Shown here one piece after another: positions 1-64,000 of a stretch of DNA of 64,000 nucleotides; the stretch's first letter is position 1, and each line of letters begins with the position of its first letter. This stretch comes from Escherichia coli (lineage in GTDB: Bacteria > Pseudomonadota > Gammaproteobacteria > Enterobacterales > Enterobacteriaceae). The notes below the pieces were generated by a model. That model was not told the DNA's origin and made no database searches. It worked only from the letters and a program-made list of their open reading frames with translations. The stretch lies in NCBI RefSeq assembly GCF_003334335.1, contig NZ_QOWQ01000011.1. The stretch is one strand, 5' to 3'. The position numbers and the translations under genes were made by a program.

Positions 1-456
1 AGTACGGATTTGGGGACGAAAAACACATCGTCGTTTGATTACGGAACCAAATCCACGAATAACACCGGGGCGCATACCCATAGTATTAGCGGGACTGCAA
101 ATAGTGCCGGTGCGCACCAACACAAGAGTTCCGGTGCATTTGGTGGCACGAACACGAGCATTTTCCCTAATGGTTATACCGCGATTTCAAATCTAAGCGC
201 GGGGATTATGAGCACAACAAGCGGTAGTGGCCAGACTCGTAATGCAGGGAAGACATCATCAGATGGTGCTCATACCCACTCGCTGTCCGGCACTGCTGCA
301 AGCGCAGGCGCACATGCACATACTGTCGGTATTGGTGCTCATACGCACTCCGTTGCGATTGGCTCACACGGACACACCATCACCGTTAACGCTGCTGGTA
401 ACGCGGAAAACACCGTCAAAAACATCGCATTTAACTATATTGTGAGGCTTGCATAA
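1..456 (+). CDS. stf: Phage side tail fibre protein, C-terminal part (5' end outside window)
   Basis: Open frame from base 1 with no upstream stop. Gly/Ser/Thr-rich with repeated GAHTHS / GAHAH / GSHGH motifs, like the His-x-His motifs of T4 gp37 and lambda Stf distal fibres. Its stop overlaps the start of the next gene. Confidence 0.7.
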
Positions 457-1037
457 TGGCATTCAGAATGAGTGAACAACCACGGACCATAAAAATTTAT
501 AATCTGCTGGCCGGAACTAATGAATTTATTGGTGAAGGTGATGCATATATTCCGCCTCATACAGGTCTGCCAGCAAACAGTACCGATATTGCACCGCCAG
601 ATATTCCGGCTGGCTTCGTGGCTGTTTTCAACAGTGATGAGTCATCGTGGCATCTTGTTGAAGACCATCGGGGTAAAACAGTTTATGACGTGGCATCAGG
701 GGACGCGTTATTTATTTCTGAACTCGGCTCATTACCGGAAAATGTTACCTGGTTATCCCCGGAAGGGGAGTTTCAGAAGTGGAACGGCACAGCCTGGGTG
801 AAGGATACGGAAGCAGAAAAACTGTTCCGGATCCGGGAGGTGGAAGAAACAAAAAACAGCCTGATGCAGGTAGCCAGTGAGCATATAGCGCCGCTTCAGG
901 ATGCTGTGGATCTGGAAATCGCAACGGAGGAAGAAACCTTGTTGCTGGAAGCCTGGAAAAAGTATCGGGTATTGCTGAACCGTGTTGATACGTCAACTGC
1001 ACAGGATATTGAATGGCCAGTAGCACCTATAGGGTAA
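456..1037 (+). CDS. tfa: Phage tail fibre assembly protein
   Basis: 193 aa ORF starting at the ATG that overlaps the fibre gene stop (TAATG). The sequence resembles Tfa-family chaperones of lambdoid and P2-like phages. Confidence 0.75.
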
Positions 1038-1895
1038 ATTCGTAATGATTACCTAAATACGTTATTCTTTTGTTCAAAAAGTGATTTTGCTATAGATAGG
1101 GAGTATGTTCTTGGATTAAGAATAAAAATCGCCATGAAAGAGCTTCATGGCGAGTACATAAACGTACAAAATGTGATGAAAGTAGAGTGGCGTAAGCCAC
1201 TATATTAAGATGTGACAATAGCGAAGAAAAGTAAATAACATTTTATGGACGTTTAATTGTTAATTATAAAAACTAGAGTGCCCGATATTGTTTACCTTGC
1301 TTTAAAATAATGTACTCAAACCAAATTTTTGAGCTAAAAGCTCAAATAATATAAATGCAATAATAATGTTTAATAAGACAATTAGCTTGCTTTGTATTTT
1401 CATTTCGGAATACTGTTAAGTAACTTTGATGACCCTAACAATAGATCGGAATTTTCTTAGAGTCAATGGTCACTGTTTTTGCTTGCAAAGCAAATGTTTT
1501 GGTGGTTATAAGTTGTCTTAATATAGTCACGCATGCAACTTGTTCCATGCGGAGATTAAAGATTGGAATATAACGCTAAGATGGAATTAAATTACATTTG
1601 CAATAATCAATTTATTATTACTCAATAATTACCGATATTATTATTGTAAATTAATCATTAGAGTGCAAAAAGAAATGTAACGGCAAAATAAGAGGACGAT
1701 AGCTGAGAAAAAAGCGTGCTTTCCCAATCTGGGGCAAATCACGTCTGAATGACACCTGAAAACAGGTGGTAGCCTCAAGAAGGCTTGGAATATTCTTCTT
1801 TAATGTTATGTAATTCATTGATTTTTCGTGTACGATTTAAAGACATTTATTCCAAGAAAAATTTTTAACTCTTTGATTTTTCGACTCTGTATCAT

Positions 1896-1957
1896 CGGTC
1901 TCGAAAACCGGAGTAGGGGCAACTCTACCGGGGGTTCAAATCCCCCTCTCTCCGCCA
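1896..1957 (+). tRNA. 3' fragment (about 62 nt) of tRNA-Ser(CGA) (serU-like): anticodon stem, variable arm, T arm and acceptor 3' strand ending CCA. Not a complete tRNA.
   Basis: CGGTCTCGAAAACCGGAGTAGGGGCAACTCTACCGGGGGTTCAAATCCCCCTCTCTCCGCCA matches the 3' two-thirds of E. coli serU as I recall it. The 5' acceptor strand and D arm are missing; upstream sequence is unrelated AT-rich DNA. Confidence 0.7.
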
Positions 1958-2541
1958 CTTTATCAATGACTTATCTCCCGACTTCCCGCCTTGCTTTTCC
2001 TAAACAGAACAATCGTAGAATATTCTTGAAGGGTTAGATCGTCACTGTTTTCTGTTCGATACTGTGACATTCAGCACTTGATTCGCTATGGATCTGACAG
2101 GAAGGTTTTGAGCGAAAATTTGCAGTTATTCAGTCGTTTTCTTATCGGTCACCATTATTCTTTTAGACATTGATCCTACAAAGCTGCCGCAAAGTTGGTG
2201 GTGGGAACTGAAGTTGCGTAGAGAAGGGGTCAATACCCGGAGGCAAACATGGGCTGGCAAAAGTGTAGCGGTATTAGGCGCAGCTATTTAGCCTAGTTAT
2301 GTTTTATGAAAACTTGATATCATATAAGTGTCTTACTTATTGGCTGTAAATAAGTTTTTCCTAAGGAATTGTTTCTTGAGTATCATTTGTAACTGTAACG
2401 GAATTTATAATCCTTTGCTTTATTGTTACGGTATTTTTTATCACACCCTATTTTTTATGTGGTTTTTTATACTGAAGTTTGGCAAAGTGAACTTTATATG
2501 CATATACTTCATCCTGGTTTCAGTTAAGTTGGGTGGATGAT

Positions 2542-3285
2542 ATGGCAACTACATGTTCAGTTATATTGATTTTGGAGTCCTTTGATGTTTATTTCGGAAA
2601 AGAGAGTGTGTTTCTGGAGAGAGGTTCATCTGTACTTGTCGACTCTAGCTCTAGAGATTTTTTCCTGACATATCCTGAAAGAGTGATAGTGGCGGATTTT
2701 GGCGCTGAGTTTATTAGTCGCTATTTGAAAGCTAATAACTTAAGGGATATTTCTGATTGTAGGGAATATCCATCTTATTTAAAAATAAACTTTGCTGACT
2801 TCAGTTTAATTAAAGGATTAATTAGTTGGGCTAATCACTGTGCTGAATACATAGAAATTTTTGATGAGTCTATTGCTTTTACATGTCTCTCTGCATTTTC
2901 TTCTGAAAAACAATTTGGAGTATTTCTGTTTGAATGTTTGAAAAGCACAGGGGCTAAAGTTAAAACGATTATTCATACGGATTTATCTGCACCATGGCGT
3001 CTTAAGGATATATCATCAAGATTATATCTCAGCGAAAGTTTACTAAAGAGGAAATTGAAAGAAGAGGGGGTATCATTCAGTAAGATCATACTTGATGAGA
3101 GGATGCAAATGGCTGAATATTTACTCAGCACTCGTTGTTATCCTATTAGTAAAGTAGCTAAGGTCTGTGGTTATGCCAGTGTCTCATACTTTACTTATGT
3201 ATTTAGACGTTATTTTGGTGTTTCTCCAAGTCAATACTCTCAGAGCAGTTCAGAAAGTAAAATTCTTACTCACCAGGGAATCTGA
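2542..3285 (+). CDS. AraC/XylS-family transcriptional regulator, AppY/EnvY/Rns-like, low GC
   Basis: C-terminal helix-turn-helix region (ISKVAKVCGYASVSYFTYVFRRYFGVSPSQY) and overall similarity to prophage-borne AppY. ATG at 2542 preferred over the GTG at 2533 used by the ORF track. Confidence 0.75.
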   Translation: MATTCSVILILESFDVYFGKESVFLERGSSVLVDSSSRDFFLTYPERVIVADFGAEFISRYLKANNLRDISDCREYPSYLKINFADFSLIKGLISWANHCAEYIEIFDESIAFTCLSAFSSEKQFGVFLFECLKSTGAKVKTIIHTDLSAPWRLKDISSRLYLSESLLKRKLKEEGVSFSKIILDERMQMAEYLLSTRCYPISKVAKVCGYASVSYFTYVFRRYFGVSPSQYSQSSSESKILTHQGI

Positions 3286-3289
3286 TCAT

Positions 3290-3790
3290 TGTTCTTGCCC
3301 CCTTATTTCCAGACAGGGGGTGTATCTTAAGTTAACGTTACCCGCTGACGTCGATATTCTCGCGGAGAGCGATAACCCAACGCACTGTGCGGATGGTTTT
3401 CATTGTAATGTTCGATCGCCACTGCAAGATTATGCAATGCCGTTCTTACATTCGGTTTCGGCATGAACGCGATGTAGTCTTCCTTCATCGTTTTCACGAA
3501 CCTTTCTGCCATTCCATTACTCTGAGGACTGCTGATTGCCGTTGTGCAGGGCTCCAGATTCAACTCTCTGGCGAACTGCCATGTTTCATGCGCTCTATAC
3601 GCTGAACCGTTATCTGTCAGCCACTGGATGGACTGTTCCGGTACTTTATCGCCAAAGCGTTTTTCTATCGCTCCTAACATGACATCCTGCACTGTCGCTT
3701 TATCGTAACCTCCCGTGCTTGCGGCCCAGTCTATGGCTTCACGATCGCAACAGTCCAGGGCGAACGTAACACGCAGTTTTGAATCGCCAC
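3290..3790 (-). mobile_element. IS3-family (IS2-like) insertion sequence remnant: one terminal inverted repeat plus the 3' part of the transposase gene
   Basis: Terminus TTGCCCCCTTATTTCCAGACA at about 3291-3311 resembles the IS2 right inverted repeat. The adjacent minus-strand ORF encodes a DDE transposase C-terminus. The element is cut off near 3780-3790 by a second IS end. Confidence 0.55.
3327..3692 (-). pseudogene. Truncated IS3-family transposase OrfB (C-terminal about 120 aa only)
   Basis: Translation ends ...[20 protein letters not shown], the conserved C-terminal signature of IS3-family DDE transposases. The N-terminal catalytic region is absent. Confidence 0.6.
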
Positions 3791-4080
3791 GGGTTTAACA
3801 GACACCTCAGAGTCATTTAAGATGGCTTAAAGAGAGGTGCCCATGAGCGGTAAGCGTTATCCCGAAGAGTTTAAAACTGAAGCAGTCAAACAGGTTGTTG
3901 ATCGCGGTTATTCTGTTGCCAGCGTTGCAACACGTCTCGATATCACCACCCACAGCCTTTATGCCTGGATAAAGAAGTACGGTCCGGATTACTCCACTTT
4001 TTCATCAAGCCAATCCGCCCACCACTGCATCATTTCTCTGCGCTTATCGAGATACTGAGCGTGGTTGTAAATTCAGCTAA
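3781..4080 (+). mobile_element. Second IS3-family insertion sequence remnant: left end plus truncated orfA
   Basis: TGAATCGCCACGGGTTTAACAGACACC resembles IS3-family left ends (TGA...GTTTAAC.GACAC, as in IS600). It is followed by an OrfA-like helix-turn-helix ORF and ends abruptly before the tI/sib hairpin. Confidence 0.5.
3837..4058 (+). pseudogene. Truncated IS3-family transposase OrfA (helix-turn-helix domain intact, C-terminus degenerate)
   Basis: N-terminus MSGKRYPEEFKTEAVKQVVDRGYSVASVATRLDITTHSLYAWIKKYG is a typical OrfA helix-turn-helix. No leucine zipper, frameshift window or orfB follows. Confidence 0.6.
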
Positions 4081-4088
4081 CCCAGTGT

Positions 4089-4136
4089 GTTGACAAAAAA
4101 TTAGCGCAAGAAGACAAAAAAATCACCTTGCGCTAA
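4089..4136 (-). terminator. Lambda tI/sib-like hairpin adjacent to the att P arm
   Basis: 10-bp inverted repeat TTAGCGCAAG / CTTGCGCTAA with a 16-nt loop, followed on the minus strand by TTTTTTG. It is the reverse complement of the lambda sib/tI sequence as I recall it. Confidence 0.55.
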
Positions 4137-4138
4137 TG

Positions 4139-4300
4139 CTCTGTTACAGGTCACTAATACCATCTAAGTGGTTGATTCATAGTGACTGGATATGTTGTGT
4201 TTTGTAGCATTATGTAGTCTATTTTTTAGACTGAATAAATTATAAGTCGTTGATATTAATTGTTTTTACCGTTTCACATTCAACTTTTTTATACTAACTT
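4139..4300. other. attR: Prophage attR (lambda-type P arm, core CTTTTTTATACTAA at about 4284-4297, bacterial B' arm)
   Basis: TCTGTTACAGGTCACTAATACCATCTAAGT... closely matches the lambda P arm; it diverges toward the core. Core and downstream CTTGAGCGAAACGGGAAGG match the E. coli attB side. Confidence 0.75.
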
Positions 4301-4387
4301 GAGCGAAACGGGAAGGTAAAAAGACAAAAAGTTGTTTTTAATACCTTTAAGTGATACCAGATGGCATTGCGCCATCTGGCAGAGTGA

Positions 4388-4864
4388 TTAACTAAACATC
4401 GCAGTAATCGAGGCGCTTGCCAGAGAGTGGAAATGAACGTTAAACCCGACCATCGCGCCGCTGGCACCTTCATCGACATCAATACGTTCTATATCCAGCG
4501 CGTGAACGGTAAAAATGTAGCGATGAGTTTCGCCTTTCGGCGGTGCTGCGCCATCGTACCCGGTTTTACCAAAGTCGGTACGCGTCTGCAAAACGCCGTC
4601 TGGCATTGCTACCAGACCAGAGCCAAACCCTTGCGGTAATACGCGGGTATCAGCGGGTAAGTTAACAACTACCCAGTGCCACCAGCCGGAGCCGGTTGGC
4701 GCATCCGGGTCGTAGCAGGTGACAACAAAACTTTTCGTTCCCGCAGGAACATCATCCCACGCCAGATGCGGTGAAATATTATCGCCATCGTAACCCATGC
4801 CGTTAAAGACATGACGATGCGGCAATTTATCGCCATCGCGCAGATCGTTACTGATGAGTTTCAT
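4388..4864 (-). CDS. ybhB: PEBP-family protein YbhB
   Basis: 158 aa ORF recognised as K-12 YbhB; position next to bioA. Confidence 0.9.
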   Translation of the reverse strand: MKLISNDLRDGDKLPHRHVFNGMGYDGDNISPHLAWDDVPAGTKSFVVTCYDPDAPTGSGWWHWVVVNLPADTRVLPQGFGSGLVAMPDGVLQTRTDFGKTGYDGAAPPKGETHRYIFTVHALDIERIDVDEGASGAMVGFNVHFHSLASASITAMFS

Positions 4865-4922
4865 GAACCCTCCTTTCTTGTTTGCAGAAAGTGTAGCCAG
4901 AAACCCTCACGCGGACTTCTCG

Positions 4923-6212
4923 TTATTGGCAAAAAAATGTTTCATCCTGTACCGCGCGGTTAACCGCTGCGGTCAGACGCTGCAACTGTTGCGGGAGAAT
5001 AATATAGGGCGGCATCAGGTAAATCAGTTTGCCAAAAGGCCGGATCCAGACACCCTGTTCGACAAAGAATTTTTGCAGCGCCGCCATATTCACCGGATGA
5101 GTGGTTTCGACCACGCCAATGGCCCCCAGTACGCGCACATCGGCAACCATTTCGGCATCACGGGCGGGGGCAAGTTGCTCGCGCAGCTGTACTTCAATAT
5201 CCGCCACCTGTTGCTGCCAGTCGCCAGATTCGAGAATCGCCAGGCTGGCGTTTGCTGCCGCGCAGGCCAGCGGATTGCCCATAAAAGTTGGCCCATGCAT
5301 AAAGCAACCGGCTTCACCGTTACTGATGGTTTCTGCAACCTCGCGCGTGGTGAGTGTGGCGGAAAGGGTCATTGTGCCGCCGGTTAAGGCTTTACCGAGG
5401 CACAAAATGTCCGGCGCGATTTCTGCATGTTCACAGGCAAACAGTTTCCCGGTACGACCAAATCCAGTGGCGATCTCGTCGGCAATCAGCAAGATACCTT
5501 CGCGATCGCATATTTTGCGGATTCGTTTTAACCATTCCGGATGGTACATGCGCATCCCGCCTGCGCCCTGGACAATCGGCTCAATGATCACCGCCGCGAT
5601 TTCATGACGATGCGCCGCCATCAGGCGGGCAAAGCCCACCATATCGCGCTCATCCCATTCGCCATCCATGGGGCTTTGCGGGGCGGGAGCAAACAGGTTT
5701 TCTGGCAGGTAGCCTTTCCACAGACTGTGCATTGAGTTATCCGGATCGCACACCGACATCGCGCCAAAGGTATCGCCATGATAACCATTGCGGAAGGTCA
5801 GAAAACGCTGGCGCGCTTCGCCTTTGGCTTGCCAGTACTGCAACGCCATTTTCATCGCCACTTCCACCGCTACGGAACCGGAGTCCGCGAGAAAAACGCA
5901 CTCCAGCGGTTGCGGCGTCATCGCCACCAGTTTGCGGCACAGCTCAATGGCTGGCGCATGGGTGATACCGCCAAACATCACATGCGACATGGCATCAATT
6001 TGCGACTTCATCGCCGCATTAAGCTGCGGGTGATTGTAGCCGTGGATCGCCGCCCACCAGGACGACATACCGTCAACCAGGCGTCTGCCGTCAGACAAAA
6101 TCAGCTCGCAACCTTCGGCGCTCACCACCGGATAAACCGGCAGAGGGGAGGTCATGGATGTGTATGGGTGCCAGATATGGCGTTGGTCAAAGGCAAGATC
6201 GTCCGTTGTCAT
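4923..6212 (-). CDS. bioA: Adenosylmethionine-8-amino-7-oxononanoate aminotransferase
   Basis: Start set at [14 protein letters not shown] (429 aa); the ORF track extends 37 codons upstream into the bio operator. PLP aminotransferase class III. Confidence 0.93.
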
Positions 6213-6218
6213 AATCGA

Positions 6219-6258
6219 CTTGTAAACCAAATTGAAAAGATTTAGGTTTACAAGTCTA
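6219..6258. promoter_or_regulatory. bioO: bio operator (BirA binding site) in the divergent bioA / bioBFCD promoter region
   Basis: Imperfect palindrome TTGTAAACCAAATTGAAAAGATTTAGGTTTACAAG between the divergent bioA and bioB starts. Confidence 0.8.
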
Positions 6259-6298
6259 CACCGAATTAACAACAAAAAACACGTTTTGGAGAAGCCCC

Positions 6299-7339
6299 AT
6301 GGCTCACCGCCCACGCTGGACATTGTCGCAAGTCACAGAATTATTTGAAAAACCGTTGCTGGATCTGCTGTTTGAAGCGCAGCAGGTGCATCGCCAGCAT
6401 TTCGATCCTCGTCAGGTGCAGGTCAGCACGTTGCTGTCGATTAAGACCGGAGCTTGTCCGGAAGATTGCAAATACTGCCCGCAAAGCTCGCGCTACAAAA
6501 CCGGGCTGGAAGCCGAGCGGTTGATGGAAGTTGAACAGGTGCTGGAGTCGGCGCGCAAAGCGAAAGCGGCAGGATCGACGCGCTTCTGTATGGGCGCGGC
6601 GTGGAAGAATCCCCACGAACGCGATATGCCGTACCTGGAACAAATGGTGCAGGGGGTAAAAGCGATGGGGCTGGAGGCGTGTATGACGCTGGGCACGTTG
6701 AGTGAATCTCAGGCGCAGCGCCTCGCGAACGCCGGGCTGGATTACTACAACCACAACCTGGACACCTCGCCGGAGTTTTACGGCAATATCATCACCACAC
6801 GCACTTATCAGGAACGCCTCGATACGCTGGAAAAAGTGCGCGATGCCGGGATCAAAGTCTGTTCTGGCGGCATTGTGGGCTTAGGCGAAACGGTAAAAGA
6901 TCGCGCCGGATTATTGCTGCAACTGGCAAACCTGCCGACGCCGCCGGAAAGCGTGCCAATCAACATGCTGGTGAAGGTGAAAGGCACGCCGCTTGCCGAT
7001 AACGATGATGTCGATGCCTTTGATTTTATTCGCACCATTGCGGTCGCGCGGATCATGATGCCAACCTCTTACGTGCGCCTTTCTGCCGGACGCGAGCAGA
7101 TGAACGAACAGACTCAGGCGATGTGCTTTATGGCAGGCGCAAACTCGATTTTCTACGGTTGCAAACTGCTGACCACGCCGAATCCGGAAGAAGATAAAGA
7201 CCTGCAACTGTTCCGCAAACTGGGGCTAAATCCGCAGCAAACTGCCGTGCTGGCAGGGGATAACGAACAACAGCAACGTCTTGAACAGGCGCTGATGACC
7301 CCGGACACCGACGAATATTACAACGCGGCAGCATTATGA
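6299..7339 (+). CDS. bioB: Biotin synthase (radical SAM)
   Basis: 346 aa, CxxxCxxC motif ([10 protein letters not shown]), recognised sequence. Confidence 0.95.
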
Positions 7340-8490
7340 GCTGGCAGGAGAAAATCAACGCGGCGCTCGATGCGCGGCGTGCTGCCGATGCCCTGCGTCG
7401 CCGTTATCCGGTGGCGCAAGGAGCCGGACGCTGGCTGGTGGCGGATGATCGCCAGTATCTGAACTTTTCCAGTAACGATTATTTAGGTTTAAGCCATCAT
7501 CCGCAAATTATCCGTGCCTGGCAGCAGGGGGCGGAGCAATTTGGCATCGGTAGCGGCGGCTCCGGTCACGTCAGCGGTTATAGCGTGGTGCATCAGGCAC
7601 TGGAAGAAGAGCTGGCCGAGTGGCTTGGCTATTCGCGGGCACTGCTGTTTATCTCTGGTTTCGCCGCTAATCAGGCAGTTATTGCCGCGATGATGGCGAA
7701 AGAGGACCGTATTGCTGCCGACCGGCTTAGCCATGCCTCATTGCTGGAAGCTGCCAGTTTAAGCCCGTCGCAGCTTCGCCGTTTTGCTCATAACGATGTC
7801 ACTCATCTGGCGCGATTGCTTGCTTCCCCCTGTCCGGGGCAGCAAATGGTGGTGACAGAAGGCGTGTTCAGCATGGACGGCGATAGTGCGCCACTGGCGG
7901 AAATCCAGCAGGTAACGCAACAGCACAATGGCTGGTTGATGGTCGATGATGCCCACGGCACGGGCGTTATCGGGGAGCAGGGGCGCGGCAGCTGCTGGCT
8001 GCAAAAGGTAAAACCAGAATTGCTGGTAGTGACTTTTGGCAAAGGATTTGGCGTCAGCGGGGCAGCGGTGCTTTGCTCCAGTACGGTGGCGGATTATCTG
8101 CTGCAATTCGCCCGCCACCTTATCTACAGCACCAGTATGCCGCCCGCTCAGGCGCAGGCATTACGTGCGTCGCTGGCGGTCATTCGCAGTGATGAGGGTG
8201 ATGCACGGCGCGAAAAACTGGCGGCACTCATTACGCGTTTTCGTGCCGGAGTACAGGATTTGCCGTTTACGCTTGCTGATTCATGCAGCGCCATCCAGCC
8301 ATTGATTGTCGGTGATAACAGCCGTGCGTTACAACTGGCAGAAAAACTGCGCCAGCAAGGCTGCTGGGTCACGGCGATTCGCCCGCCAACCGTACCCGCT
8401 GGTACTGCGCGACTGCGCTTAACGCTAACCGCTGCGCATGAAATGCAGGATATCGACCGTCTGCTGGAGGTGCTGCATGGCAACGGTTAA
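7336..8490 (+). CDS. bioF: 8-amino-7-oxononanoate synthase
   Basis: 384 aa; start overlaps the bioB stop (ATGA). Confidence 0.95.
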
Positions 8491-9232
8491 TAAACAAGCC
8501 ATTGCAGCGGCATTTGGTCGGGCAGCCGCACACTATGAGCAACATGCAGATCTACAGCGCCAGAGTGCTGACGCCTTACTGGCAATGCTTCCACAGCGTA
8601 AATACACCCACGTACTGGACGCGGGTTGTGGACCTGGCTGGATGAGCCGCCACTGGCGGGAACGTCACGCGCAGGTGACGGCCTTAGATCTCTCGCCGCC
8701 AATGCTTGTTCAGGCACGCCAGAAGGATGCCGCAGACCATTATCTGGCGGGAGATATCGAATCCCTGCCGTTAGCGACTGCGACGTTCGATCTTGCATGG
8801 AGCAATCTCGCAGTGCAGTGGTGCGGTAATTTATCCACGGCACTCCGCGAGCTGTATCGGGTGGTGCGCCCCAAAGGCGTGGTCGCGTTTACCACGCTGG
8901 TGCAGGGATCGTTACCCGAACTGCATCAGGCGTGGCAGGCGGTGGACGAGCGTCCGCATGCTAATCGCTTTTTACCGCCAGATGAAATCGAACAGTCGCT
9001 GAACGGCGTGCATTATCAACATCATATTCAGCCCATCACGCTGTGGTTTGATGATGCGCTCAGTGCCATGCGTTCGCTGAAAGGCATCGGTGCCACGCAT
9101 CTTCATGAAGGGCGCGACCCGCGAATATTAACGCGTTCGCAGTTGCAGCGATTGCAACTGGCCTGGCCGCAACAGCAGGGGCGATATCCTCTGACGTATC
9201 ATCTTTTTTTGGGAGTGATTGCTCGTGAGTAA
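8477..9232 (+). CDS. bioC: Malonyl-ACP O-methyltransferase
   Basis: Start set at [17 protein letters not shown] (ATG 8477), overlapping the bioF 3' end. SAM methyltransferase motif DAGCGPG. Confidence 0.92.
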
Positions 9233-9902
9233 ACGTTATTTTGTCACCGGAACGGATACCGAAGTGGGGAAAACTGTCGCCAGTTGTGCACTTTTACAAG
9301 CCGCAAAGGCAGCAGGCTACCGGACGGCAGGTTATAAACCGGTCGCCTCTGGCAGCGAAAAGACCCCGGAAGGTTTACGCAATAGCGACGCGCTGGCGTT
9401 ACAGCGCAACAGCAGCCTGCAGCTGGATTACGCAACAGTAAATCCTTACACCTTCGCAGAACCCACTTCGCCGCACATCATCAGCGCGCAAGAGGGCAGA
9501 CCGATAGAATCATTGGTAATGAGCGCCGGATTACGCGCGCTTGAACAACAGGCTGACTGGGTGTTAGTGGAAGGTGCTGGCGGCTGGTTTACGCCGCTTT
9601 CTGACACTTTCACTTTTGCAGATTGGGTAACACAGGAACAACTGCCGGTGATACTGGTAGTTGGTGTGAAACTCGGCTGTATTAATCACGCGATGTTGAC
9701 TGCACAGGTAATACAACACGCCGGACTGACTCTGGCGGGTTGGGTGGCGAACGATGTTACGCCTCCGGGAAAACGTCACGCTGAATATATGACCACGCTC
9801 ACCCGCATGATTCCCGCGCCGCTGCTGGGAGAGATCCCCTGGCTTGCAGAAAATCCAGAAAATGCGGCAACCGGAAAGTACATAAACCTTGCCTTGTTGT
9901 AG
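9225..9902 (+). CDS. bioD: Dethiobiotin synthetase
   Basis: GTG start giving [17 protein letters not shown] (P-loop), overlapping the bioC 3' end. Confidence 0.9.
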
Positions 9903-9913
9903 CCATTCTGTAT

Positions 9914-9965
9914 TTGGTTAAATTGCGAGCGAGATCGCGTCTTCGATTGACTGCAATTTAACCAA
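9914..9965. terminator. Candidate bio operon terminator / long hairpin
   Basis: Perfect 13-bp inverted repeat TTGGTTAAATTGC ... GCAATTTAACCAA with a 26-nt spacer, starting 12 bp after the bioD stop. Confidence 0.35.
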
Positions 9966-10062
9966 TTAAATTCTAAAATAATCACGAAAAAAATTTTACT
10001 TCCGCCTCATGCGGCGAATGTGGGAATTGCCCAGGCGGCGGGGGATAGGGGCTGGAGACAGT

Positions 10063-10085
10063 TATCCACTATTCCTGTGGATAAC
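10063..10085. promoter_or_regulatory. Inverted pair of DnaA boxes upstream of uvrB
   Basis: TTATCCACT ... TGTGGATAA; the second is a perfect match to the DnaA box consensus TTATCCACA on the opposite strand. Confidence 0.55.
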
Positions 10086-10386
10086 CATGTGTATTAGAGT
10101 TAGAAAACACGAGGCAAGCGAGAGAATACGCGGCTTGCACGCGAATTGGCGTTAAAGACGGCTCAAAGAAATATCTTTTATTTTTTAACTGGTTAGATAA
10201 ATGCAATGGCAGTCACTGAACAGGCATCTCTTGCCATAAAACTGTCATCACTCATCTTGACAAATGTTAAAAAAGCCGTTGCTTTGGGGATAACCCGGTA
10301 AGGCCGGAGTTTTATCTCGCCACAGAGTAAATTTTGCTCATGATTGACAGCGGAGTTTACGCTGTATCAGAAATATTATGGTGATG

Positions 10387-10406
10387 AACTGTTTTTTTAT
10401 CCAGTA
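10387..10406 (+). promoter_or_regulatory. LexA (SOS) box of uvrB
   Basis: AACTGTTTTTTTATCCAGTA, of the form CTGT-N8-CCAG, about 75 bp upstream of the uvrB start. Confidence 0.8.
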
Positions 10407-10480
10407 TAATTTGTTGGCATAATTAAGTACGACGAGTAAAATTACATACCTGCCCGCCCAACTCCTTCAGGTAGCGACTC

Positions 10481-12502
<2,022 letters not shown>

Positions 12503-12540
12503 CAGGATAGCGAAGAAGACTGATGACAAACGGAAAACAG

Positions 12541-12637
12541 CCTGATGCGCTACGCTTATCAGGCCTACATTTTCTCCGCAATATATTGAATTTGCGCGGT
12601 TTGTAGGCCGGATAAGGCGTTCACGCCGCATCCGGCA
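12541..12637. repeat. Composite REP unit (two opposed REP palindromes around a shared spacer)
   Basis: CCTGATGCGCTACGCTTATCAGGCCTAC ... CAATATATTGAATTTGC ... GTAGGCCGGATAAGGCGTTCACGCCGCATCCGGCA. Confidence 0.85.
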
Positions 12638-12693
12638 TAAACAACGCGCACTTTGTCTTCAATAGGAAGCCGGAATTTTCCTTCGGATTTCCG

Positions 12694-13662
<969 letters not shown>

Positions 13663-13799
13663 TTAACCTGCCAATATTGAGGATACAAACTATTTTCTTC
13701 TACCTCTAAAGGACGATGCACGCTATGCCTCCCTGATGATGTATATCAAAGTAAAACCGCCATTTTCCCTTATTCTGTAGCGAAATAGCACGATCATGA

Positions 13800-13823
13800 C
13801 GCTATATACATGATTACATAGCG
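13800..13823. promoter_or_regulatory. Candidate ModE binding site in the moaA promoter
   Basis: CGCTATATACATGATTACATAGCG, of the form CGnTATATA-N-TAtAGCG. Confidence 0.45.
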
Positions 13824-13883
13824 AAAGTGTGGATGGTAAAAATCTCATTTACACGCTAGTATCGGCATAACCACTAAACACTC

Positions 13884-13998
13884 TAGCCTCTGCACCTGGG
13901 TCAACTGATACGGTGCTTTGGCCGTGACAATGCTCGTAAAGATTGCCACCAGGGCGAAGGAAGAAATGACTTCGCCTCCCGTATCTGGAAAGGTGTAC
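13884..13998 (+). ncRNA. Moco (molybdenum cofactor) riboswitch-like leader of moaA; boundaries approximate
   Basis: A conserved Moco RNA motif is known directly upstream of moaA in E. coli. Placed by position; I did not check the fold. Confidence 0.5.
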
Positions 13999-14988
13999 AT
14001 GGCTTCACAACTGACTGATGCATTTGCGCGTAAGTTTTACTACTTGCGCCTGTCGATTACCGATGTGTGTAACTTTCGTTGCACCTACTGCCTGCCGGAT
14101 GGCTACAAACCGAGCGGCGTCACCAATAAAGGCTTTCTTACCGTCGATGAAATTCGCCGGGTTACGCGCGCCTTCGCCAGTCTGGGCACCGAAAAAGTGC
14201 GCCTGACAGGAGGAGAGCCGTCTTTACGCCGCGACTTTACCGATATCATCGCCGCTGTGCGGGAAAACGACGCTATCCGCCAGATTGCGGTCACAACCAA
14301 TGGTTACCGTCTGGAACGCGATGTGGCGAGCTGGCGCGATGCGGGACTTACTGGCATTAACGTCAGTGTCGACAGTCTGGACGCCCGCCAGTTTCACGCT
14401 ATTACCGGGCAGGATAAATTCAACCAGGTCATGGCAGGGATTGATGCTGCATTTGAGGCCGGTTTTGAGAAGGTCAAAGTCAATACCGTGCTGATGCGTG
14501 ATGTTAATCATCACCAGCTCGACACCTTTCTGAACTGGATCCAGCATCGCCCTATCCAGCTGCGTTTCATCGAACTGATGGAAACGGGCGAGGGCAGCGA
14601 GCTCTTCCGTAAGCATCACATCTCTGGTCAGGTTCTGCGTGACGAGCTACTGCGTCGCGGCTGGATCCACCAATTACGTCAACGCAGCGACGGTCCCGCG
14701 CAAGTCTTTTGCCATCCAGATTACGCCGGAGAGATTGGCCTTATCATGCCGTATGAAAAAGACTTCTGCGCCACTTGCAACCGCCTGCGCGTTTCCTCCA
14801 TTGGTAAACTCCATCTCTGCCTGTTTGGTGAAGGCGGCGTTAACCTGCGCGATCTGCTGGAAGACGATACCCAGCAACAGGCGCTGGAAGCGCGTATTTC
14901 AGCGGCGCTGCGGGAGAAGAAACAGACCCATTTCCTGCATCAAAACAACACCGGTATTACGCAAAACTTATCGTACATTGGCGGCTAA
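13999..14988 (+). CDS. moaA: GTP 3',8-cyclase (radical SAM)
   Basis: Start set at [31 protein letters not shown] (329 aa). Confidence 0.95.
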
Positions 14989-15009
14989 AACGTCAAAAGG
15001 AGAGATCAG

Positions 15010-15522
15010 ATGAGTCAGGTAAGCACTGAATTTATCCCGACCCGTATTGCTATTCTTACGGTTTCTAATCGTCGCGGTGAAGAAGACGATACCTCCGGTC
15101 ACTATCTGCGCGATTCGGCGCAAGAAGCGGGCCATCACGTTGTCGATAAAGCCATTGTGAAAGAAAACCGCTACGCTATTCGCGCTCAGGTATCTGCGTG
15201 GATCGCCAGCGACGATGTACAAGTGGTATTGATTACGGGTGGTACTGGCCTGACGGAAGGTGATCAGGCTCCCGAAGCATTGCTGCCGTTGTTCGACCGT
15301 GAAGTTGAAGGTTTTGGTGAAGTGTTCCGGATGTTGTCGTTTGAAGAGATTGGCACTTCCACGTTGCAATCTCGTGCGGTAGCGGGCGTCGCCAACAAAA
15401 CGCTGATTTTCGCCATGCCGGGTTCGACCAAAGCGTGCCGTACCGCATGGGAAAATATCATCGCGCCGCAGCTGGATGCCCGTACGCGTCCGTGTAATTT
15501 CCATCCACATTTGAAGAAATAA
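15010..15522 (+). CDS. moaB: Molybdenum cofactor biosynthesis protein B
   Basis: 170 aa, recognised sequence. Confidence 0.93.
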
Positions 15523-15524
15523 GT

Positions 15525-16010
15525 ATGTCGCAACTGACCCATATCAACGCCGCTGGCGAAGCGCACATGGTGGATGTCTCCGCCAAAGCGGAAACCGTGC
15601 GTGAAGCGCGGGCGGAAGCCTTTGTCACCATGCGCAGCGAGACGCTGGCGATGATTATTGATGGTCGCCACCACAAAGGCGACGTATTTGCCACTGCGCG
15701 TATTGCCGGTATTCAGGCGGCAAAACGCACCTGGGATCTGATCCCGCTCTGTCATCCGCTGATGCTCAGCAAAGTTGAAGTCAATTTACAGGCCGAGCCG
15801 GAGCACAATCGGGTGCGTATAGAAACCTTATGCCGCCTGACCGGGAAAACCGGTGTCGAAATGGAAGCATTAACCGCGGCCTCCGTGGCGGCGCTGACCA
15901 TTTATGACATGTGCAAAGCGGTGCAAAAAGATATGGTGATTGGTCCGGTACGTTTGCTGGCGAAGAGCGGCGGCAAGTCGGGTGACTTTAAGGTGGAAGC
16001 GGATGATTAA
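15525..16010 (+). CDS. moaC: Cyclic pyranopterin monophosphate synthase
   Basis: 161 aa, recognised sequence. Confidence 0.95.
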
Positions 16011-16248
16011 AGTTCTTTTTTTCGCCCAGGTGCGCGAGTTGGTGGGAACAGATGCAACCGAAGTGGCTGCGGATTTCCCAACTGTTGAAGCGTTACGCCA
16101 GCACATGGCTGCGCAGAGCGATCGCTGGGCGCTGGCGCTGGAAGATGGCAAATTACTGGCTGCCGTCAACCAGACGCTGGTGAGTTTTGACCATCCGCTG
16201 ACTGACGGCGACGAAGTAGCTTTCTTCCCGCCGGTAACCGGAGGTTAA
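16003..16248 (+). CDS. moaD: Molybdopterin synthase sulfur carrier subunit
   Basis: 81 aa ending in GG; start MIKVLFFAQ at 16003 overlaps the moaC 3' end. Confidence 0.93.
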
Positions 16249-16249
16249 G

Positions 16250-16702
16250 ATGGCAGAAACCAAAATTGTTGTTGGTCCGCAGCCGTTCAGCGTAGGAGAA
16301 GAGTACCCGTGGCTGGCGGAGCGTGACGAAGACGGTGCGGTAGTCACCTTTACTGGTAAGGTGCGCAACCATAACCTGGGCGACAGCGTCAACGCATTAA
16401 CCCTCGAACACTATCCGGGGATGACTGAAAAAGCACTGGCAGAAATTGTTGATGAAGCGCGTAACCGCTGGCCGCTGGGGCGCGTCACTGTGATTCACCG
16501 CATCGGGGAATTATGGCCGGGCGATGAAATCGTTTTTGTCGGTGTCACCAGTGCGCATCGCAGCAGTGCGTTTGAAGCCGGGCAGTTTATTATGGATTAT
16601 CTCAAAACCCGCGCACCGTTCTGGAAGCGCGAAGCCACGCCGGAAGGCGACCGCTGGGTTGAAGCTCGGGAGAGCGATCAGCAGGCGGCAAAACGCTGGT
16701 AG
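16250..16702 (+). CDS. moaE: Molybdopterin synthase catalytic subunit
   Basis: 150 aa, recognised sequence. Confidence 0.95.
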   Translation: MAETKIVVGPQPFSVGEEYPWLAERDEDGAVVTFTGKVRNHNLGDSVNALTLEHYPGMTEKALAEIVDEARNRWPLGRVTVIHRIGELWPGDEIVFVGVTSAHRSSAFEAGQFIMDYLKTRAPFWKREATPEGDRWVEARESDQQAAKRW

Positions 16703-16712
16703 TTTTTTGTTA

Positions 16713-16740
16713 GCCGGATAAGGCACCGCTGCGTCCGGCA
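16713..16740. repeat. Single REP element after moaE
   Basis: GCCGGATAAGGCACCGCTGCGTCCGGCA. Confidence 0.7.
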
Positions 16741-16838
16741 ATTTCACCGCTCAGTACATACGTTTACGCTGCGTCGATGCACAGCCTCATCATTTTGCAG
16801 TATCCTTAAGATATTCCTTATATCTTCAGGAGATCGTC

Positions 16839-17543
16839 ATGGACAGATTCCCACGTTCTGATTCAATCGTACAACCCCGGGCTGGCTTGCAAACTTATAT
16901 GGCTCAAGTCTATGGCTGGATGACCGTTGGCTTGTTGCTGACCGCATTTGTTGCCTGGTATGCGGCTAATTCCGCGGCCGTGATGGAGCTGTTGTTCACT
17001 AACCGTGTCTTTTTAATCGGTCTGATCATCGCGCAATTAGCATTGGTTATTGTGTTATCAGCGATGATTCAAAAGCTGAGCGCAGGTGTAACGACGATGC
17101 TCTTTATGCTTTATTCGGCGCTGACGGGTCTTACGCTTTCCAGTATATTCATTGTCTATACCGCTGCTTCTATCGCCAGTACTTTCGTCGTTACTGCCGG
17201 GATGTTCGGCGCAATGAGCCTGTACGGTTACACCACGAAGCGCGATTTAAGTGGCTTTGGCAATATGCTGTTTATGGCGTTAATCGGCATTGTGCTGGCA
17301 TCGCTGGTCAACTTCTGGTTGAAAAGCGAAGCATTGATGTGGGCAGTTACCTACATCGGCGTGATTGTCTTTGTCGGATTGACGGCGTATGACACGCAGA
17401 AACTGAAAAATATGGGTGAGCAGATTGATACCCGCGACACGTCGAACCTGCGCAAATATTCCATTCTTGGCGCGTTAACCTTGTATCTGGACTTCATCAA
17501 CCTGTTCCTGATGTTGTTGCGGATCTTCGGCAACCGCCGTTAA
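16839..17543 (+). CDS. ybhL: BAX inhibitor-1 family inner membrane protein
   Basis: 234 aa, multi-pass hydrophobic, recognised. Confidence 0.9.
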   Translation: MDRFPRSDSIVQPRAGLQTYMAQVYGWMTVGLLLTAFVAWYAANSAAVMELLFTNRVFLIGLIIAQLALVIVLSAMIQKLSAGVTTMLFMLYSALTGLTLSSIFIVYTAASIASTFVVTAGMFGAMSLYGYTTKRDLSGFGNMLFMALIGIVLASLVNFWLKSEALMWAVTYIGVIVFVGLTAYDTQKLKNMGEQIDTRDTSNLRKYSILGALTLYLDFINLFLMLLRIFGNRR

Positions 17544-17747
17544 TTCTTTTTCACCATCACTATCCCGGCCATGTGTCGGGATTTTTTTCTTACTAAAAAC
17601 GACACTTAACAAGTACCAGGTATAAAATATGCCTTATGGACGAGCGGAAGCGTTTTCTGTATCCATAAATGCAAAAGTATTTTGTATGCGTGGTTTTAAA
17701 TTTATTGATGGTGAATATTAATATTTTTTCTAAGGATAACTAAAAGA

Positions 17748-18461
17748 ATGGAATCATACTCGCAAAACAGCAATAAATTAGATTTTCAGCACGAGGCCAG
17801 GATATTAAACGGTATATGGCTCATTACCGCTTTAGGTTTGGTGGCAACCGCAGGACTAGCCTGGGGAGCTAAGTATCTCGAAATTACGGCAACCAAATAT
17901 GATTCACCACCAATGTATGTCGCCATAGGGTTATTATTACTTTGTATGTATGGCTTAAGTAAGGATATCAACAAGATAAATGCCGCCATCGCGGGCGTAA
18001 TATATCTGTTTTTACTCTCTTTGGTGGCGATTGTCGTTGCAAGTTTAGTTCCTGTATATGCCATTATCATCGTGTTCAGCACTGCGGGCGCGATGTTTTT
18101 AATCAGTATGCTGGCCGGTTTATTATTTAATGTTGATCCTGGTTCTCACCGTTTTATCATTATGATGACGTTGACAGGGTTGGCCCTGGTAATCATCGTG
18201 AATGCGGCATTAATGAGTGAACGGCCCATTTGGGTAATAAGTTGCTTAATGATTGTGTTATGGCCAGGCATTATCTCGCATGGACGAAATAAGCTCCTTG
18301 AACTGGCAGGAAAATGCCATAGTGAAGAGTTGTGGAGTCCGGTTCGTTGCGCTTTTACAGGTGCATTAACACTCTATTACTATTTTATCGGCTTCTTTGG
18401 GATACTTGCCGCGATAGCTATAACGCTTGTCTGGCAAAGGCATACGCGTTTTTTTCATTAG
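17748..18461 (+). CDS. ybhM: BAX inhibitor-1-like inner membrane protein
   Basis: 237 aa, hydrophobic, lower GC than neighbours. Confidence 0.85.
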   Translation: MESYSQNSNKLDFQHEARILNGIWLITALGLVATAGLAWGAKYLEITATKYDSPPMYVAIGLLLLCMYGLSKDINKINAAIAGVIYLFLLSLVAIVVASLVPVYAIIIVFSTAGAMFLISMLAGLLFNVDPGSHRFIIMMTLTGLALVIIVNAALMSERPIWVISCLMIVLWPGIISHGRNKLLELAGKCHSEELWSPVRCAFTGALTLYYYFIGFFGILAAIAITLVWQRHTRFFH

Positions 18462-18496
18462 TCGTAAATGCAGATACTAAAGAACTTAACTGAACT

Positions 18497-19453
18497 TCAC
18501 ATCGCCGCTTCATTTTTCGCTCGTAGCTTTTTCGCCTGGCTTTCCAGCAACAGGTAACAGATCAGCGCCAGCAGCAGTGGGATAAAGTAATACAGCACAC
18601 GGTAAGCGAGCAGGGCGGCGATAATTGTGCCTTTGGTGATATGCTCCCCAGCCAGTAGCGCGATAAACACCGCTTCCAGCACACCAATTCCCGCCGGAAT
18701 ATGCACGATGACGCCTGCAATACTACTAACCAGCAACACGCCCAGTACAAAGAAATAGTTAACGCTTTGACCAAGTAACAGCCAGATAATCGCCCCCATT
18801 ACCATCCAGTTAACGCTGGAAATCAGCATCTGGGCGAGGGCGAATTTCCATGAAGGCAGTACCAGCTTTTGCCCTTTAATGGTCATATGGCGGTGCTTCG
18901 CGAAAGCGCAAAACCACAAATAAACCGCGATAATCATCAGTAAGCCAATGCCGAGAATACGCAGCGTAGTTTGATCGACATACCAGTGATCCGGCAACTC
19001 CACCACGCCTGCGGTAAAGATAATCCCCGCCAGTAAAATATAGCCCAGCCAGTTGGTGGTGATACTGAGCGAGAAAATCCGCGTAATAGTGCTACCGGGC
19101 AACCCCAGACGAGAGTACAAACGATAGCGCATACCAATGCCGCCGACCCAGGTACTGAGTGTCAGGTTGAAGGCGTAGCAGATAAACGACACCAGCATCA
19201 CCTGGCGCTTCGCCAGTTTGTGACCGCAGTAAAAGCGGGCGAGCAGGTCATAGCAGCCGTAAATCAGATAACTGACGACCACCAGCCCGACCGCACTGAG
19301 CAGCGCAACGCGATTGTAGTCACGGATGACCTTCCAGACCTCTTCCCAGTCCACCTTTTTGGCGTAGACCACCAGCAACACAATCACCGCGATAAAAAAC
19401 AGCCAGGTGAGGATCTTCTTTGCTAAGCGCCAGCGCGGGTGTGATTTACTCAT
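18497..19453 (-). CDS. ybhN: Inner membrane protein with lysylphosphatidylglycerol synthase-like transmembrane region
   Basis: 318 aa; its start overlaps the clsB stop. Confidence 0.88.
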   Translation of the reverse strand: MSKSHPRWRLAKKILTWLFFIAVIVLLVVYAKKVDWEEVWKVIRDYNRVALLSAVGLVVVSYLIYGCYDLLARFYCGHKLAKRQVMLVSFICYAFNLTLSTWVGGIGMRYRLYSRLGLPGSTITRIFSLSITTNWLGYILLAGIIFTAGVVELPDHWYVDQTTLRILGIGLLMIIAVYLWFCAFAKHRHMTIKGQKLVLPSWKFALAQMLISSVNWMVMGAIIWLLLGQSVNYFFVLGVLLVSSIAGVIVHIPAGIGVLEAVFIALLAGEHITKGTIIAALLAYRVLYYFIPLLLALICYLLLESQAKKLRAKNEAAM

Positions 19454-20694
19454 CAGGGTTTTACCCCCGTGTTTTCAGTTTCTACCCGATCCTGCGTTTC
19501 CATTGTCGGTTGTGCGGGGGGATCAACCTGCGTCAGACGTGGTGTGTGTGCCGGAAGCCAGCCAACCAGCGCCGGGAAGTGGCGTAAAAAGTGGAACGCC
19601 AGCACGCTTTTGGTCAGGTTCCACCAGGTGCGTTTCGGCAGCATGGTCTCATCGACCTGCTGACAATCTGCGGCAATAATGCCGTTCAGATTATCGCGCA
19701 GCGTCTGGTTAAAATGACGATCGTGGATGATGACATTTGCTTCGAGATTCAGTGACAAACTGAGCGGATCGAGATTACTGGACCCTACTGTCGCCCAGTG
19801 ATCGTCCATCAATGCCACTTTGCCGTGGAGCGGGCGGCGGCGGTACTCAAATACCTGAACGCCGCCTTTAACCAGATAGTTATACAGCAAGCGCGCACCG
19901 ACTCTGACAATCGGCATATCCGGTTCGCCCTGAATGATCAGTTTGATCCGCACCCCGCGCCGTGCCGCTTTACGCAAGGCGTGTAAAAATCGATAGCCGG
20001 GGAAGAAGTAGGCGTTGGCGATAATGACTTCTCGCTGCGCCTGAGTGAGCATTTTCAGATAGTGACGTTCAATATCATCGCGATGTTCTTCGTTATCGCG
20101 CCAGACCAGCAATACCTGCGCTTCTCCCGGCTGGCGGTTCTCTTCCGCTTTGTGATGACGTCGCCACCAGCGTCGTGCCGCGCTCTGTCCAGGCAGGTTT
20201 TCCAGCTCAAACTGGAGAATATCTTCGACAATCGGCCCTTCAAGGCGTACCGCGTAATCCTGTTTAGCCTCTGGACCGTAGCTGGACATATGCTCGGCGG
20301 AGTAATTCAGCCCGCCAATAAAGGCGATACGCGCGTCGATCACCACAATTTTGCGATGCATCCGGCGAAACACATTGGTGCGCATACCAAAAAGGCGAGG
20401 GCGGGGATCGTAGTAGCGAAATACCACGCCAGCTGCCGTCAGTTCATTGACAAACTCATCGCTGAGATCCGGCGAACCGTAGCCATCCAGCAAGACTTCC
20501 GCTTTAACCCCGCGTTGCGCTGCTGCCAGTAGTGCCGCATGCAGCTGTTTGCCGACGTCATCCTCAAACCAGATAAACGTTTCAAGAATGATGCGTTCTT
20601 GTGCCTCGCCAATCGCCTTAAACACCGCGGGATAATATTGCTCGCCGTTTTCCAGCAACTCGATCTTATTGCCTTCACGCCAGCTACATTTCAT
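19453..20694 (-). CDS. clsB: Cardiolipin synthase B (phospholipase D family)
   Basis: 413 aa with two HKD-type motifs (HRKIVVID..., HGKVALMDD...). Confidence 0.93.
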
Positions 20695-21452
20695 AAATGA
20701 ATCTCCGCACTTAAAGGGGCATGATCAGAAAGGTGTCGCCATGTCTGCAGCGGCAACGCGGTTGGCGCGCTGGCGCTGGCATTTTTGACGTAGATCCTGT
20801 CCAGACGTAGTAGAGGAAATTGCACCGGAAACGTGCGCGCCGGGCGTCCGTGGGCGCGGGTAAATATCTCATCCAGCCCGGCCTGCACTTTTAACGGATG
20901 ATTAGCTTTTTGCCGCCAGTCGTTGAAATCACCCGCCACCAATACTGGTTCGCCGTCCGGCAGCTCATTGACCCATTCGGCGAGCATCGCAAGCTGCGCC
21001 TGACGGTGCGCCTCACGCAGGCCCAGATGTACGCACATCACATGAATCGCTTTTCCGGTCATCGGCGGCACAATGCGGCAGTAGAGCACGCCGCGCTTTT
21101 CCGCACCATCGACCGAAACATCGCGATTCTCATAATGTTCAATGGGATAACGCGACAGTACGGCGTTGCCGTGATGCCCTTCCGGGTATACGGCATTGCG
21201 ACCGTAGGCAAAATCGCTCCACATAGTGTCGGCGAGAAACTCGTAGTGCGAGGTATCGGGCCAGTTTTCCACATGCAGCGGATGAACTTCGTGCGCGCCC
21301 ATCACTTCCTGCAGGCAAACAATATCGGCGCTGACGGTACGCACGGCATCGCGAAGTTCCGGCAAAATGAAGCGTCGGTTAAACGCGGTAAAGCCTTTGT
21401 GAATATTGATGGTGAGCACCTTGAACGAAAATTGTTGTGTTTGATCGGGCAT
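20691..21452 (-). CDS. ybhP: Endonuclease/exonuclease/phosphatase family protein
   Basis: 253 aa; 4-bp overlap with clsB. Confidence 0.9.
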
Positions 21453-21584
21453 AATTTTCCTGTCTTTGCCTCTTATCTCATTGAAATAGTGTAGTCGGCG
21501 TCACAAAAAGGTGCGGTCTTACGGAATTTTCCGTAAAGTTCGGTACTCTGAGTAAGTAGAGATAAATTCTTCAGGAGAGAAGCC

Positions 21585-21995
21585 ATGAAGTGGCAACAAC
21601 GTGTTCGTGTCGCAACGGGTCTAAGTTGCTGGCAGATTATGTTGCATTTACTGGTAGTGGCGCTGCTGGTGGTGGGCTGGATGAGTAAGACTCTGGTTCA
21701 CGTCGGCGTGGGATTATGCGCACTGTATTGTGTCACGGTAGTGATGATGCTGGTGTTTCAGCGCCACCCCGAGCAACGCTGGCGTGAGGTGGCAGACGTG
21801 CTGGAAGAGCTGACCACGACCTGGTATTTTGGCGCAGCGCTGATTGTGCTGTGGCTGTTGTCCCGCGTACTGGAAAACAACTTTTTGCTGGCAATTGCAG
21901 GGCTGGCGATCCTTGCTGGCCCGGCGGTAGTGTCTTTGCTGGCGAAAGATAAGAAGTTACATCACCTTACGTCTAAACATCGCGTACGCCGCTGA
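21585..21995 (+). CDS. ybhQ: Inner membrane protein YbhQ
   Basis: 136 aa hydrophobic protein; its 3' end overlaps the ybhR 3' end on the other strand. Confidence 0.8.
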
Positions 21996-23063
21996 CCCTG
22001 TCGTGGCCGTTATCACCAGTAGCGGCCACAAACTATTCCACACAATATCCAGACTCGCATCCTTCAAATAAATCTGCTTGGTAATGTCCGTAAAGTGGCG
22101 AATAGGGTTAATCCACGTCAGGTTTTGCAGCCATACTGGCATGTTTTCCACCGGAGAAACGTAACCGGAAAGGAGAATGGCGGGCATCATAAAAACAAAC
22201 ACGCCGATAAACGCCTGCTGTTGTGTCGAGCAGAGTGATGAAATCAACAGACCGAATCCCACCAGCGATAAACCGTAAATCACCATCGTAAAGTAGAACA
22301 GCGCCAGCGATCCGGCGAAGGGGATTTGATACGCCCAGATACCAATCGCCAGCACAATGGTGGCCTGGAAGGTGGCGACAATTAACGCCGGTACGGCTTT
22401 GCCGATGAAGATCTGCCAGGTGGTGAGCGGCGAAACCAGTAGCTGATCGAGCGTACCTTGTTCACGTTCGCGGGCGACGGAAAGTGAAGTGACGATCATT
22501 ACGCCGATAGTGGTGATCATGGCGATCAGCGACGGCACCACAAACCATTTGTAGTCAAGATTCGGGTTATACCAGTTGCGTACCACCAGCTCGCTGTTGT
22601 TAGGTTTCGGTTTTCCTTCCAGCAGCTCCTGCTGATAATTTTTGACGATCTGTTGCAGGTAGTTGGCGGCAATTTGCGCACTGTTGGAGTTACGCCCGTC
22701 GAGGATCAACTGCAACGGCGCGGTCTGGAAGGTATCCAGTTTGCGCGAGAAGTCAGCCGGGAAACGCACCAGTAGTAACGCCTTTTGTGTGTCGATGGTT
22801 GGGCGGATCTCCTGTGGGCTTTTCAGCAGCAGCACATGGGTAAAGGCGCTGGCGCGGGCAAAACGTTGGGTCAGCTCCACCGAATGCTCGCCGTTATCTT
22901 CATCGTAGATGGCGATGGTGGCGTTAGTCACTTCCAGCGTGGCGGCGAACGGGAACAGGATCACCTGAATAAGCACAGGTAAAATCAGAATCGCGCGGGT
23001 TTGTGGTTCGCGCAGCAACGACTGCAACTCTTTGCGGATTAACGTCCATAAGCGATGAAACAT
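21957..23063 (-). CDS. ybhR: ABC-2 type exporter permease
   Basis: 368 aa, recognised. Confidence 0.92.
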
Positions 23064-23073
23064 GCTCTTCTCC

Positions 23074-24199
23074 CTAATCCAGCCGACGTTTGGTTTTCAG
23101 CCACGTCAGGCCGATAAACATCACCGCCGAAGCGATCAAAAACAGCACGTTTACCACCAGCACCACTGGAATATTCCCGGCGAGGAACAGGCTTTGCAGG
23201 GTGCTGACGAAATAACGAGCGGGAATAATGTACGTCACCGCGCGGATCACCGCGGGCATACTGTCGATCTGAAAAATAAAGCCGGAAAGCATAATCGACG
23301 GCAGGAACGCGGCGTTCAGGGCGACCTGAGCGGCATTGAACTGGTTGCGGGTAATCGTGGAAATCAGCAGCCCCATCCCCAGGGTACTGAGTAAAAACAG
23401 GCTGGAGATAAAAAACAGAATAAGCAGCGAACCGCGATACGGCACGCCGAGAATAAACACTGACACCAGCATACACAGCAGCATCGCCAGCATCCCGAGA
23501 AAGTAATAAGGGATCAGCTTACACAGCAGCAGTTCCGTGCGGGTAATCTCCGTAGAGAGCAGAGCCTCCATGGTGCCGCGTTCCCATTCTCGCGCCACCA
23601 CCAGCGAGGTGAGAATCGCGCCGATGACCGTCATGATAATGGTCACCGCACCCGGGATAATAAAGTGCTGGCTTATCGCCGCCGGGTTAAACCAGTAGCG
23701 GGTTTGTACATCAATAAGCGGTTCAAAAGTCTGCCCGTTGTCCTCCGCTCGCTGCATTTGCCAGATCTGCCAGATCCCTTCGACATACCCCTGTACAAAG
23801 TTAGCGGTATTCGGCTCACTGCCGTCGGTGATCACCTGAATCGGTGCGGTGGCGTTGGCGCGCTCCATCTGTTCCGCAAAATCCACCGGAATAACCACCA
23901 GACCGCGAATTTTCCCCGCCTGCATTTTGGCGATCAGTTCCTGACGGTTATCGCTGATGGTGGCGTCGATGTAGGGTGAACCGGTCATGGTGTGGGTGAA
24001 ATCCAGCGCCGCTTCGCTACGCTGTTCCAGTAAAATCCCGACCCGCAGCTTGCTGGAGTCGAGGTTAATGCCGTAACCAAAAATAAACAGCAGTAGCAGC
24101 GGGATCACTACCGCAATCAGCCAGCTACTCGGATCGCGAACGATCTGCCGCGTCTCTTTAACGCACAGCGCCCGTACGCGACGCCAGGACAGGATCGGG

Positions 24200-24207
<8 letters not shown>
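23074..24207 (-). CDS. ybhS: ABC-2 type exporter permease
   Basis: 377 aa, paralogous to ybhR. Confidence 0.92.
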
Positions 24208-27598
<3,391 letters not shown>

Positions 27599-27826
27599 CG
27601 CACAGTCCATTCTTAATCAAATGATTGATTAAGATTATGACTCCATAGGGGAGTTGTCCAGTATGGCTAAGAATTTTAGCAACGCCAGTCACAGGGATAA
27701 TTTATGCGCTGCGTCACAAAAACTGCTACACTCCGCTCCCTCATGACATTGTGGTTTTTGTCATTTTCCTTTTCAGTATCTCCCTGAAAACTACACCGGT
27801 AACGGTCGGGGCGGTTCGGAGTAGTT

Positions 27827-29191
27827 ATGTCTTTCGATTCTTTGGGTTTAAGCCCTGATATCCTGCGCGCCGTTGCCGAGCAGGGTTACCGTGAACCCAC
27901 CCCTATTCAGCAGCAGGCGATCCCTGCGGTGCTGGAAGGCCGCGACCTGATGGCTAGCGCCCAGACCGGCACCGGCAAAACAGCGGGCTTTACGCTGCCG
28001 CTGTTGCAACACCTGATCACTCGCCAGCCGCACGCCAAAGGGCGTCGTCCGGTACGTGCGCTCATTCTTACCCCGACCCGTGAACTGGCGGCGCAGATTG
28101 GCGAAAACGTCCGTGATTACAGCAAATACCTGAACATTCGTTCGCTGGTGGTGTTTGGTGGTGTGAGTATTAACCCGCAGATGATGAAACTGCGTGGCGG
28201 CGTTGATGTGCTGGTGGCAACCCCGGGACGTTTGCTGGACCTGGAACATCAGAATGCAGTGAAGCTGGATCAGGTTGAAATCCTCGTCCTCGATGAAGCT
28301 GACCGCATGCTCGACATGGGCTTTATCCACGATATCCGTCGCGTGTTAACAAAACTACCTGCGAAGCGCCAGAACCTGTTATTCTCCGCGACCTTCTCTG
28401 ACGATATTAAAGCCCTGGCGGAAAAACTGTTGCACAACCCGCTGGAAATCGAAGTGGCACGCCGCAATACCGCGTCTGATCAGGTGACCCAGCACGTTCA
28501 CTTTGTCGATAAGAAACGCAAACGCGAATTGCTGTCGCACATGATTGGGAAAGGGAACTGGCAGCAGGTGCTGGTGTTTACCCGTACCAAACACGGCGCT
28601 AACCATCTGGCTGAACAGCTCAATAAAGATGGCATCCGTAGTGCGGCGATCCACGGCAATAAATCGCAAGGTGCGCGTACTCGTGCGCTGGCTGATTTTA
28701 AATCGGGCGATATTCGTGTACTGGTGGCAACTGACATCGCTGCGCGCGGCCTGGATATTGAAGAGCTGCCGCACGTCGTCAACTATGAACTGCCAAACGT
28801 ACCTGAAGATTATGTCCACCGTATCGGGCGTACCGGTCGTGCGGCTGCTACCGGTGAAGCGTTGTCGCTGGTGTGTGTTGATGAACACAAACTGCTGCGT
28901 GATATCGAAAAACTGCTGAAAAAAGAGATCCCGCGCATTGCGATTCCGGGCTATGAGCCGGACCCGTCAATCAAAGCCGAACCGATCCAGAACGGTCGCC
29001 AGCAACGTGGCGGCGGCGGTCGTGGGCAAGGTGGTGGTCGCGGTCAACAGCAACCACGCCGTGGGGAAGGTGGCGCAAAATCTGCAAGCGCGAAACCTGC
29101 AGAAAAACCGTCTCGCCGCCTCGGCGATGCCAAACCGGCAGGCGAACAACAACGTCGCCGCCGTCCGCGTAAACCTGCCGCTGCGCAGTAA
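27827..29191 (+). CDS. rhlE: ATP-dependent DEAD-box RNA helicase
   Basis: 454 aa with DEAD, SAT and GKT motifs and an RGG-rich basic tail. Confidence 0.95.
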
Positions 29192-29244
29192 TCTTTTATG
29201 CCGGGCTATGCCCGGCATCAGGCTGATGAACAAACGCAAAACTG

Positions 29245-29341
<97 letters not shown>

Positions 29342-29422
29342 ATTTCACAACAAGCACTTGTCAGCAATTTGAGAACACGGGAAAAAATTTATCTGTTTTA
29401 CCGCCCATAAGCCACCGAGACG

Positions 29423-29905
29423 TTACTTCTCTATAGCCAATTGTTCGCGCAACTCCATTAAAAGGTAGCCCAGTCGATTCTTGCCCTTACCATGACCACC
29501 GTCTCCCCAGTAAGCATCGTTTTCCGTATGCTCAACCAGTTTTGCGGGCGCGGTTGCCAGCAAGAGCGCACGCAGTTCTGCATGCTGTTCGAATTTAGCG
29601 CGAAGTGCTTTTCGCATCACCTGTTCTTTGACCGACTCCCAGTTTTTACGCAGAGGCTTAGAACGATCGCGCCCCATGCGTGCGGCGACCATAGGGGAAG
29701 AAACCCGACGGATCTCTTCGCGGTATTTTTCATCAAGGAATTTTTGTGCCTGAAAATAGTGTTCTGAGGTGGGCCAGGTTTTCCCGTCAACCTTGATGGG
29801 CCAGGCGGCAAAGTTAGAAAAATCACCGTAGTCATCGCTGGTGCTGTAGAAATTTATGATGGTGTCTTGCATGACGTGTTGGATCCTTTGTGCTCGAACG
29901 GGCAT
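29423..29905 (-). CDS. ybiA: N-glycosidase YbiA (DUF1768)
   Basis: 160 aa, recognised. Confidence 0.9.
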   Translation of the reverse strand: MPVRAQRIQHVMQDTIINFYSTSDDYGDFSNFAAWPIKVDGKTWPTSEHYFQAQKFLDEKYREEIRRVSSPMVAARMGRDRSKPLRKNWESVKEQVMRKALRAKFEQHAELRALLLATAPAKLVEHTENDAYWGDGGHGKGKNRLGYLLMELREQLAIEK

Positions 29906-29990
29906 TAAACCGCATTATGTTGGTGGTTATTGCGAGCCGCTTTCCAGAAACAGAAAAACCATTACCCCTGAAAACCGAAAAATGCCACAA

Positions 29991-30010
29991 TATTGGCTGT
30001 TTATACAGTA
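29991..30010 (+). promoter_or_regulatory. LexA box of dinG (non-canonical left half-site)
   Basis: TATTGGCTGTTTATACAGTA, 15 bp upstream of the dinG ATG; the right half CAGTA is canonical. Confidence 0.65.
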
Positions 30011-30024
30011 TTTCAGGTTTTCTC

Positions 30025-32175
30025 ATGGCATTAACCGCCGCGCTTAAAGCGCAAATTGCCGCCTGGTATAAGGCGCTTCAGGAACAGATCCCCGACTTTA
30101 TTCCCCGTGCGCCGCAGCGGCAGATGATTGCGGATGTCGCCAAAACGCTGGCCGGAGAAGAAGGGCGACATCTGGCGATTGAAGCCCCCACCGGCGTTGG
30201 GAAAACGCTCTCTTATTTGATTCCCGGCATCGCCATTGCCCGCGAAGAGCAAAAAACGCTGGTGGTGAGTACCGCCAACGTGGCATTGCAGGATCAGATT
30301 TACAGCAAAGATTTACCGCTGCTGAAAAAGATCATTCCCGATCTTAAATTCACTGCCGCTTTTGGGCGTGGGCGCTACGTTTGTCCGCGTAATCTGACGG
30401 CGCTCGCCAGTACTGTACCCACGCAACAGGATCTGCTGGCGTTTCTTGACGACGAACTGACGCCGAACAATCAGGAAGAGCAAAAACGTTGTGCGAAGCT
30501 GAAGGGCGATCTCGATACTTATAAATGGGATGGTCTGCGCGATCATACTGATATCGCTATAGATGACGATCTCTGGCGTCGTTTAAGTACCGACAAAGCC
30601 AGCTGCCTCAACCGCAATTGTTACTACTATCGTGAATGCCCGTTTTTTGTCGCTCGTCGGGAGATTCAGGAAGCGGAAGTGGTGGTGGCAAACCATGCGC
30701 TGGTGATGGCGGCGATGGAAAGCGAAGCGGTATTGCCTGACCCGAAAAATTTACTGCTGGTGCTGGACGAAGGCCATCACCTGCCGGATGTGGCGCGGGA
30801 TGCGCTTGAGATGAGCGCCGAAATCACCGCGCCGTGGTATCGGCTACAGCTGGACTTGTTCACGAAACTGGTCGCTACCTGCATGGAGCAGTTTCGCCCG
30901 AAGACCATCCCACCGCTGGCGATCCCTGAACGTTTGAATGCGCATTGTGAAGAGTTGTATGAGCTTATCGCCTCGTTAAACAACATTCTCAATCTCTACA
31001 TGCCTGCCGGGCAGGAGGCAGAGCACCGTTTTGCGATGGGCGAACTGCCAGATGAAGTGCTGGAGATCTGCCAGCGGCTGGCAAAACTCACCGAGATGCT
31101 GCGTGGCCTGGCGGAGTTATTTCTTAACGATTTAAGTGAGAAAACCGGCAGCCATGACATTGTACGTCTGCATCGGTTGATTTTGCAGATGAACCGCGCG
31201 TTGGGGATGTTCGAGGCGCAAAGCAAACTCTGGCGGCTGGCTTCGCTGGCGCAATCTTCCGGTGCACCGGTGACCAAATGGGCGACGCGGGAAGAGCGCG
31301 AAGGGCAGCTACACCTCTGGTTTCACTGCGTGGGAATACGTGTCAGCGATCAGCTGGAAAGGCTGCTGTGGCGCAGTATTCCGCACATTATTGTCACCTC
31401 CGCAACCTTGCGTTCGCTGAACAGTTTTTCGCGTTTGCAGGAGATGAGTGGTCTGAAAGAGAAAGCGGGCGACCGTTTTGTGGCGCTGGATTCCCCCTTT
31501 AACCACTGCGAACAGGGCAAAATTGTTATTCCCCGGATGCGCGTTGAGCCTTCCATCGACAACGAAGAGCAGCATATTGCCGAAATGGCGGCCTTTTTCC
31601 GTAAGCAGGTGGAGAGCAAAAAACATCTCGGTATGTTGGTACTGTTTGCCAGCGGACGGGCGATGCAGCGCTTTCTCGACTATGTGACGGATTTACGTCT
31701 GATGTTGCTGGTTCAGGGCGATCAGCCGCGTTACCGTTTAGTTGAACTGCACCGCAAACGCGTCGCCAACGGTGAGCGCAGCGTGCTGGTGGGCTTACAG
31801 TCATTTGCCGAAGGGCTTGATTTGAAAGGTGATCTGCTCAGCCAGGTGCATATCCACAAAATCGCTTTTCCGCCCATCGACAGCCCGGTGGTGATCACCG
31901 AAGGGGAATGGCTGAAAAGCCTCAACCGCTATCCGTTTGAGGTGCAAAGCCTGCCGAGCGCCTCGTTTAACCTGATTCAGCAGGTTGGGCGACTGATTCG
32001 AAGCCACGGTTGCTGGGGCGAAGTGGTTATCTACGACAAACGCTTGCTGACCAAAAATTATGGCAAGCGACTACTGGATGCATTACCGGTATTTCCGATA
32101 GAGCAACCGGAAGTCCCTGAAGGTATAGTTAAAAAGAAAGAAAAAACGAAATCCCCACGCCGTCGGCGGCGTTAA
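30025..32175 (+). CDS. dinG: ATP-dependent DNA helicase DinG
   Basis: Start set at MALTAALKAQIAAWYKALQ (716 aa) rather than the ORF-track start 45 codons upstream. Confidence 0.94.
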   Translation: MALTAALKAQIAAWYKALQEQIPDFIPRAPQRQMIADVAKTLAGEEGRHLAIEAPTGVGKTLSYLIPGIAIAREEQKTLVVSTANVALQDQIYSKDLPLLKKIIPDLKFTAAFGRGRYVCPRNLTALASTVPTQQDLLAFLDDELTPNNQEEQKRCAKLKGDLDTYKWDGLRDHTDIAIDDDLWRRLSTDKASCLNRNCYYYRECPFFVARREIQEAEVVVANHALVMAAMESEAVLPDPKNLLLVLDEGHHLPDVARDALEMSAEITAPWYRLQLDLFTKLVATCMEQFRPKTIPPLAIPERLNAHCEELYELIASLNNILNLYMPAGQEAEHRFAMGELPDEVLEICQRLAKLTEMLRGLAELFLNDLSEKTGSHDIVRLHRLILQMNRALGMFEAQSKLWRLASLAQSSGAPVTKWATREEREGQLHLWFHCVGIRVSDQLERLLWRSIPHIIVTSATLRSLNSFSRLQEMSGLKEKAGDRFVALDSPFNHCEQGKIVIPRMRVEPSIDNEEQHIAEMAAFFRKQVESKKHLGMLVLFASGRAMQRFLDYVTDLRLMLLVQGDQPRYRLVELHRKRVANGERSVLVGLQSFAEGLDLKGDLLSQVHIHKIAFPPIDSPVVITEGEWLKSLNRYPFEVQSLPSASFNLIQQVGRLIRSHGCWGEVVIYDKRLLTKNYGKRLLDALPVFPIEQPEVPEGIVKKKEKTKSPRRRRR

Positions 32176-32202
32176 TGATGTGAGTCAGGTAAGGAGTCGT
32201 AA

Positions 32203-33165
<963 letters not shown>

Positions 33166-33171
33166 TTCTTT

Positions 33172-33248
<77 letters not shown>

Positions 33249-33293
33249 ACGCCCGGCGTGCAGCATAAAAATACAACAAACACATAACATAAA

Positions 33294-34391
<1,098 letters not shown>

Positions 34392-34494
34392 AAAAAAGCC
34401 CGTCCAGTGGCGGACGGGCAAACAAGGGTAACATAGGATCAATGAGGGTTAGAGCATATGCGTCTGTCGGCAAACAGACAGGGAAATACTTGTG

Positions 34495-34617
34495 CTGGAC
34501 GTAGCGTAAACGCCTGATCCGTCCAACGGTTCGGATTTTGTAGGCCTGATAAGACGCGGTAGCGTCGCATCAGGCATCTGTTGCCGGATGCGGCGTAAAC
34601 GCCTTATCCGTCCTACG
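34495..34617. repeat. REP cluster between ybiC and ybiJ
   Basis: Several REP palindromes (GTAGGCCTGATAAGACGCGGTAGCGTCGCATCAGGC, CCGGATGCGGCGTAAACGCCTTATCCG). Confidence 0.8.
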
Positions 34618-34619
34618 AA

Positions 34620-34880
34620 TTACTTATAAATTACCGCAGTACCGCTTAATTTATTGTTGTTGGTGGCGGAAGTGATGCTGTATCCACTGGCACCGGCTGC
34701 CGCGGCTTTCTCAGCCAGTTTCGCTTCCAGGGCATCGAGGGTGGATGCGCCATCGGCAGAAACCACGCCGATTTTATTCATGTTCTGTGCCTGGGATGCC
34801 GTTACCGGTTCCGCCGCGAACACGCCAAATGACAGAGTTGAAAGAGCCATAGCAGCAACAACAGTATTGATAGTTTTCAT
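34620..34880 (-). CDS. ybiJ: DUF1471 (YhcN-family) small periplasmic protein
   Basis: 86 aa, signal peptide, C-terminal ...TAVIYK. Confidence 0.9.
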   Translation of the reverse strand: MKTINTVVAAMALSTLSFGVFAAEPVTASQAQNMNKIGVVSADGASTLDALEAKLAEKAAAAGASGYSITSATNNNKLSGTAVIYK

Positions 34881-35144
34881 AATTAATCTCTCGCAGGTGA
34901 TTTTTGTATAAGTGACGTTGTTTCGTCGATGTGATGAGTATCACGTTTTTTTACGAGAGATAAAATCGAAGAGAATTGACCGCCTTGTTCAAATAAATTG
35001 ATTGATATCTAACCTACTGATAAACCATTTATTTGTTGTACTTATGAACTTGTTTTATACCGCGTGGCAGTCACAGCAGCGTTAAAGGCACGGAATGACA
35101 CGCAAAATACAAATTATACTCGCTATGCATCTCGCCAGTTGTAG

Positions 35145-35411
35145 TTAACGTAACTGGCTGTCTTTCGAACCTCTGCGATTATATCCTGTATAAGCTGGTT
35201 TTTGTAAATCTTTCTCCTGCTGACAATGAATACATAAGCGCACGCCAGGAATGGCTTCCCGACGGGCCTGCGGGATGGGGGCACCGCACTCTTCACATTC
35301 ATCCAGGCTTTCGCCGCGCGGAATTTCACCCCGAGCGCGGGCAATCGCATCTTCAATTGTACTGTTGATCTGTTCGTTGACGGCGTCATCGTTAGCCCAA
35401 CCGGATGCCAT
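35145..35411 (-). CDS. ybiI: DksA/TraR-type C4 zinc-finger protein
   Basis: 88 aa with CxxC...CxxC. Confidence 0.85.
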   Translation of the reverse strand: MASGWANDDAVNEQINSTIEDAIARARGEIPRGESLDECEECGAPIPQARREAIPGVRLCIHCQQEKDLQKPAYTGYNRRGSKDSQLR

Positions 35412-35484
35412 ATCGACCTCCCCATATCAATACTTGTACAGTTAAGTGTAGCTAATCCAGGGACGAACTCGGGCAGTTCAAGCA

Positions 35485-36162
35485 TCAGATCTCCGACCAT
35501 TCCCGCAGCAGATTATGATAAAGATTAAGCAGCGACAGGATCTCTTCACTTTCGCCGTAGCGGCTTTTCAGCGACTGAATATTGTTGTCCAGTTCAAACA
35601 GCATGGCGCGCTTTTTATCATCGCGGATCATCGACTGGATCCACATAAATGATGCCACTCGTACGCCGCGGGTTACGGGTGTCACGCAATGCAGGCTGCT
35701 GGAGGGATACAACACGAGATCGCCTGCCGGGAGTTTTACCCGATGTTGTCCGAAGGTGTCATTAACGACCAGTTCGCCGCCGTCGTAGCTTTGTGGATCG
35801 CTTAAAAACAGCGTGGCAGAAAGGTCAGTACGCATCCAGCCGTTTTGTGGATGGCTGCGTACTGCGCCATCCACATGGAAACCATAGGTTTCATTGTTCT
35901 GATAGCGATTAAACAGCGGCGTGGAAAGGGTACGCGGCAAGGCCGCGGCAAAGAATAAAGCATGTTGGTTAACCGCGTTCAGCACCTCATTTTGCAGGGC
36001 GGCGTATAACGTGCTGCGGGTGTCGACCTGTTGATTGTTCTTAACTTGCGCACCTTGTGCGCCGGTGGTGACGCGTCCATCCACCCATTCGGCTTGTTCC
36101 AGTTGTTCGCGAAAACGAGCGACGTCCTGTGGCGATAACACGCCGGGAATGTGGTACATCAT
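35485..36162 (-). CDS. ybiX: PKHD-type Fe(II)/2-oxoglutarate-dependent hydroxylase
   Basis: Start set at [11 protein letters not shown]; lies directly downstream of fiu on the same strand. Confidence 0.88.
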
Positions 36163-36203
36163 ACAATTTCTCCAAAAAGTGGGGCCTGCGCCCCACATCT
36201 GAA

Positions 36204-38486
36204 TCAGAAATGCATATTGGCTGTGAGCAAGAAGGTTCTTGGCTCGCCCGGGTGATAACGGTAGCCGCTCTTGTTGATTGAGGCGACGTAATCGGTATCA
36301 AACAGGTTGTAAACGTTTAGCTGGAAGTCGAGATTGCGATTAACTCGATACCCCAGTTTGGCATCGGCGACCCAGTAACCTTCGGTAAACGCTGGCGTTC
36401 CCACCGCGCCGTCTGAACCTTTATGCATACTGCCGATATAGCGTGCGCCCGCGCCAACAGAGATATCGTCGGTTGCCTGATATTGGCTCCATAAGGTGAA
36501 GGCGTGCTCCGGGGTATACGGCAGCGATGAGGAACCATCCTGGGCAACATCTTTGCCGTTTTTGATGGTTGCTTTTTGCTGGGTATAGCCGCCAATCACC
36601 TGCCACGCGGGAGTGATATTCCCGGCCACGGATATCTCATAGCCTTCGACGCGTTTCTTACCGTATTGCGAGTAAGTTCCGTCATCATTTTGCTCAACTT
36701 CATTTTCGATATCAGTGCGGAACAGCGCGGCGGTGAGCAACAGACGTTTATCCAGAACCTGCCATTTGGTGCCAATCTCGCTGGTGTTGGCTTTTTGCGG
36801 TTTAAAATCGGTGCGGTTGGCACTGTTACCGCTGCCAGACTGCGCAAGGGCGAAGTTGTTGCCGCCCGGAGGCTGCTGGGAAACGGCATAGTTAATATAG
36901 ACATTGCCGTTTTCCGTCAGGTGATACAGCGCCCCGGCTTTCCAGTTCATCAGATTGCCCGACTTGGCGGTGTCGACGGTGGTGACCGGAGAACCTTTTG
37001 CCACACCAGTTGGGCAGGTGATGGCACCGCGTCCGCTGCCGCCGCAGGCGGTGGCACTGTCATATTCAGTATGATAATTATCCAGACGGATCCCGCCGTT
37101 CAGCTCAAAATCACGGGTGATTTGCAGCGTATCAAAGGCGTAAATTGCGAAGGTATCCGTCTGACCATTGGCGTTTGCGCCGTTGCGCGTCAGGCCGCCG
37201 GGATGAATGCTGCTGTCAGGATGATAAATATTTACCGCGGGTAACGTCACCGGATTAACGCCGTAGTTAGTCTGCGTTTCACGGGTAAATTCCACGCCGG
37301 TACTGACATCATGACCGATAGAACCGGTATAGAACGTCGAGGTCAGGTTGGTCTGGTTGGTGAGAATTTTATTACTCACATCTTTGGTATTCGCCGTGCG
37401 TGACCAGGTCCAGCTATTCACATCGCTGGTGGGCTGAGTAATATTCGACGCCCCGCCCATAATCGCCGTCATCAGGTAATCCTGCTTTACGCGCGACCAA
37501 CGGGTAGTATTGCGAATGGTGGTGTTATCGTTGATGTCGTGCTCAAAACGCATGGTGGCGGTGTCGGTGGTCGAATCGTCGTAATCGGAATCCGTGCCGT
37601 AAAAGTTATGAGTATCAACTTTTCCGGAATGATTCAGGGCCGCCGTTCCCGCAGATGGGGCAGAATAGCCCGGCAAACCGATGGTCGGAATGCCGCCGTC
37701 TGGCGTGTTGTGCTGGGTGACATGCAGATAATTAAGATACAAACGATTCGCTGTACCAAGGCCAAAAGCGACAGAAGGGGCGACGCCGTAACGCTCATTT
37801 TTGACTTTGTCGCGTCCGGCATCGTGCGTTTTTTCGCCCATTACATTCAGGCGCACCGCGGTGGTATCACCAATGACCTGATTGACGTCCAGCGTGCCGC
37901 GGCGGAACCAGGCGCTGCCAATACTGGCGGAGGCGTCAATGCCGGAATCATTGCGCGGCTGCTTGCTGATCATATTGATCGAGCCTGTCGGTGCGCTGCG
38001 CCCGTAGTCGGTGCCGGACGGCCCTTTAATCACTTCGACCTGCTCGGTATTGAAGGTGTCGCGCGAGACGCTGCCGATATCGCGAATGCCATCAATATAA
38101 ATACTGTTAGAGGTATCGGCACCACGCATATAAATGGCGTCGCCAGTGGTGGAGTTACCGTTCTCACCCGCAAAAAACGCACCCACGCCGGGGACGTTTT
38201 TGAGCGCGTCGGTAAGGTTGGTTGCGCCCTGATCTTTAATCACTTGTTCAGAAATTACCGTCATCGTGCGGGTAGTATCCGCTACCGGACGCGAGAATTT
38301 CGGATCGGCAGATTGTTGTGGCGCATAAAGCGAAGGCGTTGATGCTTCGACAACCAGCGTGTCATCCGCGTTAGTTTGCCCTTCGGCGGCGAGTGCCTGA
38401 GCCACAGGCGTGATGCCAATACAAAGACCGGCAAAGAACGTGAGCGAATGAAATTGTCTGGCAGGGAAATTGCGATTGTTTTCCAT
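36204..38486 (-). CDS. fiu: TonB-dependent catecholate siderophore receptor
   Basis: 760 aa, signal peptide, C-terminal beta-barrel ending in F. Confidence 0.94.
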
Positions 38487-38590
38487 TTTGCAGGTGACTT
38501 TTTCTTATATGTTGAAATTTTCACTGCCACGAGAAAGCCTCTCTGCGGATGCGATGCCACTGTTAATCCCGTGATAGTGCTCGTGAAAGT

Positions 38591-38617
38591 GATAATAATT
38601 TTGATAAGCATTATCAC
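38591..38617. promoter_or_regulatory. Fur box in the fiu promoter
   Basis: GATAATAATTTTGATAAGCATTATCAC resembles the Fur consensus GATAATGATAATCATTATC. Confidence 0.7.
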
Positions 38618-38750
38618 TTGGAGCGATTTTCTATCACCCATTGCGCGAAAAAGAAATACATTTATTTACATTGAGTTCATATTTGATGTTTTTTGATTAC
38701 AAAACAGACGAAAACTGCATCCAGAGGCGAATGCAGTTACGTTGGTGGGG

Positions 38751-39011
38751 TTATTTGTAGATGGTTGCAGTACCGAACATCTGGTCATTTCCGCCTGCGG
38801 AATTAATGACATAACCTTTCGCGCCTTGTTCGCGCGCTTTTTCTGCCAGTTTATCCTCCAGATCGCTTAGGTTTGATGCGCCAGTTGCCGAAACGGTACC
38901 GGCGGGCCGTAGCTGACCGCTGTCCAGGTTACTCATCGGTTGCGCGGCATAAGCCGTGAGAGAGATTCCGCTCAGGACGGTGGCAATCAGTAGTGTGAGG
39001 CACTTTTTCAT
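38751..39011 (-). CDS. mcbA: DUF1471 (YhcN-family) periplasmic protein McbA
   Basis: Start set at MKKCLTLLIATVLSGISLTAYA (86 aa); C-terminal ...TATIYK. Confidence 0.88.
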   Translation of the reverse strand: MKKCLTLLIATVLSGISLTAYAAQPMSNLDSGQLRPAGTVSATGASNLSDLEDKLAEKAREQGAKGYVINSAGGNDQMFGTATIYK

Positions 39012-39283
39012 AATGACATCCTCATAAATACAACGGGTAGTGCCTGATAAGTGTAGGTCGCCTGCGCGATGCAAATGACGCAAAAAATTGACAGAGATGT
39101 GCTTATTTTTTGAACGATATATTTTTACAAAATAAGACAAATCAATGACATGCATAATGCTGATTTTTATGATGAATTGCCATAAACCATAGCCATGTTA
39201 AGGTTTTGGGGAATGATAAACGCAGCCAGATATTTACCCTGTCGCGTTATGCGGGTATCTTACGCCGCTGCTTAAAGGAGAAT

Positions 39284-40213
39284 GCTATGTCCGCCCAGAA
39301 ACCGGGGTTGCATCCGCGCAACCGTCATCACAGCCGCTACGATCTCGCCACGCTTTGTCAGGTCAATCCTGAACTCAGGCAATTCCTCACGCTTACACCC
39401 GCCGGGGAGCAAAGCGTAGACTTTGCCAATCCGCTGGCGGTGAAGGCGCTCAATAAGGCGTTGCTGGCCCATTTTTACGCCGTAGCGAACTGGGATATCC
39501 CCGACGGTTTTCTCTGCCCACCAGTACCGGGCCGGGCGGATTATATTCATCACCTTGCCGATTTACTGGCAGAAGCAAGCGGAACAATTCCAGCGAATGC
39601 CAGCATTCTGGATATCGGCGTTGGTGCGAACTGTATTTATCCGCTGATTGGCGTACATGAATATGGCTGGCGTTTTACCGGTAGTGAAACCAGCAGCCAG
39701 GCGTTAAGCAGTGCGCAGGCGATTATCAGTTCTAATCCGGGGCTTAACCGCGCCATTCGTCTGCGTCGGCAAAAAGAGAGTGGGGCGATTTTTAACGGCA
39801 TCATCCATAAAAACGAGCAATACGACGCGACCTTGTGTAACCCGCCATTCCACGATTCCGCCGCTGCGGCACGGGCAGGTAGTGAGCGTAAACGCCGTAA
39901 CCTGGGGCTGAACAAAGACGATGCACTGAACTTTGGCGGCCAGCAACAGGAGTTGTGGTGTGAAGGCGGTGAAGTCACCTTTATCAAAAAGATGATTGAA
40001 GAGAGCAAAGGCTTCGCGAAGCAGGTGATGTGGTTTACATCACTGGTATCTCGTGGTGAAAACTTACCGCCGTTGTATCGTGCCCTGACGGACGTGGGCG
40101 CGGTGAAGGTGGTTAAAAAAGAGATGGCCCAGGGGCAAAAGCAGAGTCGCTTTATTGCCTGGACCTTTATGAACGACGAGCAGCGCCGCCGTTTTGTCAA
40201 TCGCCAGCGTTAA
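39284..40213 (+). CDS. rlmF: 23S rRNA m6A1618 methyltransferase
   Basis: Start set at [15 protein letters not shown]; contains the NPPF methyltransferase motif. Confidence 0.9.
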
Positions 40214-42435
40214 AGCGTTGGTTCCCCCGGCGGTAACGGTTCAGCCGGGGTCGCGCCCGGAGCAGGCAGCACCTGATAAGTCTGCACTGGCGCGCGAACG
40301 CCCGCCAGGTCGAAATGTTTTTTCACCTGGCTGTCGAGGGCAAAGCGTACCGTCCACTGTTTGAGTGGCAGCGTGGTGAACGAAACACGCAGTGTAAACG
40401 CGGTATTGCTTAAGCCGACAATCCCGGCAAAATTCGGTTCACCAATAATCAGCCCGCGAATTTCTTCGTTTTCCATTAATTCCGCTACCGCATCTTTCAG
40501 TGCCTGATTGGCTTTATCAGCATCTTCATGGCGATCAACATCATAATTTGCCACCACCGAACCAATGCCGCGGACAAAGTTAGCAAAGGTGGTTATCGAA
40601 GACCACGGAATGATGTGATACGCCCCGGTATCCTGTCGTACGCCCACGGAGCGAATCGACATCCGTTCCACTGTGCCGGTCAACGGCCCGATAGTCACCA
40701 AATCTCCAGTGTTCATGCCGTTTTCAAACTGAATAAATACCCCGGTGATAATATCTTTCACCAGCGTTTGCGAACCAAACGAGATAGCCAGACCTAATGC
40801 CCCGGCACCTGCCAGCAATGGCGCGATATTGACGCCGATTTCCGACAACACAATCATGATGGTGATGGTACTGATAATCACCGCCAGCGCGTTACGAAAC
40901 AGCGTAAGCAGGGTACGCGTGCGGGCGCTGGGTAGCGGGCGGCCATGAATATCCGAAGCCAGCCGGTTTTCGATCAAACTGGCGAGCACCGTCCAGCCAA
41001 CCGCCGAGAAGAAAAGAATGAGTGCGATACGGATCAGGATATCTACGGTTTTCTGCCCCGCGCCGTTTTGCAGCCAGTTCCAGAAATCGAACAATCCCCA
41101 TGCGCTCAACAGCAACATTACCGCCACGCAGACTGTCAGAATACGCGCCGTTTTCAGCGCCGCCGACAGCCAGCCATTCAACCGTTTTTGCAGCTCCGGA
41201 TAGTTACGCTGAGTATGTGGCGAGAGAGTGATGGTTTTCGCCAGCCAGCGGGAAAACATACCGGAAACAAACGCTGCGATACCAATAATCGCCAGGCTGC
41301 GCACCGTTGCACCCATCATAAATTTCAGGCTGTTGCCCGGATCGAACAACGAAAAGAAAAACAGCACGATAAAATAGGCGCTTGCCAGCCAGTGCCACAC
41401 CAGCGCAAAGGCGCGGATAAACAGGCTGAAAAAGGCCAGCGAATGCTCCGCGAAGTTGAGCAAATGCTGGGTAATCTCTTTTTTATTACGAAAGATCAGG
41501 TACAACGCCCAGACGGTCATGCACAGCATAATGATGACGTTCGCCAGCGCACCTATCTGTACATTCACCTGATTAGAGATAATCGGCACGGCCACAATCA
41601 GGCCATAACCTATCAAACTGCTTAACCAGCTCAGGCGACGACTCCAGTAACGGGCGCTCTCGTCCTGAATCGTGAACGGGCGCAGCTCCGCCACGTTTGG
41701 GCAAAAAATCAGGCGTAGTACGGCTTTGAAAAATTCAATGAGGGCAAAGGCGTTGAGAAACAAACTTTGTTGGAAAGCGATGGTGCGACTGCCTGCATTC
41801 AGGTTGTCGCTTAATACCTGGCCGACAAATAATGTCAGGGCCAGTAACAGCAGGTCGATAATAAACGCCCCGATAATCATCGCCGGAAGCTGCAACCAGT
41901 TGCTGCGCTCACGATTTTTTTGCCGCGCCCACTGACCCATTTTGCGATACAGCGGCAGTGCGCACAGGCGAATCAGCCAGTAAAAACCAAACACTAATAC
42001 CGCTAACATTGAAAAATGGGTCAGCGCATTGCTGAAGGTTTGTGGATTAAACGGCTTATGCGGGGAGCCGGTGATATTGCGATAAAGTTGCCCGAAGCGG
42101 GCGGAAAGGGCTTCACCATAATGGCGGCTGACTTCGGTGACCTTTTGCAGCACGGTTTGCTCTTCGACCAGCGTCGGCGGCACTATTTTTGGTACCGGTT
42201 CAGCAGGGGGCGTAGCGGCAACGGTGCGCAACTGGTCGATCAACTCTTTACGCGAGGTGTCATTATCCAGCACATCCGCCAGTGCGCCATAGGCCGCTTT
42301 TTTTTGTTCGATATCCGGTTCCGGGGCCGGTTCAGTCGTTGAGTCCGTTGTCGTTGTGGTTGTAACGCCGGGTATGGATACCGCGTGGGCAGGTGCGCCC
42401 AGCAGGCAGAAGAGGATGAACAGGATCCACCGCAT
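40210..42435 (-). CDS. ybiO: Mechanosensitive channel, MscS family
   Basis: Start set at [18 protein letters not shown] (741 aa), with signal peptide. Confidence 0.9.
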
Positions 42436-42586
42436 GACTCCTCCAGTGAGAAAATAGAGCAAAAAGATAAGTATAGATGCTGGAGGAGGGGCGATTTTAA
42501 ATGAGAGGAATCTGGTGTGCCTCCCTTTCGGGTGAAAGGGAGGAAGGGATATTAAGCAGGTTGCTGACAACGTGCGGGCTTTTTTG

Positions 42587-42688
42587 CCGGATGCGGCGTG
42601 AACGCCTTATCCGTCCTACAAGTTCATGCAATTTTAATAAGTTGCCAGATATCCTGTAGGCCTGATAAGCGTAGCGCATCAGGCAATG
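42587..42688. repeat. Composite REP unit, opposite orientation to 12541-12637
   Basis: CCGGATGCGGCGTGAACGCCTTATCCGTCCTAC ... GTAGGCCTGATAAGCGTAGCGCATCAGGC. Confidence 0.8.
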
Positions 42689-42695
42689 TGTCTTA

Positions 42696-43418
42696 TTAAG
42701 AGACGTGCTGCAAAAATTCCTGCAAGCGCTGGCTCGGCGGGTTCTTGATCAACACCTGCGGATTGCCATCTTCCGCAATCCGGCCTTTGTCGATAAAGAT
42801 CAGCCGCGAAGCTACTTTCTCGGCAAAACCGATTTCGTGGGTCACGATCACCATCGTCATCCCTTCTTCAGCCAGATCCTGCATAACCTTCAGCACTTCA
42901 TGGCGCAGTTCCGGGTCAAGAGCGGAAGTCGGTTCATCAAACAGCATCATTTTCGGCTTCACCGCCAGCGCGCGGGCAATCGCCACACGCTGCTGTTGAC
43001 CACCAGAAAGTTCGGAAGGGTAGTGATGTGCACGTTCTGCCAGACCGACTTTCGCCAGCAGCTCACGTGCCAGTTTTTCCGCCTCTTCTTTGTTCGCGCC
43101 ACGCACGCGTAGCGGGCCAAACATGACGTTTTCCAGCGCTGTCAGATGCGGGAAGAGGTAAAACTGCTGGAACACCATACCTGCTTCCTGGCGAATCAGG
43201 CGCTCGTCAACTTTCGGATCGTTAACCTTCAGGCCATCGACAATCAGATCGCCGGAGGTGATTTCTTCCAGTTTGTTGATGCAGCGCAGCAGGGTCGATT
43301 TACCGGAACCGGACGGCCCGATAATCACCACGACTTCGCCCTGGGCAATGTTCAAATCGATATTGTGCAGCACCTGGGTTGGGCCAAAGTGCTTGGAGAC
43401 GTTTTTAAATTCAATCAC
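42696..43418 (-). CDS. glnQ: Glutamine ABC transporter ATP-binding protein
   Basis: 240 aa, Walker [10 protein letters not shown]. Confidence 0.95.
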
Positions 43419-44074
43419 AGGATTTTCATCCTTCTTTCCAGACGACGCAGAATAAAGCTCAGCACCAGGGTAATAATCAGATAGAACACCGCCACGGCGC
43501 TCCAGATCTCAAGGGCGCGGAAGTTACCGGCAATAATTTCTTGCCCCTGACGGGTCAGTTCCGCCACGCCGATCACAATAAACAGCGAGGTGTCTTTAAT
43601 GCTGATGATCCACTGGTTACCCAGCGGCGGCAGCATACGACGCAGTGCCAGCGGTAAAATGACGTAGCGAATGGTTTCCCAACGTGAAAGACCGAGCGCC
43701 AGTCCTGCTTCACGAAAACCTTTGTGGATAGACAGCACCGCACCACGCGTGATTTCCGCAATATACGCGCCGGAGTTGATCATGATGGTGACCACCGCCG
43801 CAGTAAATGGGTCGATGCGTAAGTCGTTAAACGCCATCGGCAGGGCGAAATAAATAAACATCACCTGGACGACGATAGGTGTGCCGCGGATCACTTCAAT
43901 AAAGACCAGCGCGACGTGGTTGGCTATCCAACCTCCGAAGGTGCGTGCAAAACCTGCCAGCAATCCGATTACCAGACCGCCTGCCAGACCGAGGACCGAA
44001 ATCCACAGGGTCATTTTGGCACCTTCAATCAGAAGCGGAATGGCAGGCCAGATGGCACTCCAGTCAAACTGCAT
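43415..44074 (-). CDS. glnP: Glutamine ABC transporter permease
   Basis: 219 aa; overlaps the glnQ start. Confidence 0.95.
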
Positions 44075-44122
44075 ATGTTGTTCCTGTTACCGTGGTGTAA
44101 ATAATCAAATTCAGGGTAATTA

Positions 44123-44190
44123 ATGGCCCCGGAGCGGGTTTGCGCCCCTCACCCTAATCCTCTCCCCATAGGGGAGAGGGAACTGCCAGT
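44123..44190. repeat. GC-rich palindromic intergenic element between glnH and glnP
   Basis: GGCCCCGGAGCGGGTTTGCGCCCCTCACCCTAATCCTCTCCCCATAGGGGAGAGGG, with inverted repeat CCTCTCCCC/GGGGAGAGG. Confidence 0.5.
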
Positions 44191-44212
44191 GCGTTTTACA
44201 GGTGTAGCGTTA

Positions 44213-44974
<762 letters not shown>

Positions 44975-45011
44975 CTATCCACGGGACGATCCCCTGCGTG
45001 ACATTCACATA

Positions 45012-45029
45012 TATGAAAAAATCGTGCCA
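45012..45029 (-). promoter_or_regulatory. Sigma54-type promoter (glnHp2-like)
   Basis: The minus strand reads TGGCACGATTTTTTCAT (-24 GG / -12 region) about 60 bp upstream of the glnH start. Confidence 0.55.
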
Positions 45030-45362
45030 GTTTTGCAACTCCTTGATTTTTCGAGATGCGGCAAAAACGTGATGCACGATTTATAGGGCAATACCCTGAA
45101 GATGCACCATTCTGGGGCACCAATCTGGTGCGCTAAAATTGTGCACTCAACACAGTGATTATTTAGCGTAAAACCTGATGAAAAAACAATCTTTATGTAA
45201 CGATTGTGTGATGATGTGGATACAAAAAATTTACTTAATCAGCTGGAGATAGCAGATGGATGCACTAAATAAGTGCGTTGAGGTGGGCTGCAAAACAAAA
45301 CGGCCTCCTGTCAGGAAGCCGCTTTTATCGGGTACTAAAGTTCTGCACCATCAGCGATGGAT

Positions 45363-46010
<648 letters not shown>

Positions 46011-46126
46011 TTAGATATATTGATAAGAACAATTCTTATTTATCTGCTCGCCAGGAATTTTCGGAATAAATATGCTTTTGCATAATTCGATATATAAAGA
46101 CGGTGTAGAGGAAAAGTAGCGAGAAA

Positions 46127-46156
46127 TTCTGCATGGTTATGCATAACCATGCAGAA
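46127..46156. terminator. Perfect 30-bp palindrome directly downstream of rhtA (candidate terminator or binding site)
   Basis: TTCTGCATGGTTATGCATAACCATGCAGAA is its own reverse complement. Confidence 0.4.
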
Positions 46157-46164
46157 ATGTAAAT

Positions 46165-47052
46165 TTAATTAATGTCTAATTCTTTTATTTTGCTCTCTTT
46201 GCGTACTGTCAGCGTAGACCCCATTGAAGCGGCGATGATAGCGCCGAGCGCCAGTAGCTGTATGGGTGTCAGTGTTTCTCCGAGGAAAATCATCCCGGAA
46301 ACGGCAGCCAGCGCCGGTTCCATGCTCATCAGCGTACCAAATGTCCGTGTTGGCAAACGGGTGAGGGCAATCATTTCCAGCGAATAAGGCAGAGCGGTCG
46401 AGAGAATAGCGACAGCCAGACCCAATGGAATAACCGACCAGTGCCAGAGTGCTTCACCAGCCTGAAGCGCTCCAATTGGCACGAAAATTAACGCTGCAAT
46501 CAACGAACCAATTGCCACCGTCGCAGGGCCATGTTCCGCTCCTGCGCGTTGCCCACTTAAAATGTAAATAGCCCAACAAGCCCCGGCCCCCAGTGCCAGC
46601 GCACAGCCGGTTAAATCGACATGGGAAACGTCTTGCCCCAGCGGTAGCAGGAACCACAGACCAAGAACCGCCAGCACAACCCAGACGAAATCTACCGGGC
46701 GACGAGAAGAGAACAGCGCCACCGCCAGTGGTCCGGTGAACTCCAGCGCCACCGCAATACCCAGCGGTACTGTCTGAATAGAAAGATAAAAAAGATAATT
46801 CATCCCACCCAGCGAAACGCCGTAAAACAACAGCGGTAACCGTTGCTCTTTGGCAAAGCGCAGTCGCCATGGCTTAAAGAACGCGATGAGGATCAGCGTT
46901 CCTAATGCCAGACGCAGCGCAGTGACACCCGGTGCGCCCACCAGAGGAAAAAGTGACTTAGCTAACGAGGCTCCACCCTGAATAGACGCCATGGCAACGA
47001 GCAATATGACTATTGGTAACCAGACCGGCATTTTACGTAATGAACCAGGCAT
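46165..47052 (-). CDS. rhtA: Threonine/homoserine exporter (DMT superfamily)
   Basis: Start set at MPGSLRKMPVWLPIVILL (295 aa). Confidence 0.92.
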   Translation of the reverse strand: MPGSLRKMPVWLPIVILLVAMASIQGGASLAKSLFPLVGAPGVTALRLALGTLILIAFFKPWRLRFAKEQRLPLLFYGVSLGGMNYLFYLSIQTVPLGIAVALEFTGPLAVALFSSRRPVDFVWVVLAVLGLWFLLPLGQDVSHVDLTGCALALGAGACWAIYILSGQRAGAEHGPATVAIGSLIAALIFVPIGALQAGEALWHWSVIPLGLAVAILSTALPYSLEMIALTRLPTRTFGTLMSMEPALAAVSGMIFLGETLTPIQLLALGAIIAASMGSTLTVRKESKIKELDIN

Positions 47053-47404
47053 CCTTTCTCCCACAAATATCTAGACTTAAGTAAAGCGTGGAGTGTACTG
47101 GATATACCCAATGCTGGTTGAGCATTTGTTGAAAAAATTTTCCCCCGTTTTGACTAAAATGCGCCAGGATTGATGGAATCATTAGTCTGGTGATTAGGAA
47201 TAATCTGGATGAATGACAGGGAAAACATGCGTAATACTTACGCAGTTCTCTGAAAAAGTGATTTAAATTTAGATGGATAGCGGTGTATGGAAACGTTCTG
47301 TTACATGAAATGGCCCGTTAGACATCACAAATCGCGAAGAGTTTCCCATTAATTTTTGATATATTTAAAACTTAGGACTTATTTGAATCACATTTGAGGT
47401 GGTT

Positions 47405-47920
47405 ATGAAAAAAATTGCATGTCTTTCAGCACTGGCCGCAGTTCTGGCTTTCACCGCAGGTACTTCCGTAGCTGCGACTTCTACTGTAACTGGCGGTTAC
47501 GCACAGAGCGACGCTCAGGGCCAAATGAACAAAATGGGCGGTTTCAACCTGAAATACCGCTATGAAGAAGACAACAGCCCGCTGGGTGTGATCGGTTCTT
47601 TCACTTACACCGAGAAAAGCCGTACTGCAAGCTCTGGTGACTACAACAAAAACCAGTACTACGGCATCACTGCTGGTCCGGCTTACCGCATTAACGACTG
47701 GGCAAGCATCTACGGTGTAGTGGGTGTGGGTTATGGTAAATTCCAGACCACTGAATACCCGACCTACAAACACGACACCAGCGACTACGGTTTCTCCTAC
47801 GGTGCGGGTCTGCAGTTCAACCCGATGGAAAACGTTGCTCTGGACTTCTCTTACGAGCAGAGCCGTATTCGTAGCGTTGACGTAGGCACCTGGATTGCCG
47901 GTGTTGGTTACCGCTTCTAA
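47405..47920 (+). CDS. ompX: Outer membrane protein X
   Basis: Start set at MKKIACLSALAAVLAFTAGTSVA (171 aa); ends ...GYRF. Confidence 0.95.
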   Translation: MKKIACLSALAAVLAFTAGTSVAATSTVTGGYAQSDAQGQMNKMGGFNLKYRYEEDNSPLGVIGSFTYTEKSRTASSGDYNKNQYYGITAGPAYRINDWASIYGVVGVGYGKFQTTEYPTYKHDTSDYGFSYGAGLQFNPMENVALDFSYEQSRIRSVDVGTWIAGVGYRF

Positions 47921-47935
47921 TCACTTTGGTGATAT

Positions 47936-47970
47936 AAAAAATCCGCCTCTCGGGGCGGATTTTTGTTTTT
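47936..47970. terminator. Rho-independent terminator after ompX (bidirectional, shared with the opgE 3' end)
   Basis: AAAAATCCGCCTCTCGGGGCGGATTTTTGTTTTT: GC-rich hairpin flanked by an A-run and a T-run. Confidence 0.85.
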
Positions 47971-49552
47971 AAGGTTTCGGGTCGAAAATATCGGTTCCGA
48001 GATGGTTGTAATCCACCTTCTGTAACTGGAAGTTGGTGATGTATATCGGCCCGGCTTTCTTCTCAGATATAAACGGGTATTTGATGTTAATTTCCTTCGC
48101 TTTAATCCCCGTCCACTGGGAGAAAAAGCCTAAGAAGTCATTGGCTGAGCGGCGGGCTTTAATCACACGATGCGCTTTATCGTCGCTGGAAATGACCATA
48201 AAAGGCACCTGGAAATTTTGCTGATATTTATCATCATGGGCAAGGTATTGCACGTCTTTACCGCGCTCTTTAAAGGCCAGACCGTGGTCAGAAAAGTAAA
48301 CCAGCGAGAAGCTGCTGCCGCTGTTGCGTAACTGATCGTACAGCTTGCGCAGTAAATCGTCCGTTTGCGTCATGGTATAGAGATAGCACGACGTTTCTTT
48401 CGATTGCACAAAGGTTTCGTATTTTCCTTGTGTCCTGTCGCAGGCCTGCGGATGTGAGCCCATCAGATGTAGAACAATCAGCTGCGGTTGCGAGTGCTCT
48501 TGCGCCAGCACTTGAGCGGTCATATCCAGTAACGCTTCGTCTTTGGTGTTTTTATCTGCTTCAAAATTACCTTCTTTCAGGAAGTACACTTCATCTGCTC
48601 GTTTGGCGATGCTGGCGATAGCGGTATCGTATTCGCCGATTTGACCCTGGTTGGAAAACCACCAGGTCTGGAAGCCCGCGCGATTTGCCAGGGTGACAAA
48701 GTTATCCTGAAACTGTGGTTTGCCATCGACAACGCGATTGAGCGTTAAGCCAAGCGATTTCTGCGTGGAGCCACTGGCGGCAATGTAGTCAGCAAATATC
48801 AAACCGTTAACGCTGCTGGCAAACGGGGTATTGTCCCAGTGACCGCCAAAGGCACCGAGGGCATCGCGACGCGCGCTTTCACCGATCACCACCACATAGG
48901 TCTGATACTTCGGCTTAACGGCAGTGACCGTCCAGGTATCTTTCATTCCGGAAAGTTTTGCCATCCGTTCTTGCTCTTCAATCACCTCGTTATTATTGAC
49001 GATGACATCCTTAGCAAAACGAAATACCGGATAGCCAGTATCTTTCAGTTTAAATACGCCACCCCAGGCCAGGTTTTGCACGGGAGCAACAAAAAATGTC
49101 GCCACACTGAATACCAGACACAGGCTGTCGAAGGTATTCCAGCGCGCTTTTTCATTCTCTTTTTTTCGCCTGATTGCTATTACGCCGAGCGCAAAAATAA
49201 ATAAGCCGACCAGGTAGCTGTACCACGGAAAAATCGTCAGGATTTCGGTCGACTCTTCCATATTGGTGGAGTGCAATGCCAGCAATGTATTGAAATTAGG
49301 CGCGCCGTAGGCCTGAGCAAAAGGGAAATAACAAGCCGCCACCAGCGAACTGACACCGACCAGAACTTTTTGTACGCGAGGCAATGTTCGCCATAGCAAA
49401 AGCAAAATAGCCGTAAACGCAGCGGTGTAGAGCAAACTGAAGGGGTAACCTAAGCCGAGGTTAATTAATAGCGACTGTAAAAAGTAGAACGCAGTCCACG
49501 GGCTAAATACCCGGCTACGGGTAACAAGCGATTCTTTGAGGGTTAAATTCAT
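47969..49552 (-). CDS. opgE: Phosphoethanolamine transferase
   Basis: 527 aa (formerly ybiP); N-terminal transmembrane region plus sulfatase-like domain. Confidence 0.9.
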   Translation of the reverse strand: MNLTLKESLVTRSRVFSPWTAFYFLQSLLINLGLGYPFSLLYTAAFTAILLLLWRTLPRVQKVLVGVSSLVAACYFPFAQAYGAPNFNTLLALHSTNMEESTEILTIFPWYSYLVGLFIFALGVIAIRRKKENEKARWNTFDSLCLVFSVATFFVAPVQNLAWGGVFKLKDTGYPVFRFAKDVIVNNNEVIEEQERMAKLSGMKDTWTVTAVKPKYQTYVVVIGESARRDALGAFGGHWDNTPFASSVNGLIFADYIAASGSTQKSLGLTLNRVVDGKPQFQDNFVTLANRAGFQTWWFSNQGQIGEYDTAIASIAKRADEVYFLKEGNFEADKNTKDEALLDMTAQVLAQEHSQPQLIVLHLMGSHPQACDRTQGKYETFVQSKETSCYLYTMTQTDDLLRKLYDQLRNSGSSFSLVYFSDHGLAFKERGKDVQYLAHDDKYQQNFQVPFMVISSDDKAHRVIKARRSANDFLGFFSQWTGIKAKEINIKYPFISEKKAGPIYITNFQLQKVDYNHLGTDIFDPKP

Positions 49553-49823
49553 ATGCCACTATCGTAACAAACGCCATGTGCTTACCCTGGCGTCAAGGGT
49601 CAATACCTGCAAGAGTGCGTGAAGAGTGGAAAGGGGTCCGCATCCGCGAGCCGCAATATACGCAGGGCTGCAAGAAGATAGAGCGAGCCGCCGTTCAGGT
49701 CAACTACTGACGAACAAATCTTTTGCGAAGGGGATTGCAAATCCGACAAAAAGTGGGGTTTTTCAGACCAAAACGCGTTATGCCTGCATGAAAGCAGGAG
49801 TGAAGCGGCGTACCGCGACGCCG

Positions 49824-49952
49824 CTATTTATCGGAAGGTTTATCTTGCTGCGGTTTGTTGTTGACCATATCGCACAACATAGAGAGCAGCATTAACCGTA
49901 CTTTAAAGGGAGAATGACTAAACACGCGCATACACCTCTTGAACTCATTCAT
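49824..49952 (-). CDS. mntS: Small protein MntS (42 aa)
   Basis: Manual translation of the minus strand gives MNEFKRCMRVFSHSPFKVRLMLLSMLCDMVNNKPQQDKPSDK followed by a stop. Below the ORF-track size cut-off. Confidence 0.85.
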   Translation of the reverse strand: MNEFKRCMRVFSHSPFKVRLMLLSMLCDMVNNKPQQDKPSDK

Positions 49953-50014
49953 AAGACCTCCTGACTTGCTAATCCCGTCGATCCTTGAGGGATGATTGCA
50001 TTACATACAGATAT

Positions 50015-50035
50015 AGCACAGGCTATATTATATAG
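50015..50035. promoter_or_regulatory. Candidate MntR operator in the mntS / mntR intergenic region
   Basis: Perfect palindrome GCTATATTATATAGC upstream of mntS. Confidence 0.4.
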
Positions 50036-50137
50036 CTATTGCTAAAACGTTAATTTTTTGTACCTTCGCAACTCTGGTTTACAATGTGCGCACGAAATGA
50101 GAACGCTATGTATGCGTCACCATAATGAGGAAGCACA

Positions 50138-50605
50138 ATGAGTCGTCGCGCAGGTACGCCAACAGCAAAAAAAGTGACGCAGTTAGTGAACGTGGAAGAG
50201 CACGTTGAAGGGTTCCGCCAGGTCAGAGAGGCGCATCGGCGCGAGCTTATTGATGATTACGTTGAGCTGATTTCTGACTTGATCAGGGAAGTGGGGGAAG
50301 CTCGTCAGGTGGACATGGCTGCTCGTCTGGGAGTTTCGCAACCGACGGTGGCTAAAATGCTTAAGCGGCTGGCAACCATGGGGCTGATTGAAATGATCCC
50401 CTGGCGTGGCGTGTTTTTAACGGCAGAAGGAGAGAAGCTGGCGCAGGAAAGCCGCGAGCGACATCAGATAGTCGAAAATTTCTTGTTGGTGTTGGGCGTC
50501 AGTCCGGAAATCGCCCGTCGCGACGCGGAAGGCATGGAGCACCATGTTAGTGAAGAGACGCTCGACGCTTTTCGTTTGTTTACCCAGAAACACGGTGCCA
50601 AATGA
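50138..50605 (+). CDS. mntR: Manganese-responsive transcriptional regulator (DtxR family)
   Basis: 155 aa, recognised. Confidence 0.93.
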
Positions 50606-51720
50606 GCCTGCCTTTTTTACGCACGCTGCAAGGCGATCGTTTTTTTCAGTTATTAATTCTTGTTGGTATCGGATTAAGCTTTTTCGTGCCCTTTGCACCG
50701 AAATCCTGGCCTGCTGCTATCGACTGGCACACCATCATCACCTTAAGCGGCCTGATGCTGCTGACCAAAGGTGTGGAGTTAAGCGGTTATTTTGATGTGC
50801 TGGGGCGCAAAATGGTGCGCCGCTTTGCTACGGAGCGTCGGCTGGCGATGTTTATGGTGCTGGCGGCGGCGCTGCTTTCTACCTTTCTGACCAACGATGT
50901 CGCGCTGTTTATTGTTGTTCCGCTGACTATCACGCTAAAAAGACTGTGTGAGATCCCGGTTAATCGGCTGATTATTTTTGAGGCGCTGGCAGTCAACGCT
51001 GGTTCGCTACTGACGCCAATTGGCAACCCGCAAAATATTCTTATCTGGGGACGTTCTGGTCTTTCGTTTGCCGGATTTATTGCCCAAATGGCACCGCTGG
51101 CTGGCGCAATGATGCTGACGCTCCTGCTCCTGTGCTGGTGTTGTTTCCCTGGAAAGGCGATGCAATACCATACGGGGGTGCAAACACCGGAGTGGAAACC
51201 GCGGCTGGTGTGGAGTTGTCTGGGGCTGTATATCGTCTTTCTGACGGCGCTGGAGTTCAAACAAGAGCTGTGGGGACTGGTGATTGTGGCGGCAGGCTTT
51301 GCGCTGCTGGCACGTCGCGTGGTGCTCAGTGTGGACTGGACGCTGCTGCTGGTGTTTATGGCGATGTTTATCGACGTCCATTTACTGACCCAGCTTCCAG
51401 CGTTGCAAGGCGTGTTGGGTAACGTGAGTCATCTATCTGAACCCGGGTTATGGTTAACGGCAATCGGTTTATCGCAGGTGATCAGTAACGTGCCGAGTAC
51501 CATATTGTTGCTGAACTATGTGCCGCCGTCTTTATTACTGGTATGGGCGGTAAACGTAGGTGGCTTTGGGTTATTACCCGGATCGCTGGCAAATTTGATT
51601 GCGCTACGTATGGCGAACGATCGCCGCATCTGGTGGCGTTTCCATCTCTATTCAATACCGATGCTGTTGTGGGCGGCGTTGGTGGGATATGTTTTGTTAG
51701 TTATACTCCCGGCCAACTAG
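50602..51720 (+). CDS. ybiR: ArsB/NhaD-superfamily transporter
   Basis: 372 aa polytopic membrane protein; start overlaps the mntR stop. Confidence 0.9.
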
Positions 51721-51732
51721 GGTCTGGCAAAT

Positions 51733-51766
51733 AAAAAAGGCGGATTATGAGTCCGCCTTTTGCTTT
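51733..51766. terminator. Bidirectional rho-independent terminator between ybiR and ldtB
   Basis: AAAAAAGGCGGATTATGAGTCCGCCTTTTGCTTT. Confidence 0.85.
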
Positions 51767-51778
51767 AAGTTTTGAAGA

Positions 51779-52699
51779 TTAATTCAGACGAACCGGCATC
51801 CCGGAGCGGTTTTTAATCGCTTCATCAAGAACAACCTGGTCAACATCTGGCTGACCGGTCACTGTCTGCACGCTCTTCGTCAGGGTAATTGGCACAATTT
51901 CCTGACCTTCAAACTGGGCTTCGGTGGTAGACAGCGGGTTATGGACTTCAATATAACGGCTGCCGTCTGGCTCGGTGGTCGCTTTTACCGGCTCATCAAT
52001 AAACTGTACGCGGGTACCGACCGGTACTTTCTCGAACAGGAATTTGATGTCTTCGTTACGCAGACGCACACAACCATGACTTACACGCAGGCCGATACCG
52101 AAGTTGGCGTTGGTGCCATGGATAGCATACAGGCGACCGATATAGAGTGCATACAGCCCCATCGGGTTATCCGGACCTGCCGGAACGACAGCCGGAAGCG
52201 GTTCGCCCGCAGCGCGGTACTCTGCGTGCATTTTGGCGGTCGGCGTCCAGGTCGGGCCTGCTTTTTTACGCTCAACTTTGGTGGTCCAGTTGATAGGCGT
52301 ATCTTTGCCTAACTGACCAATGCCGATCGGCAGCACGATAACGGTGTTGGTCCCTTTCGGATAGTAATAAAGACGCATCTCAGCACTGTTAATGACGATG
52401 CCTTCATGAACGGTATCCGGCAGGATCAGCTGCTGCGGAATGTTCAGTACAGTACCGCCTTTCGGCAGGAAGGTATCCACACCCGGGTTCGCTTCCATCA
52501 TATTGGAAAGCCCCATCTGGTACTCGGCGGCAAAATACTCCAGCGGCTGAGTGTTACCTTCAGGAATGGTGATCACCTGATTCTGACCAACCAGGCGACT
52601 CCCGTCGGTTGGCAGAGGATAAGTTACCGCAGAGGCGGTACTGCAAAAGCCGACAACAGCGAAGGCCGCTGCGAATAATGTTTTCAATTTCATATTCAT
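51779..52699 (-). CDS. ldtB: L,D-transpeptidase
   Basis: 306 aa (formerly ybiS), signal peptide, catalytic SHGC motif. Confidence 0.93.
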
Positions 52700-52917
52700 G
52701 TTAAGCGAGATTTTGTGCCTGGCAGGCCATTGGGTTGAGAATATTAGAGTATTGGAAGCGCATTATAAGTTCATTCCAGCTCACAGTGAAATCAGATGTG
52801 TACGAAATCACATTTTTTGCCTTTGGCTTGAGTGTAGACCTTAAGCGAGGAGCAGGATCTTCTTTCAGACTTATGGCATAATGCGCGGTTTGTCATATCT
52901 CTTTTCAGGATACGCCT

Positions 52918-54510
52918 GTGTTAGTTTCCAGTAACGTCACCATGCAGTTCGGCAGTAAGCCGTTGTTTGAAAACATTTCCGTCAAATTTGGCGGCGGCAA
53001 CCGTTACGGCCTGATTGGCGCGAACGGTAGTGGTAAATCCACCTTTATGAAGATCCTCGGCGGCGACCTTGAGCCGACGCTGGGTAACGTTTCCCTCGAT
53101 CCCAACGAGCGCATTGGTAAACTGCGTCAGGATCAGTTTGCCTTTGAAGAGTTCACTGTGCTGGATACGGTGATCATGGGGCATAAAGAGTTGTGGGAAG
53201 TGAAGCAGGAGCGCGACCGCATCTATGCTTTGCCGGAAATGAGTGAAGAAGACGGCTATAAAGTGGCCGATCTGGAAGTTAAATACGGCGAAATGGACGG
53301 TTACTCTGCGGAAGCTCGCGCCGGTGAACTGTTGCTTGGCGTGGGAATTCCAGTGGAACAGCACTACGGCCCGATGAGTGAAGTTGCTCCTGGCTGGAAG
53401 CTGCGTGTGCTTCTGGCGCAGGCGCTGTTTGCTGATCCGGATATTCTCCTGCTCGACGAACCGACCAACAACCTCGACATCGACACCATTCGCTGGCTGG
53501 AACAGGTGCTGAACGAGCGTGACAGCACCATGATCATCATCTCGCACGACCGTCACTTCCTTAACATGGTCTGTACCCACATGGCGGATCTGGATTACGG
53601 CGAGCTGCGCGTTTATCCGGGTAACTACGATGAGTACATGACGGCGGCGACCCAGGCGCGTGAACGTCTGCTGGCCGATAACGCCAAGAAGAAAGCGCAG
53701 ATTGCTGAGTTGCAATCTTTCGTTAGCCGCTTTAGCGCCAACGCCTCGAAATCTCGCCAGGCAACTTCGCGCGCGCGCCAGATTGATAAAATCAAACTGG
53801 AAGAGGTGAAAGCCTCCAGCCGTCAGAACCCGTTCATCCGTTTTGAACAGGATAAGAAACTGTTCCGTAACGCGCTGGAAGTGGAAGGTCTGACCAAAGG
53901 GTTTGATAACGGTCCGCTGTTTAAAAATCTCAACCTGCTGCTGGAAGTGGGTGAAAAACTGGCGGTACTGGGTACCAACGGCGTCGGTAAATCAACGCTG
54001 CTGAAAACGCTGGTGGGCGATCTGCAACCGGACAGCGGCACCGTAAAATGGTCTGAGAACGCGCGCATTGGTTACTATGCTCAGGACCACGAATATGAGT
54101 TTGAAAATGATCTGACCGTGTTCGAATGGATGAGCCAGTGGAAGCAGGAAGGCGATGACGAGCAGGCGGTACGCAGTATTCTCGGTCGTTTGCTGTTCAG
54201 CCAGGACGACATCAAAAAGCCAGCTAAAGTGCTTTCCGGTGGGGAAAAAGGGCGGATGCTGTTTGGTAAGTTAATGATGCAGAAGCCGAACATTCTGATC
54301 ATGGACGAACCGACCAACCACCTGGATATGGAATCCATTGAGTCGCTGAACATGGCACTGGAACTGTATCAGGGCACGCTGATCTTTGTTTCACACGACC
54401 GTGAGTTCGTAAGCTCCCTGGCGACCCGCATTCTGGAAATCACCCCGGAACGCGTGATCGACTTTAGCGGTAATTACGAAGATTACCTGCGTAGTAAAGG
54501 GATCGAGTAA
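52918..54510 (+). CDS. ybiT: ABC-F family ATPase
   Basis: 530 aa, GTG start, two ABC domains and no transmembrane domain. Confidence 0.92.
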
Positions 54511-54571
54511 GTGATTATCCGTCACCCCGATACTGTCGGGGTGACGGCGGCTGATGACAAATGCAAAATAG

Positions 54572-54670
54572 CCTGATGCGCTACGCTTATCAGGCCTACG
54601 CAGTACCTGCAATATATTGAATCTGCAGGACTTTGTAGGCCGGATAAGGCGTTAACGCCGCATCAGGCAT
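54572..54670. repeat. Composite REP unit, third copy in the same orientation as 12541-12637
   Basis: Same architecture and spacer (CAATATATTGAATCTGC). Confidence 0.85.
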
Positions 54671-54750
54671 TAACAAAGCGCATTTGTCAGCAATCTGAGT
54701 AACGTCGAATCGATTTTCTTAATCCCACATCAATTCACTTCCATTAATTC

Positions 54751-56016
54751 TCAAACATCCATGCCCAACGCTCGCTTACCGTGAATGTTGAGGTCGGCAA
54801 GCGTAAAGCGTCCTTCCCAGTTTGTTTCATAGTCCTCGCGCGGGAAGTCGCCCGGTGATGCGCCTTTTTCCAGTGCGGCCTTCACCTTGTGCGCGTAGGC
54901 AAGATTTTTCTCGCACATCGGTGCCGCAGGAATGTACATCACGTTGCCCCAACCTTGTTGATTTTCAACGGGGGCAACGGAATGGATGACGTCGCAGTGC
55001 CACCAGACGGAGTCTCCGGCTTCGAGTTTTGGAATGCTGGTTAACGCCTCAATCAACAGTGGATGCCATTGCTCTGATACCGGCAATACTCTTCCGGGCG
55101 CTACGCCGCACAGTTCATCCTCCGGCACATCATCAAGCAGCGGACGTAACAGTACGTACGCCATAGCTTCAGGAATGGGCACGACGTGCAGCAGCCCCTG
55201 ACCAGGCAGCATATCAGAGAGCGCTGTCCAGCCCTGGAATGTCCGAAACACGGAACATTTGGTGGTGTTGTCCACCGTGTACTCTTCAACTTCCGTACGA
55301 TGTGCCGCATGCCAGGGATCATATTGCGCCAGATTGCCATTAAAGACGTTGGCGAAAACGCGCTGATACGCTGGAAGCAGCCAGCGTTCCAGTGCCCCGG
55401 AGTCGGTATGCGCTCCAAGACCTTTGGAGGTCGTTCCGGGCGGACGGCGGCGGATACGGTCAGGGTAGATGACGCTCACATCCGGGTTAAACCATTGCTT
55501 TCCATCACTTTCAAATGTCCACAGACGATTGAGAAACGACTGCGCATTCGCCATTTCTTCACTCTGGCGGGCCTGCATTTGCGCCTGCGACCAGTAGATG
55601 GGGTAAATCTCGGGACGTGAAGCGCTGAGCGTCCCGAAGAAATTATCGCCGGGGCCTTTGTAGACCTCGTCAAAGCGGTTGCGGTCCAGATAGTCCAGCA
55701 TCGACTGATCCCAGCCTAGCGCTTGTTCGCGGGGGAAATGGCCTTTTATCACCGCACAACCGCGACGTTTAATCTGTTCGCGCTGCTCTGCAGTAACATG
55801 ACCTGCTTTGATATCGGCATAAGACAGCACCGGCCAGACGGTATCGCCCTGTGCTTTGAGTGCGTTGATTTCAGCCACTCGCGTGGCAATGTCATCGCTT
55901 AGCTGATTAAAGATCTGCTGGACGTCGCCAAGCTGCGCCCGCAGCGCGTGCTTCATCTGACGGATAGCTGCTTTGTGATCGGCAGGCAATGTGTCGCTGG
56001 TAAAAGTAGAAGCCAT
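54751..56016 (-). CDS. ybiU: DUF1479-family protein
   Basis: Start set at MASTFTSDTLPADHK (421 aa). Confidence 0.88.
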   Translation of the reverse strand: MASTFTSDTLPADHKAAIRQMKHALRAQLGDVQQIFNQLSDDIATRVAEINALKAQGDTVWPVLSYADIKAGHVTAEQREQIKRRGCAVIKGHFPREQALGWDQSMLDYLDRNRFDEVYKGPGDNFFGTLSASRPEIYPIYWSQAQMQARQSEEMANAQSFLNRLWTFESDGKQWFNPDVSVIYPDRIRRRPPGTTSKGLGAHTDSGALERWLLPAYQRVFANVFNGNLAQYDPWHAAHRTEVEEYTVDNTTKCSVFRTFQGWTALSDMLPGQGLLHVVPIPEAMAYVLLRPLLDDVPEDELCGVAPGRVLPVSEQWHPLLIEALTSIPKLEAGDSVWWHCDVIHSVAPVENQQGWGNVMYIPAAPMCEKNLAYAHKVKAALEKGASPGDFPREDYETNWEGRFTLADLNIHGKRALGMDV

Positions 56017-56167
56017 AACCACCTCTCATTAACTTTCATTCGAAACCATTCTGATTTGCATGTGACAATATAAGTTATAAATAAGTTAATGCAAGTTTAA
56101 TGATTTGATGTGATGTACAGGATGTAAAAAGAAGGGAAAACCGGAGCGCACGGCTCCGGTAGAGAGG

Positions 56168-56983
56168 TCAGCTGTTAAAAGGGGATGTGTTATCCAGCAC
56201 CGCCTGAATCACATTCAGCGCGCCTTCATGATTATTATCATCGGTAGCGTAACGGGCGATTTGTTTAATGTTTTCCGCAGCATTGCCCATCGCAAAGGAA
56301 TAACGCGCCATTTTCAGCATCTCCGCATCGTTACCGCTGTCGCCAATCGCTACCACATTTTGCGGTGACAGATCCCAGCGTTTCAGTAACCGCGAAATAC
56401 CGTTTGCTTTATGTAGACCGGGAATAATCAGGTCGATAAAGCCAAAACCACTGGTAACGGGTTTCATAATGCCATCGAGCGCTACGTGCAGTTTGTCGAT
56501 CACTAACGGGATTTGTTCATCCGGCAGGTTGAGCGAAAACTTGAACAGTACGTCGTCAATCTCCTGATAATCTTTTACAGGTTTCAGGCGATGGTAGTGT
56601 TTTGCCATCAGTGCGACAAATGCTTCGGGGGCATTTTCGCTGACATATGCACTTTGCAGACCGCAGGCGACAAAATTGAGTTGCTTATCTTTTAGCAACT
56701 CGCCAATAACAATCCGCGATTCATGTCGGGTCAGTTCGCCGTGGAACAACTGCTTGCCATGTTCGTAAACCAGTGCGCCGTTTTCCGCGACAAAAGAGAT
56801 CTCATCCTTTAGCTCAGGAAAGAATGAAATAAGCTGGTAATACTGATTACCGCTGGCAACAACGAACTTAATGCCGCGCTTTTTCAGTTCCTGATATTGC
56901 GCCATAAAACGTGGTTGGTTGTACGTTTTGGCGTCGTTAAGAAAAGTACCGTCCATGTCTGTGACGATAACTTTTACGCTCAT
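56168..56983 (-). CDS. ybiV: HAD-superfamily (Cof-type) sugar phosphatase
   Basis: 271 aa, N-terminal DMDGT motif. Confidence 0.92.
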
Positions 56984-57128
56984 AGGTGTGCTCCTGGCTC
57001 GAAAATGAAACCGTAACAGTGTAATAACAATGTGACGCAGAGCACAAATTATATTTCGAATGAAAGTAAGGATGAAATTGATGATGTGAATGATTTAGCC
57101 CGGCGACGACGCCGCCGGGCCGAGGAGA

Positions 57129-59561
57129 TTACAGCATATGTTCAGTACGGGCGATGATATCGTCCTGAGCGTCTGGAGAGAGCGCGGTGAAGAACGCGGA
57201 ATAGCCCGCGACACGCACTACCAGATCGCGATACTGATCGGGATGTTTTTTCGCATCCAGCAGCGTTTCGCGGGAAACGATGTTGTACTGAATATGCCAG
57301 CCTTTATGCACTTCAAAGAAGGTACGCAGCAGGATCATCAGTTTCTGCTTGTCAGATTCGTTCTCCAGCGTTGCCGGATTCAGTTTCTGGTTGAGCAACA
57401 CGCCGCCGAGAATCGCTGCCGTAGGCAGTTTACCCACTGAGCCAATGACCGCAGTAGGGCCAAGATGGTCAGTACCGGAGGCCGGGCTTGCGCCTTCTGC
57501 CAGCGGGGTGTGGGCTTTACGCCCGTCCGGTGTTGCCATAGTCTGCGCGCCAAACGGTACGTTAGCGGAGATTGATGACGTACCCGCGTAATAGTTGCCG
57601 CCAACCGGACCACGACCGTAGCGCGGATTATGGTACTGTTTCAGTTCGTCGATATAGGTCTGATAAGCGCGAGCCAGCAGCGTATCGACAGTATCATCGT
57701 CGTTGCCGTACTTCGGCGCACCGTTAATCAGCCGCTGACGCAGCTGCTCGTGAGTCAGGCCGTCGAAGTCATCTGCCAGTGCGGCAGCAAGCTGTTGCTG
57801 ACCAATCGCACCTTGTTCAAACACCAGTTTCTTCACTGCCGCCAGGCTGTTGCCGAGGTTGGCAATGCCGACCTGCAGGCCAGAAACCCAGTCATATTTC
57901 GCGCCGCCTTGCTTGATACTTTTCGCTCGCTCAATACAGTCATCCACCAGCGCCGAGCAGAGAATATCGTGCACGTTCTCTTCCAGCATGGTGTCGACGA
58001 CATATTCGATTTCGATTGATTTGCGGGTGTAGTAACGGATTTGCGTATCCCACGCGTCCATCACTTCATCGAAGTTGTTGAAGTTACCTGCCGACAACGC
58101 TTTTTCTTGTGGCAGGAACACTTTGCCGCTGGTGGCATCATGCCCGCCTTCCAGCGCCGCCAGCATCACGCGGGCGAAGTTGATAAAGCTCATGCCGGTA
58201 CAGCGATAGCCCCATTTGCCACCGACGGCGGTTTCTATACAACCAATCGCTGCGTAGTCATAAGCGTCCTGCGGTTCAATACCGAGTTTAATAAATTCCG
58301 GGATCACGATTTCGTCGTTGTTGAACGCCGGCATCCCGAAGCCGCAACGGATCACCTGTACGCAGGCGTCGAGGAAATCGTTGCTCATTCCTGCATGGTA
58401 ACGCACGCTGAGGTTAGGCTGAGTGGAACGCAGGCGACCGCAGGATTCGAGGATCGCGTAAGAGAGTGGATTCACCGCGTCCATTGGTTGACCATCAACC
58501 AGATTTTGCCCGCCAATAGTGACGTTCTGATACAGCGGACTTCCCGCAGAGGCTTTTGAGTGTGAGCCGGAGCGGATCTTGTTCACTTCCAGCAGTTTCA
58601 GCCAGCAGCTATGCAGCATCTCGATGGCGTGTTCGCGATCCAGCGTCTGGTTGAGTTCAACGTCGCGGCGATAGTACGGGTAGAGATACTGGTCCATACG
58701 ACCAAACGATACTGAGTGACCGTTAGATTCGATCTGCAAAATCAACTGGATGAAGTAACACAGTTGCAGCGCCTGCCAGAAAGTCTGCGGCGGCTGGTGG
58801 GCGATAAGATCGCAGTTTTCTGCCATCGCCAGCAGTTCATCGCGACGGCTTTCGCGGGTTTCGGTCGCGGCCATTTCACGCGCCAGGGCAGCGAAACGTT
58901 CAATGTGTTCACTGACTGCCACCAGCACGATATCAATCGCTTTCAGGAATTGCTCACCGTGTAAATCTTCCAGCACCGTCAGGTTGATGCGCGAGCGACG
59001 TTCCGCTACTTTCTCGCGCAGACCATCAAGCCCTTTTTCCAGCAGCAGCGGGAAATTCACCGCCAGGTGCGCATCGCCGGAGGTCATATTGCCTTCCGCT
59101 TTAATGATTCCGGTCGCCAGCAGACCTTTTTGCTCATCGGTAAACATGCCGTAGCAGCGATCCTGTACGGTCTGACCGCGCCACCACGGGCACACTTCAT
59201 GCAGAACGCGTTTGTTCTCTTCGCTCACCGCAAAGCCAGCACCGGGACGATCTGCCAGATCATCAATCTCTTTTTCGATCCACGAGACAGTATATTCCGG
59301 GAAGATCGGCGCGGCGCGAACTTCGCTTGCCTGGTTGCCAATGATCAACTCATCGTGTTTGATCCAGATGGTGCGATTCGCCAGGTGATGCGCCAGTGCC
59401 AGCGCGCGACGTACCGGGATCGGCTTATCGAGATGTTGTTGATACATCTCGGTATAGTGCTGCGCGCGCTCGGTACAGACTGGCGGTTTCACAATATGCA
59501 CCAGCGCATTTTTGTGCGCTTTAATGCGGTCGCTGAGCGTGTCCAGTTTCAGTGTGGTCAT
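57129..59561 (-). CDS. ybiW: Pyruvate formate-lyase-like glycyl radical enzyme
   Basis: 810 aa; C-terminal glycine-radical region (...RVAGYSAFF...). Confidence 0.93.
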   Translation of the reverse strand: MTTLKLDTLSDRIKAHKNALVHIVKPPVCTERAQHYTEMYQQHLDKPIPVRRALALAHHLANRTIWIKHDELIIGNQASEVRAAPIFPEYTVSWIEKEIDDLADRPGAGFAVSEENKRVLHEVCPWWRGQTVQDRCYGMFTDEQKGLLATGIIKAEGNMTSGDAHLAVNFPLLLEKGLDGLREKVAERRSRINLTVLEDLHGEQFLKAIDIVLVAVSEHIERFAALAREMAATETRESRRDELLAMAENCDLIAHQPPQTFWQALQLCYFIQLILQIESNGHSVSFGRMDQYLYPYYRRDVELNQTLDREHAIEMLHSCWLKLLEVNKIRSGSHSKASAGSPLYQNVTIGGQNLVDGQPMDAVNPLSYAILESCGRLRSTQPNLSVRYHAGMSNDFLDACVQVIRCGFGMPAFNNDEIVIPEFIKLGIEPQDAYDYAAIGCIETAVGGKWGYRCTGMSFINFARVMLAALEGGHDATSGKVFLPQEKALSAGNFNNFDEVMDAWDTQIRYYTRKSIEIEYVVDTMLEENVHDILCSALVDDCIERAKSIKQGGAKYDWVSGLQVGIANLGNSLAAVKKLVFEQGAIGQQQLAAALADDFDGLTHEQLRQRLINGAPKYGNDDDTVDTLLARAYQTYIDELKQYHNPRYGRGPVGGNYYAGTSSISANVPFGAQTMATPDGRKAHTPLAEGASPASGTDHLGPTAVIGSVGKLPTAAILGGVLLNQKLNPATLENESDKQKLMILLRTFFEVHKGWHIQYNIVSRETLLDAKKHPDQYRDLVVRVAGYSAFFTALSPDAQDDIIARTEHML

Positions 59562-59566
59562 GGTTG

Positions 59567-60466
59567 TTATCCTCGTAAGGTCGCGGTTAACCCTTTCTGG
59601 CAGGCATACTGCTGGGCAAAGTCGAGCAGTTCTGGCGCATCAAGCGGTTTTTCCGGGGCGTCATAGGGCAGATTAAGTAAGTGATATTTGTTGATGCCCA
59701 GCGTGTGGTAGGGCAGAAAATGAATTTCGCCAACGTGCAGCTCGTCGGCGGCAAAATCGGTAATGGCTTTTACAGAGGTTTCGTCGGCATTAAAGCCCTG
59801 AATCAGCGGCACGCGGATAATGATTTTTTTGCCCGCTGCGGCGAGTTTTTTCAGGTTATCCAGCACTCTGGCGGCGTTACCGTCGGTCCACTGTTTAAAC
59901 GGCGCGTCGGCAACGTGTTTTAAATCGGCAAGAAACAGATCGATATAGGGCAGAGAAGGGGCGATATATTTCCACGGCACATGCAGACAGGTTTCTACCG
60001 CAGTATGAATGCCTGCCTCGTGGCTGGCTTGCAGTAGCGCCATCGCCATTTCCGGCTGCATAAAGGGCTCACCACCCGAAAGCGTTAAACCGCCGCCGCT
60101 GCGATCGTAAAACGGTTTATCGCGCAGAACGGTCGTCATGATCTCCTCAACGCTTTTCACTTCACCACACACGGTTAATGCCTGTGTCGGACAGCAGTCG
60201 GTTAACGCCGTCAGATGCTCCGGGGTTAACTTTTCCCGATGAATAAGCAAACCATTCAGCGCGCGCTCAATCACTTCCGGCGCGGCCTTAGCGCACAGCT
60301 CGCAGCCTTCCAGACACAGTCGTGCGTCATACAGCAGATCCTGCGTGCGGGCGCGGCTTTCCGGGTTCTGACACCAGCGGCAGCCCAGCGAACAGCCTTT
60401 AAGAAATACGACCGTGCGGATACCGGGGCCATCATGGGTCGAGTAGCGCTGAATATTGAAAATCAT
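59567..60466 (-). CDS. ybiY: Glycyl-radical enzyme activating protein (radical SAM with extra ferredoxin-like cysteine clusters)
   Basis: Start set at [36 protein letters not shown]. Confidence 0.9.
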
Positions 60467-60596
60467 AGTTGCCTCTCTATTTCGTTCAAGCATTAAAATA
60501 CTTTCGAATGAAAGTTAGATTGATGTGCGTCAACTGTTCAGAGAGTTTTCCCGTGATAGTCTACATTCAGACAAAAAGTACATTTTGAGGATGGTT

Positions 60597-61259
60597 ATGG
60601 AACTGTATCTGGATACTTCAGACGTTGTTGCGGTGAAGGCGCTGTCACGTATTTTTCCGCTGGCGGGTGTGACCACTAACCCAAGCATTATCGCCGCGGG
60701 TAAAAAACCGCTGGATGTTGTGCTTCCGCAACTTCATGAAGCGATGGGCGGTCAGGGGCGTCTGTTTGCCCAGGTAATGGCTACCACTGCCGAAGGGATG
60801 GTTAATGACGCGCTTAAGCTGCGTTCTATTATTGCGGATATCGTGGTGAAAGTTCCGGTGACCGCCGAGGGGCTGGCAGCTATTAAGATGTTAAAAGCGG
60901 AAGGGATTCCGACGCTGGGAACCGCGGTATATGGCGCAGCACAAGGGCTGCTGTCGGCGCTGGCAGGTGCGGAATATGTTGCGCCTTACGTTAATCGTAT
61001 TGATGCTCAGGGCGGTAGCGGCATTCAGACTGTGACCGACTTACACCAGTTATTGAAAATGCATGCGCCGCAGGCGAAAGTGCTGGCAGCGAGTTTCAAA
61101 ACCCCGCGTCAGGCGCTGGACTGCTTACTGGCAGGATGTGAATCAATTACTCTGCCACTGGATGTGGCACAACAGATGATTAGCTATCCGGCGGTTGATG
61201 CCGCTGTGGCGAAGTTTGAGCAGGACTGGCAGGGAGCGTTTGGCAGAACGTCGATTTAA
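60597..61259 (+). CDS. fsaA: Fructose-6-phosphate aldolase 1
   Basis: Start set at [30 protein letters not shown] (220 aa). Confidence 0.93.
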
Positions 61260-61334
61260 CCGGACGTTCTGCATCCTCATAAATTGCTGATGACGTGGCG
61301 GAGTGCCGCGTCTTATCAGGCCTGGAGGTGGCAA

Positions 61335-62084
61335 TTACTGCCCACACACCTCACACCCCGGATTACGCATCAGTTTCATTTCGCGAAACTGACAGGTCAT
61401 CGCATCGTACATGACGATTTTCCCGCTGGCCGGTTTGCCATAACCTGCCAGCATTTTGATCGCTTCCATTGCCTGCAACGAACCAATTACGCCGATCAAC
61501 GGTGCCATTACGCCTGCTTCCACGCAGGTTAATGCATTTTCACCAAACAAACGGCTAAGGCAGCGATAGCACGGTTCACCGTCCTGATAAGTAAAGACGG
61601 TGATTTGACCTTCCATACGAATTGCCGCGCCGGAAACCAGCGGTACCTTCGCGGCAAAACAGCCTGCGTTCAGTTGATTACGTACCGCAACGTTATCCGT
61701 ACAGTCGAGCACCAGATCGTGTTCAGCAATCAATGCTGCAAGTTCTGCGTCATCCAGCAGTGCATTGACTGGCGTAATCGCGATATGTGGGTTGATCCGC
61801 GTCAGGGCGTCACGGGCGGATTCCACCTTCGGTTGCCCGACCGTGGCATCACTGTGCAGTGTCTGGCGTTGCAGATTCGAGAGCGAAACCGTGTCGAAGT
61901 CGAGCAGCGTCAGGTTACCGACACCGGCGCTTGCCAGATACTGCGAGGCTGCACAGCCGAGGCCGCCCAGGCCCACTATCAGCACGCGAGAATCTTTCAG
62001 CGCCTCCTGGCCGTCAAAATCAAAGCCGCGCAGAATGATTTGCCGGTTGTAGCGCAGCATCTCCTGATCGCTGAGTTCCGCCAT
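61335..62084 (-). CDS. moeB: Molybdopterin-synthase adenylyltransferase
   Basis: 249 aa, ThiF/MoeB fold, C-terminal CxxC pairs. Confidence 0.95.
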   Translation of the reverse strand: MAELSDQEMLRYNRQIILRGFDFDGQEALKDSRVLIVGLGGLGCAASQYLASAGVGNLTLLDFDTVSLSNLQRQTLHSDATVGQPKVESARDALTRINPHIAITPVNALLDDAELAALIAEHDLVLDCTDNVAVRNQLNAGCFAAKVPLVSGAAIRMEGQITVFTYQDGEPCYRCLSRLFGENALTCVEAGVMAPLIGVIGSLQAMEAIKMLAGYGKPASGKIVMYDAMTCQFREMKLMRNPGCEVCGQ

Positions 62085-63319
62085 TACAGGCCTCCGAACA
62101 ACGCGTTAAACGGTTCTACTTCCACCCATTCGCCCACTTCCACATTGCCGCGATCGCGTTCCAGCACGATAAAGCAGTTGCCGAGGCTAAAGGAGCTAAA
62201 TATATGTGAACCCTGATGTCCGGTGGTCGTCACTTCCAGTTCGCCATCGGCGTTGCGTTGCAGCACGCCGCGCTGGAAATCAAGACGTCCTGGCGTTTTT
62301 TTCAGGCGGGACGCTGTGCGTACGCGCTGGCGCGCGGGCAGGCCGCTGGCGGTGTTACCGCTTAGTTTTGCCAGCAAAGGCTGTACCAGTTGATAGAAGG
62401 TCAGCGTCGCTGAAACCGGGTTGCCCGGCAGGCCGCAGAACCAGCTATTGCTGAGTTTACCGAACGCGAACGGTTTACCTGGTTTAATCGCCAGCTTCCA
62501 GAAGGCGATCTCCCCCAGCTCTTCAAGAATCGTTTTGGTGTAATCCGCCTCACCCACTGAAACACCGCCGGAACTGATCACCACATCCGCCTGGCTGTCG
62601 GCTTCAATAAATGCGGCGCGCAGGGCATGGGGATCGTCGCGGATAATCCCTAAGTTAATTACCTCGCATCCCAACTGTTCTAACATCAGGTGTACGGCGA
62701 GACGGTTGGTATCGTAGATTTGGCCGTCGCCCAGCGGCTGACCGGGCAACTGGAGTTCATCACCGGTAGAAAAAAGCGCTACACGCACTTTACGAATCAC
62801 CGGAACTTCGGCAATCCCCAGTGAAGCAATTACTGGCAGCTCTGCGGTAGTCAGGCGAGTTCCCGCCGGGAAAACAACCGCACCTGCAGAGATATCTTCA
62901 CCGCGACGGCGAATATTTTGCCCGCTACGCACTTCAGCAGTAAAACGCACGCCATTGTCCATTTGTTCAGTCTGCTCCTGCATCACCACCGCTTCGCAGC
63001 CTTCCGGCACCGGCGCACCGGTCATAATACGAATGCAGGTACCCGCAGGCCATTCACCATGGTATGGCTGACCGGCAAAGGATTTACCGGCAACGGGCAG
63101 CGGTTGCCCGGAGGCAATATCGGCTAAACGCACCGCGTAGCCGTCCATTGCGGAGTTATCAAACCCCGGAACATCAAGCGGCGAAACGACATCGCTCGCC
63201 AGAATACGACCAAAACACTGTACCAGTGGCAGCGTTTCCTGGGCGGTCAGTGGGGTGACGCGAGAAAGCATCTCATTAAGCGCGGTGTCGAGCGACATCA
63301 ATCCGGTGGTAAATTCCAT
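62084..63319 (-). CDS. moeA: Molybdopterin molybdenumtransferase
   Basis: 411 aa; its stop overlaps the moeB start. Confidence 0.95.
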
Positions 63320-63522
63320 GAAAACACTCCTGCGGAGGCAAAATCGAATTTGCCTATTATGTCAGAAAAACGCCACAGACTGTATGCCACCTCGGGCGTA
63401 GCGCTGGGTCCTGCCTTTACATGCCATATCCATCTTTCTATATTCAAAAATTGAATGAGTAATTCATAAAAATTCTGATATTTATAGCAAAAGTGGCGAA
63501 CCACCCTTAATGGACGAATACT

Positions 63523-64000
63523 ATGGGCAAAGCAGTCATTGCAATTCATGGTGGCGCAGGTGCAATTAGCCGCGCGCAGATGAGTCTGCAACAGGAATTA
63601 CGCTACATCGAGGCGTTGTCTGCCATTGTTGAAACCGGGCAGAAAATGCTGGAAGCGGGCGAAAGTGCGCTGGATGTGGTGACGGAAGCGGTGCGTCTGC
63701 TGGAAGAGTGTCCACTGTTTAACGCCGGAATTGGCGCTGTCTTTACGCGTGATGAAACCCATGAACTGGACGCCTGTGTGATGGATGGTAACACCCTGAA
63801 AGCCGGTGCGGTGGCGGGCGTTAGTCATCTGCGTAATCCGGTTCTTGCCGCCCGGCTGGTGATGGAGCAAAGCCCGCATGTGATGATGATTGGCGAAGGG
63901 GCAGAAAATTTTGCGTTTGCTCGTGGCATGGAGCGCGTCTCGCCGGAGATTTTCTCCACGCCTTTGCGTTATGAACAACTACTGGCAGCGCGCAAGGAAG
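63523..64000 (+). CDS. iaaA: Isoaspartyl dipeptidase / L-asparaginase family protein, 5' part (3' end outside window)
   Basis: Manual translation from the ATG at 63523 gives MGKAVIAIHGGAGAISRAQMS..., open to the window end. Not in the ORF track because no stop is reached. Confidence 0.85.
   Translation, partial: MGKAVIAIHGGAGAISRAQMSLQQELRYIEALSAIVETGQKMLEAGESALDVVTEAVRLLEECPLFNAGIGAVFTRDETHELDACVMDGNTLKAGAVAGVSHLRNPVLAARLVMEQSPHVMMIGEGAENFAFARGMERVSPEIFSTPLRYEQLLAARKE

Follow-up and report, generated by a model that had tools for sequence, protein, structure and literature searches.

BhsA (YcfR), a protein of multiple stress resistance in E. coli and Salmonella, is described in the literature as outer-membrane associated and as responding to copper, among other stresses, by induction. 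It resembles YbiJ and McbA in its PF07338 domain, its length (85 aa), its Sec signal and its GTAVIYK end, and it is as close to YbiJ (47% identity) and to McbA (43%) as these two are to each other. The bhsA gene further resembles ybiJ in that its 3'UTR gives rise to an sRNA, BhsB, whose seed is that of ZbiJ, the sRNA of the ybiJ 3'UTR. On the other hand, bhsA lies at a separate locus, comR-bhsA-ldtC, and BhsA, unlike YbiJ and McbA, is far more conserved between genera (84–92% identity). Neighbouring DUF1471 paralogs are also seen in yjfN-bsmA (yjfO) and the nearby yjfY of E. coli, a pattern expected from local duplication, and in Salmonella, where yhcN and a ycfR-like gene form another such pair (PMC4092069). 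Pairs of the yjfN-bsmA type are directly adjacent, whereas ybiJ and mcbA are split by ybiI in Enterobacter and by ybiI and fiu-ybiX in Escherichia.

Three Salmonella proteins with solved structures, SrfN, YahO and YdgH/SssB, are less than 35–40% identical to YbiJ and McbA; SrfN, which E. coli lacks, is a virulence factor that forms dimers and binds sulfated polysaccharide, and YdgH has three domains (PMC4092069). A structural likeness to the DUF1471 fold, together with phenotypes that overlap those of McbA in colanic acid and biofilm, has been reported for RcsF (PMC4092069; bioRxiv 10.1101/2025.02.11.637708). RcsF, the outer-membrane sensor of the Rcs system, is however a disulfide-bonded lipoprotein, whereas YbiJ and McbA lack a lipobox and have no cysteine in their mature parts, and sequence homology between RcsF and either protein was not detectable. 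As for the genes between ybiJ and mcbA, fiu-ybiX is the enterobacterial version of a Fur-regulated, widely co-conserved pair, represented by PiuA-PiuC in Pseudomonas and CciT-CciO in Caulobacter; in the local windows compared, those loci are without DUF1471 genes, the flanking paralogs being an add-on found in Enterobacteriaceae only. Both ybiJ and mcbA are already annotated and their paralogy is already published (PMC4092069; bioRxiv 10.1101/2025.02.11.637708). What we describe thus amounts to DUF1471 paralogs of known annotation beside an operon already known to be Fur-regulated, and the comparison between genomes speaks against any hidden function in iron uptake.

The ybiJ and mcbA genes and their products

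The window analysed here is a 64-kb stretch of E. coli DNA, for which NC_000913.3 (E. coli K-12 MG1655), identical to it across the 10 kb tested, served as the annotation reference (window position = NC_000913.3 position − 803045). A sequence-only reading had described two paralogs of about 86 aa with signal peptides that bracket ybiI, ybiX and fiu and share their strand, and each of these points is borne out. ybiJ (34620..34880, minus strand; b0802) and mcbA (ybiM; 38751..39011, minus strand; start codon of b0806) both encode 86-aa DUF1471 proteins with a Sec signal, as judged from ORFs, annotation, Pfam and NCBIfam. The two proteins align without gaps at 47% identity (40/86; BLASTP E 1e-22), and both match PF07338 (YdgH/BhsA/McbA-like) with residues 34–86 over the full model (1–55/55), with E-values of 1.2e-17 for YbiJ and 3e-19 for McbA. 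YbiJ scores 173.1 bits on the NCBIfam YbiJ model NF007611 (equivalog) and McbA 174.5 bits on the McbA model NF040473 (kind 'exception'), above the cut-off of 110 bits for each, while the cross-scores fall below it (YbiJ on the McbA model, 80.6 bits; McbA on the YbiJ model, 74.3 bits). The Sec signals, read by eye, show a hydrophobic core after a K-rich N-terminus, with the cleavage motifs VFA-A in YbiJ and AYA-A in McbA; both proteins have been termed periplasmic (PMC4092069; bioRxiv 10.1101/2025.02.11.637708). At the sequence level, solved DUF1471-family chains are matched by YbiJ (2NOC, E 9e-5; 2MA4, E 4e-4) and by McbA (2NOC, E 3e-5; 2MA4, E 3e-4), and the two are expected to share the alpha+beta fold of SrfN, YahO and YdgH.

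E. coli K-12 has ten paralogs of this family (DUF1471, YhcN/BhsA/McbA family, PF07338), ybiJ and mcbA among them. The common TA(V/T)IYK end that had been pointed out is present, as GTAVIYK in YbiJ and GTATIYK in McbA, but it is no special bond between the two, since the TAxIYK ending, in its general form (T)AxhY(K/R) on a conserved C-terminal strand, is, from the aligned sequences, a signature of the whole family: BhsA also ends in GTAVIYK, YahO in GTANIYK, RclB in TAVLYK and YhcN in TAELYK, and A82 and Y85 are invariant across the alignment of the ten K-12 paralogs.

Fur control and transcription units

All three intervening genes are on the minus strand: fiu (36204..38486; ORF and annotation) encodes a TonB-dependent catecholate siderophore receptor, ybiX (35485..36162; annotation) a PKHD-type Fe(II)/2-oxoglutarate hydroxylase homologous to PiuC/CciO, and ybiI (35145..35411; annotation) a DksA/TraR-type zinc-finger protein. 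In the 41-nt fiu-ybiX spacer, a GC-rich hairpin followed by a U-run (36179..36196, minus strand) is predicted to be a terminator-like site and is a candidate partial terminator within the operon. Four overlapping 19-mers in a 6-bp phase form a Fur-box array at the fiu promoter (38585..38621), with 15, 14, 14 and 13 of 19 matches to the Fur consensus; lying between mcbA and fiu, the array contains the best match in the whole window and is the sole strong one there, and it overlaps a predicted −35/−10-like promoter (38637..38610, minus strand). The literature likewise places fiu, ybiX and ybiI in the Fur-1 iModulon, from which ybiJ and mcbA are absent (PMC10164565), and ybiX, fiu and ybiI only are found in a serum/Fur study (PMC4145685). 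The earlier statement that fiu-ybiX is Fur-regulated stands. The consensus scan gave no Fur box of at least 13/19 upstream of ybiJ, the best match in the mcbA/rlmF intergenic region (13/19) is at chance level, this score being met 16 times in the window, and in Salmonella and Enterobacter the regions ahead of ybiI, ybiJ and mcbA showed no Fur-like sites.

mcbA is parted from the fiu promoter by an intrinsic terminator (38698..38742, minus strand) with a 10-bp stem (ACUGCAUUCG../..GGAUGCAGU) and a U-rich tail, which folds at −18.7 kcal/mol (z −5.25, 0/200 shuffles) and whose stem is kept 3' of mcbA in Escherichia, Citrobacter, Leclercia, Silvania and Enterobacter. With this conserved terminator at 38742–38698 followed by the Fur-controlled promoter, mcbA is outside the fiu-ybiX operon. 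On the other side, no canonical terminator was found in the 264-nt ybiI-ybiJ spacer, so that some Fur-dependent read-through into ybiJ and ZbiJ may occur. We propose that ybiJ and mcbA are one transcription unit each: mcbA would have a promoter to itself, which the literature describes as McbR-repressed (Zhang 2008, as cited in PMC4092069 and PMC13343897), as well as its conserved terminator, ybiJ would start 264 nt downstream of ybiI and end at the ZbiJ sRNA terminator, and the Fur-controlled unit would consist of fiu-ybiX with ybiI co-expressed. The literature describes ybiJ as strongly acid-induced, with an induction that is exclusively pH-dependent (PMC10746267).

Conservation of the arrangement

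The arrangement is found in 5417 of 5426 complete E. coli genomes, and the proximity of the two paralogs is above chance, with 0.085 pairs expected within 4.4 kb (10 family members, 4.64 Mb). We compared 80 ybiX-anchored loci, comprising 37 from Enterobacteriaceae, 9 from Erwiniaceae/Yersiniaceae and 34 from outside Enterobacterales. ybiJ is present in all 36 assessable Enterobacteriaceae loci and mcbA in 31/37, and the order mcbA-fiu-ybiX-ybiI-ybiJ is intact in 30 of 36 assessable loci. Synteny thus holds for part of the Enterobacteriaceae (Escherichia, Citrobacter, Leclercia, Silvania, Raoultella and most Kluyvera) but not for Salmonella, Enterobacter cloacae, two Klebsiella species, two Pseudocitrobacter loci and one Kluyvera, where it is broken; mcbA is absent in some Klebsiella, Kluyvera and Pseudocitrobacter, with a third Pseudocitrobacter locus (L031) retaining it. 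Salmonella lacks mcbA, fiu and ybiX and shows the order rlmF< ybiI> ybiJ> <ybiB; in Enterobacter cloacae, which lacks fiu-ybiX, the order is rlmF< mcbA> ybiI> ybiJ> <ybiB. ybiX is paired with fiu in nearly all 80 loci, a fiu-like receptor being undetected in three (L047, L048, L082); one of these, Citrobacter sp. Awk 4 (L048), lacks fiu together with the 5' part of ybiX, retains mcbA, ybiI and ybiJ, and is a deletion caught mid-course. The G+C content of fiu-ybiX equals that of its flanks.

The receptor-ybiX pair is itself conserved far outside Enterobacterales, in line with the reported co-conservation of the receptor-dioxygenase pair across Proteobacteria (bioRxiv 10.1101/2024.10.16.618771). 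The DUF1471 family is described as limited to Enterobacterales/Enterobacteriaceae (PMC4092069; bioRxiv 10.1101/2025.02.11.637708), and within the local windows searched, which extend 10 kb from the receptor-ybiX pair rather than over whole genomes, none of the 9 Erwiniaceae/Yersiniaceae and 34 non-Enterobacterales loci has a DUF1471 ORF; Pantoea, Serratia and Tatumella are examples of the pair without such a gene.

A separate observation concerns ybiI, which adjoins ybiJ wherever it is present, including genomes without fiu-ybiX, and is absent from 8 of the 37 Enterobacteriaceae loci. This steady adjacency may be worth a short follow-up, ybiI being the unexplained member of the Fur iModulon.

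The 3' region of ybiJ

The ybiJ 3'UTR contains the sRNA ZbiJ (asYbiE; 34390..34486, minus strand; b4814), with the seed AACCCUCAUUGAUCC (PMC8175672, PMC8545128) and a terminator hairpin within it (34398–34419, minus strand; fold z −5.25). Antisense to it is ybiE (34458..34517, plus strand; b4769), an annotated small protein of 19 aa (PMC8545128). In Escherichia, a REP element (34543..34613, minus strand; Rfam naRNA4/REP-type, RF02564, 78.4 bits, above the gathering threshold) separates ZbiJ from the stop codon of ybiJ as an insertion, and the seed motif lies 173 nt from the stop, against 35–96 nt in other genera; this element downstream of ybiJ is the reason for a median of 11 BLAST places per genome.

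Why the paralogs bracket the fiu locus

We consider it very likely that ybiJ and mcbA are simply two of ten genes for exported DUF1471 stress proteins, and that their bracketing of the fiu locus is inherited gene order, not an iron-related functional unit. fiu-ybiX would be an old receptor-dioxygenase module, found across Proteobacteria, that in an ancestor of Enterobacteriaceae came to sit inside a small mcbA-ybiI-ybiJ neighbourhood between rlmF and ybiB. fiu-ybiX would later have been lost in Enterobacter and, along with mcbA, in Salmonella, while some Klebsiella, Kluyvera and Pseudocitrobacter would have lost only mcbA, and the bracketing would therefore be what was inherited; loss, not repeated gain, probably lies behind the genomes without fiu-ybiX, with polarity read from the genus tree. 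The role of YbiJ and McbA would lie in envelope stress and in the physiology of biofilms, possibly via an RcsF-like surface, and not in siderophore transport.

The retention of the five-gene order in most of the sampled Enterobacteriaceae counts against inherited order, as a weak functional association would give the same, and together with two further points it favours a module in which YbiJ and/or McbA aid catecholate-iron uptake by Fiu-YbiX, for instance as partners of the receptor in the periplasm, and stay nearby for that reason: the DUF1471 fold is like that of RcsF, which contacts outer-membrane barrels (PMC4092069; bioRxiv 10.1101/2025.02.11.637708), and in K. pneumoniae bhsA is also two genes away from a TonB-dependent receptor. 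Neither ybiJ nor mcbA has a Fur box, however, mcbA is terminated ahead of the fiu promoter, both are missing from the Fur iModulon (PMC10164565), and they answer to different regulators, McbR for mcbA and acid for ybiJ. Moreover, Salmonella has ybiJ, and Enterobacter both ybiJ and mcbA, in the absence of fiu-ybiX, fiu-ybiX occurs without DUF1471 genes in 9 other Enterobacterales and 34 non-Enterobacterales loci, and the remaining eight K-12 paralogs are dispersed in unrelated contexts, all of which makes such a module very improbable. A link through RNA, in which iron starvation would raise ZbiJ by read-through from fiu-ybiX-ybiI and ZbiJ would act on fepA or other iron mRNAs, seems to us improbable as well. 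It would fit the lack of a canonical terminator in the ybiI-ybiJ spacer, the 5' end of ZbiJ, for which the mapped transcription starts and RNase E sites offer no explanation (PMC8175672), and the RIL-seq chimeras of fepA with ybiJ-ybiC intergenic RNA (ZbiJ), seen mostly in iron starvation; the authors, however, ascribe this bias to the abundance of fepA (PMC11979758). Pairing of the ZbiJ seed with the translation-initiation regions of fepA and fiu is not above shuffled (z +0.1 for fepA and +0.8 for fiu), whereas rpoS, taken as the positive control, gives z −3.3 (0/500 shuffles, at −28..−6), and ZbiJ, kept across Enterobacteriaceae genera, is equally conserved in Salmonella and Enterobacter, both without fiu-ybiX. 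The link between this family and iron uptake that the sequence-only reading had hinted at is thus without support: there is no evidence for it in Fur-box scans, transcription-unit anatomy, co-occurrence or literature. For annotators of the fiu locus, position alone is no ground for an iron role of ybiJ or mcbA.

Origin of the pair

Full-length identity is 47% for YbiJ-McbA, 47% for YbiJ-BhsA and 43% for McbA-BhsA, and in the mature parts it is 50%, 46% and 44%, respectively. NJ bootstraps of 30% (YbiJ+McbA), 21% (McbA+BhsA) and 11% (YbiJ+BhsA) do not settle the order of what appears to be a three-way split. Inherited order would have begun with the birth of ybiJ and mcbA by local duplication, and we find it possible, if rather doubtful, that mcbA instead came independently from the bhsA lineage and landed in a variable rlmF-fiu slot, with ybiJ already linked to ybiI. 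The second-best match of McbA orthologues is consistently BhsA, not YbiJ, both in NCBIfam, where McbA scores 101 bits on the BhsA model (YbiJ 116 bits, both above the YbiJ/McbA cross-scores) and 74 on that of YbiJ, and in BLAST with 33 orthologues; McbA groups with BhsA in the point-estimate NJ tree, and McbA is fast-evolving (mean within-clade identity 65%, against 80% for YbiJ). Where mcbA is absent, its place upstream of fiu is taken by fimbrial genes, a BglG antiterminator or unknown ORFs, and the 3'UTR sRNA seed is common to ybiJ and bhsA and missing from E. coli mcbA. Against such an arrival, the bootstrap for McbA+BhsA is below that for YbiJ+McbA, mature-domain identity is highest for YbiJ-McbA, local duplication is habitual in the family, as in the adjacent yjfN-bsmA, and the mcbA 3' flanks of Citrobacter and Kluyvera do contain a CCCTCA motif. 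In Enterobacter cloacae, furthermore, mcbA and ybiJ are only 677 bp apart, with ybiI as the sole gene between.

A related observation is the conserved seed AACCCUCAUU, common to ZbiJ in the ybiJ 3'UTR and BhsB in the bhsA 3'UTR, a relationship that is not stated in the paper naming both sRNAs. The common seed suggests that gene and sRNA were duplicated jointly; that in the YbiJ/BhsA(/YhcN/McbA) branch an exported-protein gene was duplicated together with its 3'UTR-derived Hfq sRNA, and not as a coding sequence alone, is a proposal to which we give even chances. If true, ZbiJ and BhsB would be paralogous sRNAs with a C-rich, anti-Shine-Dalgarno-like seed, giving the stress genes ybiJ and bhsA overlapping post-transcriptional outputs, and the small paralogous sRNA family that would result may make the shared seed worth a short follow-up. 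In Klebsiella, the seeds of both ZbiJ and BhsB read CCCUG, not CCCUCA, which hints at a concerted change, by gene conversion or a shared target.

Two DUF1471 proteins around the fiu-ybiX locus

We consider it very probable that YbiJ and McbA are envelope stress proteins that are independent, exported by Sec and built of a single DUF1471 domain, that neither acts in Fiu-mediated catecholate uptake, and that their flanking of fiu-ybiX is inherited gene order. YbiJ would be an acid-stress protein and McbA, when derepressed, would perturb colanic acid and biofilm; reading both as DUF1471 envelope proteins draws on their sequence matches to the solved family members 2NOC and 2MA4. The implied connection of the two genes to iron uptake is not supported. 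Published work describes a structural resemblance between the DUF1471 fold and RcsF, which we treat as a lead only.

Window positions 30955-40955 are identical to a 10-kb stretch of NC_000913.3 (E. coli K-12 MG1655) and carry, all on the minus strand, ybiJ (34620..34880), ybiI (35145-35411), ybiX (35485-36162), fiu (36204-38486) and mcbA (38751..39011). The sequence-only reading had described ybiJ and mcbA as paralogs of about 86 residues with signal peptides, placed on either side of the other three genes on one strand, and this description is borne out. Each ORF is 86 codons long and encodes a protein with a clear Sec signal, and the two C-terminal strands are the same. Residues 34-86 of each protein match Pfam PF07338 (YdgH/BhsA/McbA-like, formerly DUF1471), each scores above the curated cut-off of its own NCBIfam model, and a gapless full-length alignment of the two shows 47% identity, a significant similarity (E 1e-22). 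The bracketing is real, ordinary and already known. The region is essentially intact in 5417 of 5426 complete E. coli genomes. Separately, the ten top-ranked E. coli genomes carry an IS4-family insertion (IS4 or IS421) inside the interval corresponding to window 34000-39800, seen as a match in two pieces with a transposase annotated beneath.

K-12 has ten DUF1471 genes (ybiJ, mcbA, bhsA, yhcN, yahO, rclB, yjfN, bsmA, yjfY and ydgH), and in an alignment of all ten paralogs the TAxIYK-like C-terminal ending is family-wide, with A82 and Y85 invariant. The TA(V/T)IYK ending noticed earlier is thus present in both proteins, but as a property of the whole family it makes no specific tie between them. 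Identity is 47% over the full length and 50% over the mature domain for YbiJ-McbA, 47% and 46% for YbiJ-BhsA, and 43% and 44% for McbA-BhsA; for YbiJ-YhcN it is 45% over the full length. YbiJ and McbA score 116 and 101 bits against the BhsA NCBIfam profile, and lower, at 81 and 74 bits, against each other's. A neighbour-joining tree that combines the K-12 paralogs with orthologues of YbiJ and McbA taken from about 40 loci (69 distinct sequences in all, 64 usable columns) recovers a YbiJ clade (bootstrap 79%) and a McbA clade (81%) with no supported branching order among YbiJ, McbA and BhsA (YbiJ+McbA 30%, McbA+BhsA 21%, YbiJ+BhsA 11%). The closeness of the two genes is nevertheless no chance event: only 0.085 DUF1471 pairs within 4.4 kb are expected by chance, and yjfN-bsmA forms another adjoining pair. 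Local duplication is therefore the most likely origin, of which the sequence data give no proof.

Conservation and decay of the gene order

A scan anchored on YbiX, with one genome per species and 10-kb flanks, gave 80 loci. Their annotation relied on BLAST comparison to the K-12 neighbours and on a DUF1471 HMM derived from the nine K-12 paralogs that have a single domain. Among the 37 Enterobacteriaceae loci (Escherichia, Citrobacter, Leclercia, Silvania, Klebsiella, Raoultella, Kluyvera and Pseudocitrobacter), ybiJ lies after the locus wherever this could be assessed (36 loci), and a mcbA-like gene precedes fiu in 31. The six loci without mcbA belong to K. spallanzanii, K. michiganensis, Kluyvera sichuanensis, two Pseudocitrobacter loci and one further genome; their mcbA slot holds unrelated ORFs, fimbrial genes or a BglG antiterminator, the ORFs having either no NCBIfam family match or matches to fimbrial or BglG families, and tblastn with all McbA orthologues found no mcbA remnants there. 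Outside Escherichia, identity to the E. coli protein is 45-74% for McbA compared with 70-85% for YbiJ, and by this measure McbA evolves fast.

Beyond these genera, nine Pantoea, Rouxiella, Serratia and Tatumella loci have no DUF1471 gene or ybiI near fiu-ybiX; eight of them carry both fiu and ybiX, and in the ninth, from Tatumella (L047), ybiX is present and fiu was not detected. The remaining 34 loci, which come from Beta-, Gamma-, Alpha- and Epsilonproteobacteria, share nothing but a TonB-dependent receptor immediately upstream of ybiX, matching the published co-conservation of the receptor-dioxygenase pair across Proteobacteria (bioRxiv 10.1101/2024.10.16.618771).

Salmonella and Enterobacter have no ybiX at this locus to anchor on and were thus reached by exact YbiJ protein look-up. 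Salmonella enterica has the order ybiO, rlmF<, ybiI>, ybiJ>, <ybiB, lacking mcbA, fiu and ybiX, in agreement with Eletsky et al., who report that Salmonella lacks YbiM (PMC4092069). Enterobacter cloacae has rlmF<, mcbA>, ybiI>, ybiJ>, <ybiB, lacking fiu-ybiX, with a McbA 62% identical to that of E. coli. Citrobacter sp. Awk 4 (L048 9402-10644) has lost fiu and the 5' part of ybiX to a deletion but retains intact copies of mcbA, ybiI and ybiJ. Bracketing as a conserved arrangement holds in most of the ybiX-anchored Enterobacteriaceae loci and is broken in Salmonella, Enterobacter cloacae and the six loci without mcbA. These patterns of presence and absence mean that any one element can occur while the others are missing; fiu and ybiX alone form a pair that is consistently kept or lost together, and the ybiJ-ybiI neighbourhood persists in every case where ybiI is present. 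A single insertion site is occupied across genera that we take to represent both major branches of Enterobacteriaceae, from which we infer that the five-gene order is ancestral to the family and that Salmonella and Enterobacter lost parts of it. A G+C profile, examined for signs of recent horizontal arrival, shows no anomaly, fiu-ybiX having the G+C of its flanks; nothing therefore suggests such an arrival.

Some further loci deserve mention. In Leclercia adecarboxylata NCTC13032 (L050) fiu is truncated and ybiX missing, and this locus and L048 are cases of natural decay of the iron module beside intact DUF1471 genes. In Kluyvera and a few other loci (L008, L026, L032-L034, L036, L038, L039) ybiI is absent and fiu, ybiX and ybiJ are present. 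Next to comR-bhsA lie a TonB-dependent receptor gene in K. pneumoniae (L093 1-373) and a siderophore-interacting (SIP/FAD_binding_9) gene in Buttiauxella (L095 1-591); this second case of a DUF1471 gene near iron-uptake genes may be coincidence.

Transcriptional signals across the locus

With up to three mismatches to the Fur consensus allowed, no site was found anywhere in the window. A match-count scan of the whole window against the 19-bp consensus scored highest at 38585-38621, where a phased array with 15, 14, 14 and 13 of 19 matches overlaps a promoter-like -35/-10 pair; the fiu start codon follows this pair at a distance of about 100-135 bp. Lying at the fiu promoter, the array is therefore downstream of mcbA. 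The same scan gave no match of at least 13/19 upstream of ybiJ, and its best match in the mcbA/rlmF intergenic region, 13/19, is at background level. Directly after the mcbA stop codon stands a 10-bp hairpin with a U-rich tail (-18.7 kcal/mol, z -5.25), whose stem is kept in Escherichia, Citrobacter, Leclercia, Silvania and Enterobacter; this terminator insulates mcbA from the fiu promoter. At the other end, no canonical terminator was found in the 264-nt ybiI-ybiJ spacer, and some read-through from ybiI into ybiJ is conceivable.

The literature agrees with a separation of ybiJ and mcbA from the Fur-controlled unit. The Fur-1 iModulon includes fiu, ybiX and ybiI and neither ybiJ nor mcbA (PMC10164565), and a serum/Fur study lists ybiX, fiu and ybiI (PMC4145685). 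At pH 4.4 ybiJ is among the most strongly induced genes, its induction being exclusively pH-dependent (PMC10746267), and according to Zhang 2008, as cited in PMC4092069 and PMC13343897, McbR/YncC represses mcbA, which affects colanic acid and biofilm.

Several other signals were noted in and around the Fur-controlled unit. The 41-nt spacer between fiu and ybiX contains a GC-rich hairpin, GUGGGGCGCAGGCCCCAC, followed by a U-run (36179-36196, minus strand), which may act as a partial terminator and so reduce expression of ybiX compared with fiu. The motif AATGTAAATAAATGTATTT, an AATGTA direct repeat (about 38655-38672, minus strand), stands some 40-50 bp upstream of the Fur boxes of fiu and recurs at the same position in comparison loci L012-L040. 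It is kept in Escherichia, Citrobacter, Klebsiella, Raoultella and Kluyvera, has a variant form in Leclercia and is absent from Enterobacter, which is without fiu; candidate readings are a UP element or a site for an unknown regulator. Within the 3' end of ybiX, a 14/19 Fur-consensus match (35511-35529) lies about 100 bp upstream of ybiI, and a -10-like GCTAYAMTTA just upstream of ybiI is kept in Escherichia, Salmonella and Citrobacter; besides read-through from fiu-ybiX, a separate promoter may serve ybiI.

The ybiJ 3'UTR sRNA and its pairing

The annotated sRNA ZbiJ (asYbiE; 34390-34486, minus strand) lies in the ybiJ 3'UTR, antisense to the 19-codon ybiE, and represses rpoS translation (PMC8545128). 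It is kept in Escherichia, Citrobacter, Leclercia, Silvania, Salmonella, Enterobacter, Klebsiella and Raoultella, with a nearly invariant terminator and the seed GCUCCAACCCUCAUUGACCC. Rfam has no family for ZbiJ, its sole match being a REP element (naRNA4, 34543-34613, 78 bits) that is found only in Escherichia, between the ybiJ stop codon and ZbiJ; a second REP lies in the same interval at about 34500-34540. The REP elements push the seed motif from 35-96 nt after the stop codon, as in other genera, to 173 nt in Escherichia, and they are the reason why BLAST finds a median of 11 places in each E. coli genome.

The sole hint of an iron link at this locus is at the RNA level: RIL-seq chimeras join ybiJ-ybiC intergenic RNA to fepA, mostly under iron starvation (PMC11979758). 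No duplex signal was seen between ZbiJ and the leaders of fepA, fiu, ybiJ, mcbA and ybiI, and at translation-initiation regions z was +0.1 for fepA and +0.8 for fiu in a duplex-energy test whose positive control, the published rpoS site, was recovered (positions -28..-6, z -3.3, 0/500 shuffles). On these energies, direct ZbiJ pairing with the fepA or fiu translation-initiation regions is not supported. In a side result, the seed of BhsB, the annotated 3'UTR sRNA of the paralog bhsA, paired with the mcbA Shine-Dalgarno region (AUGAGGA; leader -55..-4, upstream of 39011) at z -2.9 (3/500 shuffles), which is not significant on its own given 14 tests and is thus treated as unproven.

A possible kinship of ZbiJ and BhsB

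ZbiJ and BhsB have in common an exact 11-mer, UAACCCUCAUU, at the same relative position upstream of their terminators; an exact match of at least 11 nt arose in just 3 of 2000 shuffles. The sequences concerned lie at window 34390-34486 (minus strand) and, in comparison loci, at L003 5304-5403 (plus strand) and further at L005 5803-5854 and L092-L095 about 1756-1880. A covariance model built from 18 ZbiJ orthologues and run over 163 kb ranks BhsB first among its non-self hits (30.3 bits, E about 2e-5); the model also matches the 3'UTR of bhsA, more weakly, in K. pneumoniae (23.7 bits), Salmonella and Leclercia. We give roughly even odds to the proposal that gene and 3'UTR sRNA were duplicated as one unit (ybiJ/ZbiJ and bhsA/BhsB). 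This possible kinship falls outside the finding on ybiJ and mcbA, and the paper naming both sRNAs (PMC8175672) contains no word starting with "paralog" or "homolog". Beside other family members, ACCCUCAUC stands directly after the yhcN stop codon, followed by a terminator, and CCCUCA occurs in the mcbA 3' flanks of Citrobacter and Kluyvera. In Klebsiella, both ZbiJ and BhsB carry CCCUG instead of CCCUCA.

Follow-up and report, generated by a model that had tools for sequence, protein, structure and literature searches.

For 30 years, the dispersed Escherichia coli repeat known as BoxC, PIT or TMECO has been examined as a potential triplex DNA and, to our knowledge, no function has been assigned to it. 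Other dispersed palindromes, the REP/BIME elements, are said to act as intercistronic mRNA stabilisers, for example in malE-malF and hisJ-hisQ (a role attributed to Newbury et al. 1987 and Stern et al. 1988).

The BoxC repeat received this name in the 1990s; the Maher laboratory then redescribed it under the name of "potential intrastrand triplex" (PIT) element, and it was later renamed TMECO (Holder 2015, PMC4666352); the literature on the family includes Bergler 1992, Bachellier (1990s), Hoyne & Maher 2000/2002 and Holder et al. 2015 (PMC4666352). The published consensus is CCCTCNCCC-N3-6-GGGNGAGGG-N3-GGGNGAGGG, and the list for MG1655 has 23 copies (PMC4666352). These copies are found in all kinds of intergenic context, with no functional bias of the flanking genes and no orientation bias (PMC4666352). 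In reporter assays, PIT elements had neither promoter nor terminator activity and RNA polymerase was unaffected by them (Hoyne & Maher, via Holder 2015, PMC4666352).

We describe here a copy of this repeat, assigned to the family by sequence homology, which lies between glnH and glnP in the glutamine transport operon of E. coli and at which a published RNA 3' end has been mapped. We compare it to the catalogued BoxC copies, to the REP/BIME stabilisers and to intrinsic terminators, and we discuss what the hairpin may do in the operon.

The glnH-glnP spacer

The window, that is the whole stretch of 64,000 nucleotides that was analysed, includes the ybiO-glnQ-glnP-glnH-dps-rhtA segment of E. coli K-12, in which all the genes are on the minus strand; a window position is the NC_000913.3 coordinate minus 803,045. 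The upstream cistron is glnH (44213..44959, minus strand), which codes for the periplasmic glutamine-binding protein; it was taken from the list of open reading frames and is a 100% match to the MG1655 glnH annotation. The downstream cistron is the permease gene glnP (43415..44074, minus strand), identified from the same list and from the MG1655 annotation. The 138-bp spacer that separates them (44075-44212) is 100% identical to that of MG1655. Its glnP-proximal part comprises the Shine-Dalgarno sequence of glnP (AGGAA, 44081..44085, minus strand), the target of the small RNA GlnZ immediately upstream of it (see below), and a linker, AUUAAUUACCCUGAAUUUGAUUAUUUAC (44097..44122, minus strand), which is AU-rich and single-stranded according to sequence and folding.

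Two canonical REP elements in inverted orientation, which form a BIME, close the operon at 42580-42684, between glnQ and ybiO. An Rfam match to naRNA4 at 42555-42616 is below threshold (36 bits vs a gathering score of 59.5). On the dps side, a weak Rfam match to ctRNA_p42d (45290-45325, minus strand) overlaps the intrinsic terminator of dps, whose Term-seq end, 848340, is window position 45295; the match to this family is fortuitous and is due to the terminator hairpin.

A perfect GC-rich hairpin that is not a REP element

The sequence-only reading of this DNA had pointed to a 9-bp GC-rich inverted repeat between glnH and glnP, and this description is exact: CCTCTCCCC (44159-44167) and GGGGAGAGG (44171-44179) are 100% complementary over 9 bp, and form a perfect stem with a 3-nt loop inside the spacer. 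Such structures are rare by chance. The 64-kb window has only three stems of 9 bp that are perfect, contain 7 or more G/C and enclose a loop of 3-8 nt, the expectation from 30 dinucleotide shuffles being 0.1 +/- 0.3, and the exact inverted-repeat pattern gave no match in 100 shuffles. The two other perfect GC-rich hairpins of the window (29198-29218 and 54521-54545) each adjoin a REP locus (29244-29347 and 54571-54673, respectively).

The 21-nt RNA hairpin alone has a predicted dG of -16.8 kcal/mol, and the fold of the whole spacer, on the transcribed strand, has a z score of -2.5 relative to shuffled sequences. A stable structure, whose absence would have counted against the initial reading, is therefore present. 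The Rfam search (E <= 1) over 42000-46000 returned no covariance-model match in 44075-44212.

The palindrome had also been described as distinct from the REP family, and this distinction is borne out. A fuzzy search with the consensus GCC[G/T]GATGCG[G/A]CG...CTTATC[C/A]GGCCTAC found canonical REPs at five loci of the window (12540-12643, 29244-29347, 34540-34616, 42580-42684 and 54571-54673) and none within 44075-44212, so that the element does not belong to the REP family.

A degenerate copy of the BoxC repeat

By sequence, we identify the palindrome of the spacer as a degenerate copy, with one substitution, of the type A form of BoxC/PIT/TMECO, a membership that the sequence-only reading had missed. 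A relaxed pattern matches a 36-nt core, CCCTCTCCCC-TAT-GGGGAGAGGA-TTA-GGGTGAGGGG, at 44145..44180 (minus strand). Read in the direction of transcription, the core begins with block 1, the pyrimidine arm CCCTCTCCCC (44171..44180), of which 44171-44179 pairs with block 2. It continues with loop 1 (44168..44170), then with block 2, the purine arm GGGGAGAGGA (44158..44167), then with loop 2 (44155..44157), whose sequence TTA defines type A and whose last base, 44155, is the published Term-seq RNA 3' end. The core is completed by block 3, GGGTGAGGGG (44145..44154), the third strand of a potential purine-motif triplex in single-stranded DNA, which is downstream of the mapped RNA 3' end. All these elements are on the minus strand.

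The sensitive blastn search of 5,426 complete E. coli genomes with the 68-nt element returned between 1 and 29 places per genome, with a median of 15 and with 17 in MG1655; the element is therefore a dispersed repeat. The genome-wide search for further copies, which had been suggested as a check, thus gave a clear answer, and it did so with the element alone: megablast of the whole spacer retrieved the orthologous locus only. Copy number appears to depend on the lineage. JJ1887 (NZ_CP014316.1, taken as phylogroup B2) and similar strains, which carry a glnH-glnP allele of 94% identity, have 2-5 BLAST places, vs 13-29 in most others, which suggests that lineages differ widely in the number of BoxC copies.

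The core matches the fabI-adjacent copy (L003:21205-21240; no. 9 of Table 1 in Holder) at 33 of 36 positions (E 4e-8). Ten further copies listed by Holder were retrieved, nine type A copies of MG1655 and one type B copy from a JM109 plasmid record; all ten were at the published coordinates or matched the listed sequence, and every one is intergenic. Over the core, the spacer copy is in register with 11 other copies. The similarity to catalogued copies is not confined to the hairpin: in the alignment of 12 copies with their flanks, the 5' flank CGCACTGGCAGTT (44181..44193, minus strand) shares ~10/14 positions with the family consensus, approximately GCGCACGGACGGTC. The spacer copy thus has the same features as the BoxC/PIT/TMECO family: a pyrimidine block, a loop, a purine block, TTA and a second purine block, with the same 5' flank, in an intergenic location and among many dispersed copies.

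The family-conserved unit, made of the 13-nt 5' flank and the 36-nt core, is ~51 bp long (~44143-44193). Of the ~65 bp proposed at the outset (44123-44190), the stretch on the glnP side, 44123-44142, is not conserved among family copies. The GC-rich segment CGCAAACCCGCTCCGGGGCC... (44123..44144, minus strand), which the alignment of copies shows not to be conserved, may, speculatively, be the remnant of an older REP-like hairpin arm.

The spacer copy also differs from the catalogued ones. The last G of block 2 is replaced by A (window 44158), so that block 2 ends with GGA instead of GGG, and this is the single base by which the sequence departs from the strict consensus. The stem is free of internal mismatches, in contrast to the 13 copies described as "type A mm". 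By sequence, 9/10 Watson-Crick pairs and 9/10 canonical purine-motif triplets are possible. The canonical G-quadruplex motif of the consensus is lost; an RNA G-quadruplex was considered and rejected, as there are only three tracts of at least three G and no canonical G4 motif. Last, this copy is inside an operon and its G-rich strand is transcribed. Neither Table 1 of Holder 2015 (23 MG1655 copies) nor its flanking-gene supplement includes a copy near 847,1xx, because one base departs from the strict consensus. We therefore file the element as a degenerate member by descent, on the basis of homology and of the shared flank, rather than as a strict-pattern TMECO.

We note two observations on other copies. 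A second BoxC copy is found inside an ABC-transporter operon, between pstA and pstB (NC_000913.3 3908495-3908530; L014:696-730), in the orientation opposite to transcription; it lacks Term-seq data, probably owing to repression of pst under the growth conditions of that study. The other is an additional, uncatalogued BoxC-like sequence, GCATCGCCCCTCACCCCAATGGGGAGAGGGAG, partial and inverted, located just upstream of Holder copy no. 22, in the yjdP/phnP spacer (L016, ~616-650).

Conservation in E. coli and the hairpin slot in other species

Of 5426 E. coli genomes, 5402 have the K-12-type spacer allele at a query coverage of at least 80%, so that the BoxC allele is practically fixed in the species. 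In an alignment of five representative E. coli alleles, the arms of the stem are invariant, with the exception of JNU, a strain in which the closing pair has one change. Loop 1 is hypervariable (TAT, as in K-12, TCT or GCC). Block 3 also varies: a B2 strain has A in place of a G, and O157:H7 has lost 1 nt. All five alleles have the terminal A of block 2 (44158), and the 70 nt proximal to glnP are invariant among them.

Outside E. coli proper, the spacer is occupied by other sequences. A scan for GlnP, with one genome per species, gave 80 loci and 78 usable spacers, and BoxC is found in the glnH-glnP spacer of none of these 78 other enterobacterial species, including E. albertii, E. whittamii and the atypical "E. 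coli" SCPM-O-B-8794. A stem scan over all lengths shows, however, that each of the 78 spacers has a strong single hairpin soon after the stop codon of glnH. The best hairpins have a mean dG of -20.6 kcal/mol (-14.9 for the weakest), against -12.5 +/- 4.1 for dinucleotide shuffles, and only 10 of 308 shuffles reached the dG of the real spacer from which they were derived. According to a crude classification, 39 of these hairpins are REP-like (GCCCGG...CCGGGC), 23 are of the GGGGCG...CGCCCC kind and 16 are of other kinds. Seventeen of the 23 are followed by T-rich tails and are terminator-like; Silvania, Kosakonia, Franconibacter and Atlantibacter are among the genera that appear to have this layout. 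Nearer to glnP, the block ...CCACGGTAACAGGAAC... is conserved from genus to genus.

The position after glnH is thus a conserved "hairpin slot", which in E. coli proper is filled by the BoxC copy. The presence of a strong hairpin after glnH in all 78 species fits a selected role in differential expression.

The case of "E. coli" SCPM-O-B-8794 (NZ_JAATUR010000020.1, L018:1407-1500), which is a GTDB species representative, deserves a comment. Its 94-bp spacer is of the REP type, like that of E. albertii. None of the 5,426 complete E. coli genomes has this allele, so that the strain probably belongs to a cryptic Escherichia lineage. In Intestinirhabdus alba (L047), the spacer contains an insertion and is 466 bp long, vs a median of 108 bp.

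We also considered that BoxC may have been inserted in the loop of an ancestral REP-like hairpin, as CACTGGCAG and GCTCCGGGGCC resemble the arms of the hairpins of E. albertii and SCPM-O-B-8794. This idea stays speculative, because the left "arm" fits the BoxC flank better (~10/14 vs 6/14 positions).

RNA 3' ends at BoxC copies

The 3' ends of E. coli MG1655 transcripts have been mapped by Term-seq in LB at OD 0.4, in LB at OD 2.0 and in M63 (Adams et al. 2021, PMC7815308, Supplementary file 1). A curated 3' end is listed at 847200, on the minus strand, in all three growth conditions (PMC7815308). The coordinates were verified, and this end corresponds to window position 44155, 4 nt past the last paired base of the hairpin and immediately before block 3; the RNA ends with ...CCCUCUCCCCUAUGGGGAGAGGAUUA-3'. 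The read counts at 847200 are 30,332 and 130,459, to be compared with 89,018 and 681,605 in the same tabs for the dps terminator at 848340 (PMC7815308). The mapping of the 3' ends of glnH transcripts, on which the initial reading could have failed, thus reveals a strong end at the hairpin in three of three conditions. All the 3'-end evidence discussed here comes from this single dataset (Adams 2021, PMC7815308), and Term-seq does not tell termination from processing. It is important to note that the strings in the supplementary file are 61 nt long with the 3' end at character 51 (50 + 1 + 10), a layout that was confirmed by the coordinates of two entries, while the legend describes 40 nt upstream and 10 downstream.

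RNA ends are also found at other copies of the repeat. In the lldD-trmL spacer, Holder copy no. 17 (NC_000913.3 3781028-3781065) coincides with the "primary" Term-seq end of lldD, at 3781065, again 4 nt past the stem; this copy is transcribed as its C-rich strand, in the orientation opposite to that of the glnH copy. Another degenerate BoxC-like copy, CCCTCTCACCCTAACCCTCTCCCCGGTGGGGCGAGGGG, at NC_000913.3 ~632,050-632,098 (plus strand), has a Term-seq end at 632098. It is absent from Table 1 of Holder 2015, and the strict pattern clearly misses some members of the family. That ends occur at BoxC copies in both orientations fits an effect of the RNA hairpin, and not that of a strand-specific triplex.

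On the other hand, the canonical G-rich core string is in no Term-seq entry of PMC7815308; other copies whose transcription would yield the G-rich sense, for instance the one downstream of adk, have no curated hairpin end. The alignment of flanks shows that this copy is followed by a separate terminator-like hairpin. It may be that, for copies of the adk type, the downstream terminator protects the transcripts that read through the BoxC copy, which would explain the missing ends.

Function of the hairpin

We consider it probable that the BoxC hairpin is a barrier to 3'->5' exonucleases which stabilises the glnH mRNA, an explanation that includes the identity of the element as a member of this family. 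The likeness to the REP/BIME stabilisers is close: in both cases a dispersed palindrome is located right after the binding-protein gene of an ABC-transporter operon, and 3' ends are found at the base of the hairpin. In structural terms, the element has the make-up of a REP-like stabiliser, being a stem-loop 3' of glnH at the base of which the transcript ends, and in many other species the slot truly holds a REP-like hairpin. The difference is in the sequence family: the REP consensus is matched at other places of the window, but not in this spacer.

The same 3' end could come from partial termination, if some rounds of transcription were ended by RNA polymerase at the BoxC hairpin, whether helped by a factor or not, which would directly lower glnPQ transcription. 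Like intrinsic terminators and attenuators, the element has a GC-rich stem-loop, located between two cistrons and closely followed by an RNA 3' end, here 4 nt after a strong hairpin, and in 17-23 of the 78 other species the slot has the classical attenuator/terminator layout, a GGGGCG..CGCCCC hairpin with a T-rich tail. However, the tail that follows the E. coli hairpin, AUUAGGGUGAGGGG (AUUAGGGUGA), has no U-tract, so that the element cannot be classified as an intrinsic terminator, and a scan for promoter and terminator consensus sequences found no promoter in the spacer and no terminator on its minus strand. The family was devoid of terminator activity and of effect on RNA polymerase in published assays (Hoyne & Maher, cited in PMC4666352), and no Rho-termination region is listed near 847xxx in the BCM dataset (PMC7815308). 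We regard partial termination as unlikely. Considering the missing U-tract and the earlier assays on the family, exonuclease stalling, not termination, is the likeliest origin of the end at 847200. The sequence-only reading had left the choice between differential mRNA stability and partial termination: the former agrees with the hairpin, the mapped 3' end and the conserved slot, while the latter is disfavoured by the tail and by the reporter assays.

Two further explanations deny the hairpin a selected role in the RNA. The BoxC copy may be a neutral or selfish repeat that landed in a permissive intergenic spot, in which case the 3' end would be incidental, with no selected function. The family copies show no functional or orientation bias (PMC4666352), their number varies widely from strain to strain (2 to 29 BLAST places), and the copy under study is degenerate, all of which is consistent with this idea. 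But the copy is nearly fixed in E. coli, with invariant stems bar the change in the closing pair in JNU, and the significantly strong hairpins in the slot of 78 of 78 other species suggest that a hairpin is maintained; in E. coli, which lacks the REP-type allele, it is BoxC that supplies it. A purely neutral repeat is therefore rather doubtful, in our opinion. Alternatively, the role could be at the level of DNA, if the G-rich strand formed an intrastrand purine-motif triplex, or other non-B DNA, that modulated replication, recombination or transcription at the locus. Oligonucleotides of the family do form stable triplexes in vitro, as seen by CD and NMR, and stall DNA polymerase (PMC4666352), and the glnH-glnP copy retains nine of the ten canonical triplets. 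On the contrary, in vivo DMS footprinting gave no evidence for a triplex and double-stranded DNA stays duplex, and purine-motif triplexes do not form in RNA (PMC4666352). Block 3, which is needed by the triplex alone, is what varies among E. coli alleles, and not the arms of the hairpin; the mapped RNA end is upstream of this block; and the locus is structurally stable (5402/5426 genomes), unlike the instability reported for TMECO loci. We find a role in DNA very improbable.

If the hairpin is an exonuclease barrier, the sequence of events could be the following. Full-length transcripts would be cut, or would start to decay, in the AU-rich linker, in the glnP leader targeted by GlnZ, or further downstream; the linker (44097..44122) is a candidate for the place where endonucleolytic decay of the glnPQ part would begin, by entry or by cleavage. 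The cut transcripts would then be trimmed back by 3'->5' exonucleases to the 9-bp GC hairpin (dG about -17 kcal/mol), and a stable mRNA containing only glnH and ending at window 44155 would accumulate, so that the binding protein would be made in excess of the membrane components. We infer that the hairpin raises the GlnH:GlnPQ ratio in this manner. A literature search for the rates of synthesis of GlnH, GlnP and GlnQ gave nothing usable.

The small RNA GlnZ represses glnP by pairing just upstream of the Shine-Dalgarno sequence (bioRxiv 10.1101/2022.04.01.486790; PMC9731577). Its target, CCACGGUAAC (44086..44095, minus strand), is immediately upstream of the glnP Shine-Dalgarno sequence, has a seed duplex dG of -18.4 and is conserved across genera. 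It was located by a seed-restricted duplex scan, since the duplex of full-length GlnZ with the spacer gives meaningless giant loops. The site is ~60 nt downstream of the mapped RNA end, and the BoxC repeat and the GlnZ site are separate modules. They may cooperate, GlnZ lowering glnPQ while the hairpin preserves glnH.

Significance

This is not a new kind of system. The kind of repeat is already known, and the glnH-glnP copy is a new degenerate member, absent from the list of Holder 2015, inside a well-studied operon. With it, the glnHPQ leader, whose regulation by GlnZ was known already, gains a structural module, and the result is useful for annotation and for the choice of controls.

The glnH copy and at least two other BoxC copies coincide with mapped RNA 3' ends, whichever strand is transcribed. 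These coincidences, and the fact that the slot after glnH is filled with a stable hairpin in all the enterobacterial species of the survey, point to a role at the level of RNA, as an exonuclease barrier, and to differential expression inside the operon. We put forward, tentatively and as a possibility that we do not yet favor, the broader idea that BoxC hairpins are a second, unrecognised class of elements, beside REP, that define and stabilise the 3' ends of mRNAs; at glnHPQ, BoxC would have taken the place of an ancestral hairpin, REP-like or of the attenuator kind, and the GlnH:GlnPQ ratio would be set jointly by BoxC and by the decay of the glnP leader that GlnZ triggers. If this were true, it would be the first physiological role for a triplex repeat of unknown function, which would act through RNA rather than through triplex DNA.

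Follow-up and report, generated by a model that had tools for sequence, protein, structure and literature searches.

A perfect 30-bp palindrome between rhtA and dps of Escherichia coli is best explained as a 3'-UTR stem-loop of rhtA

Introduction

In E. coli, transcript 3' ends that depend on Rho have been shown to carry a stable stem-loop with reduced U content, no upstream A-tract and a mild excess of C over G downstream (Dar and Sorek 2018, NAR 46:6797, PMC6061677). The stem-loops of this class protect the RNA from PNPase and RNase II (Dar and Sorek 2018, PMC6061677). The stem-loop predicted from the palindrome described here shares these features, since it is stable, lies just past the rhtA reading frame without a preceding A-tract and is followed by sequence with a reduced U content and more C than G. 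Across about 70 species, the hairpin tails are not enriched in U relative to the rest of the spacer, as in the Rho-dependent class, with the K-12 allele borderline because its tail begins with UUU. The short UUU(C)U tract of the K-12 tail sets the element apart from that class and makes it intermediate with intrinsic terminators.

Intrinsic terminators are the second system with which this locus may be compared, and those of dps and ompX lie within the same window, as the whole 64-kb stretch of analysed DNA is called below. Like them, the rhtA hairpin is encoded on the coding strand past the stop codon and has a comparable predicted stability (-18.7 versus about -20 kcal/mol). Unlike them, it has an A-U-rich stem base, with G-C pairs at 5 of 13 positions, and a U-tract that is short, interrupted and not conserved, whereas the dps terminator combines a G-C-rich stem with a following UUUUGUUUUG. 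The element also recalls the REP and BIME sequences in being an extragenic palindrome of the 3' UTR whose hairpin may block 3' exonucleases. However, REPs form a multi-copy family with a shared consensus, and the 30-mer studied here is found at a single locus. It also bears no resemblance to the REP consensus.

The same physical sequence has already entered the literature from the side of the DNA. A '30 bp inverted repeat' upstream of dps, situated inside a footprint of the Dps protein, is described in Melekhov 2015 (PMC4433220) and Antipov 2017 (PMC5553809), where it is treated as a DNA structural target of Dps in the dps upstream region. In this work, DNase I protection by Dps is placed at 216-281 bp from Pdps, with the inverted repeat in a central position, and Antipov et al. 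2017 (PMC5553809) speculate that Dps, by interacting with the repeat, influences the topology of the promoter. The repeat is also shown in Fig. 1C of Melekhov et al. 2015 (PMC4433220), who report only a few protected bands at a 5-fold excess of Dps and weaker binding of Dps to the distal, repeat-bearing fragment than to the promoter-proximal one. The retrieved text of the two papers does not relate the repeat to rhtA, and the words 'rhtA' and 'terminator' each occur zero times in Melekhov et al. 2015 (PMC4433220). In contrast to the DNA target of the Dps papers, the comparative data presented here point to selection acting on an RNA hairpin that belongs to rhtA.

The palindrome and its gene context

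The sequence TTCTGCATGGTTATGCATAACCATGCAGAA is identical to its own reverse complement over 30 bp and consists of two 15-nt arms that are 100% complementary, with a spacer of 0 nt and ATGCAT at the centre. The first-pass annotation had reported this palindrome, with the same centre, at 46127-46156 of the window; recomputation reproduced it exactly and revealed no hand-counting error. The symmetry ends at 30 bp because the flanking bases, A and A, cannot pair. All other perfect palindromes in the 64-kb window have arms of at most 6 nt, and when the window was shuffled 200 times under a first-order Markov model, the longest arms measured 7-11 nt; chance can therefore be excluded as the origin of the 15-nt arms.

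The window around the palindrome corresponds to the glnH-dps-rhtA-ompX region of the E. coli K-12 type, and its DNA is 100% identical to that of many complete E. coli genomes. Addition of 803045 converts a window coordinate into that of MG1655 (NC_000913.3), which places the palindrome at 849172-849201. Its location between rhtA and dps was borne out, as both genes lie on the minus strand and their coordinates agree (Table 1). The earlier distances likewise hold: the palindrome, said to lie 9 bp downstream of rhtA, begins at the ninth nucleotide after the stop codon, with 8 nt between, and the stated distance of about 260 bp to the dps start corresponds to 260 nt between the palindrome and the ATG. 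A consensus scan of positions 45200-47300 found no sigma-70-like promoter, and an Rfam search of positions 45000-47400 at permissive thresholds returned no match at the palindrome.

Table 1. Positions of the features discussed in the text, in window coordinates
Feature	Position	Strand	Basis or remark
Inverted repeat with 9-bp arms	10061..10085		GTTATCCAC-N7-GTGGATAAC
Element downstream of glnH	44159..44179		CCTCTCCCCATAGGGGAGAGG then ATTAGGGTGAGGGG; in ORF 44123-44623 (+)
dps terminator	45290..45372	-	G-C-rich hairpin followed by UUUUGUUUUG
dps coding sequence, downstream neighbour	45363..45866	-	ORF listing and RefSeq annotation of identical DNA
dps proximal promoter and 5' UTR	45867..45985	-	second conserved island of the rhtA-dps spacer (18-species alignment)
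C-rich, G-poor, poorly conserved spacer 3' of the hairpin; candidate Rho-loading (rut-like) region	46047..46117	-	composition
Tail directly 3' of the hairpin, UUUCUCGCU, with a short imperfect U-tract	46118..46126	-	sequence
Palindrome	46127..46156	-	perfect inverted repeat; covariation in 45 species
rhtA stop codon	46165..46167	-	
rhtA coding sequence, threonine/homoserine exporter	46165..47052	-	ORF listing and RefSeq annotation of identical DNA
Hairpin after ompX	47937..47964	+	AAAAATCCGCC-TCTCGG-GGCGGATTTTT; symmetric, flanked by A5/T5

Among 5426 complete E. coli genomes, 5366 match at least 29 contiguous nucleotides of the 30-mer with 100% identity, and BLAST against complete E. coli genomes places the 30-mer at one locus per genome; the two places reported for each genome arise because the palindrome matches on both strands. 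The exact K-12 50-mer around the palindrome is found in 4077 of the 5426 genomes, and 1293 more carry it with one or two differences, so that about a quarter of E. coli genomes depart from the K-12 50-mer.

The predicted hairpin, its tail and its alleles

In the rhtA-sense RNA the palindrome is predicted to fold into a 13-bp stem, UUCUGCAUGGUUA / UAACCAUGCAGAA, closed by a UGCA tetraloop. The minimum free energy of this fold is -18.7 kcal/mol (z = -6.45), and none of 200 shuffled sequences folds equally well. G-C pairs make up 5 of the 13 positions, and the three basal pairs are U-A, U-A and C-G. On the rhtA strand the hairpin is followed by UUUCUCGCUACUUUUCC; the opposite strand would form the same stem, followed by AUGUAAAUUU.

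The K-12 tail, UUUCUCGC, contains four T in its first eight nucleotides. A consensus terminator scan, which requires five T among the first eight tail positions, made no call at the palindrome in K-12, and the site was missed because only four of these bases are T; the minority E. coli allele with UUUUCUCG would therefore pass this rule. By a TransTermHP-style tail score, the K-12 tail (-3.97) is among the best in the species compared, but it is weaker than that of the dps terminator (-5.08), as is the tail of the minority allele. Over 70 species the mean tail score is -2.5, versus -2.31 for the background of other positions in the same spacers, and the U-tract after the hairpin is not conserved; it is lacking or not kept in most hairpin-bearing species, including E. 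albertii and other Escherichia. The first 10 nt past the stem in the 70 species comprise 31% T and 33% C. Further downstream, the first 40 nt past the hairpin contain 12 C and 3 G in K-12 and average 25% C and 11% G in the 70 species, with C exceeding G in 62 of the 70 loci; this skew extends over about 160 nt of AT-rich spacer and is therefore no specific proof of a rut site.

The alleles of E. coli differ at the base of the stem. The K-12 allele, GAAUUUCU, reads CAGAA/TTTCTCGC at this point. In all four variant genomes examined, the outermost A is replaced by T, which shortens the palindrome to 28 bp and extends the following T run to TTTT. This common variant reads CAGA/TTTTCTCGC, provides four U and has the tail UUUUCUCGC; the B2-type allele is GAUUUUCU. 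A rarer allele, CAGAAAT/TCTTGC (GAAAUUCU), forms a perfect palindrome of 34 bp and was found in one other E. coli lineage (L003). Judging from these sequences, the stem-base alleles should differ in their efficiency of intrinsic termination, and the K-12 tail and the minority UUUU allele are both compatible with partial intrinsic termination.

In E. coli tcmA_3 (NZ_CP059835.1, approximately 1072431-1072445) the sequence diverges 5 nt past the rhtA hairpin, at about window position 46121, into GGTGATGCTGCCAAC. This sequence presumably represents a terminal inverted repeat of IS1, which would place an insertion sequence inside the rhtA-dps spacer. One of the genome matches to the window is also split within the rhtA-dps spacer.

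In the Term-seq tables of Adams et al. 2021, which contain ends for dps, ompX and glnH but none for rhtA, the minus-strand ends fall at 848340, 848673 and 848852, and no other follows before ompX; no minus-strand end is thus given between dps and rhtA. The expression of rhtA is probably too low for an end to be called there, and the missing end is to be read as absence of evidence. The TERMITe supplements and the terminator-prediction paper contain no match to an rhtA 3' end either, and literature searches combining rhtA with terminator and rhtA with dps returned nothing relevant to the palindrome.

These data bear on the proposal that the palindrome is a canonical, efficient Rho-independent terminator that ends rhtA alone, with neither Rho nor exonuclease trimming. 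A stable hairpin at the ninth nucleotide past the stop codon, a K-12 tail that begins with UUU and scores better than almost all of its orthologues, and the presence of UUUUCUCG in all four sampled variant genomes are what such a terminator would lead one to expect, yet the K-12 allele escapes the consensus scan, its stem base is rich in A-U pairs, and the U-tract is not conserved among the species that bear the hairpin. By comparison, the dps terminator has a far more canonical form, and the rhtA 3' end does not appear in the Adams 2021 tables. A purely intrinsic terminator is possible for E. coli, but it leaves the conserved feature unexplained, and as a full account of the element it seems rather unlikely. 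The suggestion of the first-pass annotation that the palindrome could be the rhtA terminator thus stands in one respect: position, compensatory changes, a variable loop and sense-strand G.U pairs (see below) support an RNA hairpin associated with the 3' end of rhtA. Its intrinsic component is not borne out to the same extent, given the lack of a call in the scan and of a conserved U-tract.

Conservation of the hairpin in the Enterobacteriaceae

A Dps-anchored scan with one genome per species yielded 80 loci, in 77 of which rhtA lies directly upstream of dps. About 70 of these 77 syntenic loci carry a strong hairpin that starts 1-16 nt past the rhtA stop codon. The distance from the hairpin to the dps ATG is far more variable and spans 178-359 nt (240-274 in most genera, 178-205 in Klebsiella and Raoultella, and 359 in one Buttiauxella). 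With its place by the stop codon kept and its distance to dps variable, the element appears to be tied to the rhtA transcript. An alignment of the whole spacer from 18 species contains only two conserved islands, namely the hairpin arms and the proximal 110-120 nt or so of the dps promoter and 5' UTR.

The sequence of the stem varies among genera. Escherichia, Citrobacter, Salmonella and Enterobacter share the arms TTCTGCATGG/CCATGCAGAA, while the arms read TTTAGCATGG/CCATGCTGAA in Phytobacter, TTTGGCATGAG/CTTATGCCAAA in Kosakonia, TTTACCGTGG/CCACGGTAAA in Buttiauxella and TTTAATGCGG/CCGCATTAAA in Cedecea; Raoultella and Klebsiella have still different stems. In an alignment of 45 species, 93.7% of the cells of a 12-pair helix are paired, compared with 30-44% in controls that shift the 3' partners by 1-3 columns. 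Both sides have changed at 11 of the 12 pairs, with 96 compensatory cells in total, and none of 500 column shuffles attains the observed pairing or covariation score. RNAalifold independently predicts the same helix. The pattern indicates that selection is acting on the pairing of the hairpin.

The loops are less constrained. They measure 3-13 nt, differ even among close relatives and are not palindromic outside Escherichia, the only genus in which the symmetry lacks a spacer and centres on ATGCAT; in Citrobacter sedlakii the loop differs by one nucleotide (GGTT-TGCAT-AACC). The perfect symmetry that makes the E. coli sequence conspicuous is without special meaning, because the UGCA tetraloop of Escherichia happens to be self-complementary.

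Compensatory change would be expected for a DNA cruciform as well, so that covariation alone does not separate RNA from DNA. The wobble pairs offer a test of the strand: in the 10 core pairs, 14 G.U cells occur on the rhtA-sense strand versus 3 A.C cells, which correspond to G.U on the other strand. This bias corresponds to about 10 independent events against 3, with a one-sided binomial p of about 0.05. The sense-strand hairpin is, in addition, more stable than the antisense one in most loci outside Escherichia. Together with the position of the element, these results favour selection at the level of the RNA over selection on DNA, be it duplex or cruciform, with the strand test being only marginal.

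The hairpin is absent in five species with a conserved dps promoter, two of Pseudocitrobacter and three of Trabulsiella. The rhtA-dps spacer measures 115-130 nt in these two genera, and the end of rhtA directly adjoins the conserved core promoter of dps. Such spacers are a natural deletion of the hairpin, and the element is therefore dispensable in some backgrounds. An RhtA homologue with 63% identity (L089/L090) still precedes dps; here a different small hairpin starts 18 nt past the stop codon, and the spacer to dps is 142 nt long. Other distant RhtA-like loci (L091-L093) proved uninformative, as they encode EamA paralogues in an operon or a convergent pair, in unrelated contexts, and a search for RhtA homologues returned only close relatives (at least 82% identity) and added nothing. 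Dps or RhtA sequences 85-97% identical to those of E. coli were also encountered in 'Marinobacter sp. BW6' (703-bp contig), 'Streptomyces polyasparticus' (573-bp contig) and 'Vagococcus sp. WN89Y' (RhtA); these three non-enterobacterial assemblies most likely carry enterobacterial contamination.

DNA-level readings of the palindrome

A role of the palindrome as DNA has been considered in several forms. In the first, a cruciform or bent inverted repeat would be bound by Dps or another architectural protein and would modulate promoter topology and the autoregulation of dps, along the lines suggested by Antipov et al. 2017. A perfect palindrome without a spacer has the best geometry for cruciform extrusion, and the palindrome strand folded as DNA reaches -13.3 kcal/mol. 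The published work also describes, besides the DNase I protection of the repeat by Dps, a Dps ChIP-seq signal at the dps locus in two experiments and a 1.5-fold decrease of a dps-promoter reporter in a dps-null strain. However, the footprint comprises a few bands, seen only at a 5- to 10-fold excess of protein, and the distal fragment is the weaker binder. Against a cruciform, the spacer-less symmetry is found in Escherichia only, other genera having asymmetric loops of 3-13 nt. Wobble pairs count as mismatches in DNA, and it is preferentially the rhtA-sense strand that tolerates them. What is kept, moreover, is the distance from the element to the rhtA stop codon and not that to dps, and the species that lack the hairpin retain the conserved dps promoter. 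A DNA-level function of this kind is consequently regarded as quite improbable.

A dual-purpose element would combine the two roles. The hairpin would end the rhtA message, and the spacer-less palindrome of Escherichia, 30-34 bp in length, would extrude as a cruciform under the supercoiling of stationary phase or stress and be bound by Dps, thereby coupling the state of the nucleoid to the topology of the dps promoter in a positive autoregulation. If this were true, the strong conservation of the arms in four genera would reflect protein contact in addition to RNA pairing; such a combination is very improbable.

The first-pass annotation had alternatively proposed a binding site for a dimeric regulator in the upstream region of dps, and an operator at which a sequence-specific, dimeric transcription factor acts on dps or rhtA would indeed account for the perfect dyad symmetry, for three TGCA motifs placed 10 bp apart and for the near invariance of the arms TTCTGCATG / CATGCAGAA in Escherichia, Citrobacter, Salmonella and Enterobacter. 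The proposal nevertheless fails on the comparison among species. The conserved arms (..CATGG / CCATG..) stand 8, 9 or 10 nt apart in the genera Citrobacter, Enterobacter and Escherichia, and this distance varies more among distant genera. Genera such as Buttiauxella and Cedecea have exchanged the arm sequence by compensatory changes, so that pairing and not sequence is kept. The ATGCAT centre, too, is specific to one lineage. With about 220-250 bp between it and the dps start site, the element is situated upstream of the Fis and IHF sites, which published work places within about 120 bp of the dps promoter. Its position relative to that promoter is not fixed, given a distance to dps of 178-359 nt, and the promoter is retained without the hairpin in five species. 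The literature searched reports no factor bound at the palindrome, and the weak in vitro protection by Dps concerns a nucleoid protein rather than a sequence-specific dimeric regulator. An operator thus appears extremely improbable, and the claim of a regulator site for dps is not supported.

An origin from a repeat family, either REP or the end of a mobile element, was rejected because the 30-mer occurs at one locus per genome. LexA-box, sigma-54 and NsrR-like readings were presumably inapplicable as well, since the palindrome does not match the spacing or symmetry of these sites and its centre varies among species.

Other features of the window

Several further elements in the window may be noted in their own right. 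The dps terminator coincides with a strong published Term-seq 3' end at MG1655 848340; sub-threshold Rfam matches at this terminator (ctRNA_p42d, 26.9 bits; STnc70, 19.2 bits) look like chance matches to its hairpin. The symmetric hairpin after ompX is, by its sequence, typical of a bidirectional intrinsic terminator between the convergent genes ompX and opgE, and 3' ends have been published for it at MG1655 851007-851011.

The inverted repeat with 9-bp arms corresponds by offset to approximately MG1655 813106-813130. Each of its arms resembles a DnaA box, TTATCCACA. The element downstream of glnH resembles a BoxC-type extragenic repeat. An 'orphan' Term-seq 3' end has been published on the minus strand right at this element, at MG1655 847200.

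Conclusions

The palindrome between rhtA and dps is real, non-random and already present in the literature, and the best explanation for it is an ordinary RNA hairpin at the end of the rhtA gene. In the reading that we consider likely, it encodes a stem-loop in the rhtA 3' UTR that defines and protects the 3' end of the mRNA, with a mixed route of termination and an insulated dps promoter. RNA polymerase leaving rhtA would transcribe the palindrome, and the nascent RNA would fold into the predicted 13-bp hairpin, with covariation in support of its pairing. Some intrinsic termination at the hairpin is probably added in E. coli by the short U run, UUUCU or UUUUCU, which would release part of the polymerases. 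Polymerases that read through would presumably be stopped by Rho loading on the untranslated, C-rich and G-poor spacer, as its composition suggests. By analogy with the transcripts of Dar and Sorek 2018, 3'-to-5' exonucleases may then trim the RNA to the base of the hairpin and leave a defined, protected rhtA 3' end. The net result would be a stable rhtA message and a stress-regulated dps promoter shielded from upstream read-through.

If this reading is right, rhtA gains a defined 3' end, in the form of a terminator or a protective stem-loop, which would be of little import beyond annotation. The 30-bp inverted repeat of the Dps literature would then be mainly an RNA element of rhtA, which calls for caution in experiments that use a long dps upstream fragment as a model of Dps binding to inverted repeats. 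For the Enterobacteriaceae, the locus offers a clean, textbook-style case of a gene-end hairpin kept by compensatory evolution across the family without a conserved U-tract, and it would fit the view that many enterobacterial mRNA ends arise by Rho termination followed by trimming to a hairpin.

Follow-up and report, generated by a model that had tools for sequence, protein, structure and literature searches.

The window analyzed here is a stretch of 64,000 nucleotides of Escherichia coli DNA. A short minus-strand open reading frame (ORF) lies in it between opgE and mntR, and the question is which gene this ORF is and how it is controlled. An earlier note had read it as mntS, the gene of the manganese-homeostasis protein MntS, had set aside a longer ORF on the opposite strand as a likely artifact, and had offered a palindrome in the promoter region as a candidate operator of the regulator MntR. 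The ORF at 49824..49952 is almost certainly E. coli mntS, carried on the RybA transcript, divergent from mntR, and under predicted two-box MntR control.

Identity of mntS and the ORF antisense to it

Translation of the minus strand from 49952 to 49824 gives the MntS peptide, MNEFKRCMRVFSHSPFKVRLMLLSMLCDMVNNKPQQDKPSDK, followed by TAG (42 amino acids plus the stop, i.e., 43 codons). The ATG-started ORF is present at 49824..49952 on the minus strand in a mechanical ORF list and is absent from the ORF track because its 42 amino acids fall below the 60-amino-acid cut-off. The peptide is identical to UniProt MNTS_ECOLI (Small protein MntS) and to K-12 b4705. The curated cut-off of the NCBIfam equivalog small_MntS (NF033226), 36 bits, served as the family test of identity; the peptide scores 96 bits (E = 6.3e-28) over residues 1-39 of 42. 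Two annotated RefSeq records place the mntS coding sequence at exactly 49824-49952 of the window, with opgE on one side and mntR-ybiR on the other. The reading of the minus-strand ORF as mntS is therefore confirmed by peptide, coordinates, and family, and no observation speaks against it.

Positions 48000-52000 are base-for-base the same as E. coli K-12 MG1655, and the window coordinate is the K-12 MG1655 coordinate minus 803045. The window gene and K-12 b4705/MNTS_ECOLI agree in the 42-amino-acid sequence, in position with respect to mntR and opgE, and in the RybA transcript; they do not differ and are the same gene. The locus is ordinary, already known, and annotated. Over its full length, however, the window departs from K-12 MG1655. 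Compared position by position, the two differ by an indel near 4.3 kb and by scattered SNPs, with a SNP cluster at 18-25 kb; otherwise they are nearly identical, with single differences, e.g., at 45910. Other annotated features of the window also fall below the 60-amino-acid cut-off, namely the small proteins YliM (47287-47352, plus strand) and YbiE (34458-34517, plus strand) and the small RNA ZbiJ (34390-34486, minus strand).

MntS is widespread in E. coli and its relatives. When 5426 complete E. coli genomes were searched with 581 bases from around the ORF, 5422 matched over 80% or more of the query, and the features annotated beneath these matches are mntS, at the place of the ORF, and mntR. 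A homolog search returned 136 proteins. Among the matches listed, the sources that name them say MntS or use a generic hypothetical or uncharacterized label. The hosts are Escherichia, Shigella, Citrobacter, Salmonella, Klebsiella, Kluyvera, Kosakonia, Enterobacter, Trabulsiella, and Silvania. The window protein fits the 41-43 amino acid size of the family and its conserved N-terminal core, MNEFKRC...FSHSPFKVRLML; 20 columns are invariant across 18 homologs, including C7, H13, P15, and F16. Precomputed annotation gives Pfam PF26599 for all the homologs. A Pfam-A profile search with MntS found no match, in a copy apparently lacking PF26599, and no solved structure matches the protein.

The conservation of the locus was followed in E. 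coli and eight other genera, whose loci were fetched by exact-protein look-up and joined in a nine-way DNA alignment. The other loci compared include those of Salmonella, Citrobacter, Klebsiella, Kluyvera, Kosakonia, Trabulsiella, and a further Enterobacterales genome. All eight other genera share the gene order, with ybiR-mntR on one strand and, on the other, mntS and then opgE. In the window, mntS likewise lies between mntR and opgE, adjoining and divergent from mntR. The latter, encoding the manganese-sensing repressor of mntS, is annotated and appears in the ORF list as a plus-strand ORF of 155 amino acids at 50138..50605.

The mntS frame is unbroken in all nine genera, at a length of 41-43 amino acids. 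Over codons 1-35, variable columns number 10/35, 6/35, and 26/35 at codon positions 1, 2, and 3. Pairwise differences among the nine genera number 188, 86, and 434 at the same positions, and differing codon pairs are synonymous in 331 cases vs. non-synonymous in 223. This bias of substitution toward the third position points to a translated sequence; mntS evolves as protein-coding sequence. The Shine-Dalgarno sequence AGGAGG, read from the minus strand at 49957..49962, lies 4 nt 5' of the mntS ATG; the GGAG core of this sequence does not vary among the nine genera.

The ORF list also contains an 89-codon ORF on the plus strand, 49626..49895, with a GTG start, that overlaps mntS. The alternative in which this ORF is the true gene, and its minus-strand counterpart a coincidence, has scarcely any probability at all. 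It is the longer of the two, and older GenBank records of K-12 DH10B and DH1, together with some IMG records, named it as a "predicted" or "hypothetical" protein. Its 89-amino-acid product, however, has no match in NCBIfam or Pfam, and it is absent from the current RefSeq annotation. The matching segment in the eight other genera (249 to 280 bases across genera) has stops in every frame, with a longest open run of 28-73 codons. The ORF also crosses a conserved promoter-like element of opgE and the hairpin beside the mntS stop codon, both described below. Broken in 8/8 other genera and matching no family, it is an artifact, as had been suspected, and not a gene. The current K-12 record is missing b0816 between b0815 and b0817, and the antisense ORF is conjectured to be this withdrawn entry.

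The mntS promoter and its predicted MntR boxes

The K-12 annotation of RybA (see below) places the 5' end of the mntS transcript at 50019. Read from the sequence, TATAAT on the minus strand at 50027..50032, 7 nt upstream of this end, is the putative -10 hexamer; TAATAT at 50030..50025, with a 17-bp spacer, is an alternative. The -35-like hexamer TTAACG (50048..50053, minus strand), with 6/6 bases invariant in the nine genera, is the candidate -35 element. A sigma-70 promoter scan did not report the mntS promoter, a miss attributed to the distance of only 15 bp between TTAACG and TATAAT.

An MntR pattern, AYATAGC-N4-GCTATRT, was taken directly from the upstream regions of K-12 mntH and mntP, with mntS left out. 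The upstream sites are AACATAGCAAAGGCTATGTT for mntH and TTTAGCCAAAGCTATGT and ACATAGCTTAGGCTATAT for mntP, and a log-odds matrix was built from these three training sites only, in both orientations. The pattern matches the window exactly once, at 50011-50028. It matches with one mismatch at 45914-45931 and with two at 50030-50047. The chance expectation in the window is 0.00 matches at up to one mismatch and 0.43 at up to two. Among 63,983 positions scored with the matrix (mean -33.5, sd 9.8 bits), 50011-50028 ranks first with 21.6 bits and 50030-50047 second with 16.5 bits.

Two boxes are predicted from these matches. Box 1 (ATATAGC-ACAG-GCTATAT, 50011..50028) has 16/18 columns invariant in the nine genera, and box 2 (ATATAGC-TATT-GCTAAAA, 50030..50047) has 14/18. 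Both have the 18-bp ATAGC-N4-GCTAT inverted-repeat architecture, with 0 and 2 mismatches, respectively. In minus-strand order, the promoter reads TTAACG (50053..50048), TTTTAGC-AATA-GCTATAT (50047..50030), a single A, and ATATAGC-CTGT-GCTATAT (50028..50011). Box 1 covers -9 to +9 of the mntS start site, and box 2 covers -11 to -28, filling the gap between the -35 element and the -10 region. The boxes are one base apart, and their centers are 19 bp apart. Positions 50000-50053 are the best conserved intergenic block among the nine genera and are conserved above the mntS coding sequence, in which 60% of columns are invariant. Two MntR sites are described as overlapping the mntS promoter (PMC11275975), and MntR:Mn represses mntS (PMC4361602). 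By position and conservation, the mntS promoter is occupied by two predicted MntR boxes.

A third box one 19-bp step downstream, at 49992-50009, was considered and rejected; neither half-site fits by eye, and the position is outside the top 12 matrix matches. Positions 50000-50010 (CTGTATGTAAT, +10 to +20 of the mntS transcript) have 9/11 positions invariant in the nine genera and do not score as an MntR box with the matrix.

The palindrome of the earlier note, GCTATATTATATAGC, occupies 50022-50036 and is centered on the -10 region of the mntS promoter. It occurs once in the window; at up to two mismatches, chance alone would still give only about 0.1 matches. Written as GCTATAT-T-ATATAGC, it brings together the right half of box 1 and the left half of box 2, with one base in the middle. 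It is very improbable that an MntR dimer, or some other regulator, recognizes these 15 bp themselves, although the palindrome is perfect, single in the window, and placed on the -10 region. The mntH and mntP sites are all of the form ATAGC-N4-GCTAT, and the outward-facing arrangement GCTAT-N(3-7)-ATAGC is found at neither gene. The 18-mers in the register of the palindrome score -26.6 to -37.8 bits with the MntR matrix, i.e., at background. By the matrix and the comparison with mntH and mntP, the palindrome alone does not fit the recognition architecture of MntR.

The other genera point the same way. The perfect 7-1-7 palindrome is present in 3/9 genera, and its invariant parts are the GCTAT and ATAGC cores only. 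The inner arms vary and lose their symmetry (Salmonella, for example, has GCTATAAAACATAGC), whereas conservation extends to the outer half-sites, which make up the rest of both MntR boxes. In six genera TATAAT is replaced by TAAAAT, TACAAT, or TAAAAC. A background-level register between two top-ranked boxes marks the palindrome as the junction of two real boxes, and where palindromic boxes abut, such a palindrome between them is unavoidable. The palindrome is thus real and lies inside the predicted MntR operator, as a by-product rather than as the unit that MntR would recognize. The earlier proposal had its place right and its register wrong, for the palindrome takes one half-site from each of two boxes. 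A matrix scan of the promoter, which had been suggested as the check, divides in the same manner, ranking the two boxes first and second and leaving the palindrome register at background.

The mntH and mntP operators share the 18-bp AYATAGC-N4-GCTATRT architecture with the mntS boxes and differ in arrangement. The mntS boxes abut on the core promoter, whereas the mntP boxes start 39 bp apart and far upstream, and mntH has one full box. A position on the core promoter fits repression of mntS, and a position far upstream fits activation of mntP (PMC11275975). The mntS boxes are spaced as in the operators of Bacillus subtilis mneP and mneS (PMC11275975), and this equal spacing suggests that MntR dimers may bind cooperatively at mntS. 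In B. subtilis, the paired sites of mneP and mneS activate exporter genes, whereas the mntS pair overlaps the promoter and represses.

Several further observations concern the surroundings of the boxes. A candidate mntR promoter, TTGTAC-17-TACAAT, is seen by eye at 50058-50086 on the plus strand, with an ACAATG core that is invariant in the nine genera. The promoter scan near mntR gave instead ATGAGA-18-CATAAT at 50097-50126. The candidate mntR -35 is about 11 bp from MntR box 2, which makes autoregulation of mntR conceivable. The third rank of the matrix, CCATAGCAAAAGCAAAAT at 49391-49408 (12.7 bits, three mismatches), lies within the opgE coding sequence and is probably a chance match, helped by spacer bases like those of the mntH site.

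The one-mismatch match at 45914-45931, GTATAGCACCGGCTATGT, ranks fourth among the 63,983 positions. This MntR-type box lies 48-65 bp upstream of the start codon of dps (coding sequence 45363-45866, minus strand), and the single difference from K-12 MG1655 at 45910 is beside it. Yamamoto and colleagues reportedly named dps as an MntR target in 2011. A figure legend places dps among the genes affected by Mn-MntR (PMC4361602).

The RybA transcript

The mntS mRNA is the RybA transcript, annotated in K-12 as the ncRNA rybA (b4416, 852725-853064), which corresponds to 49680..50019 on the minus strand of the window with the 803045 offset. RybA occurs as several RNAs, 205 to about 400 nt long, with a common 5' end (PMC4361602). 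An 8-bp G+C-rich hairpin starts inside the mntS stop codon (49804..49825, minus strand; fold of -13.8 kcal/mol). It is conserved, with 16/20 columns invariant over 49805-49824 in the nine genera. A U-rich tract follows the hairpin on its 3' side in 6/8 of the other genera and is degenerate in E. coli, which has UUCACUCCUGCUUUCAU there. The hairpin is likely a terminator or 3'-end stabilizer of the short RybA/mntS transcript. A terminator scan of the region found nothing; the E. coli hairpin has no adequate U-run. The decayed tract agrees with the several longer RybA species (PMC4361602). A second, small hairpin in the 5' UTR (49974..49992, minus strand) is predicted by RNAalifold. In this hairpin 97.8% of cells are paired, and compensatory changes occur in 2/5 pairs; support for the predicted structure is modest.

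The locus could instead be mainly, or additionally, a non-coding regulatory RNA in which the small ORF is secondary. The K-12 rybA feature over 49680-50019 and the conservation of the 5' UTR and the 3' hairpin speak for this reading. So does the repression of aroF and aroL by RybA under peroxide stress reported by Gerstle et al. 2012, as cited in PMC11878033 and PMC4361602; the former cites RybA as an Hfq-independent regulatory RNA acting on aroF and aroL. The substitutions in the mntS ORF, however, are of the coding type, and its start codon and Shine-Dalgarno sequence are conserved. [quoted passage not shown] The full 340-nt RybA RNA folds no more stably than shuffled sequence (z = 0.00). 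Against Rfam (49400-50300, E ≤ 1), no RybA family was obtained; the one match, a snoRNA inside mntR, is due to chance. No curated RNA family matches RybA, which is defined here by the K-12 annotation. An additional role of the RNA is unlikely but worth keeping in view, and a locus that is RNA only is hardly credible. The protein-coding reading of mntS is preferred.

Downstream of mntS, a promoter-like element, TTGACC-17-TATCTT, lies at 49675-49703 on the minus strand, with both hexamers conserved in the nine genera. The element probably serves as the opgE promoter. By annotation, RybA ends inside it, at 49680, and the U-tract in E. coli is decayed, so long RybA isoforms would read into this element. 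The opgE leader (49515-49600, minus strand) contains a conserved inverted repeat, CCCTTGACGCCAGGG. A conserved ATGGCGTTT in the leader opens a 20-codon upstream ORF (49577..49515), which runs over the opgE start codon (49552) in a different frame. K-12 has no annotated feature in this leader (49515-49600).

Manganese control and the presumed origin of MntS

The arrangement of the boxes suggests a simple switch. When manganese is plentiful, Mn-loaded MntR dimers would sit on the two adjacent 18-bp inverted-repeat boxes. The two Mn-MntR dimers would span the mntS promoter from -28, at the edge of the -35 element, as far as +9, and transcription would be off. The means of repression may be promoter occlusion, which would exclude RNA polymerase. 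When manganese is scarce, the boxes would be vacated and the 42-amino-acid MntS would be made. From the literature, MntS would then raise cytoplasmic manganese, since it binds and inhibits the exporter MntP (bioRxiv 10.1101/2023.06.02.543501). MntS also self-associates when manganese is present (bioRxiv 10.1101/2023.06.02.543501).

For three conserved features at mntS no explanation was found, namely 50000-50010, the 5'-UTR hairpin, and the terminator-like hairpin. A layer of mntS control beyond promoter occlusion by MntR, in which read-through of long RybA could couple manganese status to the expression of opgE, is improbable.

In Rahnella and Sodalis, the SitA proteins linked to MntR have signal peptides that are reported to be homologs of MntS (bioRxiv 10.1101/2023.06.02.543501). 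These signal peptides and MntS reportedly have a common PF motif and similar length and are functionally interchangeable (bioRxiv 10.1101/2023.06.02.543501). Unlike the SitA signal peptides, MntS is encoded by a stand-alone ORF and has neither the AXA cleavage motif nor the mature SitA domain. MntS presumably arose from such a peptide.

As a small regulatory protein, repressed by MntR and inhibiting MntP, MntS is a textbook case, and the known picture is unchanged. The locus illustrates how a length cut-off on an ORF track hides real small-protein genes and keeps a longer, spurious antisense ORF instead. The useful refinement concerns the operator, where the eye-catching palindrome would be a by-product of two abutting MntR boxes.

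Follow-up and report, generated by a model that had tools for sequence, protein, structure and literature searches.

The ybiY-ybiW pair lies on the minus strand of a 64,000-nt stretch of Escherichia coli DNA that was analysed as a whole (hereafter, the window), between ybiV and the divergently oriented fsaA. ybiW (57129-59561) encodes a glycyl radical enzyme (GRE) of 810 residues, and ybiY (59567-60466) encodes its radical-SAM activase of 299 residues. Both genes are intact, and 5 nt separate the stop codon of ybiY from the ATG of ybiW. The ORF listing of the window gave the same bounds for the 810-aa frame on the minus strand and a longer, 308-aa version of ybiY (59567-60493, minus strand). 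The RefSeq start at 60466, which yields the 299-residue protein, is preceded by the Shine-Dalgarno sequence GAGAGG, and an in-frame ATG further upstream occurs in only two of 80 related species. The RefSeq names across the region are ybiV, ybiW (glycyl radical protein), ybiY (glycyl-radical enzyme activating protein), the divergent fsa, and moeB.

By megablast, E. coli chromosomes matched the locus at 100% identity, and all complete E. coli genomes (5426 of 5426) carried the 6-kb region. The adjacency of ybiY and ybiW was preserved in all 80 enterobacterial species (80/80), with fsaA divergent from ybiY in 67 of the 80. ybiW, ybiY and the flanking genes are real genes, with chance ORFs excluded, and the pair is an ordinary one for E. 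coli that was already known.

The neighbouring genes contribute to the interpretation. ybiV (56168-56983, minus strand) encodes a Cof-type HAD sugar phosphatase, as named by RefSeq and NCBIfam, and is co-regulated with ybiYW. Beyond it, ybiU (54751-56016, minus strand) encodes a Gig2-like (DUF1479) protein with a conserved H203-x-D205 … H340/H345 motif. On the other side, the divergent aldolase gene fsaA (60597-61259, plus strand) was called by RefSeq and by NCBIfam (451 bits, cut-off 306). A preliminary description of this DNA had named the pair ybiW/ybiY, flanked it with fsaA and ybiV, and read it as a pyruvate formate-lyase (PFL)-like enzyme with its radical SAM activase. RefSeq, Pfam and NCBIfam agree on the gene identities, the 60466 end is the RefSeq start of ybiY, both flanks were located as given above, and the enzyme-activase relationship is borne out by the family scores and intact catalytic motifs described below.

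A GC-rich hairpin of 11 bp (57097-57121, minus strand; -22.5 kcal/mol, z = -5.0) lies 10 nt past the ybiW stop codon and is devoid of a U-tract; it could act as a transcript stabiliser or a partial terminator. An Rfam scan of the whole window gave no match inside the ybiY-ybiW locus.

Catalytic motifs and relatives of YbiW and YbiY

YbiW matched the Pfam PFL-like domain over residues 11-671 (E 1.3e-208) and the Gly_radical domain (E 2.7e-32), and it scored 1410.9 bits against NCBIfam TIGR01774 (PFL2-3; cut-off 678). The glycyl radical motif RVAGYS (residues 783-788) fits RVxG[FWY] and places the radical on Gly786. The Cys loop IGCIET is intact, with Cys441 and Glu443, and aligns with the Cys loop IGCVEP of glycerol dehydratase. 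The C-x-E arrangement, with one Cys and a Glu at +2, is that of the dehydratase/eliminase branch of GREs. Moreover, His165 of YbiW aligns with His164 of glycerol dehydratase. The comparison with characterised GREs, which the preliminary description had recommended, finds Gly786, Cys441, Glu443 and His165 all fitting, together with a dehydratase-type Cys loop.

YbiY matched the Pfam families Radical_SAM and Fer4, as well as NCBIfam TIGR02494 (PFLE_PFLC; 370 bits, cut-off 174). Its SAM-cluster motif CSLGCRWC (CX3CX2C) is intact and comprises Cys25, Cys29 and Cys32. A Cys-rich, ferredoxin-like insert carries Cys51, Cys55 and Cys58, and Cys91, Cys92 and Cys100, which are predicted cluster sites; Fer4_13 matched weakly at residues 54-98. 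An insert of this type appears to match those of non-PFL GRE activases.

The best-scoring functionally distinct relatives of YbiW were the B12-independent glycerol dehydratase of C. butyricum (PDB 1r8w, 549 bits) and propanediol dehydratase (5i2a, 509 bits). YbiW has in common with these enzymes the Cys-x-Glu loop, the His that corresponds to His164 and the ESNGHS motif, and their chemistry is of the same type, i.e., radical elimination of an oxygen substituent beside a hydroxylated carbon. However, the substrate of YbiW is a phosphorylated cyclic ether whose ring oxygen leaves, so that the ring opens and no water is lost. The YbiW region aligned with residues 440-450 of glycerol dehydratase also differs and contains a gap.

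PflB and PflA have the superfamily fold and radical-SAM activation in common with YbiW and YbiY. YbiW is named 'putative pyruvate formate lyase' in K-12 and carries the Pfam PFL-like domain, which would suit a second pyruvate or 2-ketoacid formate-lyase. We give that assignment practically no credence. The PFL match was distant (154 bits, residues 252-806 only, against 549 bits for glycerol dehydratase), and the TIGR01255 equivalog model scored 165 bits where its cut-off is 994. The Cys loop of PFL holds an adjacent Cys-Cys pair, whereas the YbiW loop, Gly-Cys441-Ile-Glu443, has one Cys and a dehydratase-type Glu. The activases differ as well: the ferredoxin-like insert of YbiY (~60 residues) is missing from PflA (245 aa), and the PflA alignment begins at YbiY residue 101.

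The closest comparison is with K-12 YbiW, the protein studied by Ma et al. (2024) and deposited as 8id7 and 8yjn. It is the same gene, and the sole difference is the natural polymorphism E184K (nt 59012). YbiW of the window matched 8id7/8yjn over its full length at 806 of 810 residues. Besides E184K, the constructs differ at positions 114, 115 and 117, all of which are Ala and were probably engineered. Judging by near-identity, the match to 8id7/8yjn and synteny, we place YbiW in the orthologue group of the K-12 enzyme that cleaves 1,5-anhydroglucitol-6-phosphate (AG6P).

Published substrate and proposed radical reaction

As reported by Ma et al. (JACS 2024, 146:26187; pmid 39283600) and summarised in the review PMC12441222, YbiW converts AG6P to 1-deoxyfructose-6-phosphate. 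Its paralogue PflD, according to the same summary, forms 1-deoxyfructose-6-phosphate from the C2 epimer, 1,5-anhydromannitol-6-phosphate, and through the pathway E. coli can grow anaerobically on 1,5-anhydroglucitol. 1,5-Anhydroglucitol is a dietary sugar analogue, and the ring-opening by YbiW is oxygen-sensitive; of the later steps, the review says no more than that 1-deoxyfructose-6-phosphate is "further metabolized". Our literature search on the AG6P pathway found no further papers beyond this review. The preliminary description had taken fsaA and ybiV as hints of a sugar-derived substrate, and the published AG6P agrees with that expectation. Its other statement, that the pair had no established substrate, is contradicted by the same summary of Ma et al. 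(2024), which supplies the substrate, the product and a role in growth.

An orphan GRE and activase with a physiological substrate still to be defined therefore seems extremely improbable to us. Records and papers of that tenor do exist: in June 2026 the names given by RefSeq and NCBIfam went no further than the subfamily, the K-12 record is likewise generic, Gao et al. (2021) considered the substrates unidentified, and the 2025-26 Reg-Seq preprint calls ybiYW functionally unannotated. Such statements, however, predate or overlook Ma et al. (2024), whose substrate, product and growth phenotype are summarised in PMC12441222, and structures of YbiW have been deposited. ybiYW is no longer an orphan: the literature already covers what the enzyme does, its structures, a growth phenotype and the two transcription factors. 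What persists is an annotation lag, as the names in RefSeq, in NCBIfam and in the K-12 reference record continue to be generic or misleading. Taking together the literature summary, the PDB molecule names and the sequence, we conclude that YbiW is very probably the AG6P glycyl radical enzyme and YbiY its activase, under the control of FNR and YciT.

The reaction can be outlined by analogy. As in other members of its family, YbiY, with one SAM-binding [4Fe-4S] cluster and the ferredoxin-like insert, would cleave S-adenosylmethionine and take a hydrogen from Gly786 of YbiW. The glycyl radical would then generate a thiyl radical at Cys441, again following the family. If the B12-independent diol dehydratases are a valid guide, the thiyl radical would take the hydrogen from C2 of AG6P, with Glu443 serving as the base, and the resulting α-hydroxy radical would expel the C1-O5 ether oxygen. 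The pyranose would thereby open, and return of the hydrogen would give 1-deoxyfructose-6-phosphate; the substrate and product are the published ones, and the radical steps are those expected from the analogy. 1-Deoxyfructose-6-phosphate is said to be cleaved next by FsaA to glyceraldehyde-3-phosphate and hydroxyacetone, the latter reportedly being reduced to 1,2-propanediol by GldA. A radical route starting at C2-H would also mean that the C2 epimer handled by PflD yields the identical product.

PflD (PDB 8yjo, paired with PflC) is 38% identical to YbiW over the full length, and both proteins have the Gly motif and the G-C-x-E Cys loop. PflD is also paired with an Fsa-type aldolase gene, fsaB. 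The pflD cluster is self-contained, with its own PTS components (frwCBD, ptsA), gldA and fsaB, and in this respect the ybi cluster differs. No transporter or kinase gene was found in the ybi cluster; in consequence, the supply of AG6P would depend on a PTS encoded elsewhere.

FNR and YciT at the ybiYW promoter

Upstream of ybiY, an FNR box, TTGACGCACATCAA (60520-60533, minus strand), agrees with TTGAT-N4-ATCAA at nine of ten half-site positions. The supplement of Myers et al. (2013) lists an FNR ChIP-seq peak labelled ybiY/fsaA with the motif TTGATGTGCGTCAA at v2 coordinate 862788, which maps onto this box. Across 78 distinct promoters, the half-sites were at least 90% conserved, whereas the N4 spacer was free to vary. 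The putative -10 hexamer TTTAAT (60492-60497, minus strand) was conserved to at least 90% in the same 78 promoters. If transcription starts at ~60485, the centre of the FNR box falls at -41.5 and its geometry would be that of a class II site. According to the Reg-Seq preprint, the ybiYW promoter is active only anaerobically. A generic scan for sigma-70 promoters and terminators gave no excess of sites over shuffled sequence, and it missed the FNR-dependent promoter. We also observed that an 'unknown activator' footprint in the Reg-Seq preprint coincides with the published FNR site.

The FNR box and the -10 hexamer stand on either side of a palindrome, ACTTTCATTCGAAAGT (60500-60515, minus strand), which was at least 90% conserved in the 78 distinct promoters. 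The 14-mer ACTTTCATTCGAAA, whose ybiY copy follows the FNR box at a distance of 4 nt, occurs in exact form upstream of ybiY, ybiV and ybiU; the three exact copies in the window compare with 0.56 expected. The second copy (57054-57067, minus strand) abuts a TATAAT upstream of ybiV, and the third (56032-56045, plus strand) precedes the ATG of ybiU by 16 nt; ybiU lacks an FNR box. Conservation held for each of the three copies in our survey of 80 enterobacterial species; the core of the ybiV copy was kept in 56 of 58 species and the ybiU copy in 56 of 57.

The palindrome and 14-mer are the probable operator of YciT, a DeoR-type repressor acting at ybiYW (Gao et al. 2021; Reg-Seq preprint). Gao et al. 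found YciT ChIP-exo peaks at the ybi region, and in the Reg-Seq preprint YciT was pulled down on ybiYW promoter DNA by DNA-affinity mass spectrometry. In published RNA-seq of a yciT deletion, the log2 fold changes were +7.7 for ybiY, +7.0 for ybiU, +3.5 for ybiW, +2.2 for ybiV and +1.78 for fsaA, ybiY and ybiU being the two most strongly derepressed genes. Control by FNR and YciT is itself largely published; the occurrence of ACTTTCATTCGAAA at three sites is the addition made here, and it is a small one. With respect to other regulators, operators of the Cra, Mlc/NagC, KdgR, RbsR and IclR types seem unsuited to the palindrome, as their half-sites are in reversed order or differently spaced.

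The published YciT positions do not coincide with ours. After mapping with a genome-version offset of +777, validated by the FNR motif and a ybiO site, the 'ybiV' and 'ybiY' ChIP-exo peaks of Gao et al. fell ~100-170 nt off the palindromes, inside ybiV and inside fsaA. We did not use the ChIP-exo coordinates for operator placement because of this distance. The Reg-Seq authors noted the same 100-nt discrepancy and placed YciT near -5 of their own predicted start, ~18 nt apart from the geometry proposed here. Given the ChIP-exo offset and the Reg-Seq shift, the operator at 60500-60515 and the start at ~60485 remain candidate positions. In the K-12 pflD/frw/fsaB/gldA cluster, ACTTTCATTCGAAA had no match with up to three mismatches allowed, so there is no evidence of YciT control over the pflD cluster.

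Expression of ybiYW would require two signals: a lack of oxygen, relayed by FNR from a putative class II site, and the release of YciT from the palindrome. Combining the three literatures yields a testable picture, in which anaerobic induction by FNR would be gated by a sugar-phosphate-type repressor acting at three conserved candidate operators.

ybiU and the wider YciT regulon

ybiY, ybiW and fsaA have a place in the published AG6P pathway, but the other members of the conserved YciT regulon do not. It could be argued that AG6P is a true substrate in vitro, whereas the main job of the regulon lies elsewhere, e.g., in the removal of a toxic, non-metabolisable sugar phosphate or in the use of another anhydro- or deoxy-sugar, with YbiV and YbiU defining the role. 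ybiU and ybiV have the same candidate operator as ybiYW and are derepressed alongside it, and neither YbiU nor YbiV has an assigned function. In addition, PMC12441222 emphasises the toxicity of AG6P to human cells and is sceptical that the anaerobic colon receives much anhydroglucitol. The same review nevertheless reports that E. coli grows on 1,5-anhydroglucitol, and the conserved pairing with the aldolase fits a catabolic route. We consider such a displaced role very unlikely and retain AG6P catabolism as the function of the pair.

For YbiU, our literature search on the protein and on DUF1479 found no assigned function, and a single-sequence AlphaFold model had a pLDDT of 39. Its His-x-Asp … His motif is a type that Fe(II)-dependent oxygenases use. 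One conjecture, which we regard as unlikely, is that YciT senses AG6P or its product, and that the regulon combines an anaerobic YbiYW-FsaA route with an oxygen-dependent YbiU route, YbiV being a relief phosphatase. The YbiU reaction might, speculatively, be a hydroxylation of AG6P at C1 that gives glucose-6-phosphate directly. If true, one dead-end sugar phosphate would be served by two oxygen-partitioned routes, with the FNR-dependent radical route operating when oxygen is absent.

The ybiW/ybiY locus and its proteins

The window DNA is E. coli chromosome: its 56000-62000 region matched many E. coli genomes with 100% identity and was present in all of the 5426 complete genomes searched (5426/5426). 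One base differed between the window and K-12 MG1655 over the compared interval, 55900-61400 (NC_000913.3 coordinates equal window coordinates plus 803045). Five of the 5429 matching places of this 6-kb region were on records labelled plasmid, at least one E. coli genome held three copies, and one strain (NZ_CP148427.1) carried an insertion of ~100 bp inside the stretch.

The ORF list and the RefSeq annotation agreed on the gene set, with ybiU (54751-56016), ybiV (56168-56983), ybiW (57129-59561), ybiY (59567-60466) and moeB (61335-62084) on the minus strand and fsaA (60597-61259) on the plus strand; the ybiW and ybiY coordinates of the preliminary description were exact. The ybiY ATG at 60466 carries a GAGAGG ribosome-binding site, and an upstream ATG (ORF to 60493) was shared by just two of the 80 related species, so the longer frame is unlikely to be used. 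A GC-rich hairpin lacking a U-tract followed the ybiW stop codon (57097-57121, minus strand; −22.5 kcal/mol, z = −5), and a promoter-like TATAAT of ybiV's own lay ~45 nt downstream of it. Scanning the window with Rfam gave no gathering-threshold match in the ybiW/ybiY locus; the matches at 799-997, 12561-12602, 13867-14011, 29265-29307, 34543-34613 and 54592-54634 comprised IS009, the Moco riboswitch before moaA, naRNA4 and three ES036/CssrF repeats.

YbiW contained the Pfam PFL-like and Gly_radical domains, the glycine radical motif RVAG786YS and the Cys loop IGC441IE443T. The solved structures 8id7 and 8yjn ('Probable dehydratase YbiW') matched it over the full length, followed by 6xs4 (a 95%-type orthologue), B12-independent glycerol dehydratase (GDH, 549 bits), propanediol dehydratase and the E. 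coli paralogue PflD, whereas pyruvate formate-lyase was a distant match (154 bits). Residue 184 is Lys in the window and Glu in K-12 and the crystallised protein (E184K; base 59012). Three further differences from the crystallised construct, which has Ala at positions 114, 115 and 117, look engineered. In YbiY, the radical-SAM motif C25x3C29x2C32 was followed by a Cys-rich insert (C51/C55/C58 and C91/C92/C100), and the alignment with the pyruvate formate-lyase activase PflA began only at YbiY residue 101. NCBIfam (June 2026) assigned both proteins at subfamily level only, YbiY to a glycyl radical enzyme activase subfamily, with no equivalog model above cut-off for either; release 20 held no equivalog model for enzymes acting on the 6-phosphates of 1,5-anhydroglucitol (1,5-AG6P) or 1,5-anhydromannitol (1,5-AM6P). 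The RefSeq names are still 'glycyl radical protein' and 'putative pyruvate formate lyase'. Domains, motifs and RefSeq confirm an intact glycyl radical enzyme-activase pair, with the gene identities as first proposed.

Substrate and proposed radical chemistry

The preliminary description gave the pair no established substrate, a statement that is out of date: the literature, as summarised in a 2025 review (PMC12441222), defines both substrate and role, and the system is already known. According to that summary, Ma et al. identified anaerobic pathways in which a PTS phosphorylates 1,5-anhydroglucitol and 1,5-anhydromannitol, YbiW converts 1,5-AG6P and PflD converts 1,5-AM6P to 1-deoxyfructose-6-phosphate, the reaction requires a glycyl radical, and growth on 1,5-anhydroglucitol is enabled in E. 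coli and many gut bacteria. The earlier hint at a sugar-derived substrate was correct in the light of the 1,5-AG6P activity in the same summary.

PflD is 38% identical to YbiW, and its cluster reads gldA-fsaB-ptsA / frwC-frwB-pflD-pflC-frwD. A divergent fsaA was paired with ybiY in 67 of 80 enterobacterial species. Ma et al. are also said to have described cleavage of 1-deoxyfructose-6-phosphate by FsaA or FsaB to glyceraldehyde-3-phosphate and hydroxyacetone, the latter reportedly being reduced by GldA to 1,2-propanediol. These Fsa and GldA steps are consistent with the genome context of the pflD cluster and with the ybiY/fsaA pairing.

By analogy with the glycerol/propanediol dehydratase branch, a C441 thiyl radical would take hydrogen from C2 of the substrate, the α-hydroxy radical would then expel the ring oxygen at the adjacent C1-O5 bond, and return of the hydrogen would yield an open-chain product with a 2-keto and a 1-methyl group. 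Because C2 turns into a carbonyl, both C2 epimers would give the same product, and a route of this kind would fit the use of YbiW for one epimer and PflD for the other. The analogy is supported by the single-Cys C-x-E loop and the ESNGHS motif, both shared by YbiW and that branch, and by the conserved His of YbiW that aligns with GDH H164.

A putative YciT operator and an FNR box at ybiY

The 14-mer ACTTTCATTCGAAA occurred in three exact copies in the window, compared with an expectation of 0.56 that already tolerates two mismatches, and these occupied three consecutive promoter regions. The copies were located upstream of ybiY in the ybiY/fsaA region (60502-60515, minus strand), upstream of ybiV, abutting the TATAAT (57054-57067, minus strand), and 16 nt before the ybiU ATG (56032-56045, plus strand). 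The ybiY copy formed part of the palindrome ACTTTC-N4-GAAAGT and lay 4 nt downstream of a near-consensus FNR box, TTGACGCACATCAA (60520-60533), with 18 nt between the two centres; the ybiU upstream region had no FNR box. If the candidate −10 element TTTAAT (60492-60497) is used with a start near 60485, the FNR box would be centred at −41.5 and the operator would span −15 to −30. Just downstream of this element, we observed a semi-conserved block (60479-60491, minus strand; consensus CTTCATACGAAAG, E. coli GCTTGAACGAAAT) that is similar to the operator core and may serve as an additional, weaker site for YciT or as an element of the 5′-UTR.

FNR and the DeoR-type repressor YciT are both already published factors at ybiY. 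An FNR ChIP-seq peak labelled 'ybiY/fsaA' was listed by Myers et al. (2013); its motif, TTGATGTGCGTCAA, is given at v2 862788, corresponding to window position 60520. Gao et al. (2021) reported YciT ChIP-exo peaks at the ybiY/ybiV locus and, by RNA-seq upon yciT deletion, log2 changes of +7.7 (ybiY), +7.0 (ybiU), +3.5 (ybiW), +2.2 (ybiV) and +1.8 (fsaA), with derepression strongest at ybiY and ybiU. The Reg-Seq preprint found activity of the ybiYW promoter under anaerobic conditions only. DNA-affinity mass spectrometry in that study identified YciT at a site ~100 nt away from the position given by Gao et al., and the footprint of an activator, unnamed there, lay ~15 nt upstream of the YciT site. 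Since that footprint lies upstream of the YciT site, where the FNR box and ChIP-seq peak are found, we infer that the activator is FNR.

Our mapping reproduced the ~100-nt offset. The ChIP-exo sites at ybiY and ybiV (NC_000913.2 862873-862900 and 858455-858488; window 60605-60632 and 56187-56220) fell within the coding regions of fsaA and ybiV, at a distance of 100-170 nt from the palindromes, and the 'ybiV' peak coordinates held a different palindrome, CTGAATCACATTCAG (~56204-56218). The ybiO site of the same table mapped exactly onto a CTTTC-N4-GAAAG palindrome, CTTTCGGGTGAAAG (42525-42538), upstream of ybiO. Exact CTTTC-N4-GAAAG occurred twice in the 64-kb window, at ybiY and ybiO, against 0.08 expected. 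The palindrome shared with the ybiO site, together with the published YciT data at this locus, suggests that the 14-mer is probably the YciT operator, an assignment that we did not find stated in the literature covered. Our additions are two only: the operator and FNR box are placed to the base, with phylogenetic support, and three separate literatures are linked.

Conservation of the regulon

Among 80 enterobacterial loci (one genome per species, YbiW 85-99% identity), ybiY and ybiW were adjacent in all 80, followed by ybiV in 58 and ybiU in 57. The 14-mer upstream of ybiY was exact in 61/80 and had at most three mismatches in 80/80, and TTGAY-N4-RTCAA began exactly 18 nt upstream of it in ~76/80. 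When 78 distinct promoters were compared, TTTAAT, the palindrome and both halves of the FNR box were at least 90% conserved, with the FNR spacer free to vary. The core TTTCATTCGAAA was also kept at fixed distances upstream of ybiV (56/58) and ybiU (56/57); the pflD cluster contained no copy of the 14-mer.

YbiU and YbiV are members of this conserved regulon too, but the pathway as summarised in the review does not account for them. YbiU is a Gig2-like/DUF1479 protein (PF07350), for which our literature search found no function; its solved structures (2dbi, 2csg, 4rgk, 6akz) are uncharacterised. Its H-x-D ... H motif (H203-x-D205, H340/H345) is kept as far as a Candida protein. One might speculate, at low probability, that YbiU handles the same sugar phosphate in an oxygen-dependent counterpart reaction.

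In ~10 of the 80 species, tblastn (at least 70% length) placed no fsaA between moeB and ybiY, with ybiY-ybiW-ybiV-ybiU kept; eight of those loci had the architecture MoeB YbiY YbiW YbiV YbiU.
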